Positions 1 to 64,000 of a stretch of DNA of 64,000 nucleotides are shown piece after piece; position 1 is the stretch's first letter; each line of letters starts with the position of its first letter. Both the position numbers and the translations under genes were made by a program. The notes below the pieces were generated by a model. That model had not been told where the DNA came from. It ran no database searches and worked only from the letters and a program-made list of their open reading frames with translations. The DNA lies in contig CP075492.1 in NCBI GenBank assembly GCA_021613535.1, positions 13,330,001-13,394,000 of the forward strand, given 5' to 3'. This stretch comes from Adineta vaga (Eukaryota > Animalia > Rotifera).

Positions 1-755
1 TCAATTACAAATTCAACAACCTCATTCGGTAAATATTTATCTAAAAAGAAAAACTTTCAAATTTTCCTTTTCTAACTCGATCAATTTAAAAGAAAGCAAT
101 GTAAACTATGTCTAAAGATAAAATTGTTATTCATGAGAAATATTTTTTTTCCGATGTAAAATGTATATCGTTATCGATGTGAATAATTTCTAACGTGAAA
201 AAATGTCTATGATTGTTTCTTTAGACTGATAATCCATCATCTTCAAATGATTTAAATGAACGAACAAATCTTCGTTCACATTCCTTATATGAAATGATGA
301 GCAGTACGAATCGTCCTGTCTCATTAAATGTTGATCATGCTGAACAATTAAAACGTGAAGTTGAACGACTTCGTCAAGAATTAGTTCTTCAACAAGATAA
401 ACATCAAAAGAAATTGAAAGATATTCTTCAAGATGATCAAAATGCTCGAAATGAAAACTTACGTTTACAAAGAAAATTACAAGTTGAAGTTGATCGTCGT
501 GAACAACTCTATAGACAATTAAGTGAAAGTGAATCATCGTTAGAAATGGATGAAGAACGTGCTTTAAATCAAAAAATTAAATCTAATTCAAAATATGAAC
601 CATCAAGAATTAGTTCGTCATCATCTTCATCATCTCAACATAATCTCGCACGTTCAAGAACAGCATCTAGTCCAGCATTTACACTTCATCAAAGTAACGA
701 ATATCTTCAAAGAACAAGATTACCATCCAATAGTTTAGATAATAATATGGAATAA
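1..755 (+). CDS. CCDC6: 3' part of coiled-coil domain-containing protein 6 (exons <1..28 and 225..755)
   Basis: Peptide EVDRREQLYRQLSESESSLEMDEER matches the conserved CCDC6/H4 C-terminal motif. GT at 29 and AG at 223-224 keep the frame into the 294..755 ORF. Confidence 0.85.
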
Positions 756-987
756 ACAATCAATGCTTTTTCTTTTCAATGTACATTGTATCTTTTTCAT
801 TTTATTTGGATAAGAATTCCAATTGAATCGAATAAACTGTAAAGAACTTCTTCTTCATCATCTATCTATACGGTCTTTTATCACAGATTGATCCGAATGA
901 TACTATCTATTTGTGAACTAATAAATATATGATAAAATTGAAGAGAAGACAACAACAACAAGAAGAACGTGTCAATGATAATTCTAG

Positions 988-2141
988 ATGTGTGATATTC
1001 TATTAATTGAAGCATTTTATGATGGTTCACATCGTTGTTTGATTGATTTATTACATCGAACATTATCAGCTCGTTCGATCTTAGTAACATTACCGGGTAC
1101 AAAATGGCCATGGCGTGCGAGATGTTCTGCATTGATTCTATCAGATTTAATACCGAAAAATGAAACGAATACATTGAAATATCTATTCAGTTCATCGATC
1201 GTGAATTTAAGTGAATTAATTTCACTTCGATCTGATCTTCGTTCATTAAAAACGATTATTTATTTTCATGAAAATGATTTAGCTTATCCAAAACAGAATG
1301 AACAACAAGAACAACGAGATTTTCAATATGGTTATAATCAAATATTAACAGCATTAGTGGCAGATATTTGTTTATTTAATTCGCTTTATAATCTAAATAC
1401 ATTTCTGGATAAACTTGGACCATTTCTTAACCGAATACCGTCACCAAAAGCAAACATTCAAGATATTCGACAGAAAATTCAACAAAAATCTCAAGTATTC
1501 TACTATCCATTAGAGAAATCATTAGTACCGATTCAGGTAAATTGATTGATTTGATTTTTTTTCAATGTAAATAAACACAAAGCTTTTAAAGACTAATACA
1601 CAAAGAACAGGTCCATTATGTATTGTTTGGCCTCATCGTTGGGAACATGATAAAGATCCTGATACATTCTTCTCTGTTGTCCTTGAACTTTATCAAACAC
1701 ATTCATTAATCTTTTCATTAATCATTCTCGGTCAATCCTATGGTGAACAACCTGCTATTTTTAGTGAAATTCAATCGAAATTACCATCAAATTATATTCG
1801 TCATTGGGGTTTTGCACAATCAAAAGTTGATTATGAACAGTTATTACTCGAAGGTGACGTAGTTGTATCAACAGCTCAACATGAATTCTTTGGCGTAGCA
1901 ATGTTAGAAGCATGGCCGAGCGGGATGTGTACCACTCGTACCTGATCGATTAGCTTATACAGAACTTTATCCTAATGAACATCATCGATATAGAACACGA
2001 ATACAGTTATTAAATAAATTAAAAGAATATTGTCAAAAACCAGATTATGTTCGATATAAAACACCAAAACAAGATACGACACCGTTTGAATGGGAAACAA
2101 ATGAAAATATCCGAGAAAAATATTTACAATTATTTCAATAG
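988..2141 (+). CDS. GTDC1: Glycosyltransferase-like domain protein 1 / tRNA-queuosine alpha-mannosyltransferase (QTMAN); exons 988..1536 and 1592..2141, with an apparent +1 frameshift at about 1914
   Basis: Motifs ILLIEAFYDGSH, TLPGTKWPWRAR, YFHENDLAYP, RDFQYGYNQI, IVWPHRWEHDKDPDTFF and STAQHEFFGVAMLEA. The expected C-terminus (CRAGCVPLVPDRLAYTELYP...LFQ*) continues in a shifted frame. Confidence 0.9.
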
Positions 2142-2379
2142 AAATTTTCATATAAAGAAAGAAAAGAATAAAACTTATGATTATCTGAATCTTCAATCAG
2201 TATATATTTTAAAAAAAGTTTATTTTCTGTTCTATAGTGTCCTCTATTGATTAAATTCTTATTAGTAGACTGCTCGAACCATCGATATGAATGGTAAATT
2301 TCATGTAAAATCGATTTTTAAGGAAATCTCTCGAAAGTTTATGTTTCGTGTTTTGTCCAAAACAAATCCAATATCAAAA

Positions 2380-4074
2380 ATGTCAACTAGTGCATTGAAT
2401 TTTGAAGTTACCCATACATGTAATACAACTAAAGCACGCGTTGGTCATATAAGATTCGGCCGAAATCATACATCTCGTGGTCCGATTGAAACACCTGTGT
2501 TCATGCCTGTTGGTACACAAGGCACATTGAAAGGTCTTACACCTGAACAATTACATGAACTTAATTGTCGAATTATTCTTGGAAATACTTATCACTTAGG
2601 ACATAGACCAGTAATACATCGTGGATTTTATTGATTTCTCATCTTTCTCTCTCTTTATTCCTTTGTTATTAAGGGTCCTGAATTAATGAAAGAAATGGGT
2701 GGTCTTCATTCATTTATGCATTGGGATGGAGGACTTCTAACAGTAGATTTTTGTTGAATAGTTTACATGTTAATCTAGACAATTTTATAGGATTCTGGAG
2801 GTTTTCAAATGGTATCGCTCGTTAAATTATCAGAAGTTACAGAAGATGGTGTCAAATTTCAATCCCCGCATGATAAAACAGAAATGTTATTGACACCCGA
2901 AAAATCAATTGAAATTCAAAATATAATTGGTAAGAGATTTTATCGTAAAACGTCGAATATATCACTACGATAAAAAATCATTTGAATTTTTCCACGAATG
3001 CCATGTAGGCGACAAGCGAACGATGGAAATTTTTTATGTTTATAGGTGCTGATATTATGATGCAATTAGATGATGTCGTTTCCAGTACAATAAGTGGACC
3101 ACGAGTCGAAGAAGCAATGTGGAGGTTTGTTTGAAATAGTAAACTTTTAAAATGAAATACTGTTCATATTTATGCAGATCATTGCGATGGCTAGATCGAT
3201 GTATAGCAGCACATTCTCGTCCTACTGAACAAAGTTTATTTCCAATTGTACAAGGTGGTTTGGATGAAAAATTGCGAGAACAAAGTGTCAAAGGTAGAAT
3301 GTTCTTATCTAATTATTCGTTGAAGTTTTCTTTTCTGTTTTTCTAGAAATTATCAAACGAGATTGTCCTGGCTATGCTATTGGTGGTTTAAGTGGTGGTG
3401 AAGATAAAGATCATTTTTGGCGTATGGTCACACTTTCGACAGAATATTTACCAAAAAATAAACCAAGATATTTAATGGGTGTTGGGTTTGTTGATTAAAA
3501 CATTTATCTCATAACTTATTGAATATATATACATTATAGATTTGCAATTGATCTTGTTGTTTGTTCGGCACTGGGTTGTGATATGTTCGATTGCGTATTT
3601 CCAACTCGAACAGCTGTATGTATACGACTAGTTTCTATGAAAGAAATATCTTTGTTCTTCTTTATTTTCTTTCAAAGCGTTTTGGCTGTGCATTAGTAGA
3701 TAGTGGACAATTGAATTTAAATAAACAGATCTATGAAAAAGATCATCGTGTGATTGATGAAAAATGTATTTGTCCAATTTGTAAATCGGGTTATACTCGA
3801 TCATATTTGAATACAATTGTAACAAAAGAAACGACTGCTTGTCATCTATTGACACTTCATAATGTTGCATATCAGGTTTGACAATGGTATGTTATTGCAT
3901 TTTCTAAAGAAAAATTGATTAATTTAGATGAGATTAATGGCTCGAATTCGTCAAGCAATTATCGAACAACGTTTTCCAGAATTTATCAAAGAATTTGTTG
4001 CAATCTATTTTCAAGATAAAGACATACCAGTATGGATAACGAATTCTTTAAAATCAGTGAATATTGAATTATAG
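2380..4074 (+). CDS. QTRT1: Queuine tRNA-ribosyltransferase catalytic subunit (eukaryotic TGT), multi-exon; alternative in-frame ATG at 2341
   Basis: [86 protein letters not shown] and the zinc site CICPIC...HN, all reconstructed across canonical introns. Confidence 0.96.
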
Positions 4075-4524
4075 AAAAGAAAATTCTTTTTGTTTTTGTT
4101 ATTCTCAGTGAGATATTCTCTCATTCAGGGAAACTATTTTGTATTTATTGTTATATTGACAATAAAAGTTGCATAGACAAAAATAAAACGGAAATCATTC
4201 GTCCGTTTATTGTACTTCCTTGAATTGTCAATACTCAATGCGTATCATAAATAGGTGAAAATCATGTAACTTATTGAAATATAATAATCAATAGTTTGTA
4301 TATGTACAAAAACAAATCGAAAAAAAAAGAAAGTTTTTTTCCTTTTTCTACCTTGGCTGTATTCTAATAAACGTCATGTCGATACAAATGGCCATGTGAT
4401 ATATAATACAAATCATACGTATATATGAAATTTCTTCCGTTTAATGACGCGAAACATTAACCTGGCGTCATTTATTTCTTCTCGTTATTAAAATATTTCA
4501 ACAGAAAAACGAAAGAAAGCAAGA

Positions 4525-6103
4525 ATGGGTACTAAATCATCCAGACATCAACAATCTTCATTTATGGAAAGCCATCAGCATCAGCTATCAAGTAATCATT
4601 ATCGTGCAACATGGGATCATCGTATTGCTAGTGCTAGTGACAATGCTTTTCGTATTGCTCATGAAGCAATCAAACAGTCGAACAATTTCATTACTTCTCC
4701 ACCTATTGAAGAACCTGCTCATCAACTTCACCCATTTCGACCACCGAAACATAATCAATCGGGAAGAAGAAAACATCTTCATACACCATCAGCACATCAA
4801 AAGATGCTTGGTATAAGAAAAAGTCAATCAACTGGAAATTTAGTTAATCCAAATTTTGTCATTACAACTGATCAATTCTCTCATGATCCGTTTAAACGAA
4901 AACAACGAAAGAAATCTTCATCATCTCAAATATCAGTGCAATCATCCGAATTTTCAAATATGTCAAAATCAACATCAACAACAAGTTTTTCGGATAAAAC
5001 ACCGTTTTCCGGCACAAAACATAAACGAACAAAAAGTCCCAAAGATCTTAATGTAGCGTTTATTGATGCACATGATTTGAAAGTAAGTATCTTTCTTTCA
5101 TTAATTAATAATATCGATATATATATATATGTATTTTTCGAAATAGAGTGTTCGTGAAATTGGTCGAGGTAATTTCGGTACAGTTTATCATGCGATTTAC
5201 AAAAATACGTATGATGTTGCATTGAAGACGCTCAATTCATTTGATGGAAGTTTCACTGGTAGTGTTACTGATAGTAATGATCATCAAATGCAAGAACTAC
5301 TTCAAGAAGCAGATACAATGACACATTTAAAACATCCAAATCTTCTACGTATAATTGGTTTGAGTTTTTTTGGCGATGGGCAAAAATTAAGTTTAATTAC
5401 AGATTTTATGAAAAAAGGGTCATTATTAGATTATTTAAAAAATCGTCGAGAAGTGTTTTTAAAATCAGAACCATACAAAATTTCGAAGAAATTAAATAAT
5501 TTTAGTAGGCAAATTTATGCAGCCATGGTTTATTTAGAAGAACGAGAAATTGTTCATCGAGATTTAGCAGCAAGAAATTGTTTGATTGGTGAAAATGATA
5601 TATTGAAAGTTGGTGATTTTGGTTTAACAAGGTGAGTAAAATCGAAATGAAATAATACGAAGAAAATCAATTGTTTTTAGATTTACAGATTCTGGTTTAT
5701 ATCGTGCAACAACGAATACTGTTTGTGCACCACGTTGGACTGCTCCAGAAGCTTTAATCGCATCGAAATTTTCTTCACGTTCAGATGTTTGGAGTTATGT
5801 AAGATGATTGAAATCTGTTCTTTTTATCATATCTAATATATTGATTTTGATTTGTCATAGGGTGTCACTCTTTGGGAAATTTATTCATTAGGTGAACGAC
5901 CGTATGGTTCGATGCATAATTCTGTCATTTATGATGTTTTAAAAAATTCTTCGGAAAATATTGCACATCATTTATTGAAACCTCGTCGATTTTGTTCGGA
6001 TGAAACATATACACATATTATTCTTCTTTGTCTAACACATAATGTCACAATGCGACCACGTTTCCGTGATTTACAACAACGTATTATAACTATTCTTGGA
6101 TAG
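4525..6103 (+). CDS. Non-receptor protein tyrosine kinase with a predicted N-myristoylated, low-complexity N-terminus and no SH2/SH3 domains
   Basis: MGTKSS (G2/S6 pattern); IGRGNFG, VALKTL, HRDLAARNCL, KVGDFG, RWTAPEAL, SDVWSYGVTLWEIYSLGERPY across 4 exons. Confidence 0.88.
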
Positions 6104-7014
6104 AGAACTTAGTAATTCGAATAAACAGGAATGTTTTGTATGATTAAAGTAGCTTATAATATGAAGATTAGTTGTCTTGTTTTGAACTGTGGAAGATAAT
6201 GATCATACTAACATTATAATTATAAATGGATTTTAAATTATTTTTGATAAATCAGTTTCTCAGCATTCAAATGAAGTCTATATTGACTATGTATTAACCA
6301 AAGTATTGTCAATTTGAAAAAAAAAAGGAATCTGTGATGAGATCCATAAAAATTCTAGTGATAAATATACTGTTTTCTTTTGGATGGTAGCATCTTGCAG
6401 ATTCGAAGATAAGTTCAAAGCCGTATTTCTGTAGCCATGTTAATAGACACGACTACAAAACTATTTTTAATGGAAGGTTTGACGACTCTTCACGAAAGTC
6501 CATCACACAATAAAAGTTATCTCGAACTTCCAACAATCGTTCGATATGCATCTCCCTTCAAATATATTTATCCGTCAAGTGACTCAAGCCTCTAATCCCT
6601 CTGTGCGAACGTCACTGCATGTTTTATGCTTTATTTTTCATTGATGTGCTTATCGGCACTTACCAGTGCTCTACCAGCTCACATTTGTTTTTAGATCATG
6701 ATTTTCCTCTGATCTTTATATATGTGACAGTCGAGAAGTCATAGAATCGACTTGCTAGTAGAATGATAACTCATTTTTATATCAGTTGTTGGAATGATTT
6801 TCTCTAAGAAGATCCAGAGTCCGAATATTTTATTTGATACCGAGGCATTTTGCTGGATATATAGATACATACGAGATTATTCAATAATTTGAGATTCTTT
6901 CTTAACTTCATTTTATTCTTAATCAAAAAAGAACTTTCGTAACGTGATTCAAACGTCAGTATATATTTGTTCACAGTTGAAAAAATGCAATGTATTTATT
7001 GACGGTATTTGACA

Positions 7015-7920
7015 ATGTTTTCCCATATGAAATCCGATGATCAAGATAAGAAACGTAGTGAAATCATGGGTCATATCAAAACAGTGTATGAAACAAACGT
7101 TCGTCACAACGTGGAACGAGTGGAACAAAGAAATGTGCTCCTGATTGGACGAGCTCGAACAGGAAAATCCACTATTAAAGATGTTCTTGTTGATCCAACC
7201 ATGATATCGGATTATATGATAATGGCATCTCATACAAAACTAGCTACGTTTGAGTCATTTATTATACAGTCGAATAATATGCTGATAAACATTATTGATA
7301 CACCTGGTTTGTTTGAACGTGGTACAGAGGAAAACATAGTACGAGACAATAAAACAATTCTGAGAACTATTGAACAATGTGTTGAACGAGAAATTACCAA
7401 ATTTCATCTCGTGGATTTCTGCGCTTCATTTGAATGCGGTATCAATACAGAAGATATCGTTGCCATTCGTGAACTTACTCATTTTCTTGGTGCAGGTGTA
7501 ACACAGAATTCCTGTTTGATTATTACTCGATGTGAATCAAAAGATAGTAGACAAAGAGAGCGGCTCATCGAGGACGTCGTCAACAACATACATTTTAAAC
7601 CACTTGCTAGTTATTTCAAAAAAGGAATCTTTTTTTCTGTTTGTCTTAATCGAGATTCATGGGACAATGCTACTGACGATCTTTACAATCAATTCGACAC
7701 GATAGTGTCCTATCGAGAAAAATTTATCGATTTACTTACAAACAACATAGAACCATTCATGGTACAAGAATCCGCAATCAGTCGATTGCGTCAACTTGTG
7801 AACGAACAAGCCGAATTAAAGAAAACGACCGAAAATCTTGAGAAGAAAGGTCAAAAAGATGAAGCACTAATTCGTAATTATCAACAAAAATTCGCTGTGC
7901 ATTCGTGTAATATTCAATAA
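7015..7920 (+). CDS. Intronless AIG1/GIMAP-like P-loop GTPase with a C-terminal coiled coil
   Basis: G1 NVLLIGRARTGKST, G3 IIDTPGLF, G4-like LIITRCE; helical C-terminus. Confidence 0.75.
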   Translation: MFSHMKSDDQDKKRSEIMGHIKTVYETNVRHNVERVEQRNVLLIGRARTGKSTIKDVLVDPTMISDYMIMASHTKLATFESFIIQSNNMLINIIDTPGLFERGTEENIVRDNKTILRTIEQCVEREITKFHLVDFCASFECGINTEDIVAIRELTHFLGAGVTQNSCLIITRCESKDSRQRERLIEDVVNNIHFKPLASYFKKGIFFSVCLNRDSWDNATDDLYNQFDTIVSYREKFIDLLTNNIEPFMVQESAISRLRQLVNEQAELKKTTENLEKKGQKDEALIRNYQQKFAVHSCNIQ

Positions 7921-8030
7921 ATATATTTTTAACATATAAACGCTTGCATACATACTTTTAATCATAAATATTTTACTAATAAATTTCATTTTTTTATTCT
8001 TCATATGATGTTTCCCTGTGACGTCCAGAA

Positions 8031-8693
8031 ATGCATGTTGAACAGAAACAAAAAGAGATTGAAAATGATATCAATAATTACTACAAAATGTTAGAAAATT
8101 TTCAAGAAACATCCGTCCATAGAAACCTTCTTCTAATTGTACAAACTTGAACAGGCAAAATGACGTTAAAACAAATAATAGAAGATCCACAAAAACTGTC
8201 CAATGATATGAGTTTGATGTCACAAACAAAAGAACTTGAATTTCAGACCATCACTATAGAATCAGGTATGAAAATAACGTTAGTTTATACACCCGGCTTA
8301 TTTGATCGTAGTTCGAATCAAATTGACACTCAAACTATTCACGGAGAAATTCAAAAAATCATCGATACCTATGTATCGATAGCATCAGGTATCAATAGCG
8401 AAGATGTGAAAGCCATTGAAAACTTCTTGGATTATTTTGGTCCTGAACTTGCCAAACATATGTTTATAATTGTTACTCGTTGTCAATCAAAAAACAAACA
8501 ACAAAGACAAACATTACGTTTGGAAATTGAGCAAGATACATATTTTCGATCGATCGCGGCCTCATTAACCAAAGGAATTCATTTTTCTGGAGCATTGAAA
8601 CGCGACGATTGGAATCATGCAAATGAGGCATTACTAGTTCAATTTCGTAATATCTGTGATTATCGACACGAACTTATTCAACTTCTTCAATAA
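8031..8693 (+). pseudogene. Decayed tandem paralog of the AIG1-like GTPase
   Basis: RNLLLIVQT*TGKMT, with an in-frame TGA at 8148-8150 where the paralog has CGA. G3 is degraded to YTPGLF. SGINSED, IVTRC and KGIHFSG align with the upstream copy. Confidence 0.75.
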
Positions 8694-9878
8694 TCAAAAA
8701 CTGATTTTATAATGAAACCATTTAGAACTGCCCTAATTGGAGAACCATCATCGCTAATGGCACGAACTACCAACAGACAAACCACTCGACGCCGGATTTT
8801 CTATTTTAGTAAGGACAATACTTTGAATAAGTCATTTTTCAAAGAACATATGAAATTCATATGCTCAAATTTATTCTGTTTATTTGTATACATCTGGACA
8901 AATGATTATTGCTTTGTTGATGGTTACAGGAAGATATTATAAATGAGTGAAATAGTACTATGGAAGTTTTTTGATGACACATTCTTAAATCAGACTATTA
9001 TTTGATTATTTGAATATGGTTCAGCTAAATAATATTTTTACTGTTCGTTATACATTGAAAAACAAACTTTTGAAATGTGGGTTTTGTTTTGTAGGTTGCT
9101 GTCATTGTGATACGTCAGATTAAGCATGCTCGTCAAATTAAATTTTTGAAGACTAATACAAAATGTTAAGTCATAATGTTTTTTCTACTTATCAATCAAT
9201 CTAGTTGTTGTGTTTTATAAACTTTCATTTTCAAATAGATAATAAATGTTATCAATCGGTTTTAATAAGAAAGTGAACAAACAAGAAGAATATTTTTGCG
9301 AACTTTATTTTAATTCTTCTAGAAAAAAAATTCATCTATCATTATTCGTCAAGAAATACAGCACAGTGAATAGAAAGAAAAATAAGAGCTACTCTCTCGT
9401 ATTTCTTTTCGTTCTATTGCCTTTAGAAATCAATTTTACTCCACAGATAATATGTTTCGATTACAGAACGAAAAGAATAATTATGGAATTATTCATCAAT
9501 TATTACATAGGTTGTATCATTATCTTATCGTCTACAACATCTTTCTATTTAATTTCAAAGATAAAAACGATCTATCCATGTTTGTTTTTTTATTTATAAC
9601 GTGTTTTGTATGTTGTTTATAATCCTTATATATTGAGTTAATACTTTATGAATAAGATATGCTTCACTGAATTTAATATACGTTGTCACAAATATGTGAT
9701 TCGTATGTGGAGACTATGTTTTTATCTTGATATTTACTAGATATTAAAATGTCATTTGATACTCGAACGAATAAAGTCAACATCAAAATATCCACGATAT
9801 AGAGTCAAGAAAACCTATCATTACGAAGAAATTTTTTCATTGAACAAGTATTAAGATATAAGAAGACGTTGTGTTTCG

Positions 9879-10576
9879 ATGGAAGACGAACGAGAAAAAC
9901 TTACAGCTCGATGGGTAATGTATAATCAACGTGGTCGAATGGAAGTACCATCAGATAGATCATTTGAAATTTATAGCAAATTACTCTTTCGAATAGCAAG
10001 TGCTGATGGAGAACTGGCAGAATCTGAACGAGAATGGATCATCGGTCAACGAGCAGCATTAGGTAACTATTTTTCGTTCATTTTAAGATGAATATCATGT
10101 TTTAACGTAATGGAATATTTTCACAATCATATTGACAATTAATAGAAGATTGAAGAATAGAACTTACTAATATTTTATTGAAAGATTGTTTTACTTTATT
10201 TTAAGGAGCGTCTAATGAACTAATCGATATGCTTAAAACTTACAAACCTTCAGATGATGATTGGAAAAATCTCATAGAATTACAACGATCATTTATCGAG
10301 TCAGCTAGATATCCTCTTATCTATGATGCATTTCAAGCAGCTGCTGCTGATTTTGAGTTACATGATGATGAACGACGAGCTATTTCGGAACTTGGTCATG
10401 AACTTGGTATTGATGAATCTACTATTGAAAAAATTGCCGAATTATTTAAAGAAGAACAAGAAATTAAAAAACGACGAATAGCTTTACTTTATCCTCCTAT
10501 TGTTGCTAATGCATCTCAGCAAAAATCAGAACAAGAACATTATCACATTGATTCTGATGACGAAGGATCATTTTAA
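9879..10576 (+). CDS. TerB-like (tellurite-resistance/DjlA-N fold) protein; exons 9879..10062 and 10206..10576
   Basis: Duplicated motif IASADGELAESEREWI / AAAADFELHDDERRAI, typical of TerB. The phase-1 GT-AG intron keeps the frame. Confidence 0.75.
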
Positions 10577-11553
10577 TATAATATCTGACTTGATCGATTT
10601 AATTTTCGAAGAAAAAAAAGAACATACAAGTTTTTTAACAACAAATTTCAAATAATAAGTTACTAATCATATCATTATAGAGAAATTTTCTTGTACAAGC
10701 TATAATAGTATAGTCAGTTTAAAGATTTAAAGGCAGGATAAGTTCCATCGTAGTATTCATTCATTGCTACTACTTGAAGATGTATCGGTATATAACTTCG
10801 ATTTATGTGAGACATTTCATAGTATTTTCTTTGTTCGAAATGAACTAATATTTGTCTCGGTACAATCGATGTTTTTAGTTTACGTAGGAAGACAACTAAA
10901 TATTTGTAGAGTATGTGAAAATACATGAACGATAGGTCTTCCTACTGCGACAGTGGTAGGTGCACATTGACATAATACTGGACAAAGTAACAAGCGATCG
11001 AAACAGGCTAAAACAATATATATAGACAACTTTACATTTGTGAAAAACTGATTATGTAGAAACGAATTTTACAATATTAAACATTCTAAGAAGTAGAATT
11101 GTTATTTGTAAAAGTAGCAAACATACTTGCTCATGAACTAGCATGCAAATAAACAACACAACTATTGTTTCATATTGAGAAACGAATAAAAATAAGAATG
11201 TTGACGTCGTCCATTGCTAAACGTGCAGTAACTATAATTTTACTACGACTATATCGAGAGTAGCTGTTGATATAACGAGAAATCAATGACAGTAAATGAA
11301 ATATGAGGTTGTTTTACAAAATTCGATCTGAGGAAAGAGAAAGAAGAGATGATTCTGTAAGAAGTAGAGTGTAATGGGAAATTATATGTCACTTGTATAC
11401 TTTGTTAACTTAATGGATTCTGATAGTTATAAGAAATATTTACACTGTGTAAAAATAACTTTGAAGGTATCTTAACGTGCATATTTCATAGGTTAGAACA
11501 GTACTGTACAAGTGTCGAGTGAAAAATCATTACTTATTTTTTATTTGTGAAAA

Positions 11554-12032
11554 TTACATTACAAAACGAGAGAAACGAATCATCAGAAATATTACAACAT
11601 GAACAAGAGATGATGATGATAGAATATGACTTCGATTACAAAGATTATGTTGACAACAAAAAACACGTACATTATTCGACGATTCTGCTATGCAATTTCG
11701 AGTAAAACCTTTACTCACAAGAAGACGATTTGATCCTGTCATGTAAACTACTGTTTTCTATACAAAATAAAAATCAAATTATTCGGCAAATATATCGAAA
11801 TCAAACTACCATGCAATAACCAACGTCCGGTGGTGTTATAGTAATTTGAGTAGGAACATAAAAGAATGGTTCAGGACAATCACTGCATGAATAACATTGA
11901 ACATATCGACTACCGTAAGAAGACCATGATTGACTATTCACTTCTACAACAAAATATGAATTTCTAATCAGATAGATTAAATTCAGATATCAAACCTGTG
12001 AATAGTAAAATCAGCAATGATACAACCAGCAT
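11554..12032 (-). CDS. Ly6/uPAR three-finger, probably GPI-anchored protein (3 exons)
   Basis: Signal MLVVSLLILLF, CYSCSDC, terminal CCQHNLCN, then a hydrophobic tail. Confidence 0.8.
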
Positions 12033-12457
12033 TACCGTCACAAATGAAAACAGTTGAAATTATGTCAAAATCAAAAAGACTAATATTTATTTATACATAT
12101 CAATTCATTTCTGTGTTCTATTTTGTTTTTAAATAACTATGTAATTTGTTAAATCAAATATTTGACTACCTCGAAGAAAACTAATACATTTGTTTCTTTA
12201 CAATTATGATATTTTCGTCAAATATTAAAATTATGTCAATTATCAAGGCTTGATTATTTTCAAGAACGAATTAACCTCTTTTTGAAATGTTCGTGTCATC
12301 GTTTTATATCTTTATTTACTTTCATTCGTTTCGTAAAAAAGGAAGATAAGAAGAAGAAGAAAAAAAACGAAACATCATCATGTTAAGAATTTGTGCTACT
12401 ATCGTCATGTTATCATAATGATAAATAGAAATTCTTTTCGTCAAATTCACTACCGAC

Positions 12458-13434
12458 ATGAAGTCGATTATTATTCTGACGATCGTATTATTCGTTCTAT
12501 TTGAAAGATATCAAACGACAGAATTATGTCCAACATCACAACTTCGTTGTATGGACGAAAATCGAATAAATTGTAATGATTCGTCATTATCTCCAAGTGA
12601 TTTTCATTGCTGTGATGGTTTGAAATGTGTTCCAGCATTTATTCAAAAAACGGATACACAAGATGAATACAATACAACGATGTGTGTTTCGTCTTCATCG
12701 AAACAACATCGATCGAAAATACATAATCCACCAGTAAAAACTCCACCAATTATGGCAACATCATGGTCAGCAGCAACTACCTATTATAATATGTCGAATG
12801 GTGATACTGGCTGGGGTTATTTTTGGTATGATGCAACTCATCAAGCTATCCGTACAGATTTCTATCCGACGTGTCCATTTTTGCAAATGTACGATGCCGG
12901 TCTCGATGCAAATTATATTCCATGTAGTGTACTCTTTTATGAAGGACAAAATTATTACGTTTATCCATCAACACAAACTTGTTGTAATTATACCTTTCCA
13001 GCTTGGCAACCTAATTGGTTATGTCAAAGTAATGCAACATATAATGGAACAGTTCTAATTGATGGACAAATGTCAGACTTTTGGACAGTTGAATGGGTAT
13101 GTTTGATCTGAGGAGTTATCATCCAAAAACATTTGTTTTTTAGTTTACGAATTTCACTGGTGAAGGATCAGTACGAAATATTCGTAATATGTATACTCAA
13201 GTTGATTCAAATGTTCCTGTTCGTTTTCGAGAAGATCTTGATACAGGTTATCTTGATTTTCATGATTATGTTGCAGGTCCTATTGATCAAACTATCTTTA
13301 CATCCATCATCGATGCCTATCAGCCATGTCATCAAGGACACGGTCATGCTGGTACAACTGATAAGACCTGCACTCGATATAATTCTCAAACATTACGTCG
13401 TTCATGGCCTTGTGATAATCCAACATGTTCATGA
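12458..13434 (+). CDS. Secreted Cys-rich protein: N-terminal knottin-like module plus ependymin/LolA-like beta domain; exons 12458..13096 and 13144..13434
   Basis: Signal peptide; C-x5-C...CCDGLKC; GYFWYD, TCC, PNWL and ATYNGT pattern. The intron joins in frame to the 13189 ORF. Confidence 0.6.
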
Positions 13435-13514
13435 TAGAAATATATTTTTGCTATATTAAAGTTCATATTTTCAAATAAATCTTATGCAACATCCTTCTTC
13501 TTAGCTTTCAATGT

Positions 13515-14742
13515 CTAATGATGACTGGTCTCATGCATCTTTGTTGCATTTTTCAAAGTAACTGTTGCAACACTTTGTTGAAAGGGATGAACACGAAATG
13601 TACGCGACATTGTTCGATTTTCATTATGATGTCGTAATCTCTGTGACCATTGTCGAGGTAAAATGATTGTTATTAATTCTCGACGAAAACTTGGTGCAGT
13701 AAGTGTATACACAAAAAATGACCACTAGTATTACATAATCATTTTAGATAAATTTTGTTAAAGTAAAACTAATCTTACCCCATTATAACAATAGTAGAAG
13801 AAACTGGCAAGTAGTGTACTTAAGAACGATTCAATAGCAGTTCTATATGATGATCTACTTGATGCTGGAATATTCTCCGTTATTTTCCCGTACAGAATAA
13901 TACTAACATAGGGGACATTGGTTACCAGATAAAGAACGACTTGTGCAATCAGCATACCCGAGAGCTGAATATCTTTACCAACCACACCTATCTAAATAGA
14001 AGAAACATTCATCTTTGATATAGTTCCAAGGAATTGAACGAACTGTATAAACAAAAAATTAATATAAAGCACAAATACTTACTTTTTCTCGTCCTACTCG
14101 TTTAGCATTTGCTTTCAATCTTCGTACTGTTAACCAACTCAATACACTCATTGATAATGTTGGAATTGTAAAGGTAAACAAATAAAAACTGATTGTTTCA
14201 TATATACTGGCAGCATCAGTCGTGACCATACACGGAAGAACCCCTTTTACTGGTCCATATGATATTAATACGTAAATTGCTAGGCATGCACTAACAAAAG
14301 TAGCTAACAGTACCACTTTCTTCGCTACATTTGCTCGACAAAGATTCCGTTGACGAACTGATGTTGAACATAGACAATATCGATCTAAACAAGCGAGCAC
14401 AATAAATGCACGACTTGAATATTGAGCAAGATTAATCATAAAGAAACGAAGCTTGCAATATAAAACATTGTAAGAAGCTGGATTATTATTGGTCATGAAT
14501 GCCAACATACTCGCTAATACACCCCAACATAGACAAAACAAATTTGCCCATGAACTTGCATGAAAATAGATTGCACATGAGTTTTGTTTCATTGTTGGTC
14601 GAAGAAAGATGGCAATATTTAGAATACATCCAATGATTCCGATCGAAAATAAAAGTGGCTGTCCATATCGTTGTATACCAGCACGAGCAATATTTAAATT
14701 AACAATCATTGGATCGATGGTAGTCGTCGATATGTTACTCAT
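13515..14742 (-). CDS. Orphan class A (rhodopsin-like) GPCR, copy 1 (3 exons)
   Basis: TM1 GxxGxxLN, CKLR, DRY (LACLDRY), TM7/H8 FVYTLTAPSFRRE. Confidence 0.85.
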
Positions 14743-16099
14743 ATTTAATGATACTAGTTAGAATAGAAAAGAAAAGAACAAATGCCATGAAAGAGAGTAT
14801 TTGTATATCTTTAAATATATCTTCATTTGAATGTATATCATTCTTTTCTTCAGATCTTTCAATCGGAAATATCATAAGAATAATCTGTTATATAAATGTC
14901 ATGAATCGTTATACATGGTTGAACTACTTTTTAATAAATTACAGAAAGATTTTCAGCTTAATTTGCATATCTAATTCAAACTTTTTCAAAGATATTTTGA
15001 TGTAGTAAATAAAAATAATGAATGCATTTTTTTAAATCTCAAATAGTTTTTGCATTGGTGATGTATGTTCTTTTTTAGAAGCAATGCCTTGAATAATCAT
15101 CTATTCAACTGAAGTTTTTTTTCAAATTATTATTTTATGCACTGTCATTTATAAAACGGAGAAAAAACGGTCATGATTTATTTCAGTAGTGATAGCAATA
15201 TTTTTCAAGCAGAAGTCTGTTATGAGAATCGTATGCCAAATGCATTGAAGTATATTTAGACTTTTCGAACGCAACACCTCCCTTCATATTCCAACACAAT
15301 GACACCAAAAACTTCTGTAAAGGTTCCATAAAGAAGGAGACTAATATATAACATATTTGTGATGAAGTAAATAACTACTTATACCATCAGCATCGTAAAC
15401 AGTTGAGTGTCTTTGCCAGCGACACACATCTGAATAGAAGAAGAAATGAATTTGCTCAGAGTGGATTGTGAATTTATGAGTTACTGTATTTATAACAATA
15501 TCATGAAAGCTATTTCGATTGCTATATAACTCGAGTATTCATTGTGTGCGTTTTTCAATGATAGATTAAACGATGTGGTCAAAAGCACAATATAGTGTAT
15601 CCACCCATACCCGCATCCACACCCTCAATACATCCCAACTTATATTCACGCAGATTCAATCATCTGTGTGTTACCGTGCTGTCATTATCATCGAACTGAG
15701 CGGATAAAAACAGCAGTTCAATGTAAAAACATCATGCTTTTATCTTTTATATATAATATTTAACTCATAAATATTCATATCTATGTCATCATATGCACGT
15801 TGGAATTCATAATTATGAGAGTTCATTTGCGTCCATTAAAGAAATAAGTCATTCATTTGTGAATTGGATATTTCGAGAACAAAATATATGATACAGTGAA
15901 AATAGATATTATCCTCAATTTCTATGAAAATTTCAAAATTACGTCGTCATTTTGATGAGAACATTTATCTATGCCGATAAAAATTGTAATGATAATAAAA
16001 ATAATAATAGTTATTAGATACTTTTATAACGATTCAATTATTTCTCGGTATAATACGATTATTCGATTCAACTAAATATGAAGAAAGACCACTGAAATT

Positions 16100-17148
16100 T
16101 TACAATTAGATTTTAGTAGCTCAAGTAATCTACTAACCACATCAGAACAATAATAGAAGAAACTTGCCAAAAGTGTATTTAAAAAAGATTCGATTACCAT
16201 TTTAAATGATGATTTATTTGTTACTAGTACACTTTGAATATAATGTTGCATAAAGTACGCAACTAACGTATGGTAGATTTGTCACTAGATAACGAAGAAC
16301 TTGAACAATACACATTCCAATTAAATACATATCTTTGCCAGCAATACATTATTTAGTGGTAACATTTTTTTACATATAAGAAAGATTCCGTCACATTTCT
16401 TCACTGCACTCATTTGTAGATCTTATTTCTGATGCATATTAAAACATTCAGTCTAGATAATGCTACGTATCTGTCACACTATCTATTTCAAGAAATAAAA
16501 CCACTGATAAATCGTAGTTTTAATTTCAATTAGTACTGTGTTTTTACTACAAAAGTAAATCAAATAAATAGTTAAACTAAATTCCATAATTTCACAAGCA
16601 TACAGTCACCTGGAAACATGCTTCTTACCTTATCACATCCTACTTGTTTGGCATTTTGTCGTAATCGTCTCATTATCAACTAACTAGATCTGCTCATCGA
16701 TGATATTTGCATTATAAATGTAAAACAAGAAAAACTAATTGTCTCATAAATACTACTAACTTCTGTTGCCTCCGAACATGGAAAAATTCCTATTGTAAGA
16801 CTATGTTATCAAGACGTAAACTGCGAAACATGCACTAACAAAAGTAGCCAATACGACTACTTTTCTTGCTATATTTGTTTGACAAAGATTTCGTTGACCA
16901 ACTGATATTTAGCAAAATTGATCATAAAGAAACGAAGCTTGCAATAAAAGACATTATAAGAAGCGGTTTATTAATTATTGGTCATGCATTTTTCTCATCG
17001 CTGATCGAACAAAGATATTCATATTTAGAATACATCCAATGATTTCAACTCCAAATAGACGTGGTTGACTTTATGGTTGAATACCAGCACGAGTAATATT
17101 TAAATTTACAACAGATCGATCAATGATAGTTGTCGATATGTCACTCAC
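16100..17148 (-). pseudogene. GPCR pseudogene, middle copy of the tandem triplet
   Basis: Colinear with both neighbours (e.g. TATTGCAAGCTTCGTTTCTTTATGATCAAT), but the start codon is GTG and there are deletions, frameshifts and a TGG>TAG stop. No long ORF. Confidence 0.8.
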
Positions 17149-17748
17149 ACTGATTCAAATAGATTCAAATAGAGAACTAAGAATGAAGAATCAATGTATC
17201 TGTAGCATAGAAAAGATTTCATGAGGAAATGAAACACTGTTACAGGTTCTCAGATATATCCACGCATTTTTATGTGTAAAAATGACTTATATTTTATAAA
17301 CCAGTAACAAACAGTGTTTATTATATGACTATTGTGAAAAGAGTACCTAACTGATACAACTCAATCTTACATGTGGCAAAATTAAATAAGGGAAAAGATG
17401 CATTTCACAATAGTTGTAATATTAGTAAAGCTTCAATTGGAACGATTGTAAGTTATTCAGAAACATCCTTTGTTCTCCATACATGATTTAGAAGTGGATC
17501 AGAAACAGAAACGATATATTTATTAATAACTTTCTTTTTTGTCTTTTGGCGTACATAAGATATATTTTGAAGAGATTTTCTAGAAAAAATAACTTTTTGT
17601 GAATGTTAATTAATTCGACTTACTCATTCTATACAACAGTAGAAAACGAAGAGGAAAAATATTTTATATTAATCTATTTATTCTCTGCATACAGAACATT
17701 TCATCGTTAGCATTTAATTATATCAAGTTTCAACTATTGTTTTGAAAT

Positions 17749-18967
17749 CTAATGATTGATTGTTTCGGCTACTCTTGTTATTTTTCGTTGACCAATGATT
17801 ACCGTACTATAATTTAATGGATGAACACGATTTTTAAGACTCAATGTCAGATTTGCGTTATTCTGTTGTATTTTTCGTAACCATTGTTTTGGCAGAATCA
17901 TCATCAACAATTCACGACGAAAACTTGGTGCAGTTAGTGTATAAACAAAAAAAGACCACTAGAATTGAACAATCATATTGAAGACAATAAGTATATAGTA
18001 AAACTATATACTTACTCCATTGAATACATAGTAGAAAAAACTTGCTAGAAGCGTATTGAGAAATGATTCGACTGCAATACGATAGGATGATTTACTTGAG
18101 TTAGGTATGTTTTCAGTTATTTTGCCATAAAGTAGGAGACTGATGTATGGTACATTTGTTACGAGATAAAGAAGGACTTGTGCAATCAACATAGCTGATA
18201 ATTGAATATCCTTACCAGCTATACATATCTATACAGAAAAAAATAGACTAAAATTAACAATGTTCTATAGAACTAACCAAATCAACGGATAACTAGAGAA
18301 GGCTTACTTTTTCACGTCCGATCCGTTTAGCATTGCTCTTCAATCGTCTAATAGTTAACCAACTTAATGTACTCATTGATAATGTTGGAATTGTAAAGGT
18401 AAACAAATAAAAACTGATTGTTTCATATATACCGGCGGCTTCTGTCGTCACCATACACGGAAGAGCCCCTTTTACTGGTCCATATGATATTAATATGTAA
18501 ATTGCAAGGCATGCACTAACAAAAGTAGCTAAACCTGCCACTTTTTTTGCAACATTTGTTTGACAAAGGTTTCGTTGACGAACTGATGGTGAACAAATAA
18601 GATATCGATCTAAACAAGCGAGTACAATAAATGCACGACTTGAATATTGAGCAAAATTAATCATAAAGAAACGAAGCTTGCAATATAAAACATTGTAAGA
18701 AGCTGGATTATTATTGGTCATGAATGCCAACATACTCGCTAATACACCCCAACATAGACAAAACAAATTTGCCCACGAACTTGCATGAAAATAGATTGCA
18801 CATGAATTTTTTCTCATTGCTGGTCGAAGAAAGATGGCAATATTTAGAATACATCCAATAATTCCGATAGCGAAAAGAAGTGATTGACCATATCGTTGAA
18901 TATTAGCACGAGCATTATTTATATTGACAATAGCAGAATCAATAGTAGTTGTCGATATATTGTTCAT
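17749..18967 (-). CDS. Orphan class A GPCR, copy 3 (3 exons)
   Basis: Close paralog of 13515..14742 with the same intron positions and intact frame. Confidence 0.85.
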
Positions 18968-20587
18968 ATTGAGACGTTTAATTGTGCAAAAATAAACTAA
19001 TAGGTAAGCTTTAAAAATATTGAAAGAGAAAAAATTGCGTTGTAGAAAAATGTTAGCATAATATCCTGTATGTTAAGATGATACTATCTGTTTGTAACAT
19101 CATAATGAAGAAAGAAGAGATTTTACAGACAAAGCCAGGTTTAATTAACAACTAGTCTGTTTTTAACATGTGTAATTTCATCTTCGTAAAATGAAAAAAT
19201 CTCTTTTTAATATGATACATTCTCTAACATGTTTAAGAACAAAAAACAAAAGTACATTTCATTTTAAATATTGCTTTTCTAAAGAACACAAAGCTCAGAA
19301 TGAAAGTTTTTAGAGGAAGTACGACAATTAATGTTGAAAATCCATGGTTTATCTGTCAGACAGTCCCGCCATTCATTAAAAAAAAAGTCCCTGAACAAGA
19401 GTTCTCTAAAGAATAAAAGTCACTCCCACATAAATAATGTTCTTTTATTTCTTTGATTTAATGATGGTATTGTAAAAGCAACAGAGCTATGAGTGTCATC
19501 AATAAAAAGAAAAGAATCATAGTTGAAAAGTTATTTTTAATCGATGATATGAGGTGACAGACTTGACCCGCTGTTGTTCAATCTATTTAAATCTTCATTA
19601 ACATCTCAACTATTCAATGTACCTTTTTTTTCCTCTTTTCAAAAGATGCACAAATATCAATCGGGTCATTAACCTCATTCTCATTCGTCGTTGAATATCA
19701 TGCAGATTATGTCATTGATTTACATAGATCGAATAAAATAAGAAAAACATCCGTATTGAAAACATGTCTTATCTTCTTCATCGTTGTTATTCTTTTTCCT
19801 TGTACGAAAATGAATTGAACTATTTCAAAAAGATTACACCGACAAAATAAAAACGAACGTGAAAGAGATTTTTCGACAGCAAGATTAATGAATGTTCTCT
19901 CATCTTTTTCATGTTCTTCACAAATAAATTTGTATTGTACAAAACAAGAAGATTAATCGTTCTCTTCCCCTATAACGAATACAAAAACGAAAATGTACGA
20001 TATGGAAATTAATAAACATTCATGAATGAAATCAAATCATTGACGATTATGTCATGTTTTACAATTAAATGAACCTTGAAAACAATGTGATATTTCGTAG
20101 TCTTAGAATTCAATATGATTGTAATTCACAAATGTTTCTTTTTTTCTTCTCCTCTCTATAGTTCGTTTGTGTACATGATCAGCCTTGTTTCTGCTTCTCA
20201 TTTTTCTTTTCTTTTCTTTTCTTCTTTCAACCAATGAAGAAAAAATGTCGAGAGAGAAAGTTATTGATTGGTTCCAGCAGTTGTACTGATGGAAAGTAGA
20301 GAAAAAGAAAAAAAAGTCGTTCTCGTATTTTTTATGGTATCCATTAAGTGATTTAATGGCTCATTTTCTGTCATAAGATTTTGCTTTCATCGGTTTATCG
20401 TTCGATCTTGTCGAAGGTATTTCTTAATCATTAATTATATTTTATTCGAAATTCTCTTCGATCCAATTGAGTATCATCATTAAGGGAAGAGAAAAAGAAA
20501 GAAAGAAAGAAAGAAAAGGAGAACGAGAAACGAAGAGAGAGAGAAACGATTATCTTTTGATTTGATCGTTCCATCAAGAGAAGAAAG

Positions 20588-22429
20588 ATGAGTTCTCTAC
20601 ATTCAATGAACAATCATTATAATTATGATGGTACAAATACGAATTATTCGAATCGACAACAGTTGTCTGATAATCATGTTAATGTAAATAATTCATCATG
20701 TCTTCTCCAGTCTCCTTTGCATGATTATTACGGACAAGAATCTTTTCATCCAACATCAACAAGACATATTCCAATTTATAATAATCATCTTTATCAAGAT
20801 AATCCTAATCAATTTTATCGATATAATGTACTTTCAACAACATCAACGACTCAACCAAAGTAAATTAATTTATTGATATATCATAGTAATGAAAGAGAAA
20901 AACTTTCTTATTCTAGTAGTTCGTGTGTATATACTTGTCAAAATGGTTTACTTGCAAATTATTCCGAAGAAAATCCTGTTTCAATTCCTCCAAATGGAGT
21001 CTCACAAACAGATATGGTATCATCTATTCATTCAATGCCTCTTGATCTTTATGGTTTGTCGATAACACCTCCTCCTCCTCCTTCAGCAGGTGGATGTACA
21101 TCTTCACCTCAGCCACCGCCACCACCACCACCTCCTTCATCAATCCAATCAGCGAATAATTTAACATCTCCATCGGATCCAAATACATCATCATTAAATA
21201 AACAAGAAGGAACTTCTCCTGTAATTTATCCATGGATGCGCAAGGTCCATATCAATAATCCAGGTTAGATTATATATTCATCATCATTTAAATATATCTG
21301 ATCTATGTTGTTTATTTAACACTTGAGTGAGTGAGATATCACCTTATGTACTTTTAACGACTTTTGCAAATATCAACAAAATGAAAATGTCAAATGTTCC
21401 TTTTTCTTCTCAGCTTGACTCAACGAAACAAGAAGAAAATAGAGACGAGTATCGAATTCCCTTTAGAACAAAAAATCTAACCTTTGCCATTTGAAGAAAT
21501 GAAGGAAAAAAATACTACATCGTCTAAACATGAAACTTCATTTATCATAAGTTTGACTAGAAAATGAACATGATAATCTTATCATTCGATGACTACGTGA
21601 CCTAACTATAAAAAGATAAATGTTATTTCAATGTCGACAGTTATTATTCCAGACTGTCATTCTCGACATGCAATGTTCTGTAACATCGAAGTAAAAGAAA
21701 AGAATATAAAAACTCTGCCGTTTTGACCATCTGCTTTACCAGACAGTTGAACTCGAATACAGATAGACGATTATCGATATTTGTTTGTTAACCAGCAGAC
21801 CTCAACGAAAGACGAATAAAATACCGTAATAGATTGAAACAAATGTAACATGATTTCCGATAAATTATCTATTTCAATTTTAATCTAGTCATTAATTATA
21901 CAAATGGAGAAACGAAACGAGCTCGTACGGCATATACTCGTCATCAAGTTTTAGGTAAAAAAGATTTCCATATGACGTTTCTTTCTCGAATTAAACTTTA
22001 TTTGATTGAAATAGAATTAGAAAAAGAATTTCATTCATCGAAATATTTAACTCGTCGAAGACGTATTGAAATTGCTCATTCACTTGTGCTTACGGAACGG
22101 TAAATATAACTAAATACTTCATTGAATTTGTATCTGATTGATTTCTTTTTGTTCTAGACAAATTAAAATTTGGTTTCAAAATAGGTTTGTATCTACTTTA
22201 TCTATTTTTCGTTTGAAGAGAACGTTTGTTTTTTTTTCGTAGAAGAATGAAATGGAAGAAAGATCATAAATTACCAAATACAAAATCGAAATTACCGGAA
22301 ACATTACCAGCCGCAACAACATCATCTCCTCGTGTTATAAAGAAAGAAGAACAAGAACGTGAACTTGATCCAATGCTTTTGAATGATTATATTAAAGAAG
22401 AATCATTCTCATCTGAATCATCGAATTGA
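20588..22429 (+). CDS. Hox4: Hox4/Deformed homeodomain protein; exons 20588..20859, 20917..21263, 21889..21954, 22015..22099, 22158..22184, 22243..22429
   Basis: Hexapeptide [10 protein letters not shown]; homeodomain [59 protein letters not shown], followed by the PG4-diagnostic KLPNTK. Confidence 0.93.
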
Positions 22430-23036
22430 ATGTTTTTCTTCCATAGATTTATTTGCCAAGAGCCAAATTATTGAATCTCATTTAAAACACAAACATATAT
22501 ACACATGATAAATGACAAATTGATCTTCCTTCATGTTTTCGTTAGATAGAAATTGTATTTGTGAATAAAACATACGGTGTGACATTTAATATTTTTCGTC
22601 CAACTGAATCGCATTTGATCAACGAGAGAAAACGAATCATTAATAATCTTTCTTTCTTTCTTTCCCTCTTTTCTATTGACGAGCGAATGTAACAACGTAT
22701 GTTTATAAGCGGCAAAAGATCATTTGTCTTCTTTGCCCGAACGGAGATTATAATGAGTTTTTCTTTTACTTGTTCGAGACATGCGAACGTACATGAACTC
22801 ATTTATCTAAATAGTCTTCATTGCTGTTACTCTCTTTCTCTCCAACCAATATAATCATTAGTCATTCAAGACAATGCTCGACTCATACATACATATGACA
22901 TCTTTTGCTATTTTCAACACGCAAATGGAAATTGATCAAATTTTTGTTTGGAAGAAATTTTGATTACTGAAAAAGAAAACATATCCAATTGATTCTGATA
23001 TTATTGACACAAAAAACAACTTCGTTTTATAGTTGA

Positions 23037-23900
23037 TTTAGAATGTTTTCACATATTATTATTTTAAATTTCTCAAAATAAACGTGATGCGCAACTAGTT
23101 ATTTCAGATATATCTAACTGGTAATTTTCATACATATTCATAATTGATCGTGCAACAATAGGTAAGGAAGGCATTGCAAAGAATGGTTATAATACTGGTA
23201 CCATAGATGGAAGATATAATAAATATGTTTCTTATAAATCGATTAACTTTGACGTTTCAGATAAAGTGTAGAGAATGCCATTAATTGTCATAGGAAATCA
23301 AAAGATAGTGTAAAGAATTGCAACAATTAGAAGTTGTAAAACTAATCGACCTTGTCGATGACGTTTTTGCCAATATACTCGAACTATCAATACTATAGTC
23401 GTCAACATAATCAAAATTATTGGTAGTACAATATTAATCAAGAAATCAAATAACGCAAGCGTTGGTCGAGTACTTAGATAACAGGATTTGTAAACATATG
23501 AACTATGATTACATATCACAAGTCAATTCTTTTCTTCGAAAGAAACAAATGCACGACTTACTGTAGTATAATCCCATTCATTTTCACATGAATTCACTAT
23601 TATAGCAGAAAAATAGAATAGAAATGGATATAGAACATAGATGATCATTGGTAAAATATGAAATAGGATTCGTTTTCGTCTTGTTAACATGATTGAATTA
23701 TGAAAAACAATTAAATGACGATCGATTGAACCTCAAGCCATTATGGATATGAGTATATCACATCATGAATAATCCCGCCAATTTCACCATAAACAAAAAT
23801 TATTTGCTGCTGGAATCACTTCTTCATAATGATAATAGATCAATACAAATGGCAAATCTGTTGTGATTTGTATGAGACTATAAATACTGTTAACAGAAGC
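23037..23900 (-). pseudogene. Class A GPCR pseudogene
   Basis: Remnants CLW*NW, MA*GSIDRHLIVF, CENEWDY and YTIF*FP, with several TGA stops and a frameshift after the intron. Confidence 0.75.
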
Positions 23901-24697
23901 GTAAGATGTTGATGATAAAAATAAATAACGGATGTGGAATACTTGGAATGACTAGAAGCCAAGATATGTCATCATTGGTCATAGTTTCAAATGTGTTGTC
24001 GCCATCCAAAAAAAAGTACAGTTTTCATACAGATAATATATCTGAGACTGATGAGGAAAAGAAAAGAATCGTATTCGTTTTAAATAAGTCTTCAATTTCA
24101 TGTGGAAGTAAAGCATTATGACATATCAATTACAATAGGGAAAGAATGCCGTATAATCAAGTGTTACCATTCAGTATTGACGATAAACACACTTTGAAAA
24201 ATCCATTCTCTTGAATACGAAATTTACAAAATCTTTAAAAATCTTCCACAATGAATAGTTGCTCTTAATAAAAATGATGAGGATATTTTCACATCGACGA
24301 GAGTTATAATCGAAATGTACGTCTCTGTTCGACATGTAACAGTTTAGAAAAAAAAACATATTTACATGTTAGAAAGGTATCCCTTCGATTGAGTTTAATG
24401 ATTATAGGCTTTCAAATAATTCTTTGTTTTCGAGAGATTTAATATTTTATTTCTCTCATGTGTTTTTGCGTATATCATGTCTTCAATGTTACACTTCATA
24501 ACATTGCTATGAACTTCGAACTAAAACGAGTCTAAAATCTATTTTTTAATTTTAATTACAATGATTAAAACATATAAACTCTTTAAAAACACAATAGATC
24601 TATTAGCGATAAAGAATGTTTCAAAGCAAAGTAAAATAAGTTTACAAACAGAAAACATATGTTCATCATTCTTGAAAATTTATTCGACAAGAATCAT

Positions 24698-25504
24698 TTA
24701 TGCATTATGTGTTAAGATTTGTAGAACATCTATTTCAATTGGATTCTTGTTGTCATCAACCTTTCGAACTTCGAATAAACAACCAGGTAATAGTAAGACT
24801 TCTTGTTCTTGCGAACATTGAGATTCATGTTCAACATCAAGTGCAAATCGTGAATCAAGAATATTGTAAATCATAATCACATTCACATCCATTTCTGTTG
24901 ATGTCATACATGTATATTGTAGAGCCACTTTCTGTGATTTTGATGTTGATTGAAATGTTTTATTTGTAAAAACATCTCTAATCTTATATTTTGTTAGTAA
25001 ATCTTCCATAGAAATGTTCATTCCTCGAAAAACTGTTCCACAATATCGATAGGAATCTAATAACGGATTTTGCATCAATAAACCTGTATAATAACCACTC
25101 CATTTATGGGAAAGTTTTTCGAATACATGTTTCGCATCACCAGTAACCATATAATAATTTATGATTTTATAGAAAGAAGAGTTTAGTATACAGGATAACA
25201 AATAAACTGGATTATTTTCTTTTCGGGCTGATTCTAAATACGATCTTAATAGATAGGAATCATTCGATTCATCGTGTGGTATAATATTAGCACTTTCGAT
25301 TTTTTCCACTGTTTTCATGACTCCACGATCTTTGACACAACCATGTTCAATTGCGCGAGCATAAGCGGTAGCATGATGATCGCTAAAAATCCAATGAAGG
25401 TTTTTTTGTTGATCTGCAATTAAACAATCACGAAAATCTGGCGAATAACGTTGAATTGGATCTGCTGGAGGAAGTAGATGCTGAGCTTCAGTTCGATCCA
25501 TCAT
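24698..25504 (-). CDS. NAD:arginine-type (R-S-E class, exoenzyme-like) mono-ADP-ribosyltransferase; probable 5'UTR intron 25506..25561
   Basis: VFRGM (R), FQSTSKS (STS) and QEQEVLLLPG (ExE) motifs. The GTG called by the ORF track is more likely a GT donor whose AG lies just before CATGATG. Confidence 0.8.
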   Translation of the reverse strand: MMDRTEAQHLLPPADPIQRYSPDFRDCLIADQQKNLHWIFSDHHATAYARAIEHGCVKDRGVMKTVEKIESANIIPHDESNDSYLLRSYLESARKENNPVYLLSCILNSSFYKIINYYMVTGDAKHVFEKLSHKWSGYYTGLLMQNPLLDSYRYCGTVFRGMNISMEDLLTKYKIRDVFTNKTFQSTSKSQKVALQYTCMTSTEMDVNVIMIYNILDSRFALDVEHESQCSQEQEVLLLPGCLFEVRKVDDNKNPIEIDVLQILTHNA

Positions 25505-26112
25505 GCTCGAATCGTTATGATTTATTGAATGTTTTCGAAGTATACAAAATTTGTTATTCACCTGTGTAAATTTTTGAAGTAATTCCTTTTTCTTTTCGGT
25601 GAATCAACTCGTGTTCGAATACATTCTATTTAAAGACTGATTTCTGTGTAGGTGTACGTTTATTTTGGACAAGTGTAGTATGTGAATCGATGTGGCATTT
25701 ATCGAAAACATATAGTGAATAAATACTTTAGAAATCAGGCACAGAAAAGAATGATTTTGGGTTACATTCAGACAAAACATTTAGCGTCATCTATAAAATG
25801 TTATTTTAATGTATTATCAAATTATTATTCTCACGTTGATTTTATGAAACGAGAGAATTAAGTGAATCAATAATAACTTAATTAGAAATATAATGATGAC
25901 ATATAGATACAATATCATTAGTGGTTATTAATATTACCAATCATTATTTGAGAAAACATCGGTAATCTATACTTTCTATGTCATTGACAGAAAGGGTTTT
26001 TTTTTGTTGTCTTTTTGATTGATATGGAAGAATAATTCAACTAAAATTATCCGTTCAAAAGAAGTAAATTTCAATGTCTTCAGTTATCAAATATAATTCA
26101 TATAAATTTCAG

Positions 26113-28385
26113 ATGTCGTCTGTACTTATAAATTACGTCATTCTTTTCTGCATGGTGTTCATTGTTAAAGGTGCTGAAAAGAAATATACTGAAACTGATA
26201 GTGTAAGTTTATTCTCGTGAAAACAGCTGGAAGATAATTCTTCATTCTTTTCTAGGTAACAGTTTATGTGAATAAAGTTGGTCCATATGCAAATCCTCAA
26301 GAGACCTATCATTATTATTCTCTTCCAGTTTGTCGTCCAGTTAAAGTGAGAAATTGATTCTGAAATCAGAAAAATAAATAATAAAATTATGGTTTGTTTG
26401 AATAGATTGTTTCAAAAGATCTGACTCTTGGTGAAGTACTTTCAGGCGATCGAATGGCTCAATCATTATATGAAATTAAATTCAATGGTTTTGAAATCGA
26501 TTCAAAATACATTTCCCATGTTTTACTTTCTTTTAGAGGAAATTGCTAACAAACAATTATGTTCTTTAACATTGAATATAGAAGAATTAAATGCGATACG
26601 ATTAGCAATTGAAGAACATTATTATTTCGAATTTGTTGTTGATGATATACCAATTCGTGGATTCGTTGGTGAAGTGGAAGAAACAAATTTATTTCCACAT
26701 AAACATCATATTTTAGTTTATACACATCATCATTTCGATTTTCATATTAATAATAATCAAGTAAGAAAAGAAAAAAAACAATCGTTTGAAAAGAATCAGA
26801 AAATCATTCGATTAATTTAGATTATTTATGTCAATATTAGTACCAAAGATCATCCACCTGTATCTCTAGATGATGAATCATTAACATCTATTAAACTTGA
26901 ATATACTTATTCAGCTAAATGGCATAAAACTGAGTAAGAATGAATTGTTTGTTTAGATCGAAAACTAAAAATAAATTTAATTTCTATTTAAGAACATCAT
27001 ATAAAGATCGAGCGAAATACATTGCTAATACGGGATTTTTTCCTAAGACTTTAGAGGTATGTTTGAATAATATGTCAAGATATTTCATTAAATATATGTA
27101 TGATTTAGGTACATTGGTTATCAGTGATTAATTCCATGGTTCTCGTCTTTCTTCTGATTGGTTTTGTTGTTATTATTCTTGTAAGTTTTTCATCTTTTGT
27201 GAAAGAAAAGTTGATTTTTTTTCTTATTTGTCTAGTCTCGTATCTTAAAAAATGATCTCAATCGAATTGGTGATGATGAGGATGATGGATCTGTTGAAGA
27301 AGAAAATGGCTGGAAAATCATTCATACTGATGTTTTTCGTTTCCCTCATCATCGGGAATTATTCAGTTCAATTATTGGTGTTGGTTGTCAATTTCTATCG
27401 ATTTTCTCGGGAATTCTTCTCTTTGCCTTCTGTGGAATGTTTACAGTTCACCGTCATGGTTCTTTAATGGCATCAGGAGTGATTTTATATGCATTTACAT
27501 CATGTGTTGCTGGTTTTATGAGTGGAAGAATATATCGACAATTACAAGGTGAACATTGGACATGGAATATCATATTAACAGCCAATCTATTTACCATTCC
27601 ATTTTTTGTTATTTGGTGTGTGATCAATACATTTGCCTGGGCACATGGAACAACTCAAGCATTACCATATACAACTGTTCTTATTCTTGTTTTCATGTGG
27701 TTATTTGGTAGGAAGAAAAAAAATGTTCATTTCAAAAGAATCGAAAATTAATTTTTCTTCTTTTTTCTAGTTGGATTTCCATTGACCGTTATAGGAGGAA
27801 TATTCGGAAAGAATTGTTCATCCAATTTTGATGCTCCATGTCGAACAAAAAATATTGCTCGTGAAATACCGGATGTTACTTGGTATCGATCAAATTTTGC
27901 ACGAATGTTAGTTGGTGGTTTTCTCCCATTTTCAGCCATTAGTGTCGAACTTTATTACATATTTTCAACATTTTGGGGACGAGAACAATATATGCTCTAT
28001 GGAATCTTGACAATTGTTTTCTTAATACTTTTGTCTGTGACAGCATGTATTTCTATTGCATTAACTTACTTTCAATTAGCATCCGAAGATTATCGATGGT
28101 GGTGGCAATCAATCATTAGTTCAGGGTAAGTTTAGTTAGAATTCATTTAATGAAGAAAAAAAAGAAAGACATTTAAATTTTAGTTCAACGGGTATATTCG
28201 TATTCTTCTATGCAGTATTCTTCTATTTATATCGATCAAAAATGACTGGTACATTACAAACGTTACAATTCTTTGGTTATACATTAATTGGTTGTTATGT
28301 CTTTTTCCTAATGCTTGGTACAGTCGGATTTTTCTCATCACTCCGATTTATTCGATATATTTATATTAATATTAAAATGGATTGA
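26113..28385 (+). CDS. TM9SF1: Transmembrane 9 superfamily member 1 (multi-exon)
   Basis: [73 protein letters not shown]-terminal IYINIKMD*. Confidence 0.93.
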
Positions 28386-28630
28386 TTGTCTACGAGATAT
28401 CTACATAAATGAACAATTTGTCTTTCTCTTAAATATTTTCAAAGACTGAAATAATAAAGAAATAGTGATCATTTTTTTTGGTTCTCAATTTAACATTCGA
28501 ATAAATTTAAAATAAGAAACGAATTAATTGTTATATAAAAGTTTTAATTCAAAAGATCGAAAACGGGTAGTTTTTATATTTATCATACGATTAGTTAAGA
28601 GTAATTCAAAATTTGAATGCTTTTACCTTC

Positions 28631-28701
28631 GCCGCGGTAGTATAATGGTAGTACACCCGGTTGTGGTCCGGATAACGCTGGTTCGATTCCTGCCCGTGGC
28701 A
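28631..28701 (+). tRNA. tRNA-His (anticodon GTG)
   Basis: Acceptor stem GCCGCGG/CCGTGGC, D arm GTAT/GTAC, anticodon loop TTGTGGT, T loop TTCGATT, oligo-T terminator at about 28708. Single mismatches in the anticodon and T stems. Confidence 0.88.
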
Positions 28702-31645
28702 TATGAATTTTTTGTTTCCTCAGTGTTTTTGCACAGAATACATAAATGGTAGTCTTCCTCTTTCTCTTGTTACTACAAGAATACAATGACATCTATCCAA
28801 TAGAATATCTAAGATATAGCGATATTTCTTTGAAAAATATGCGCTTATTGATATACATCGATTAAATGTCGATCGAATTAATTTAGTATCAGAGTGAAAA
28901 AGAGACAACATTTCAGTTGTATCATCACAAGCACACAGTTTTATTTGACTTTTTGACTAACATATAGACAACTGACACATCAGTGCATCCGTTAAAGACC
29001 ATTGAATCTAATAATTATGTTAAAATGAACAATTTCATCATTACTTCTACGAAAAGAAACAATCACTTTTCAAAAGAAACATGTAAACAATAATATTATG
29101 AATATTTATTTTGTTCAAGGTCTCGCTAACTATATTAGCTAATGAATAATCGTTGTCAAAGGACCTTATCTCATCAATACTTGAAAAAACTTTAGAATAG
29201 TTTAGTTATGTATAATAAATGAAACGATGTTGTTATTGAAGTGATGAATTTGTTATAAATGAGAAATAGGTTATGTAGTATAACGGTAAATGTATATATG
29301 TTTGTCTTCTTCTTTCTCTTTCCTACTTTATCTCAAAGAAAGGAGATAATTCTAGGTATTTTATTGAGAAACTAGATTCGGAAGGATCAAATACACAGAG
29401 TTGTTTCCTTATCTACTCTATGAATAATACGTTGTTGTCCTTTCATGAATATTTCGCATACATTTATAGACAATATTTTCTTTCAATATTGAAAAGAATT
29501 TATTATTACATATTCTTAAACATCGTTGCTATTAACCTTTTCTTTTTTCAGAACGATTTTGATTTTGTTTCATGATAATTGACGCTGAATAGAATTTCAT
29601 TAATTCATCATCTGAGTCAATTCTATAAGGATAAAAGTACTACATATATCCTTCATTTTGCATAACCACAGCAGTATTAGTTCAGATTGATAGTTTAGAA
29701 GGAAGAGTTTTTTTTAAAAGATCAACATGTATTTAATCATCCTATGTTTTCAAGTTACAAAATATTTCATTATCAATAACTAAAACATTTACATAGACAA
29801 ATTGAATGTTTTCAGTGATACTTTCAATATGTGGAACGATAACCTAATTGTAATAACTATTATTGACTGAGAAAGCAAGTTTCGTCTAATGTAATCATCC
29901 CACATATGCAGCCGCTGTGTCTAATATATTATATATGATTTTGTTGAATCAAATATGCAAACTAAATACATTTTACTAATGAATTTTGATTTACTATACA
30001 AATTTCAAGAAGATATACGCATAAATGTTTTCTTCCCATTCGAATGATATGAATTGTGCAATACCAAAGAACTCAATGTTTTGTAAAAAAAAGAACAACA
30101 ACAATCTTAATTTTCTTATACCACAATTCCTGAATTAAAATAATTGAATATTCTGATTGACTAGTTCTGACTTTTTCATAACATGGCTTGAAATTTACTA
30201 ATCTTTTTATTATTTTGTGCGGCTAAAAAGATACAAAGCATTTTGAATGATCTAATTTAAAATCAATGAATATGTGACAGACAAATTAATCAAGGAAATG
30301 TGTGGTAAAAAAAACAATAGAATCGTGTTTAATATTTGCACAAAGTGAATTATAACAGTTCCGTTCTAATTATATAACGAATCATTATTATTATTATTAA
30401 ATATCAATTATGTTTCATATAACAATCTTTTTTTTTCGGTCAACATTTGGTACATCCTGTGTAACAATCATCGACAGTATGTTTGTCTCGTTTTTGAATA
30501 GTTAAACAAAAAAGTCTTCACTCATTTGATTACACTCGTACATAGATTCATTCTTTTCTTTTCTTTTCCTATCGGATGTTATAGCAACATGCGTGAAAGT
30601 CGTACTTTTATCTCTAATAGTAATATAAGACTTGCGTCTACAACGAAGAATAATAAATGATGAGATATGAACGTAACTATTCATAGAAGAAATTAATCTT
30701 AATCAAAAATAGCATATTTGAAAATAGAACGGAAATATGTGTTGAATTTTGTCAAGATAATATTGTATAGATATACTCAAAAATACGACAGGAATGAAAC
30801 AGTCATACTAAACATTTTATTTTCACGCCTTTTTGCAATATGTTGAAAGCAAACTCCCTATTCCATATTGAACTAAAACACTCCATACATCCGGATTCGA
30901 TACGAACAGATGGGAGCGTATATAAAAGCGGTCTGATCGTTGCTAGTCATATCACAAATGAATACAATGAAATATTTCTCTTCATACTTCAACGTCATGT
31001 TTCGAGAATGTCGACTGTTCTTGTTTTGTTTATGAAATATTTTCTATTCTAGATTTATTCAATAAATAAAAGATCGAAAAGCACATAAATCCATTTCAAT
31101 AAAATTAACATTATTTTAATTAAGTAAGTTTGCCCTGAGAACTAATAAACGATAAGTAAAAGAAGAAGCATCATAATCTTCCAAGATTTCATTACAAATG
31201 ACATTTTTACAGAATGATTAGACTTATGACGCAGGTGTACTATTGTAGGAAAGAAGAACATCAATTTTAATTGCATTCTTTTTCTTTCTTAAAGAGAACA
31301 AGTCTTAAAGAGTAAAAATTTGTCTTCGGCGAAAACTTAAAAATTTTTACTTCGAAAATTAAAAGAAAACTCTATTTTAAATCTGAAAGAAAGAATAAGA
31401 TCATTCATGTATGTATTTATTTTGTAGTATTCTTATTAGTAATTTTTAGTTAAATTGAAGATGTCAGATGTGTTTTGCATCGTGTTCGACGTCATTGTTG
31501 TAGAGAATATTCTCTATTCTATCTCATCAATGATAGTCATTTACAACTTTGTTTTCTTTTCACCTAATAAGGATTTAATATCTTTAGCTTTTCTTTTCTT
31601 TTTCATCTAGAATATTGATAATAAATCATCAATAGACCGATCCAA

Positions 31646-32014
31646 ATGTATATCCACATTGTTATATTTATTTTCTTAACTTTATCAATCCAAAACGTTT
31701 CGAGTACAACAGTTATATCCGCTTCAAATGAAACATGTTATTTTGAGCATAATGGTGAAAAATTACAAGAAGGTGATATTGTTGATATTAAAGGTAAATT
31801 ATATAAATTCGAAGATTGCGAATTACATCGTGCGTATCACGTATGTGGAACCCATATTATTACCATAATTAACATTGTTTGTCAAGCTTTATATAAAGAA
31901 AAATCGTTTTCAACTGGTAAACGTTATTCTCGATTTGTTCGACAAAAACTACTAACCGAAGCTTGTTGTCAAAGTTTTTGTACTGTTTCAGAAATGTCCC
32001 GTTATTGTCCATGA
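31646..32014 (+). CDS. Insulin/relaxin-like peptide precursor with an extra N-terminal Cys-containing domain
   Basis: Signal peptide; B chain VCGTHIITIINIVC; basic sites KR and RFVR; A chain LLTEACCQSFCTVSEMSRYCP (CC-x3-C-x8-C). Confidence 0.88.
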   Translation: MYIHIVIFIFLTLSIQNVSSTTVISASNETCYFEHNGEKLQEGDIVDIKGKLYKFEDCELHRAYHVCGTHIITIINIVCQALYKEKSFSTGKRYSRFVRQKLLTEACCQSFCTVSEMSRYCP

Positions 32015-34447
32015 ATGAAATGAAACGAAGTAAACGAAATAAATAGAAGCTTTAATAATAATGTTATTCGTTTGGATTGATTTTGAAATATTTATTCAAT
32101 AAAAGTACTCTCTTTTCTCTTGTTCAATTTTTCTTCTATCGAATCGTTCTATGAGATAAGTTTTCTTTTCTTTCGTTATTCTTTTTTTATTATAAATATT
32201 CAACACGTGCTACTCTGACTCATGATTGTAGTAGTATGAAAGTTGTAAAAATATGTAAGAAAAAGAAAGATTAGAAAATTCCAATATCATTCTGTATTGT
32301 TTTTAAATTTTTCACATAAGTATAATTTGAAGTTATTGTAGGTCATTAGAAAGACATATAAGAACATTAACTTTCGTTTGTTTATACATTTTTAAATCTA
32401 TGTTATATAATTGGATCATCATGCATATTTTTATGTTTGAAACTAACTTTTAAAGCTGATTGCTTAACAGATCTTTAAAGCCTTTTATTTCTATTTTTGC
32501 AGATAGATAAATAATAATATGTTAAATACTATCGACATGACATACTTTCGAGAAGGAAAAAAACAACTTTCTCTCTGTGAATTTATCTAATAATATCGAA
32601 CAATTAACTGCATCATTCTATATAATATCTGTTTTGATAAGACTTTATTCCATCAATCATTCTGTTTTCAAGATGGGAAAAGTAACGTATCAGACATTAG
32701 ATAGACGATAATGCACGTGTATTCTCATTAGGAAGGTTATCATAACAAGTGAGACCTCAAAACAATATTGACTAAAGATACGATTTCAGAAGGACAAGTT
32801 CGATCAAAAATGCCATATTCACATGGAAAGAAAGAATATTTCATCAACAAATTGATATGTTCATATTCACCTGTAATTATAAAAATAAAGATTGTTTTGC
32901 TAATCAAATATTCGATGTCATGACTGAATAGAAGGGAAAAGTGCACTGAAATTTTTGTTCAAATATTTTCTTTTACTTCCTATACGTTTAGTTCTACATT
33001 GATATACAAAGTAAAGAAAATATTAGGTTATATAATTAAATTTTGAAGCAAAAAAAATATATGGAGAGAGAGAGAGAGAAGCAATTGTATATGATGAATC
33101 GAAAGAAACTTTTCAATAGAAGAATAGTGATTGTTGAAAAGAAAATCAAAGAAAGAACAACATTTTTCAATTACCTTTCACACTTGACTATTAATCAAAT
33201 TTTTACTTTTTATTTATTGATCACTTAAATTTCTCGTCGTACAACAGTACTTCATTAAAAACAAATATCTAAACAATTCTATCGAAGAACATCCGTATTT
33301 CAATGTAAATAACAAGAAAATTTTCTTCTGATTAGCATTTGTCAAAATGAAGTAAATAAACTTGTTCGATGAACTACTATGTAAATGATAAAAGGTAAGA
33401 CTTCCTTCCGTATGTGAAATGAATTCCATTGGGATTAGATTTATTTGAGCATTAAAGAGATATGCTAACCTATTTATTTATCTTGATGTATATGGAATAT
33501 TCATTTCGTCTTTTCTTAATACGAACAATTAAATCAAGAGGAGAAATTGAATGCTGAGAAAAAAAAAGAAATTCTTCTCTTCTAATCAATTGTATAAATA
33601 AATCGAGTACCAAAACACATTGTCGTGATTTGTCATTGTCTTCTCTTTTGAAAACACATACATATCATGATGAGTTGCTTTTATCATCTCAACCTATCAT
33701 CAACTCTCATTTTGATTTATTTATCTTAAAAGTAATTCTTTGTTCTTTTTATCAATAGAAACAAAAAAGAAGAAGAAAACTTTTCGATGTGTATATGTAT
33801 GTATGTGTGTGTTTATTTAAGAAATCTATTTCCGTGAATGTGAAGTGTTTATTAGAAAGAAGATTTCATTCTTCTATTGAAAAAAAATCATGATGATTGG
33901 CATATGTTAAAGACAGCATGATATAGGTTCAAATAGATAAAAATCAATTTGAAGATTTGATGATGCAATTGCTATGATAAGTTAATCCAGAGAATTGTAA
34001 TATGAGATGATCTTGTTTTACGAACAGATGTTTATACAGAAGCTCATTGAAAAGTGTTGAAGAATAAGATATATGTATCATTTGTTGATGAGGAACACAA
34101 TATGCTCGTTAAAGGTCTCTCCATATCAATGATTTGTTCGATGACTATGACAAGAAATGACCGTTCTAACGTCCGGATAAAGAACATTTTAAATCAATAT
34201 CATTCATGATTATTATTATTCTTTATTAGATAGTTCATATATCAGAATCGAAAAGGAAAAAAGAGTACTTTTCTTTGACAAGTCACGCTAATCATTCTTA
34301 AATTTCTCTCGTATAATAATTAGCAATTTTCACGCCTTTTTGATAGTGACTCTTCTTTCAAATAAATTTACAGTGAAATATGCAAATGAAACATTTAATT
34401 TTCAATGCCTTAAGCATTCTATATCTTCTTCATCAGTTTGATCATCT

Positions 34448-34722
34448 AGAGAAAGAGAGAGAGAGAGAGAAAACGAACCTATACGATTTGCTGAAAACAT
34501 GTAGTTTTGCTTGACTTGAATAAGTATAGATGATCCTTCTGTTCAAGTGAATAAATGAAAGATTATTTTGTTTTTATTTCTATTAAACAAACAAACAAAC
34601 AACCAAACAGAAAGAAAGAAAGAAGAGGAAAAATGTTGATACGCGTTTATATTTGTTTGATGATATAGCGTTTTTTTCTATGTATATATTTATGTATAGA
34701 TATATATATATGTATATATATT
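34448..34722. repeat. Cluster of short microsatellites (GA, CAAA, GAAA, AT) in the Irx 3' region
   Basis: Directly visible simple repeats. Confidence 0.7.
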
Positions 34723-34807
34723 TCACTGTTTAACTTTATTTTTTTTTCGATGTATATTTTTGTTGAAGTCTGGAATGAGCATATCTGACAACGATGATTA
34801 GATCTCT

Positions 34808-35978
34808 TCATTTGAAAGGTTTAAATGCACCAATAGTTGATGTTGTTTGACTTGTCGTATTTTGTCTTTCTAAGAAAGAAGAAGAAAAAAGAGGGAATAA
34901 AGAAAATAACGACTTATTTGTATAAAGATTAAAGAGTTACTGACGTGATCAATTGGATATATTACACTTGACTGAGAGATGAATAGAAAAGCTTTAACAA
35001 ATAAAAGAAAACAAACCTTGAAGAGATATCGAAGATGATCGAGGTGGATTTTTTTCCGCCATATCAGCAAGTGACCAGATTCCTGATGATTTCTTTCTTT
35101 CGACTGGTTCAATTTCATCTAATTTTCGTTTACGAGATGGTGGTGACTCTTCTACAAAAGACAAGAAAGACAAACAATTCTAATTGATATGTTTTGTTTC
35201 ATTGTTATTAATTAAATAAACCTGTTGTTGATGTGGTATTCGATGAAGTATTCATCGTTTGTTGATGTTGAAGAACAATAAGTGGAGCTGATGAATAATG
35301 ATTTTGTGTTGTTATTCGTGCTGGTGGGGAACTACATTCATCATCACTAACATCACTGTTGGAACCCGCACCTTGTCGATCATCATCATCATCATCATTG
35401 GTTCGATTTCGTGGTGACCAAGTCATTTTATTCTCTTTTTTTAAACGTCGTCGTGCATTAGCAAACCAAGTTGATACTTGTGTTAATGTCATTTTTGTCA
35501 TAATAGCAAGATAAACTTTTTCGGATTTAGTTGGATAAGGATTTTTTCGATGTTCATATAGCCATGCTTTTAATGTTGCAGTTGTTTCTCGTGTTGCATT
35601 CTTTCGTCGACCAGCAAGATCCATATGAGGAGAATATCTAGAAAAAAATAGAAAAGTTACAAAACGAAAAGATTTTAAGTTTGATGAGCATTACGATGGT
35701 CCATATGGTGAATAACCAATCAATGCAACAGCTGCTGCTGGATCATAGACATATGGATTGTGATGACGCCATGGATTTACATTCATCAAAGAATTGATAT
35801 TTACATTTGATTCCTTGAAAAGAAAAACAGACGTAAAGAATTCGAACAAAATTGAAAGTTATTGATTTACTTTAATAGTATCGGATGGATTGAGACCGGC
35901 TAACCTAAAAGTCAATGAGAAAAAAAAATCATGTTTATAAATGTCAAATGTTTGTATGATGATCCAAGAAACTTACAT
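34808..35978 (-). CDS. Irx: Iroquois (TALE-class) homeodomain protein, 6 exons
   Basis: [28 protein letters not shown]...[24 protein letters not shown], acidic stretch, IRO box [10 protein letters not shown]-terminal AFKPFK*. Confidence 0.93.
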
Positions 35979-38835
35979 AATTAAAAGAAGAAGCAAGTGT
36001 TTTTGGTTGTTTGTTGCCTTTCTCTTTTTTTCTGTATTTGGTAGTTGGCAATGTTAATATGTTGTTAAACGAATAAGCATAAGAACAAGAGAGAAAGGGA
36101 GAAAAAAAGAAAAACTAAGATTGTTTCTTGTTGTAGACACGATCGATACTCTCTTTTCTCTCATCCACCCTATTTGTCGATAAACTATTCAAGAAAAAAA
36201 TCTCATTGGTTGACATTCGAACGAGACACCATGTTTTACATTCTTGTTCGAGTACCTTGTTAACATCGCCAACGGGTGAAGAAGAAGAAGAAGAAGAAGA
36301 AGGAGAAGGAAAAAAAAAGAAACTTTTTCTCTTCTTATTGGATAGATGGATGGAAGGAAAAGAATGGGAGAAAAGAAAAAAAAGCAACACTAATAATGAA
36401 GAATAGTGCCCTAAGTAAATCATCGAGTCATTATAGAAGAGAAAGAAGAGAGTGGCCTCACCCTCTTAAGTCAACATCAACATGACGACAACGACGCCAT
36501 TCCTTCTTCGTCTTCTCTTCGTTTCTCTTCTCTTCTCTTCTTCTTCTTCTTTTTTCAATAAGCAAACATTGCATTTATCGACTCAAATGGAGACAATTAT
36601 TCTCCAGTTACTCTTACTTATCAATACAGAAAAATAAAGAACATAAACATTCAATATTATGTTTGTCTTTCACCATCTGCATCTCACATCTCTAGAAATA
36701 GAATTGACTTCGAACGACTTTTATTCGTTCTCTCGTTCCTTTCTTTTCTTTTTTTACACAGCTTCTAATTGTTTCAACAATTATTTCGAACGTGTCGAAA
36801 CCTTTTAACTTTGAAGATAACAACACATAGTTAATGTCAACTGACACATATTGATTTAAAGAAAATGATGTAATCTCATCGTTGAGATAGATGTCTGATG
36901 ATGATCATCATGATAATGATCATGGCACAAGTATCGAATAAACAACAATATGCAGACATTGTTTTTTCCTACTCTAATTAGAAAAGATCTGCTTGTTTAA
37001 TTGGACTCAGAGAAGAAGTCAAGATGATTGATGAGACAAGCAATGTGCCTTCGTTTCTTTTCTCAGTCTCCACCGTAATGTAATTCGTACGCTTGTTTTA
37101 CATAATGATGTATCGACATCTGACGACAGATAAGCACCTTTCCACACATTGACAAATCTTTTTCCTTATCTGCATCAGATAATATCTCTTTTCTTCTTCG
37201 TCTTCTTTCAATTAGAAAATGAAAATTGACAAAAAATAAAGATCAAATGATAATTGACACTTTAGAAAAAGAGAAAAAAAAATTCGATTGACCATATTGA
37301 TTTAATCAAAAAGAGAAGCTTAAGTACTTGTGAAATTGTTTTATCAACATTGACAATTGAGACGTAGATGAGAAGAATAACTTAGTTTTCTTTTTTTTTT
37401 CAGTGACACTCATTTCTATTCATTCGCTTTTAATAGACAGAAGATTAAAAGATACTCTACTCCTATGTCAATATATACAGATTCTTTTTCGAGTTGTGTG
37501 CCATTTTTTTAATCATGCTTTTTTAATAGAGTATGAGAGAAAGAGAATGAAAAGTTTGGTTCCGGCAGAATTCCAATAGAGAAGCATGCCGGACTACAAG
37601 TGGACATATGAACAAATAACAAACGATGGTGAGAGCGTATGATCGCTTTCTTCCGTTCATCTCTTCCTTTATTAGATTGCTTATGACCGACAAACACTAA
37701 TGGACCAATGAAAATAATTATTGACTAGAGTTCTTTTTGTTTTGTTTCTGTGTACATGAGTGGCAAGTTTTCTTTTTGTAAAACTTTCGAATCATTGTTA
37801 TTTTGTTTGAAAATGTTGACATAAAACTTAATTATGAAAACACAACAAAAACAAATCGAATTGTTTTTCTTTTGTGGTGAAGTTAAAGGAAATGGAATCA
37901 TGTCTTTTGTTTTCGAAGATTGAAATCAATGTCATTTGCGGTAGTGGTTTGATTGATCAGCATGGCGTGTGTCTATAAACAAAGATATGAGTTGAAGTGT
38001 ATCGTTGCAATTAGCGTGATAAGAAATGAAATGCACGCGATTCATTTCTCGTCTGTCGTTAATAAGTCAAGTGTAGATTAAGTTTCTTTATCATCGCTCA
38101 TCTGCACTTTCAAAGATTTTCCCCTCTTTTCTCTCTTCTTAAAAAGGTGATGTTGCTTTTAGTTAGATATATATATATCACCTTCAAGCGAAAATCGATT
38201 AAAACGTAATGATAAATCGAGTGATAAAGAAATGTTTAATTGAATTGGAATAAGGCGGAGAAATTTGTTAATAATGATAAATGGGAAAAAATTATCTTCA
38301 TTTGTCTTTCGTCTCCTTCATTAAAAAGTCGTTTTTCTTTTCTTACATAAAACATATGTGTAAGAGAGAAAAAAAACAAACGATAACATCCATATGTACA
38401 ATATCCCTGAGTTTGTTTGTTCCGATTTGAATATTTGTTGTTTGTGACAAGATCTAAACATGAGTTGATTTCGTTTGTGTCCTTTTTCTTCTTCTTCGCT
38501 ATTCAATGATATGCAATTGACCGCACTGATTTCCTTTTGAATTCATCGATAATCGAGTCAAAATTTTGTTGAATAATGTTATTTAAACAAATACAAATTG
38601 AAATCAAGTAGAATCAAAGATGAAAAGAATATTTGCATATAACTTTCGTTCTATTCAAAAATAATCGATCCGGTAAATTGACTTCAATTTTCTTTCTATG
38701 ATAATTTTGTTTTTCAAAAAACGTCGATTATAATCAGATGAATTAATTGTCTCGAGTGTTTCAGAATTTATTTTATTTACCAGTTTAAGTCAATCAAGAA
38801 GAGTCATTTATTGACAGAATAAAAAAACGAAAGTT

Positions 38836-39321
38836 TCATTTCGAATGATCAGTGTAATTGAGATTATTATTGGATAAACTTTCGTAGAACTTTTGTTGAA
38901 ACCAAGACATAATCTGTGGCATTTGTTCTTGTAGTTTCTTTTCAACTAATGCTGTAAGACGAAGTTCCGTTTGTGTTTCTTTTTCTAAGAATTTTTTTCC
39001 TAATGGTGAGGAATAAAATTTAATTAAACCATTGATATCCGAAGTTGTATAAAGATCACGATAGATTTCAACAATATGTGGACGTAATGATTGAAATGAT
39101 AAAAAGGTATTAATAAATTTGAGAATTTCACTTTTATAAGCGGCTAAAGTTGGATCACTCGCAATGTGTGATTCTAAGACATCGTTGAATTTCTTTTCCG
39201 ATTCAGTGATATTTAATAGATGATGTATACGTTGAGTGATTTTTCCTTTTGTTGGAGATTTACAATCAATTCCAATGGAGAAAATAACAATCAGTAGAAC
39301 GAAATACAAACGATTCGACAT
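38836..39321 (-). CDS. Secreted DUF2059-like protein, intronless
   Basis: Signal peptide; YRDLYTTSDINGLIKFYSSPLGKKFLEKE matches the DUF2059 signature (Y...FT..E...L..FY.SP.G.K). Confidence 0.75.
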   Translation of the reverse strand: MSNRLYFVLLIVIFSIGIDCKSPTKGKITQRIHHLLNITESEKKFNDVLESHIASDPTLAAYKSEILKFINTFLSFQSLRPHIVEIYRDLYTTSDINGLIKFYSSPLGKKFLEKETQTELRLTALVEKKLQEQMPQIMSWFQQKFYESLSNNNLNYTDHSK

Positions 39322-39987
39322 GTCGTTTTATTTGTTTTGTTGAGAAATAAACTATTGTAAGAAGATAGATTTTTATTGATATTGATAAGAAATAAATTTG
39401 ATATTTGATCTTTGGCATTCTTTTTTGTAACAAGGAAATTATTTTAATCGACAATTTGTTTTATCTATCATAATCGAAATCGTGAAGAAGAAAAGAAACT
39501 CAATTTCAATCGAGTCTATCAAAAGATCTTATGATTAGAGAAAAATTTTGAGCTGAATTTTCAAGATCTTTCATTTCCTAGTGATGATATAATCATATCA
39601 TTATAATTGTAGGTAGAATTTTGGTGAAATAGCGACGAATAATAAAAGAATTCTCTTTCTCAATAATTATATGTTATTGTCTTTTTTCAAAGTTGACATT
39701 ATCTGAAAAAAAAACGGAATAACATTCAAAACATCAGGGTTGCATTATTTACATTATTTTTATTGCAAAGAAATTCTTCAAAACTTCAGAGTAGTAAGAA
39801 CAGGCATAGAAGATTGAAAAATGCAAAACAAACAAAATGTGCCATTTGATTATGAAAAATTGTACGATTCTTCTACCTACGAAACAGCATTTTCACTTGT
39901 CAGTTGTTGCAGTAACCAATAGACGATTAACTTCAGTTGCTGTTAACATATTTAATATTTTGAAAATTTTCACAAGATCTTACATTA

Positions 39988-42359
39988 ATGACACAGAGCA
40001 ATTCATTTGGTCGTTATATTGATGCTGACAATGAACCTACGAAAACTCTTCTGCCAATCGAAGGTTATGAAAAGAAACCTTTAGTTTCATTGAGAGAAAC
40101 TCTTGCTTTCATAGATACACCAATTCATAATTTGAATACTATGGTTTGGGCAGCTGAGAGAAATAGTGAAAATCCAGCAGATGGTCTCACTTCAGATGAA
40201 TCAGCAGCCATACATTTATATACAATGGAGTGGCCAAAAGATCATGCTAGTTTCTATGCTTTATTAAATCAAAAACTTCGCTCTGAGATACGAAATGATC
40301 TTGCACCATGGTTCTCATATTTAAAACTCTTTTTGACGGCACTACACAAGTTACCATCAGAGAAGCAGATTGTTTGGCGTGGCATTCGTAATGATGCTAG
40401 TCATTTATATCGAAAAGATTTCATTTGGTGGGGTGTTAGTTCATGTACAGACACAATGAAAGTGATGGAGAAGTTTGTGGGTCAATCAGGTGTTCGAACA
40501 ATGTTCATGATTGAATGTATCAATGGAAAAGCTATTCGATCTCATTCACACTATGGAACTGAAAACGAAATCATTTTAATGCCTGGAACTTACTTGCGTG
40601 TTGTTGATAAATGTAGTCCTGGTGATGGATTACATATAATTCGATTACAAGAAGAGACTCCACCGTGCCAATTAGTCATCGACCTTTCACTAATTCATCA
40701 TCATCAACAGTAGATACACCGCCATTAACGAAACTTACCATCTCTACAGCTGATAGTTCTCCTAAATATAGTGCATCGAAACAATCAAAAGGTAAGAGTT
40801 GTTGTGAGGAAACGGTAGAAGATAGAAGTTCAATCTTGGTACATGCAAAAAACGCAGAAGAAGTGAATCGATTTTAAGAAAAGATAATATATATATATAT
40901 ATGCTTGGTTATCTTGTGCAGTGGATAATCTTTTTTTAATGTAAATATTCGCTCATTCTATAAATATTTCTTTAGATAAAGCATGGCTCTATCGTCCATA
41001 TCATTCGGATGGAACGATCAAAAGAATTGTTGAACTGGAACCTAAACTAAAGAATCCACCAGGGAAAGTAGATGTTAATATTTTTGATCGTGTTCATGGA
41101 TCATTATTAGGCTTGGCTATAGGTGATGCTCTTGGTGCTTCAATCGAACATCAATCACGAGAATACTTGGTTCGTAATCCAGTCACAGATCTTCAAGGAG
41201 GTGGCACTTGGGGACTAGAAAAAGGAGAGGTATTTGTCTTTCATAAAAGATTCTGTCAGTCGATGAACGATTTCAGATAGTGGTTCACCTCCCTATTTTT
41301 GGGAAACAAAATACGTGAGAACGTTTTGTCTAAGATTTTAAATTATTCCACCTACGCATTTTTTTACTGTACGAATTATAGTACAGGATAAGAAGCTATA
41401 TAGAAGTTTAGTTCAGGTATCAATCATATTTTTCTTTCGATTTTAAGTTCACAGATGATACATCCATGGCTTTGTGTTTAGCGAACTCATTGATAGCATG
41501 TCGTGATTTTAATCCTTATGATCAACTCGTACGCTACAAATGGTGGTTTCGAAATGGTTATATGTCTTCTAATGGAAAATGTTTTGATATTGGTACTGCA
41601 ACGAAACGATCGTTGATTGAGTTTGAATATCGACAAAAAGAATTTATGAAAAAAAATAATATTTCAGAGAAAGATATCGATTATCTTCACGATCCTGTAC
41701 TGCTGCATGAATTTAATGTCGATTGTAGTGAAAAGGGTACAGCTGGTAATGGAGCTCTTATGCGACTCTGTCCTGTACCACTGTTCTTCTATCGTCATCC
41801 TGTATACGCTGTCGAATTTTCAGGTATTAGTGGAAGAATTACTCATGGTGATATAATTGCATATGATGCTTGCCGTTATTATGGTGCCCTTATTGTAGCT
41901 GCACTTGCTGGAGAGAGTAAAAGTGATCTTCTCGATAGTGATTTTTATGTGAAACATCAAGCATGGTTCAATAATAAGCCACTTCATAAAAGTGTTATGC
42001 AGGTCATCGAAGGATCATACAAGAAACGACGTGGATATGACGATGGTATTCGAGGTACAGGGTTTATTATCAACGCTCTGGAAGCCGCTCTGTGGGCATT
42101 TTGGGTGGATGAGAATTGCTTTGAAAAAGGTGTTCTCGCTGCTGTTAATCTTGGTGATATTACTACCACAACAGCAGCAGTATACGGCCAATTAGCAGGT
42201 GCTTATTACGGATATAGTCGATTACCTAAACGTTTGTGCAAATACATATACGGTTCAAAATACATAGCATGTTTGAGCGAATGGATTGTTTATGAGAGCG
42301 AACGATGGAATTCAAGTCGATCACAAGCTCTTACTATCCATAAGTTTCCTTATTCTTAA
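39988..42359 (+). CDS. ADP-ribosyltransferase fused to an ADP-ribosylglycohydrolase (DraG/ARH family); exons 39988..40791, 40976..41229, 41448..42359; apparent 1-nt frameshift near 40680
   Basis: ART: LTSDESAAIHLYT, VWRG, WGVSSCT, ENEIILMPG. ARH: GLAIGDALG, FTDDTSMA, GNGALMR, ITH, ALEAALWAF, GQLAGA. Splice phases join the linker to the ARH. Confidence 0.82.
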
Positions 42360-43179
42360 TCATAACCTACTGTCGCATTTACTTCATTGACTATATCATA
42401 TATTTTCGCATTGAATTAATGAATAACGAAAATCGAAGAATCGATATTTTCTCTTAATGATGAATAATGAATATATATATATATGTTTTCTTGATTAATT
42501 AAAAGATCACACGCTGAAAACAATTTTGACATAAAAATTATTGTGTGAAACTTCAAGTTTAAATGAAAACTTGATGTGATGTATTCACTAAATATATAAA
42601 ATTCTCTTATAATCATTAGAATTTCAAATTCTTTCAATCTATAGTTCTCTTCTATCATTATTATATTTATACAAACATGACAACTGGAAATCAATCATGT
42701 TATCATAAACCATGACATTTATTGCCATAAAAACTGAATAATCGAACACGAGCGACATCTATGTAATATCTAGTTCTAGAAAATTTCTAAGTTTTGAATG
42801 AAAGAAACTTTTCCCAAATTTCGTTTCATCTACGACTAATCAAATAATAAAATTAATGGAAAATGTTTGGTTATGCAAATGAACCATTGTGATTGAGAAT
42901 GTTCTCTTGATAAATGAATCATTCTCTTTGAGTCGTGACCATCCAGCCAGCGAAGGAAGAAACGTAACAAATATGGATATTAAATCATTCATCAATAGAA
43001 ATAGAAATAGAATTCAATCTCTACTTTGTTACGTCATCACATACTCATCAAAATCAAATTTAAAATATAACTTGTATCTTTTTATTTACAATAAGATTTT
43101 GTCATTACTGTCTCTCTCTCTCTCTTTGTGGTTAAAGTACATAAAAATATTTGATTTTATTTCAGATTTTTCTTCAAAA

Positions 43180-45723
43180 ATGAGTTCAGCATTAAGCATT
43201 TCAGCAGCAAATCCTGTGCCAGAAACTGTTGAAACCATGTTTTGTAAGTTTAACTTATTTCTACATCTTTTACTCATAGATTTTATCTTTATTTAGTTAA
43301 AGTAACAAGTCCAGTACAAAAAAGTGCAGATCCAAATTTAATGAACTCATTTAGTTCAAAAGTGAATTCTGAACCTGAGGGACATCATCAAGCAATTCGT
43401 TTGATTGCTCATAAAATACAATCTCCACAAGAACATGAAGCATTACGTACATTAGAATTACTTGAAGTCTGTGTTCAACGTTGTGGGAGAAGATTTCATC
43501 AAGAAATTGGAAAATTTCGTTTTCTCAATGAAATGATTAAACTTGTTTCACCGAAAGTAAGTCGAAATCATTTGAAGATTCTGTAAGAAAAGAAAATCGT
43601 TTTGTTTTAGTATTTGGGTAATCATACGTCAGAAAAAGTAAAGAAAAAGGTTATTGAACTTTTATATTCATGGACGCAAAGTTTACCGAGTGAAGTGAAA
43701 GTTAATGAAGCATATCAAATGTTAAAACGTCAGTCAATTATAACAGAAGATCCGATTTATGTAAATCAATCTGCAACAACACCTGTTCCTCAAAGAACAA
43801 AATCAATCTTCGATACGGATGAAGAAAAGAGCAAAGTAAAAGAGAAACTCATCTCTCGAAGAACGCTTCTTCTTTTTTTTCTTCTTCTTTAGACTCTTCA
43901 ACGATTGTTAAAAAGTCGTAGACCTGAAGATTTAGAACAAGCAAATGCATTAATTAAAAGTTTTGTGAAAAAAGTATGTCGATATTTTATATTAAGCTTT
44001 TTAGCACATAAAAAAATCATTTTTAGGATGAAGAAAAAATTGAGAAATTATCAACTCGTGCTGTTGAATTAGAAAAAGTACAAAATAATGTTCGTGTTTT
44101 ATCTGAAATGCTTATTCATTATAATCAATCAACAGTCACTGAAGCTGAAAAAGAAACAATGACGGTTTGTAGAGATTAATTTTGATCTCTCGAGAAAATA
44201 TTCGTTGATATTTTAGTATTTACATGATGAATTGGAAAAATTACGACCGATTTTATTTCGATTAGCAACAGAAAGTGAAGATGGTGATGAAGGACTTGGT
44301 TAGTTTTGAACGATTTCATGAAATTAAATGAATATATATATATTTGATGAATTTAGGAGAGATTTTAACAGCAAGTGATTCGTTATCACGTGTTTTAGCT
44401 CAATATGATCGTTTAGTTAGACAAAATGCAAATTTTAAAGATGGTTTGTTATGAAAGATATCAAAATGATAATAATATTCAAGTTGTTTTTTGTTTTGTT
44501 TGCATAGATAATGTTCTTCCTCTATTCGATGAGGTTGTACCGGTTCCTACAAGTTCTGCTTCACGAACATTGATTGATTTAGCTGGTAATGCAACTAGTA
44601 AGTAAAGATTCGAACTCATTTTTTTATAAAAATATAACATAAGGTTAACTCTATGATTACATTTCACTATTATAGGTTCGTTAAAGGAAACTAAATCAGC
44701 AGCTAATGAACTTGATGAATTATTTGGTTCTTTGAATGTCATGCCTAATAGTACATCAACTCTTGTACCATCAACACAGAATGAATCTGATGATTGTTTA
44801 CCATTGTTTTCCACAACTAATACTAAAACAAATAATCAAAGTAATTTCTCAATTTTCCCCCCATATATACATATATAAAATACACAGGAGAGTTTTATGT
44901 TGAAGCATCATCAAATACACATGACGGAACAACACCAGTAACAAAAAAAGGTGGACTTTTTGATGATTTACAGGATCTTCTTGTCGATCAATCAACAGGA
45001 CAGAAAATTTCATCCACTAGAAAGTATTCTATCTCTGTTTCAAAATCACTAGATCTTTTTTTTGTCACTTTTCATCCAGTACATTTCAATCTACAAGTTC
45101 AACAGCCCAAAAAATTCCATTGAATGAAATGAAGAATACTTCACCAATAAAATCATCCGAAAATGAATTACCATTTCCAACCGTTACTCTGGAATCCATT
45201 CGTCCCTCATCAGAAAATCCACCTATAAATTTCAAACTTACTCACAATACCGGTCTTCAATGTGTTCTTCATATTGGACGTGATTCTCCTCGTCGTGATC
45301 TTATTATCAGTGTCTTAACCGTAACTAATACAAATACAGCAGATTCAATTAATAACTTTCATTTTGAAATAACCGCCGCATCGAAAGTAATACCATTGAA
45401 TTTCTATCAAACTGTTTTTCATCGTGTCTTTCTTTTAGAATATGCGTGTCAAGTTACAGAGTCCATCCGGCAGTGATTTGCCTGCTTACAATCCTATTTT
45501 ACCTCCACAAGCAATAACACAAATTTTACTTGTTTCGAATCCGAATAAGGTTAGTTATCTTAGATAAAAGAAAAAAAGAAAGAATGTAGCATAAATTATT
45601 GTTTTTGTCTTCTAGGAACCTGTTCGACTTAGTTATAAACTAAGTTATTATTCATCAGGCGAACAAATAAATGAATCGGATGAAATTGACAATGGATTTC
45701 CTAGTTCGATTGATCACATTTAA
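43180..45723 (+). CDS. GGA: Golgi-localized gamma-ear ARF-binding protein (VHS-GAT-hinge-GAE)
   Basis: VHS: LIAHKIQSPQEHEALRTL and EIGKFRFLNEMIKLVSPK. GAT: RLLKSRRPEDLEQANALIK. GAE: LQSPSGSDLPAYNPILPPQAITQ. Confidence 0.92.
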
Positions 45724-45764
45724 AGTTTTATTTTATTTATATATATATTAAAAAAATGAAGCAA

Positions 45765-45810
45765 AACACGCACACACACATACACACACATATATAAATA
45801 TATATATGTA
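45765..45810. repeat. (CA)n/(TA)n microsatellite in the GGA 3'UTR
   Basis: Directly visible. Confidence 0.7.
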
Positions 45811-46220
45811 TTTCTCTTTTCTGTTCTGTTGCTTTTTATATATTCACCTGAGAAGCAACTTTTGTAATAACGAGAAAATAAGCAAGCAATGTCTGATATA
45901 GAAGAAGAAAAAGAAAAAATGAGAGTCGAAGTCTAGTTCCTAGTCGTATATACTTAAATATTTATATTTCTTCTTTTTTTCTCTCCGTTATGACATTTTA
46001 TTTTGATACACGTAATATGAAGTATGGCATTACATAGGAAAAATACATTTGTTGATACCTTTGTCTCTTATGCTCAAAGATCGACATTAGACGAACAATC
46101 GAGACGAGGAATATCGTTGACAAATCCTTTGGTGAGAATGAGTGTCAATAATAACATTTCTCACTTTTTTAATTCTATAAATTAATTAAGTAACTGTACT
46201 TTTGTTTTTGTTTCCTATAG

Positions 46221-48747
46221 ATGAATAGATTCAGGCCATTTTTTAGTGGACCGAAGTAAATTTGTTTGACCTGTCTTTATTTTTCATCACTGCTTGTTTT
46301 CTATAGAAATGAAGATGTACCTGAATGTTACAATCGTGTTCGTTACATTCGAGATTCATGTAAAACTCTCTCCGATCTTTGGAAATCAGATAAAGATTTT
46401 GTAAGTGTAGAATTCATTTCTAAATTCATCAATCTAGTTTTTATTTCTCTCTGTTTTATAGTTAAATAAAAGTATTGACGGTGATGTTACAAAAACATTC
46501 AAAGAATTTCGTGCGAGTGATTGTGCACGTGCTTATTATTCACCATCTGGTCCAACCGGTTCACCATCGGTACTGAATTCAACTATTGAAGATTTAGTTA
46601 GTATACATGAGTATATCGATGAAGAAAGAAGAAAATGGCTTGAGAAATTTCGCACTATTAGTGATCAAGCAAAAGAAAAACAGGTAGGAATCTTTCTTGA
46701 CTTTTTTTTTCATAGGAAAATGTCGAAAATTGATTTATTTAGTCAACCATTCGACAAACAATGGCAGATTTACGTGATAAATATGAACGTGCTCAACGAA
46801 AATATGAAGCTGCTGATGCTAATTTTAAAAAGTTTGTCAAATTATAAACTTTTTAAGAACAAAAATGACATGTTTCATTTGTTTAAAGATTTCAAAATCG
46901 ATCAGATCGTAATTCCGTCCCTAATTATGAAGAACGCTATCGTGAATTAGAAGATAATCGTAGTGAATGTGATCAAGATCGTATGTCAGCTCGTGATATC
47001 TATGCAACTGAAACTTATCGTGTCGCAAGTGAAGAACATTCCATTTCTCGTGATTTTTTTGCTCAATTTATATTTGAAGAACAGACATTTTATGATGATA
47101 TTCAACAGTATTTATCCAAACAAATACCAAGAGTTCAAGATCGTTTAAATTCTGATAAATTTGCTCCCTCCTTCCATTGTGATTTAGCTAAGCATTGTAT
47201 TAAACGAATTCGTCAACCAATTGCATATCCAATTGAAACATGCATTCATTTATTAAGAGGTAGTGAAAATGAAGAAGGTCTTTTTCGTATTGCACCAGCA
47301 CATGGTAAACAAAAGAAATTAGTTAGTGAATTAGATTTACAATTATTAAATAAACATTCGAAATTAAATGCACTTGGTTATGATGCACATGTTGCAGCAG
47401 GAACATTAAAACAATATTTAAGAGAATTACCCGATTGTTTACTAACGGACGAACTTTTATCACAATGGCTGGAAGTTCTATCTTTAGGGTAATTAAAATT
47501 TTCATTTGTTTCAATTTTTGTTCATATATAGAATCTTTTAGTACTGAAGAAGCTCGTATACAACGAATCGGTGAATTAATTCATCAATTACCAAAAGTGA
47601 ACTATGATAATCTCTGGTAAATTTCATCTTTTTCCCATACAAAATTCCTGAAATAAACATATTTTTCTTTAGTTATCTCATTCGTTTCTTGAGTGATGTT
47701 GCTGAACATTCATCAGAAAATAAAATGACTGCAAGTAATTTAGGCATTTGTATTGGTTGCAGTCTTCTCTATGCAAAAGATCAACCATCAATTCCAACGA
47801 TGTCAAATTCTTATACACAAAGTTCAACTATAGTTGAATTGATGATTATACATCATAAAAAATTCTTTCCATCAAATGGGAAAACAGATATGCCAACACG
47901 AACGCCACCAGATGTTATTCCGACAGTTTTTCAAACAGTAAAAGATTTTGTATTTAAATATTTGTTCGATCGATATAGAAATTGCTTGTTTCTTAGGAGA
48001 AAAACTCTGCTACAGTCGATAATTTAATCGATATTGAACCTTCGGATCCGTAAGTATAAATGAATTCTATTTTTCCACACTTATACATTGAATTTCCTTT
48101 TCAAGATCACCACCACAATTTCGTAAACCTCCAGCACCTCGTCCACCTAGTGTTCGACAACCAATAATTCAAACTGAATCAGCACAAAGTCCACGAATAC
48201 ATGGTGATAGTACAACATCGAACAAACTCTCTGTTGAACCGATAACAGGTTATTTTGAATGATGACCCAAAGAAAGAATTGTTTGAAAAAGGTTTTCTCT
48301 CGCTCGCTTTTCATCAACTAAAAACATAATTTCTCTAACTTACATGACTTATTCTTTAGTTATTACTATGTTATTTTCTTTTTCTTTTTTCTTATTGTAG
48401 CACCAAGTTCTCCAGGTTTACATGTATTGAGAAGAAGTCATAGTCGTACTGCTAGTGGCGATGTGGAATTAGATCGTTCAATCGCTCCACCACCTGTTCC
48501 TCCACCGGTTCGACCACGACCTTCCAATTATAAAAAAGAATCCGATCCATCCGAATCAACAACAAATGATTTATTATTTATATCACCAACATCAGATGAT
48601 GGTGTTCAATTGGTCAAATCCACTCCTGATACACATACTCGAGTGGCTAATTCAAATAATCATTCAGGTCAAACAACAAACCTTCGAACTTCAACACATC
48701 AACAACAACCTACACCGACTTCACCCGAAGAAATCACACAATTCTAG
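46221..48747 (+). CDS. BAR-RhoGAP protein (ARHGAP17/ARHGAP44/SH3BP1-like) with a Pro-rich tail
   Basis: Helical N-terminus; EEGLFRIA, DAHVAAGTLKQYLRELPDCLL, NKMTASNLGICIG; PxxP-rich C-terminus. Confidence 0.82.
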
Positions 48748-48960
48748 TCTTTCTATCAGTGACTATTTTCTAGCTTTCTCTTTTTTTTCTTCTTCTTCTT
48801 ATTCACAACGAATTGCATCTATTTGTTCTTACTTTTTTTTTCTAAAAATCTATTTATCATCTAATTCTTTACTCGATTCTTTCGTTCGATATAAATATTC
48901 CGATTTTTTTATTGTTAATAATCAAAAGTAATTGTTGTATTCCAGATAGATAAAAGAAAA

Positions 48961-51205
48961 ATGGATCACACTTTTGTAAATCATTTACGAAAAATAACTG
49001 ACGAAGATGAACGATTAGTAACTATTACACTTCTCATTGATATCATTTCGAATTTAATCAATGATAAAACTAATCATCGACATCATACATTACCTGCTAG
49101 TTATATACAAGAAATGTTTGAGAAATATTCAGGTGCTATGCAATGTCTTGTTGTAATCGGTTTTAAAAAGGTGAAATATTTCGACTTCTAATCAAACAAT
49201 GATCTAATTTGTATCATAAAATTTAGATTAATAATGATTATGTATTCGATCAAAGAATTTCTGTTAATCATCTTCAAGAATTAGTTAAAATATTGGAGAA
49301 TGAATTGGATGTTAAACCTACTGATCAATGCGATCAAGTGAATAGTTTTGTTTTTCTATTTTATTTTGATTAAAAAAAGAACAAGATTTGGTTTAGATGA
49401 AATGTACGAGTGAAGATCTTGGTATTGTTGATGATGATAAACGAATTCATTCGTCAATCTCATTACATAATCTCTCTATTCCAATTCATTTTAACAAATT
49501 AATTCCTTTTATTTCAACATTAGAACGTGTTCAATCTTATGAAGAGATTGATCTTCGTCGTTATATTCGCTCATCAATACTTCCATTAGAAGATTTCAAT
49601 CGAAAGATTAACAAGAAAAAAGATGCAACTGATCTGGAAAAACGTGATTTTTTATTATTAGAATTATTACGATGGTTTAAAGAAGACTTTTTCACTTGGT
49701 TTGATCGACCAAATTGTGAACGATGTAAAACTGTTATGGAATTTGCAGATTATACACAACCAACTAGAGAAGAAAGAGAAAAAGGCGATGCACATCGAGT
49801 TGAACTTTATCGGTATGAAAATAAAATATTTCTTTTTCTTAAACTAATTTTTATATTTAAAAAGATGTTCAACTTGTTCATCTAATTATCGTTTTCCTCG
49901 TTTCAATGCTCCATGGAAATTATTAGAAACTCGTTGTGGTCGTTGTGGTGAAGCTGCAAATCTTTTCTCATGTATCTGTCGAGCTTTATCCTTTCCAACT
50001 CGTTATATTTACGATCCAACTGATCATGTTTGGACAGAAGTTTATTCTGAAAACGAACAACGTTGGCTTCATTGTGATGCTTGTGAAAATCTCTGTGATT
50101 CTCCACTTGTCTATGAAAAAGGTTGGAAAAAAGAACTTACATTTTGTATTGCATTTGCTAAAGATCATGTAATTGATGTTACATGGAGATACGTAACAAA
50201 TTTTAAGCAAACAGTACAAAAACGAAATATTAATGAGAAAAATTTCGCTCGAATTATCCAACGAATCAATCGAAAATTACAATCAACATTGAATCGAGAG
50301 GAAAAACTGAAAATTATTTCCAAGTAAAGGAGAAAGACTTTTTCGAAAAAGAAAATTTTCATTTGTTTTTTCTTTTGTCTAGTCAAATCAAAGATTTAGT
50401 CAGCATGTTACAAGAAGCAAAGTCAACAAAAGAAAGTGAATTACATGGTAGACAAAGCGGTTCATTAACTTGGAAATTATCACGAAAAGAAGCTGATCAA
50501 GAGGTGATTTATTTGATTATGAGTTTATTTTTCTGGATTTATTATGTTTAGGATGATATTACAACTGGATATATTTATTCAGTTACCAATAGAGAATGTA
50601 CAAATGGTTCGATTACAATCGATTATAATTCTGTTGTTGATAAATATTTTCGTAATGGAATTGAAGAAGAGAAAACTGATGGATGGATTGATCGAATTTA
50701 TTCATGTTCAAATATTCAACGAAAAGTTGAACGAGATTGGAAAATGGTTTATTTATCAAGAAAACAAATACATAAGAATGGATTCATTTCTTGGATTATA
50801 CAATTGAAACCTGAAGAAGAACAAATATATCGATTTGATCGAATCAAAATTCAATGTCCAACAATTACTTTTGATCAACATTCAGAAATTCTTTGGCAAT
50901 TACAAATCGGAGATGATAAGATCATCGATATATCCCCAAGTATTGAATTATTTTATTCAATTTAAGAATATTTCTATTTACATTTTAATTCTTTAGCTTC
51001 AAATTCATTGTTTGAATATACAATAAATACGAAAATAAATCGAATTAGTTTTAAAATAATTTTATCAAATTTAAATGATAATAATGATGATAATGCTTGG
51101 CAAAAAGCACAATTATTTCGACATTCAACTGAACAAACAACAAATGATGATCAATCGCATTTTCTGAAAATAATTGTAACTATTGTTGAAAAACATTCGG
51201 GATAA
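48961..51205 (+). CDS. NGLY1: Peptide:N-glycanase (PUB, transglutaminase-like core, PAW)
   Basis: [84 protein letters not shown]. Confidence 0.93.
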
Positions 51206-51642
51206 AAAAAACACCTTTTCATTTATTTATTTATTTATTTATTATAATGCACGGGGAAAAATCCAGAACATATGCTTAGATCAAGTACACTAATACTAGT
51301 ATATTAAATGATAGTGTAAAGTGTGTTCGATTCTTTTAATAAATTATGGAGAGTTTCATATCTCTCGATCATGGTCTATGAATTGTCGAAATTTTGGCAA
51401 CATGTCGGTTTTTTCCTTCTGAAAGTTTGAATAACCGTTTGCTTCAATCATTCTTGACTAAGTTAGATATTTCTATTAAAAATCTCTATATCGAACTTAT
51501 GTTATCATCAACTAAGAACAAAAGATTCTGACTGTAATGTCGATAATTTACGGCAGATTTCATTTATTTATTATTCATATTTATATCATTCAATAAAATA
51601 TTTGAGAAAGAAATGTATGACTGTTGATTATTGCTTTGAAAA

Positions 51643-53736
51643 TTAATTGAGAACATCGAATAAATCAATACGATTGGGATGAATTTCACCAACGAATAAT
51701 GATTGGCCATTAACGTTTAAAGCTATATCATGTGGCTCACCAAATTTCTAAATAAATTAATCGAATATATCATTTTATGATTTATAAACTCAATATACAA
51801 ACCTCATTTGGTTCCCAAGTTGCAATTAGTTCACCAAAAGATTCTGGATGAGCACTAAATGTAAATCCAAGTGCACGATGTTTGTCAGTCTTTCCACTAA
51901 CTGCATAAAGACGATCTATTCAAAAAACAAAATTGATGAGAAAAAAAGATCGTTTCTCTTTAACTTCATGAATTTACGTTTATTTGCATCGTATGTAATA
52001 GCATAAACAGTTTTCATTGATGGATGATCAATAATAGCTTTAATATGTCCTTCATCATCTGCATGACTTTGACCATCATTGAAACAAACAATTCTATGAA
52101 AATTTTTTTTAATTTTAAGTTTTGAATGAAATTTAAAAATCTTTTACCGGCCGTTTTCACGATCAGCAACGCAAACGAGATCAAGTGATTCGATTAAAAT
52201 GATGCTATGTGGAATAACTAATTGTTTTTCTTCTTCAGGCATAGTATATTCCTTGATAAATTTGCCTTCTGAATTCAATTTGACAATACGAGAATTACAA
52301 TATCCATCGGCAACATAAATGCTTGAACCATCGTTTGAAACAGCAACATCAGTTGGTTTACAGAAATGTGTTGAATCGCTACCAGGTAAAAATGCTTCAC
52401 CTACGGTTAAAACGAGTTTACCATGTGAATATTTAAATACCTAAAAGACAATTCAAAATTACTTTTTTCTTTCAGAAAAACAAAAACAATTGAAAGATTT
52501 TACTTGATGCATCGCAACATCTGTCAACCAATGATTTCCTTCCGTATCAATCGAAAGACCATGGGGCATATAGAATCTAGATCAAATTTTCGAATAAATA
52601 TTAATTGTAAATAAAACAAAGATTAACTTACGTTTTATTTCCCCATTGATTAACGATTTGACCAGTACGTGTATTGATGGTTATAACTGTATTTTCTGGA
52701 ATGACATCAAATTTGCTTTTATCGAAGTTACGACCGTCAGGAAAGGATCTGGAACAAGAGAAATATATGTGACAGAACAGAAAAAAAAACGTCGCTTGAT
52801 GTTTGTTATCTAATTATCTCTGTACCAATTAAGGAAATGGACCGTTATCACTAATTGCTTTCAACTTTCCTTCATTACATTAAATCGGTATATATATATC
52901 CTCATATCTTTTACATATTCACTCATTCAACAAAACAAATCATGTCTTATCCTTTAGATTTATCATACGGATATTCATCAAGTGATGATTCTTTTTCTTA
53001 TATTTCAGATCCATACTATTGTCCTCTTCACAATCCACCACCACCGCCGACAACAAGTTACTGTACTTTACATCAATCATATCCATATTATTATCCAATG
53101 GCTGTTCCTCAAGTGCCGGTAAGTACACCAATTTATCAAACTTCTTCTTCTGTATTACAGGTTCGGCCCGACAAAAATCGTCGATTTACAATGGAACAAA
53201 TTCAAATTCTCGAAGAACATTTCTACAAAGTCGATAAATACGTTACAAAAACAACAATCGATGAACTTTCAACTCGAACGCAATTAACTCCAGCTCAAAT
53301 TCGTGTTTGGTTCAACAACAAACGTACACGAGAACGTCGTTAAATATTGTTTTGTTTTGCTTTTTTTGTTGCATTATTTTTTTAAATAAATAACTAACTA
53401 ACTATATCTTACTCTTGAGTCCATTCTCTTGATGCACGATGAAAAACAATTAAACGATTGGGATTTTTTACGCAAGCAGCAAGACCACCGACTTGACCAA
53501 GTTTATATGCATTTTGAGAATCATCATCCGATGAAATGATGTTTAATGGTTTATTTGCAATGACTTGATAAGTAACTAATTCCTGAAAAGATGAATCTGT
53601 TATTCATGTAAAACAAAATGGAATATTTTACTTCATCTGATTCACTGTCACTTGAAAAGTCCACATCAAATGCTCGTGCATTGATATTCCAAACAAAAGA
53701 GACGAAAACAAGGAGGAGGAGGGTGAGACGTTTCAT
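51643..53736 (-). CDS. Secreted peptidyl-alpha-hydroxyglycine alpha-amidating lyase (PAL, NHL beta-propeller), multi-exon
   Basis: LGQVGG, VFHRASREW, FYMPHGLSID, WLTDVAMHQV, HFCKPTDVAV, VADGYCNSRI, IPHS, CVADRENGRI, PHDIAL; signal peptide in exon 1. Confidence 0.9.
52942..53343 (+). CDS. Intronless divergent homeodomain protein nested antisense in PAL intron 52749..53412
   Basis: RRFTMEQIQILEEHF...LSTRTQLTPAQIRVWFNNKRTRERR*; TATA-like run at about 52889-52899; AATAAA at about 53385. Confidence 0.85.
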   Translation: MSYPLDLSYGYSSSDDSFSYISDPYYCPLHNPPPPPTTSYCTLHQSYPYYYPMAVPQVPVSTPIYQTSSSVLQVRPDKNRRFTMEQIQILEEHFYKVDKYVTKTTIDELSTRTQLTPAQIRVWFNNKRTRERR

Positions 53737-54085
53737 GATAAAAAATAGTTCTCCTTATGTCGATGACAATCTACAAAATAAGAATGAGAAAAGAAAAAAA
53801 ACAACGGTTTATGCCATAGTTTTCTTCCCCGCATCGTTCGTTCAAATCGTCCTCTATGTAGCCGAACAAGGAAAAAAAGGGCGAGAGAAAAAGTTCAGAT
53901 TAATTTCTCCGGTTGTTCTGTAGGCGTCGATCGTCCGATGACTCATGAAATACTGAGAACAGAAGCATCTGTTATTTTTTTCTCGCTTTCTTTCTCATCT
54001 GACATAGGAATGTTATAATCATTCGTTTTATTTTCTCTTCTCTGTCGGTAATTTTATTATATAAACTGAAAAGAAAGTTTTTTTG

Positions 54086-55726
54086 TTACGAAACGGTTTC
54101 AATTCGAATGATAGATGGTCGATCATTACATTCATTGGAAAGACAATTTCCCAAATAAAAATGTACATCTTGATATTCGCTCGTCATTAATTCTCTATGT
54201 TTAGAATCAATAACAAAGAAAAGATTGATTTGAATATCATTGGTTAATTGTAATGGAAATAGTTTTCGAACGAATGTTTTTAATTTTGCTATTGTCATTG
54301 AGGATGGAATTTTCTTTTCGATTTTACGTTGATTTTCATCACCGAATTCGAAAATGACTGGAAGTAAATTCGGACGAATACATAAACCTTTTTTCAATGT
54401 CTAAAAGAAAGCAATACGAAATTGTTTTCATGCATCAGATTTTGAATTCTTACTTCAGTCGAATTTTGTTTGAGTGGTTCGCCATGTTTTTCAATTAATT
54501 TTTGATATTGTCGATGTTCATGAATGAAATCTAATTTTCGATCAAAATAATCTTGTGCATAACGTTGCAAATAATCGATTTCTGCACCACGTCGTTCTTC
54601 GCGAGTAATTAAAACTCGATTGAAATGTGTTATATTTGGTAAACGTGCAATAATCATTTGTTTAGCTGTTTCACATTCAATTGGATTCAATGGATAAATA
54701 GGATTTCGAAGAATACTAAATGAAATCAATGATACTAATTGTGATAATTCATCAATCGATGAAAATGTTGAAATATTATTATCAGACATATAAAGATATT
54801 TCAACGAGGGAAATAATTCTGTCGAATTTTCATCCGGAAATTTAATTTCATCAATTGCACAATTATTTAAAATTAATTCTTCCAAATGTTTCAATTGTCC
54901 TAAATGATTAATAAATGGATCCCATGATTTCAAAGTTGGATTATCTGATAAAGATATGCTCGTTAAATTAGGTAATTGAGACACAAATGTTTCGGATAGA
55001 TAACTTAGACGATTTAAATCCAAATGAATACTGATTAAATTTGGAAAATATTTACAAATATTTTCGAAGATATCACAATCATTGTCGGTATCGATTAATA
55101 CTAATTGATTTATGTGAAGAAATTCTAATGGTGGCGATTGATCAAATATCATTCGAGAATTGCTAACATTTAAAATTTCTAAATGAGGAAAATGATTTTG
55201 TAATTGAGACCAAAGTTCCGACCAATTTTGAAAAAGATTTTGACGAATATTTAATTCTTTTATTTGACAAAGATTCGTATAAATATCTTCATTATTATCG
55301 AAACTGTTTACCCATTGGGACGATAGGTCGATACGAAGCATTGATGAAAGATCAACAACATAATCAGAATATTGTTTACCTAAAATGACATACAACTTTG
55401 ATTCACATTCTCTTTTTCTACTTACCAAACAATGAATAATTAATATCAGTTCGAATATTCTCATTTGAAAATGATTTAACATATTGTCTACAGATTGCTT
55501 GAGTAAATGAATGACCAAATTGAATTCTTTCTTGTCGAATAAATGATCCTGTCATATGATGTTTGGTTTGAAAATAGAATTTTCCATTGAATGTTCCATT
55601 ATGTTTGCCTTGTTGATTCCACCATTCAATGCCAATCCATTGTCCAGAATGACCGTCGACTAAACCAATATAGCATATCGTTGCGGGAAATTTTCCATCA
55701 ACTAAAATTCGATCACCGATTTTCAT
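54086..55726 (-). CDS. TBCE: Tubulin-specific chaperone E (CAP-Gly, LRR, Ubl), 3 exons
   Basis: WIGIEWW..GKHNG...YF (CAP-Gly), LRRs, ERRGAEIDYL, YQKLIEKHG, KKIPSSMTIAKLK (Ubl). Confidence 0.92.
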
Positions 55727-55761
55727 CTAGAAAAAAAATATAAGAAGAATAATTGTTTATT
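55727..55761 (-). promoter_or_regulatory. ERCC1 poly(A) signal plus a splice acceptor directly before the TBCE ATG
   Basis: AATAAA at 55761..55756 overlaps the ERCC1 TAA, followed by a pyrimidine tract and CTAG|ATG. Confidence 0.65.
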
Positions 55762-56755
55762 TAGAGATCATCATCAATATTTGATAAATCAAGTTGTTCA
55801 TCTTCGAACTGTTTTTCTTGTTTATTTATTTTCAATTTTTGTTGCTTTTGTCGTTTAAATGGTTGATTAAATGCTTGATACAATCGTTGTGCTTTCAATG
55901 TACCTAGACCAGGACAAACACATAGTTGTTCATTTGATGCATTCAATAATGATTCAATTGAACCAAATGCATGTAATAAAGTTTGAGCATCCGTTTTATT
56001 TACTGATTTGACTTGTGTAGTCATATCAATGAATTTAGTTAAATAGTCCGATGATTGATATTGTTGTATATCCATTAAACTTTCAGCTGATTTTCCTTCC
56101 ATGATTCGATATGTTTCTAAATATCGTGCTGATTCTTCCTCAGTCCAACTGACGAGAAGTGTTAATTCATAGAGAATACAAAGTCGTGCTAGTTCTTTCA
56201 ATGCTTGCGATGGTTCAGTAACATCACATTGAACAAGAAGAATTTTTAATTGATATGGTAATTTATTTGTTTTAAGACGATCATAGATATAATTTGGATT
56301 TAATGTGTGATAACGAAGAGATAAAAATAATGCACAAGAACTACGACTCATGGAATAATCTGCACCACCTAAGATCATATCAGAATATTCCCATTTGACT
56401 TGACGAAGATGTTTTAATAAAGGATTTCCTCGTTGACGCGAATGAACAAGAAGTGATGAAGAGGATGGACCCGATGGATGTGGCGGTGGCGGCGGTGGTA
56501 GTGGTTGATGAGAGGATGATACTTTAGAATTAAATCAGAGATTAGATGTTAAAGAAAATAGCAAGAATTACTTGAAAGCTCTGTTTCATCAACGGTATTC
56601 GTTGGAATTGCTGTATTCTCATTTGTTATTGTTGCTGTTGCTGTTGAGGAATTATCTGTTTTTTGTCGTTTAGCAAATAGATTTAGTGATACACTTTCAC
56701 TCTTATCATCATCATCTTCATCAAGATCTGGTATGACGTATGCTCGAGTTGCCAT
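55761..56755 (-). CDS. ERCC1: DNA excision repair protein ERCC1 (2 exons)
   Basis: VHSRQRGNPLLKHL, ALFLSLRYHTLNPNYI, ARYLETY, VKSVNKTDAQTLL, CPGLGTLKAQRL (HhH). Confidence 0.95.
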
Positions 56756-57158
56756 GTCGAAAAAATTGAAAATCAGAATCGAGTTGTCAAGAGAAAAGAG
56801 TAGCACAAGATATCCTTATCCACAATGGATAATTTTTACGCCATCAATTTATTTGCTTTGTGATATAGATGTCGGTAGTCAACTTCATCTAAACTAACAT
56901 AGTTCTATGCATATACTATTAAATGAGCTTCCACAACCTTTTCTTAGTGATATGTTGAACATACTTTTTGTCATAGTACAGTGAACAGCATCATAGAAAA
57001 TGTTCATTTGATAAATTTTTACCGTGAAATAATACTGCTATATAATCTATGATGACCTAAATCATTTCTTCCATACAAACTCGAATGTATCTGACTGTGT
57101 ATACAATCATATCGCTTTGATTTTTTTTAATTTTTAACTGGTTACTAAGTGATAACGA

Positions 57159-58323
57159 ATGTTTTCTTTCTTTCGATACATTGTTTATTCTTTTTTTCTT
57201 CTGAGTAATCTCTACAATTCGATAAAATCTTTTGAAATCAAATGTCAATATTCTAATGAAGGTCGTGATCAAGAATTCAATCGTATAAAACGATTTGTTC
57301 TCTTTCCCGAATTTATATTATGGAAACATGATTGGCGATATTTACATCATCCCAATGAATTCATCTATTGGATAAGTAATTATTATCCTAAACAAATTGA
57401 TTCAAATAGTGTTCATCAATATATTCATCATATAATTCAAAACATAAATGAAGTTATCGATGAAAAAATTCATTCGATTCGAGAAGCATCAGTTATTGAT
57501 CAAGCCAATGCGCATTATAATTTTTTTAACTATCAAATATGTCCAACTGATGATCCAATAGCAACAGTAAAAGATGTACAAAGTCGAGGAACTATGTTGA
57601 TTTATCCAGTTGAAGTGATCAAGAACAAACGTTATCGTGCACATGGTGGAATAGTTTTAAATTATGTAGATAATTCCACAACATCATATATAAAATTTAA
57701 TACACATCATACTTTTTTACTTCATAACGATTTCCAATATGATCCAGTGATTTATAAATGCAATTCAGATGAAAGTCATTGTATGATAGATCTATATGCT
57801 GTTTTATTACATGAAACTCTTCATGGTTTCGGTATTGAAGTATGAAATTCGACTCTTTAATGAATAGTTTAAACATTTGGGTTTTTTTAATTTTCAGCAT
57901 ACAGAACATGATTTACCAAACAGAAGAATGCGTGCTGTTATGCATCTATATTCAAGTCGAGTTATGTGTCATGATGACATTCGTGCTATTCGAAAAGTTT
58001 ATGGTTTTGCTGTTAAACGAGAAAATGCTCAATATGATGATACATGTCGAAGAGATTTTCCTTTAAATCGATTACAAAAACGAGTGTATAAAATCCATCA
58101 ATGGATCGTTTTTTACATAATTCATATAGGGTCGATACTTAGTTGTCTAAGCTTTATGTTGATGATTGTTTTTATCTTACTCAGAAAACGTTATTGGAAA
58201 ACGAATGATCATGATTCGATAAGTGCTAGTATTCAATCGGATGGTACTCCACAATCATATCGTAAACAATATAAAGGAGCAACGAATGCATTTCTATGGC
58301 ATGAAGATTATCTCATTGGTTAA
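57159..58323 (+). CDS. Minimal type-I membrane metzincin (matrixin/MMP-like); exons 57159..57839 and 57898..58323
   Basis: Signal peptide, RIKR|FVL furin-like site, HETLHGFGIEH (HExxHxxGxxH completed across the intron), Met-turn AVMH, C-terminal TM segment. Confidence 0.8.
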
Positions 58324-59304
58324 TGAATTCATTCATTTTGATAAAATGATTGCATGTGAAAGAGATGTGAGAAAAAAATAATTGAGAACTATCATTACAT
58401 TTTCAGTTCAAAATTGTTCAAAAGCATATTCTCATTTCGCATTTAAAAACCGTTTATTTTTTTCTATGATCTTTCGAGAAGATATACAAGTATTTTCACT
58501 ACTTTTTCGTTGTTCATTGTATATTGTCAGTATTACGCACAAGCAATATGAAAACTATTGCGTTCAAAGGTTTTCAGCTACTCAAAACAAAATAAACATA
58601 GTAAAATACGACTATATATACGAACGTCTTGACAAAATATTTAAATAGTAATTTGGCCAATATGATTGCAGATCTATATAAACTCAAGTCATTCAGTTGA
58701 TCAAAGATGGATGACAAGGATCGATCGCACATGGTATTCATATCGATACTTTTTTCTTTTCGTCTAATTGATAGTTGAATAATAAGGAGAATGAATATTT
58801 TTTTCTCTACAAGCTGCAAAGCACGTTAGTCATAGATTTTCTCCATCGATAACGGTAAAAGGTATAACCGATATGTCACCTCCTTATCGGTAATAATTTG
58901 ACGAGCAGTAATACATTCTACCCATTATAATCCATACGTTGAAAATATTATTGCGTCTTTCCTATCCCGCGTATCATTTCTTCAGAGTGCATTTCCTTCG
59001 TATGCTCTAGTTTCTCTTTACCATACTATTGAGAGTTTTTTTCTATCATCATTCAATAAATTTCTTGTTCATACGTATATTTTCGTCTCTCATGACATTA
59101 TTCACTAACATTTGTTGTGAGACAAAGGCCATCCAGTATTAGTTTTTAGTTTATTTTATTCTCGAATAATTCGCCAGCCACCAATACAAATCCATCGTTT
59201 ACAATGAATTTTCTTTTTGTTTATTTTCTCTATTACTAAGAATTTTTTTAATTTCTTACCAACTCTTTAATATTCGATCTTTCTCACTAAAGTGACGATA
59301 AAAT

Positions 59305-62007
59305 ATGATATTCTTCTCACGAAACCTTCATTGGTCATGGTTACATCTACTATTTGTCCTAACACATGTTACAGCAGATTGGCCTTCGACGAATTCATCC
59401 AACGTGAAACTGTTAGGTCTCTTTTATGATATATCAAACGTAACGGAAACCACGACATGGTCTCTTCATGCTCGTGCGATGTTCAAGTCGGCAATCATTC
59501 TTTCTCATCGTTATAACATCACTATACAACAACATCTTATTGGATGGCAATCAGCCCAAACTGCAGGTGATCCTATGACTGCTCTCGGAACAACATGTCA
59601 ACTGATGACCAACTCCAACATTCTTGGTATCGTCGGGCCTCCATTATCGAGAGAATCTGTCATTCTTGCACCGTTCGCCGCACGAGTTGGTATTCCTCAT
59701 ATTTCCTATGCAGCCACAGATCCGGCATTGTCTGATAGAAGTACTTATTCTACTTTCTATCGCACAGTTCCATCAGACAACACAGCTGCACTAGCCATTG
59801 CTCAGCTTTTCATTCGTTTCAACTGGACATCCACTATCATCATCTATCAGAATGATGCATATGGATCTGGTGGAGCAACAGCCATCATTGACACATTCGA
59901 TCGAATGAATCTCAGTGTTGCACAATCAATCGTCTTTGACATCGTATCCATGTCGATCCGAGGAAATCTCAAAACTCTTCTCACCTCTAGTCAAACACGC
60001 ATTGTCATCTTATGGACGGAATCAAACTACGCTCGTTTGACATTAGAAGAAGCTATTCGATCTGATGTTCTTGCTCCACATTTCATCTGGATACTAAGTG
60101 CAAATATTCCACTCGACAGTTTCAACAGTACTACTGACTATGAAAAGCTAAGCGGTATGCTCACAGTCGAACCAGTCGTTGGAAGTGTTGTTGGTGCATC
60201 GATTAATACTACATTGTTGACTGCAGCATTCGACATCTGGAAAGAATATGAACCAGCATCATTTCCTGGATCAGACAATGTTATGAACTATGCATTGTTC
60301 GCATTCGATGCCACTTGGATGTTGATTCAAGGTCTCGTTGAACTATGTTCACAAACAACATCCAACATTTCATCGACATCATCATGTGTATCCTTTACAG
60401 GTGATTCATTTTGTTTCAATCGACGATTTGTACATTCAGATGAGTTCATTAATATTCTTGATCGTCGTTTGTTTCGTGGTGTAACAGGGCCTGTTGAGTT
60501 CAATAGTAATACAACAGATCGAGTGGATGGAAACTATTACATTGCAAAAAATGTACAGCGATCTTCAAGCACCTGGAACTATGTTCCGATATTAGTTTGG
60601 TCTGATTCAAGTGGATGGACAAGAAATGCACAAACAAATGTGATTATTTGGCCCAATAATTCGTTGACAATTCCACACGATTATGCTACTATAGCTGGTG
60701 TCAACGTGCGAATTGCATGGATTGAATCAATTCCATTCTTGAAGAAAACAGAAGTGCTTAGTGGGACTGATGTACTATCAACTAAATTCGTCGGATACAT
60801 ACCTGATCTAATTACGGAATTGCAAAATCGAATGGGATTCGTTGCTAATTATACATATTTTTCAGCCGGTCAGTCTTATAATGAACTTGTCGATGCAGTA
60901 GCTAATGGTACTTTCGATATGTTCATTGGTGATGTCACAGTAACTTCTGCACGAAGAGAAAAAGTTGCATTTTCAAGTACTATCTTTGATAATTCATTAC
61001 GTATCATTGTACGAAAATCGGTCGATGATCAGTTAGATCTTTGGTCATTTCTCAAACCATTTTCCAGTAAACTTTGGATCACTTCTTTTGCAGCAATAAT
61101 ATATGCTGGATTGATAATTTCCATCATAGAAAGAGATGAAAATGAAGCTCTTCAAGATCGATCATTCATATCATTGATTGCAATGAGTATGTGGTTTTCA
61201 TTTGGTACAATCACAGGATTTGGTGTTGATTTTCATGTTACAACAGCTGCGGGTCGTATTCTAACCATTGGTTTGTATATTTTAGGTTTAGTTTTAGTTG
61301 CAGCATATACGGCAAACTTGGCATCCGATTTGACATTGAAGAAATCAATAGGTACTATTTCTGGAATTGAAGACATAAGAGATGGAAAAGTTCCATATAG
61401 TCGTGTTGGTATCCCTCTTGATACATCTGTCGAAGACTATTATTTGAGAGAGATCTCTGGTGGAAATCGGAATTTCTATCCATTAAAATCAACCGATGAT
61501 TTATATGATGCTTTATTAAACAATATAATTGATGCATCAGTTATGGATGCTGGTGTTCTAGAATATGCAACTGGAAATACGTACTGTAATTTGACTTTAG
61601 TCAGTGCAGATTTCGATCGAAGCGCATTTGGAATTGTTTTTCAAAAAGACTGGTTATATGAACAGAATCTAGATGTGACTATTCTTTCCATTAGAGAAGC
61701 AGGTATATTCGATAAGCTCAAATTAAAATGGTTTCAACCAAGTACTTGTTCCTATTCAGATGCAACATCAACTGCAATGTCGATCGAATCAATGGCTGGC
61801 TTATTCTTAACGTTTGCAGTAATAAGTGCACTTGCAGTGTTATGGTTTATATCGGAAAAACGTTCGATGATTAAAAAGACCGTATTTTTTTGCGATAAAA
61901 AAACATTAAATGATGAAAATGAATCGTTAACAAGAGATGAAAGTCAAAATTTCTCGGATGAGTCTGTACGACGTAAATCATCTGTATTCTCTATAATATA
62001 TATGTAA
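59305..62007 (+). CDS. Intronless ionotropic glutamate receptor (AvGluR1/GLR-like), 900 aa
   Basis: ANF-type ATD (GIVGP, ISYAATDPALS, FYRTVPSD); S1 GDVTVTSARRE; M1-P-M3 with AYTANLAS; S2; M4 SMAGLF; pore TITGFG. Confidence 0.92.
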   Translation: MIFFSRNLHWSWLHLLFVLTHVTADWPSTNSSNVKLLGLFYDISNVTETTTWSLHARAMFKSAIILSHRYNITIQQHLIGWQSAQTAGDPMTALGTTCQLMTNSNILGIVGPPLSRESVILAPFAARVGIPHISYAATDPALSDRSTYSTFYRTVPSDNTAALAIAQLFIRFNWTSTIIIYQNDAYGSGGATAIIDTFDRMNLSVAQSIVFDIVSMSIRGNLKTLLTSSQTRIVILWTESNYARLTLEEAIRSDVLAPHFIWILSANIPLDSFNSTTDYEKLSGMLTVEPVVGSVVGASINTTLLTAAFDIWKEYEPASFPGSDNVMNYALFAFDATWMLIQGLVELCSQTTSNISSTSSCVSFTGDSFCFNRRFVHSDEFINILDRRLFRGVTGPVEFNSNTTDRVDGNYYIAKNVQRSSSTWNYVPILVWSDSSGWTRNAQTNVIIWPNNSLTIPHDYATIAGVNVRIAWIESIPFLKKTEVLSGTDVLSTKFVGYIPDLITELQNRMGFVANYTYFSAGQSYNELVDAVANGTFDMFIGDVTVTSARREKVAFSSTIFDNSLRIIVRKSVDDQLDLWSFLKPFSSKLWITSFAAIIYAGLIISIIERDENEALQDRSFISLIAMSMWFSFGTITGFGVDFHVTTAAGRILTIGLYILGLVLVAAYTANLASDLTLKKSIGTISGIEDIRDGKVPYSRVGIPLDTSVEDYYLREISGGNRNFYPLKSTDDLYDALLNNIIDASVMDAGVLEYATGNTYCNLTLVSADFDRSAFGIVFQKDWLYEQNLDVTILSIREAGIFDKLKLKWFQPSTCSYSDATSTAMSIESMAGLFLTFAVISALAVLWFISEKRSMIKKTVFFCDKKTLNDENESLTRDESQNFSDESVRRKSSVFSIIYM

Positions 62008-62126
62008 AAATAAAAGACTATTTTCTGTACAATTTTATTTGATATATTAAATATCAACAAAAGAAAACTATTGAATAATCATATTTTAACTGATAAAACA
62101 GTAGTACTCATAGGATCTCTGTACTA

Positions 62127-63117
62127 TTATGTTTGATCACATATTGTACTTAATGGCCGAATTTGTATTGCACGCTGGCAGCATGATATTCGATGTTTAA
62201 CAATAGACCGAAATCGACTTGATGTAATTATGAACATATAAAAGTTTCCCTAGAAAAGAAAGATGCAACGTTTGTATATATTATCCTTGAAGATTAAGAC
62301 AGTAACATACGACAAAATAGATATTTGTTGCTAATGCAACAATATTCGAAACAAATACTTCTTTCATTTGTCGATCTGCACTTTTAACACTGTCACTTGT
62401 AATTGACATATAAGCAGAACTGATACCTGATGGAATGACACTAATCATAATAAGTAGAACTTGTATCAATGTCATTTGTGTTACTTGCCGATCAGCACGT
62501 TGTTCAACAAGAACAATTGACTGACTAATATTTCGAAATGTACAATATCCAAATAGAACAACAATTAGAACTGGAATAACACAGAGTAAAATCAAAGTAT
62601 ATCCAACAATATAATTACGATAGATAGGATTGGTTATAAGACACATTTTACTTTCCAATTCAATATTGTAATAAACTAGAAAAGGAATTCCATGTAGACA
62701 CCAGATAATAATCATACCGAATGTAATTCGATGCGTTCGTTTGATATTACTGTATTGACGAAGAAGAACATTTTTTGATGTAATTAAAAACTGATCTACG
62801 GTGGCCATACATGAGCACGTCAATGAAATTAAGGCCAAAACTGAAACGAGAAAGGGACGCATTTTACACCAAACTATCGAAGATGAAGTCAAATCAAGTT
62901 CGTAACCAACACTAAGAATTCGAACGGTAAGAATTATTATAATATACAAACAGTTGGTTATTGAACTGAGAAGAAAACAAAATGTCGAAGGATTTTTACG
63001 ATATGTAGCTGTACTCGACAAAATGAAGACATTCATACCATTACCAATAACACCTATAATAAAAAGGAATATACCAATATAGATCGTTAATTGTTGACCA
63101 AGATATGTCAATGTCAT
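62127..63117 (-). CDS. Orphan class A GPCR (2 exons)
   Basis: GVIGNGMN, WCKMR, ATVDQF, second exon GNFYMFIITSSRFR. Confidence 0.85.
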
Positions 63118-63587
63118 AGTTATTTGTTCTTGTTATTGTAACAGATTGTTTGTAGTTAGTTAAGTAAATATAAAATGCAAATAAAATAAAAATCTAATTA
63201 TCGAGTATTTTCAAGTATTGATCATCTTATAGTCAACAGTACTTATATTTGTTCGTACAATTTCATTCTAGAAATAAATTCTAATCAAGCGATATATACG
63301 AATGTATTTATTTAAAATCTAAAACAATACAATAAGAAACTCAACAATATTACAAATGTTTCTTTTTATGAACAACAGAAAGAAATAAAATTGCTAAGAG
63401 TTGCAGTTATTAAGAGTGAAGTAAAATAGTCAACTAATTTCCATTAAGTAATGACATTTCCATGATTACTAACTAAAGAATGAAATATTAGAATAATCAT
63501 GCGTAACTGTTTTCAAAAAAAAATGTTGAGTAACAAGCAAGTAAAATAACTTATATAAATGTTTTAAGTTTTACAACATATAATTTA

Positions 63588-64000
63588 TCATCTGGGATGA
63601 ATTCGATGCCACACTGATAATCGACTTTTTACCGTTCGACGAAATCGATTTGATGTGATTAAAAACATATAAAAATTTCCCTGAAAGAATAGAAATGAAA
63701 ATTTAAAAAGTAAAAAATAAAACACAACTTACGACATAATAAAAATAAGATATAAGAATAAATATAGTCGAAGCTAACAATTCTTTAACAAGACGATCAA
63801 GATTTTTAACTATTTGATTCGTAAGAATATTATATGCCATATAACTTCCGTATGGAACCATACTAATGATCATCAATAGAATTTGAATCAACATCATTTT
63901 GATTAACTGTCGATCAGCTTGTTGTTCAGCAAGAATTCTTGTCAAATGAATATTTCGATACGTTAAATATCCAAATATACTCATTATTATTATTGGTACA
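63588..64000 (-). CDS. 3' part of a paralogous orphan GPCR (runs off the window)
   Basis: FGYLTYRNI, ADRQLIKM, last exon GNFYMFLITSNRFRR; paralog of 62127..63117. Confidence 0.8.

Follow-up and report, generated by a model that had tools for sequence, protein, structure and literature searches.

A bdelloid gene neighborhood that places the queuosine tRNA genes GTDC1 (QTMAN) and QTRT1 side by side

The gene for QTMAN (GTDC1) lies immediately 5' of QTRT1 in Adineta vaga, a bdelloid rotifer, with both genes on the forward strand. On present evidence, the pair belongs to a bdelloid-wide gene neighborhood that appears to behave as ordinary conserved gene order. We consider it probable, though by no means certain, that QTMAN and QTRT1 are separately controlled genes that have stood head-to-tail since before the sequenced bdelloids diverged, in an inherited neighborhood rather than a co-transcribed unit. 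Queuine insertion and the mannosylation of queuosine (Q) are consecutive biochemical steps (PMC11755703). By orthology, QTRT1 together with QTRT2 would insert queuine at tRNA position 34, and QTMAN would mannosylate Q34 of tRNA-Asp; the frame of QTMAN is broken in this reference.

We analyzed a window of 64,000 nt (contig CP075492.1, positions 13,330,001 to 13,394,000), in which a first-pass annotation had placed GTDC1 and QTRT1 about 200 to 240 nt apart in the same orientation. This spacing is confirmed: from the GTDC1 stop at 2141 it is 199 nt to the ATG at 2341 and 238 nt to the ATG at 2380. The annotation had also taken the linkage to be undescribed, and we found no published account of it in the literature. 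Gene models of GTDC1 and QTRT1 were read by eye, and protein searches were run exon by exon. Features are collected in Table 1.

Table 1. Features of the GTDC1-QTRT1 region, in window coordinates.
Feature	Position	Strand	Basis
DUF2046 coiled-coil protein gene, last coding exon (gene begins before the window)	294-755	+	PF09755, E = 2e-23
Acceptor-like TTCTAG abutting the GTDC1 ATG	982-987	+	Candidate trans-splice or 5' UTR-intron acceptor (inferred)
GTDC1/QTMAN exon 1, N-terminal QTMAN_N domain	988-1536	+	PF12038, E = 2.6e-53
GTDC1 intron, 55 nt, GT-AG	1537-1591	+	Read from sequence
GTDC1/QTMAN exon 2, putative glycosyltransferase domain; frame change needed to read through	1592-2141	+	
Extra G (+1 frameshift) within GTDC1	1914-1915	+	Nucleotide alignment with six other bdelloid lineages
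AATAAA, likely GTDC1 polyadenylation signal	2167-2172	+	Pattern position; function inferred
Conserved upstream element specific to QTRT1, a candidate promoter or leader sequence	2237-2271	+	Conservation
Conserved proximal region before the QTRT1 start, acceptor-like AG at 2321-2322	2286-2340	+	Alignment blocks, five lineages
QTRT1 exon 1, conserved ATG 2341, second in-frame ATG 2380	2341-2610	+	TGT, PF01702, E = 2.3e-18
QTRT1 exons 2-9	2674-2742, 2791-2929, 3046-3124, 3178-3293, 3347-3485, 3540-3615, 3678-3875, 3928-4074	+	
Tyrosine/serine-threonine protein kinase gene, downstream neighbor	4525-6103	+	PF07714, E = 6.6e-32 on 5222-5632

Identity and structure of the two genes

Pfam matches to QTMAN_N and TGT bear out the names that the first-pass annotation had given to the two genes, and we agree with it that they are non-homologous. 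The QTMAN_N match in GTDC1 spans profile positions 2 to 168 of 168. Searched in Pfam as a single exon piece, the stretch from 1592 to 1912 gives a weak Glycos_transf_1 match (E = 8.7e-5, under the curated cut-off); PF00534 is found in most full-length bdelloid GTDC1 orthologues. Exon 1 is 91% identical to its counterpart in A. steineri and 86% identical to that in A. ricciae. The closest relatives of the window gene, from bdelloids and other animals, carry the name tRNA-queuosine alpha-mannosyltransferase, and among animal GTDC1s the bdelloid sequences group as a single clade. An exact-match query with the exon 1 reading frame of GTDC1 retrieved no entry from the records searched. Judged by sequence, it is the orthologue of animal GTDC1/QTMAN. 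The A. vaga genome (100.8 Mb, six chromosomes) holds one QTMAN_N locus, and GTDC1 and QTRT1 are each single copy.

The position of the GTDC1 intron is common to A. ricciae, A. steineri, Rotaria socialis, Didymodactylos carnosus and lineage L010; the intron is missing from lineages L026, L106, L111, and L029. Note that the full-length GTDC1 proteins found in Logan and ENA (P0162, P0151, and P0161) all lie on genomic contigs, some of which have a GTDC1 without an intron, and none represents an mRNA; look-ups by exact protein likewise yielded no transcript contig. Immediately 5' of the GTDC1 ATG, a YAG is present in seven of eight bdelloid lineages, the remaining upstream DNA being unalignable. 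An AATAAA occurs on the GTDC1 stop codon or no more than about 100 nt beyond it in every lineage examined. In A. vaga, GTDC1 transcripts probably end at the AATAAA located 26 nt past the stop codon.

QTRT1 comprises nine exons ending with the stop at 4074, separated by GT-AG introns of 48 to 116 nt. The scan covered exons 1 and 3 to 9, and each of these eight pieces matches TGT, in the order of the profile (positions 3 to 355 of 357). The translation shows the DSGGFQ and DMFDC aspartates, GGLSGGE, and the CxCxxC...H zinc site. The TGT domain thus appears complete, with its catalytic aspartates, queuine-pocket glycine, and zinc site. Among solved structures, exon 1 comes closest to catalytic subunits of eukaryotic QTRT1 (E = 4e-17). 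The start at ATG 2341 is kept in A. ricciae, R. socialis, L026, and L029. Four lineages besides A. vaga conserve the short basic N-terminal extension that follows from it, and the exons are collinear with those of five other lineages. A second TGT gene, at 7.71 Mb on chromosome C6, has solved QTRT2 chains as its best match (E = 2e-38). The pathway genes are dispersed: QTRT2 lies on C6 and QNG1-like genes on C4, neither of them linked to the GTDC1-QTRT1 pair on C3.

According to the first-pass annotation, GTDC1 runs to a stop at 2141. The position of that stop stands, but the gene is not a single open frame. At the site of the frameshift, the window has TGG where all six of the other aligned bdelloid lineages have TG, and this extra G leads to a premature TGA at 1943-1945. 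The frame from 1592 is open to 1912 (..MLEA), and the frame from 1593 carries the sequence from 1923 (GCVPL..) to the stop at 2139-2141, so that GTDC1 lacks an uninterrupted reading frame in this assembly. The extra G reflects either a null allele of recent origin or an error in the assembly. If it is real, QTMAN would be a recent pseudogene or null allele in this A. vaga strain, leaving QTRT1 alone functional. The absence of the extra G from all six other lineages is consistent with such a recent loss, as is a stop 30 nt after the frame change that removes about 75 conserved C-terminal residues of QTMAN. However, it is the sole lesion in the gene, and the frame 3' of it is still conserved, with no further stops and a dN/dS of 0.11 to 0.30. 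Furthermore, the insertion turns G into GG, which is a typical polishing error, and the reference assembly collapses a diploid into a haploid sequence (PMC8494291), so an intact other allele may exist. We lean slightly against the extra base being real. Regardless, the reference QTMAN model of A. vaga needs checking, as it reflects either a one-base error or a strain without manQ. The reality of this frameshift is a separate matter from whether the two genes form an operon. Many bdelloids keep an intact QTMAN under purifying selection, from which manQ-tRNA-Asp is predicted to occur in them, and orthology combined with that selection makes manQ in bdelloids a reasonable expectation.

Gene order across bdelloids

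The same GTDC1-QTRT1 order and strand are found in A. ricciae, R. socialis, D. carnosus, and three further lineages, and the adjacency is therefore probably ancestral to bdelloids. The first-pass annotation had allowed that the adjacency might be confined to one species, or might have arisen by chance. One pair in a single genome is indeed compatible with chance, but the adjacency recurs across bdelloids, with the pair adjacent or collinear in seven lineages. The distances from the GTDC1 stop to the QTRT1 ATG in the seven lineages are 79, 192, 199, 334, 354, 2976, and 4266 nt. Five lineages thus have spacers of 79 to 354 nt, and the long spacers belong to L026 (3.0 kb) and R. socialis (4.3 kb). 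In L026/L105, a RicinB-like (lectin-like) gene on the opposite strand sits between the two genes. GTDC1 is intact in A. steineri and L111 but has no QTRT1 within 10 kb in the former or within 9 kb in the latter, which we read as two independent losses of adjacency with GTDC1 staying intact. At the other extreme is the 79-nt spacer of L010, where an AATAAA overlaps the GTDC1 stop and a strong acceptor abuts the QTRT1 ATG. The L010 spacer resembles an intercistronic region.

The pair is part of a six-gene collinear block: Ras (−), PDI (−), DUF2046 (+), GTDC1 (+), QTRT1 (+), and kinase (+). This block is collinear in A. vaga, A. ricciae, and L026, and in part in A. steineri, R. socialis, L010, and L111. 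A DUF2046 gene also precedes GTDC1 in A. ricciae, A. steineri, R. socialis, L026, and L010, and the kinase gene is at the equivalent position in A. ricciae and L026. The adjacency of DUF2046 and GTDC1, which are unrelated genes, is retained as widely as that of GTDC1 and QTRT1. GTDC1 and QTRT1 are adjacent and non-homologous, as the members of a pathway cluster would be; their retention equals that of DUF2046 and GTDC1, though the pair alone is seen in D. carnosus. In this deep-branching species, no other gene of the window was found within 7 kb upstream or 1.6 kb downstream of the pair. Because it is the only block adjacency seen there, the GTDC1-QTRT1 pair might outlast its flanks.

Outside bdelloids, no TGT gene was found beside GTDC1 homologues on non-bdelloid eukaryotic contigs or on about 60 bacterial contigs. 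Monogonont GTDC1, from Brachionus or otherwise, was not recognized among the matches listed or in 20 cluster look-ups. Given that local gene order erodes slowly in compact bdelloid genomes, the adjacency would have persisted mainly by inheritance within the six-gene block.

The QTRT1 upstream region and co-transcription

Within the spacer, the 35-nt element upstream of QTRT1 is identical at 34 of 35 positions (97%) in A. ricciae, compared with 53 to 63% for the rest of the spacer and the introns. Synonymous divergence between A. vaga and A. ricciae is about 1. The proximal region has 69% identity to A. ricciae. R. socialis, L026, and L029 also carry the element upstream of QTRT1, however far away GTDC1 lies, and the conserved upstream region keeps a fixed distance to the QTRT1 ATG. 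QTRT1 is probably driven from this conserved region of about 100 nt (2237-2340), acting as a putative promoter of its own. As a gene-specific and strongly conserved sequence, the element is a candidate regulatory site worth testing.

Other explanations of the element were considered. A structured RNA was rejected, with no Rfam match and a weak consensus fold (−5.4 kcal/mol). Constraint at the peptide level was rejected as the sole explanation, as an upstream open reading frame can be read in Rotaria, L026, and L029, whereas in Adineta it cannot. A general promoter motif was also rejected: the 35-mer is unique in the A. vaga genome, and no clear enrichment was seen for its 15-mer core (21 matches versus 9 for the control).

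The first-pass annotation had proposed an operon or functional mini-cluster. In a true operon, GTDC1 and QTRT1, possibly with DUF2046, would be transcribed as one precursor, with 3' end formation after GTDC1 and a spliced leader added to QTRT1, thereby coupling both steps. Several features of A. vaga fit this scheme. The two genes share a strand and a short spacer (199 nt), in which the AATAAA is followed by a pyrimidine-rich AG acceptor (2223-2237) and then by the AG before QTRT1; acceptor-like AGs lie at or near the start codons of both genes. There are also 58 spliced-leader (SL) RNA gene copies in the genome, against 0 for a control pattern. Across bdelloids, the five short spacers, the L010 arrangement, and an adjacency dating to the bdelloid ancestor point the same way. 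Yet an operon would have its downstream gene rely on an upstream promoter in a tight, conserved arrangement, and the comparative evidence, which is indirect, indicates otherwise. Spacers range up to 3.0 and 4.3 kb, an antisense gene intervenes in L026, the pair is split in A. steineri and L111, QTRT1 has an element of its own at a fixed distance from its ATG, and DUF2046 is equally linked to GTDC1. Operons have also not been reported in rotifers (PMC7986045). The proposal is therefore unsupported, and we regard a working operon as quite unlikely. We give similarly little credence to a historical version, in which the pair would be a remnant of an ancestral bdelloid SL operon (possibly DUF2046-QTMAN-QTRT1) that still operates where the spacer is minimal, as in L010. 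Crown-group bdelloids, Adineta and Rotaria among them, would later have gained an internal QTRT1 promoter, letting spacers grow and the pair break. If true, Rotifera would thereby have its first documented case of a pathway-coherent operon.

Selection could also maintain the linkage of genes that have separate promoters, if a shared chromatin domain or regulatory input, such as queuine supply, slowed their separation. The identical order and strand in seven lineages, the survival of the pair in D. carnosus, and the consecutive steps that the enzymes catalyze would all suit such a linkage. However, linkage to GTDC1 is equally frequent for DUF2046, an unrelated gene, the adjacency was lost twice with GTDC1 intact, and QTRT2 and the QNG1-like genes are dispersed. 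In addition, the expression of GTDC1 and of Qtrt1/2 in mammals is reported to shift in opposite directions with age (preprint 10.64898/2026.03.22.713446). We consider selected linkage unlikely, and conserved order of separately controlled genes remains our preferred reading. A functional linkage would join two consecutive tRNA-modification enzymes in a single coding unit, a rare arrangement among animals, and would raise the question of operons in rotifers, a group with known trans-splicing but no known polycistrons.

Comparison with known systems

Bacterial queuosine operons, in which tgt is found with queA and its neighbors, likewise place genes for consecutive Q steps side by side. We examined about 60 high-GC metagenome contigs with bacterial DUF3524/QTMAN_N homologues and found no tgt within up to 8 kb. 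Because these homologues have no tgt nearby, a bacterial-style linkage was ruled out as the origin of the bdelloid pair. Vertebrate QTMAN and QTRT1/QTRT2 are orthologous to the bdelloid proteins and have in common with them the QTMAN_N domain, a putative GT-B domain, the catalytic aspartates, the zinc site, and the QTRT2 partner. Unlike vertebrate QTMAN, the copy in the window is frameshifted. Human GTDC1 and QTRT1 are on different chromosomes.

SL-resolved operons of nematodes, tunicates, and chaetognaths show the same ingredients: genes on one strand, a short spacer, a polyadenylation signal followed by an acceptor, and SL RNA genes in the genome. Chaetognath operons, for example, were called at a spacing of less than 250 bp (PMC12460157). 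In contrast, the spacing in bdelloids is unconstrained (79 nt to 4.3 kb), can accommodate an antisense gene, and the two genes became separated twice; bdelloid QTRT1 also has its own conserved upstream element.

Another parallel is with conserved microsynteny blocks. As in such blocks, the pair sits among collinear neighbors, here a six-gene block of Adineta, Rotaria, and other bdelloids, and unrelated neighbors are retained equally. It differs from them in that GTDC1 and QTRT1 share one tRNA nucleotide as their target, an unusual trait in neighbors kept by descent alone, and in that theirs is the sole adjacency of the block seen in D. carnosus.

The GTDC1-QTRT1 pair in Adineta vaga

As the first-pass annotation proposed, GTDC1 lies directly upstream of QTRT1, and the Pfam domains QTMAN_N and TGT are matched. 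The two genes are 199 nt apart (stop to ATG), because the conserved QTRT1 start is ATG 2341, which is common to A. ricciae, Rotaria socialis and two further relatives (contigs L026 and L029). The window, C3:13330001-13394000, is AT-rich (~30% GC), with short GT-AG introns. Multi-exon gene models were searched one exon at a time. The nearest recorded proteins to GTDC1 exon 1 are those of A. steineri (91%) and A. ricciae (86%). All scanned QTRT1 exons (eight of nine) matched Pfam TGT in profile order, and the solved structures nearest to exon 1 are eukaryotic QTRT1 catalytic subunits. The translation has two catalytic aspartates, a eukaryote-type GGLSGGE pocket and a CxCxxC...H zinc site. Each gene is single copy in the A. 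vaga genome (100.8 Mb, six contigs), which agrees with the published haploid six-chromosome assembly (PMC8494291). QTRT2, encoding the partner subunit, is on contig C6 and intronless (QTRT1 has eight introns), and two QNG1-like queuosine-salvage genes are on C4; GTDC1 and QTRT1 are therefore the sole neighboring genes of the pathway.

The earlier GTDC1 model placed the stop correctly at 2141, but its frame is interrupted by one extra G at 1914/1915, where A. vaga has TGG and six other bdelloid lineages have TG in the alignment. The frame of exon 2 switches between 1912 and 1923, and as written a TGA at 1943-1945 ends the protein, with the loss of ~75 conserved residues. Past the shift, the corrected frame has no further lesion and dN/dS stays low (0.11-0.30 in comparisons with A. 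ricciae and A. steineri), resembling a comparison of intact genes. For these reasons, the extra G is either a very recent change or an assembly error in the GG run. An exact-match protein search yielded no second, independent assembly of A. vaga.

Coordinates of features in the A. vaga window (plain numbers) and on contigs of A. vaga (C) and of relatives (L; L017, A. ricciae; L015, Didymodactylos carnosus)
Feature	Position	Strand	Remarks
YAG before GTDC1 ATG (candidate acceptor)	982-990		also in L017, L104, L026, L010, L111, L015
GTDC1 exon 1, QTMAN_N domain	988-1536	+	PF12038, E 2.6e-53
GTDC1 intron	1537-1591	+	55 nt
GTDC1 exon 2	starts 1592, stop codon 2139-2141	+	
QTRT1 upstream element	2237-2271		35 nt; unique in A. 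vaga genome
Copies of QTRT1 upstream element	L017:7252, L019:11361, L026:9198, L029:956 and 748		
QTRT1	ATG 2341, stop codon 4072-4074	+	nine exons
QTRT1 intron 3	2930-3045		116 nt
QTRT1 intron 3, A. ricciae	L017:7930-9429		harbors opposite-strand LicD-family gene
QTRT1 intron 3, D. carnosus	L015:9105-11845		2.7 kb, no long ORF
RicinB-domain gene	L026:6363-8022, L105:2065-2910	minus	between GTDC1 and QTRT1
QTRT2	C6:7712567-7713766		399 codons

Adjacency among bdelloids and beyond

Contigs were reached via GTDC1 relatives and then scanned with exon peptides from the window. This synteny check found the adjacency beyond A. vaga, with stop-to-ATG spacers of 192 nt in A. ricciae, 79 nt in L010/L011, 334 nt in L029, 354 nt in D. 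carnosus, 2976 nt in L026/L105 and 4266 nt in R. socialis. The L029 spacer contains a degenerate tandem copy of the 5' end of QTRT1 (L029:745-935; the upstream element and part of exon 1) before the functional start. QTRT1 was not found within 10 kb of the intact GTDC1 of A. steineri, where Kelch-repeat genes are in place, or within 9 kb of GTDC1 in L111. In the GTDC1 exon-1 tree, D. carnosus and L010 form the deepest branches, and A. steineri is nested within Adineta. The simplest history would make the adjacency ancestral, with two later losses. Because of bdelloid paleotetraploidy, however, old duplicate blocks could account for some of the compared lineages. The GTDC1 intron, absent from L026, L105, L106, L111, L027 and L029, was lost within bdelloids, because Adineta, R. 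socialis, L010 and D. carnosus keep it.

Among non-bdelloid eukaryotes, no TGT gene was found near a GTDC1 homolog on the contigs with enough flank (L032, L035, L039 and L040), and none was found near DUF3524 homologs on ~60 bacterial contigs. Such QTMAN_N/DUF3524 glycosyltransferase homologs are frequent on bacterial metagenome contigs (L043-L103; 30-40% identity, GC 0.60-0.72), some named Omnitrophota and Actinomycetota, none with an adjoining tgt. No monogonont GTDC1 was recognized among the matches listed.

Operon, selected linkage or conserved neighbors

An ancestral or lineage-specific spliced-leader operon of the two genes has some points in its favor. Rotifer spliced-leader RNA genes number 58 in the A. 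vaga genome, against none for a control pattern; many are in head-to-head pairs ~156 nt apart, clustered on chromosome 5 (e.g., C5:9.88-9.93 Mb and C5:10.91-10.93 Mb). A YAG sits flush with the GTDC1 start codon in seven of eight bdelloid lineages (R. socialis has no AG there), amid otherwise unalignable upstream DNA, and may serve as the acceptor for a spliced leader or a 5'UTR intron. Most lineages have an AG 18-19 nt upstream of the QTRT1 ATG, and L010 has an AATAAA across the stop of GTDC1, with a strong acceptor touching the QTRT1 ATG. D. carnosus has no other gene from the 64-kb window near the pair.

However, the pair belongs to a larger six-gene collinear block, Ras(-), PDI(-), DUF2046(+), GTDC1(+), QTRT1(+) and kinase(+), present whole or in part in A. 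vaga, A. ricciae, A. steineri, R. socialis, L026, L010 and L111. No fewer lineages have the functionally unrelated coiled-coil gene DUF2046 next to GTDC1 than have QTRT1 there, and the DUF2046-GTDC1 adjacency persists in A. steineri after the loss of QTRT1; D. carnosus and L111 lack DUF2046. The spacer varies about fifty-fold, and in L026/L105 it encloses an opposite-strand gene (signal-peptide-like N-terminus, RicinB lectin domain; no counterpart in the A. vaga window), which makes co-transcription unlikely there.

QTRT1 also has its own conserved upstream DNA. The upstream element is nearly invariant across bdelloid genera and 34/35 identical in A. ricciae, despite a synonymous divergence of ~1; identity is only 53-63% over the 91 nt that open the spacer, between DUF2046 and GTDC1, and in the introns of QTRT1. 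A second conserved stretch lies between element and ATG, and in R. socialis and L026, where GTDC1 is 3-4 kb off, both remain equally far from the start of QTRT1. This DNA looks like a gene-specific promoter or leader, not an inter-cistron spacer. In Rotaria, L026 and L029 the element opens with an ATG and can be read as a 14-codon upstream ORF with the same aligned end; the two Adineta species have ATA in place of this ATG and a stop at codon 7, although the DNA is conserved. No Rfam match was found for the element, and its predicted fold is weak.

We regard an ancestral or lineage-specific operon as very unlikely, and selected linkage without co-transcription as unlikely. By rough reasoning, tens of thousands of adjacent pairs per genome should yield about one chance adjacency of consecutive pathway genes, so a single case carries little weight. 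Comparative anatomy favors two autonomous genes inside a conserved block. The linkage itself is genuine and ancient, had no earlier description, and is an instance of conserved neighbor genes; its earlier interpretation is supported in part, an operon or functional cluster being less likely in view of the larger block, the variable spacer and the QTRT1-specific upstream DNA.

Implications for queuosine modification

Because intact GTDC1 orthologs are under purifying selection, we predict manQ in bdelloids; in the sequenced A. vaga strain, its presence hinges on the GTDC1 frameshift. GTDC1 has been identified as QTMAN, whose product on tRNA-Asp is manQ, and queuine is inserted by QTRT1/QTRT2 (PMC11755703; preprint 10.64898/2026.03.22.713446). 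Annotated GTDC1 orthologs occur across invertebrate phyla, so to infer manQ for an invertebrate would not by itself be new.
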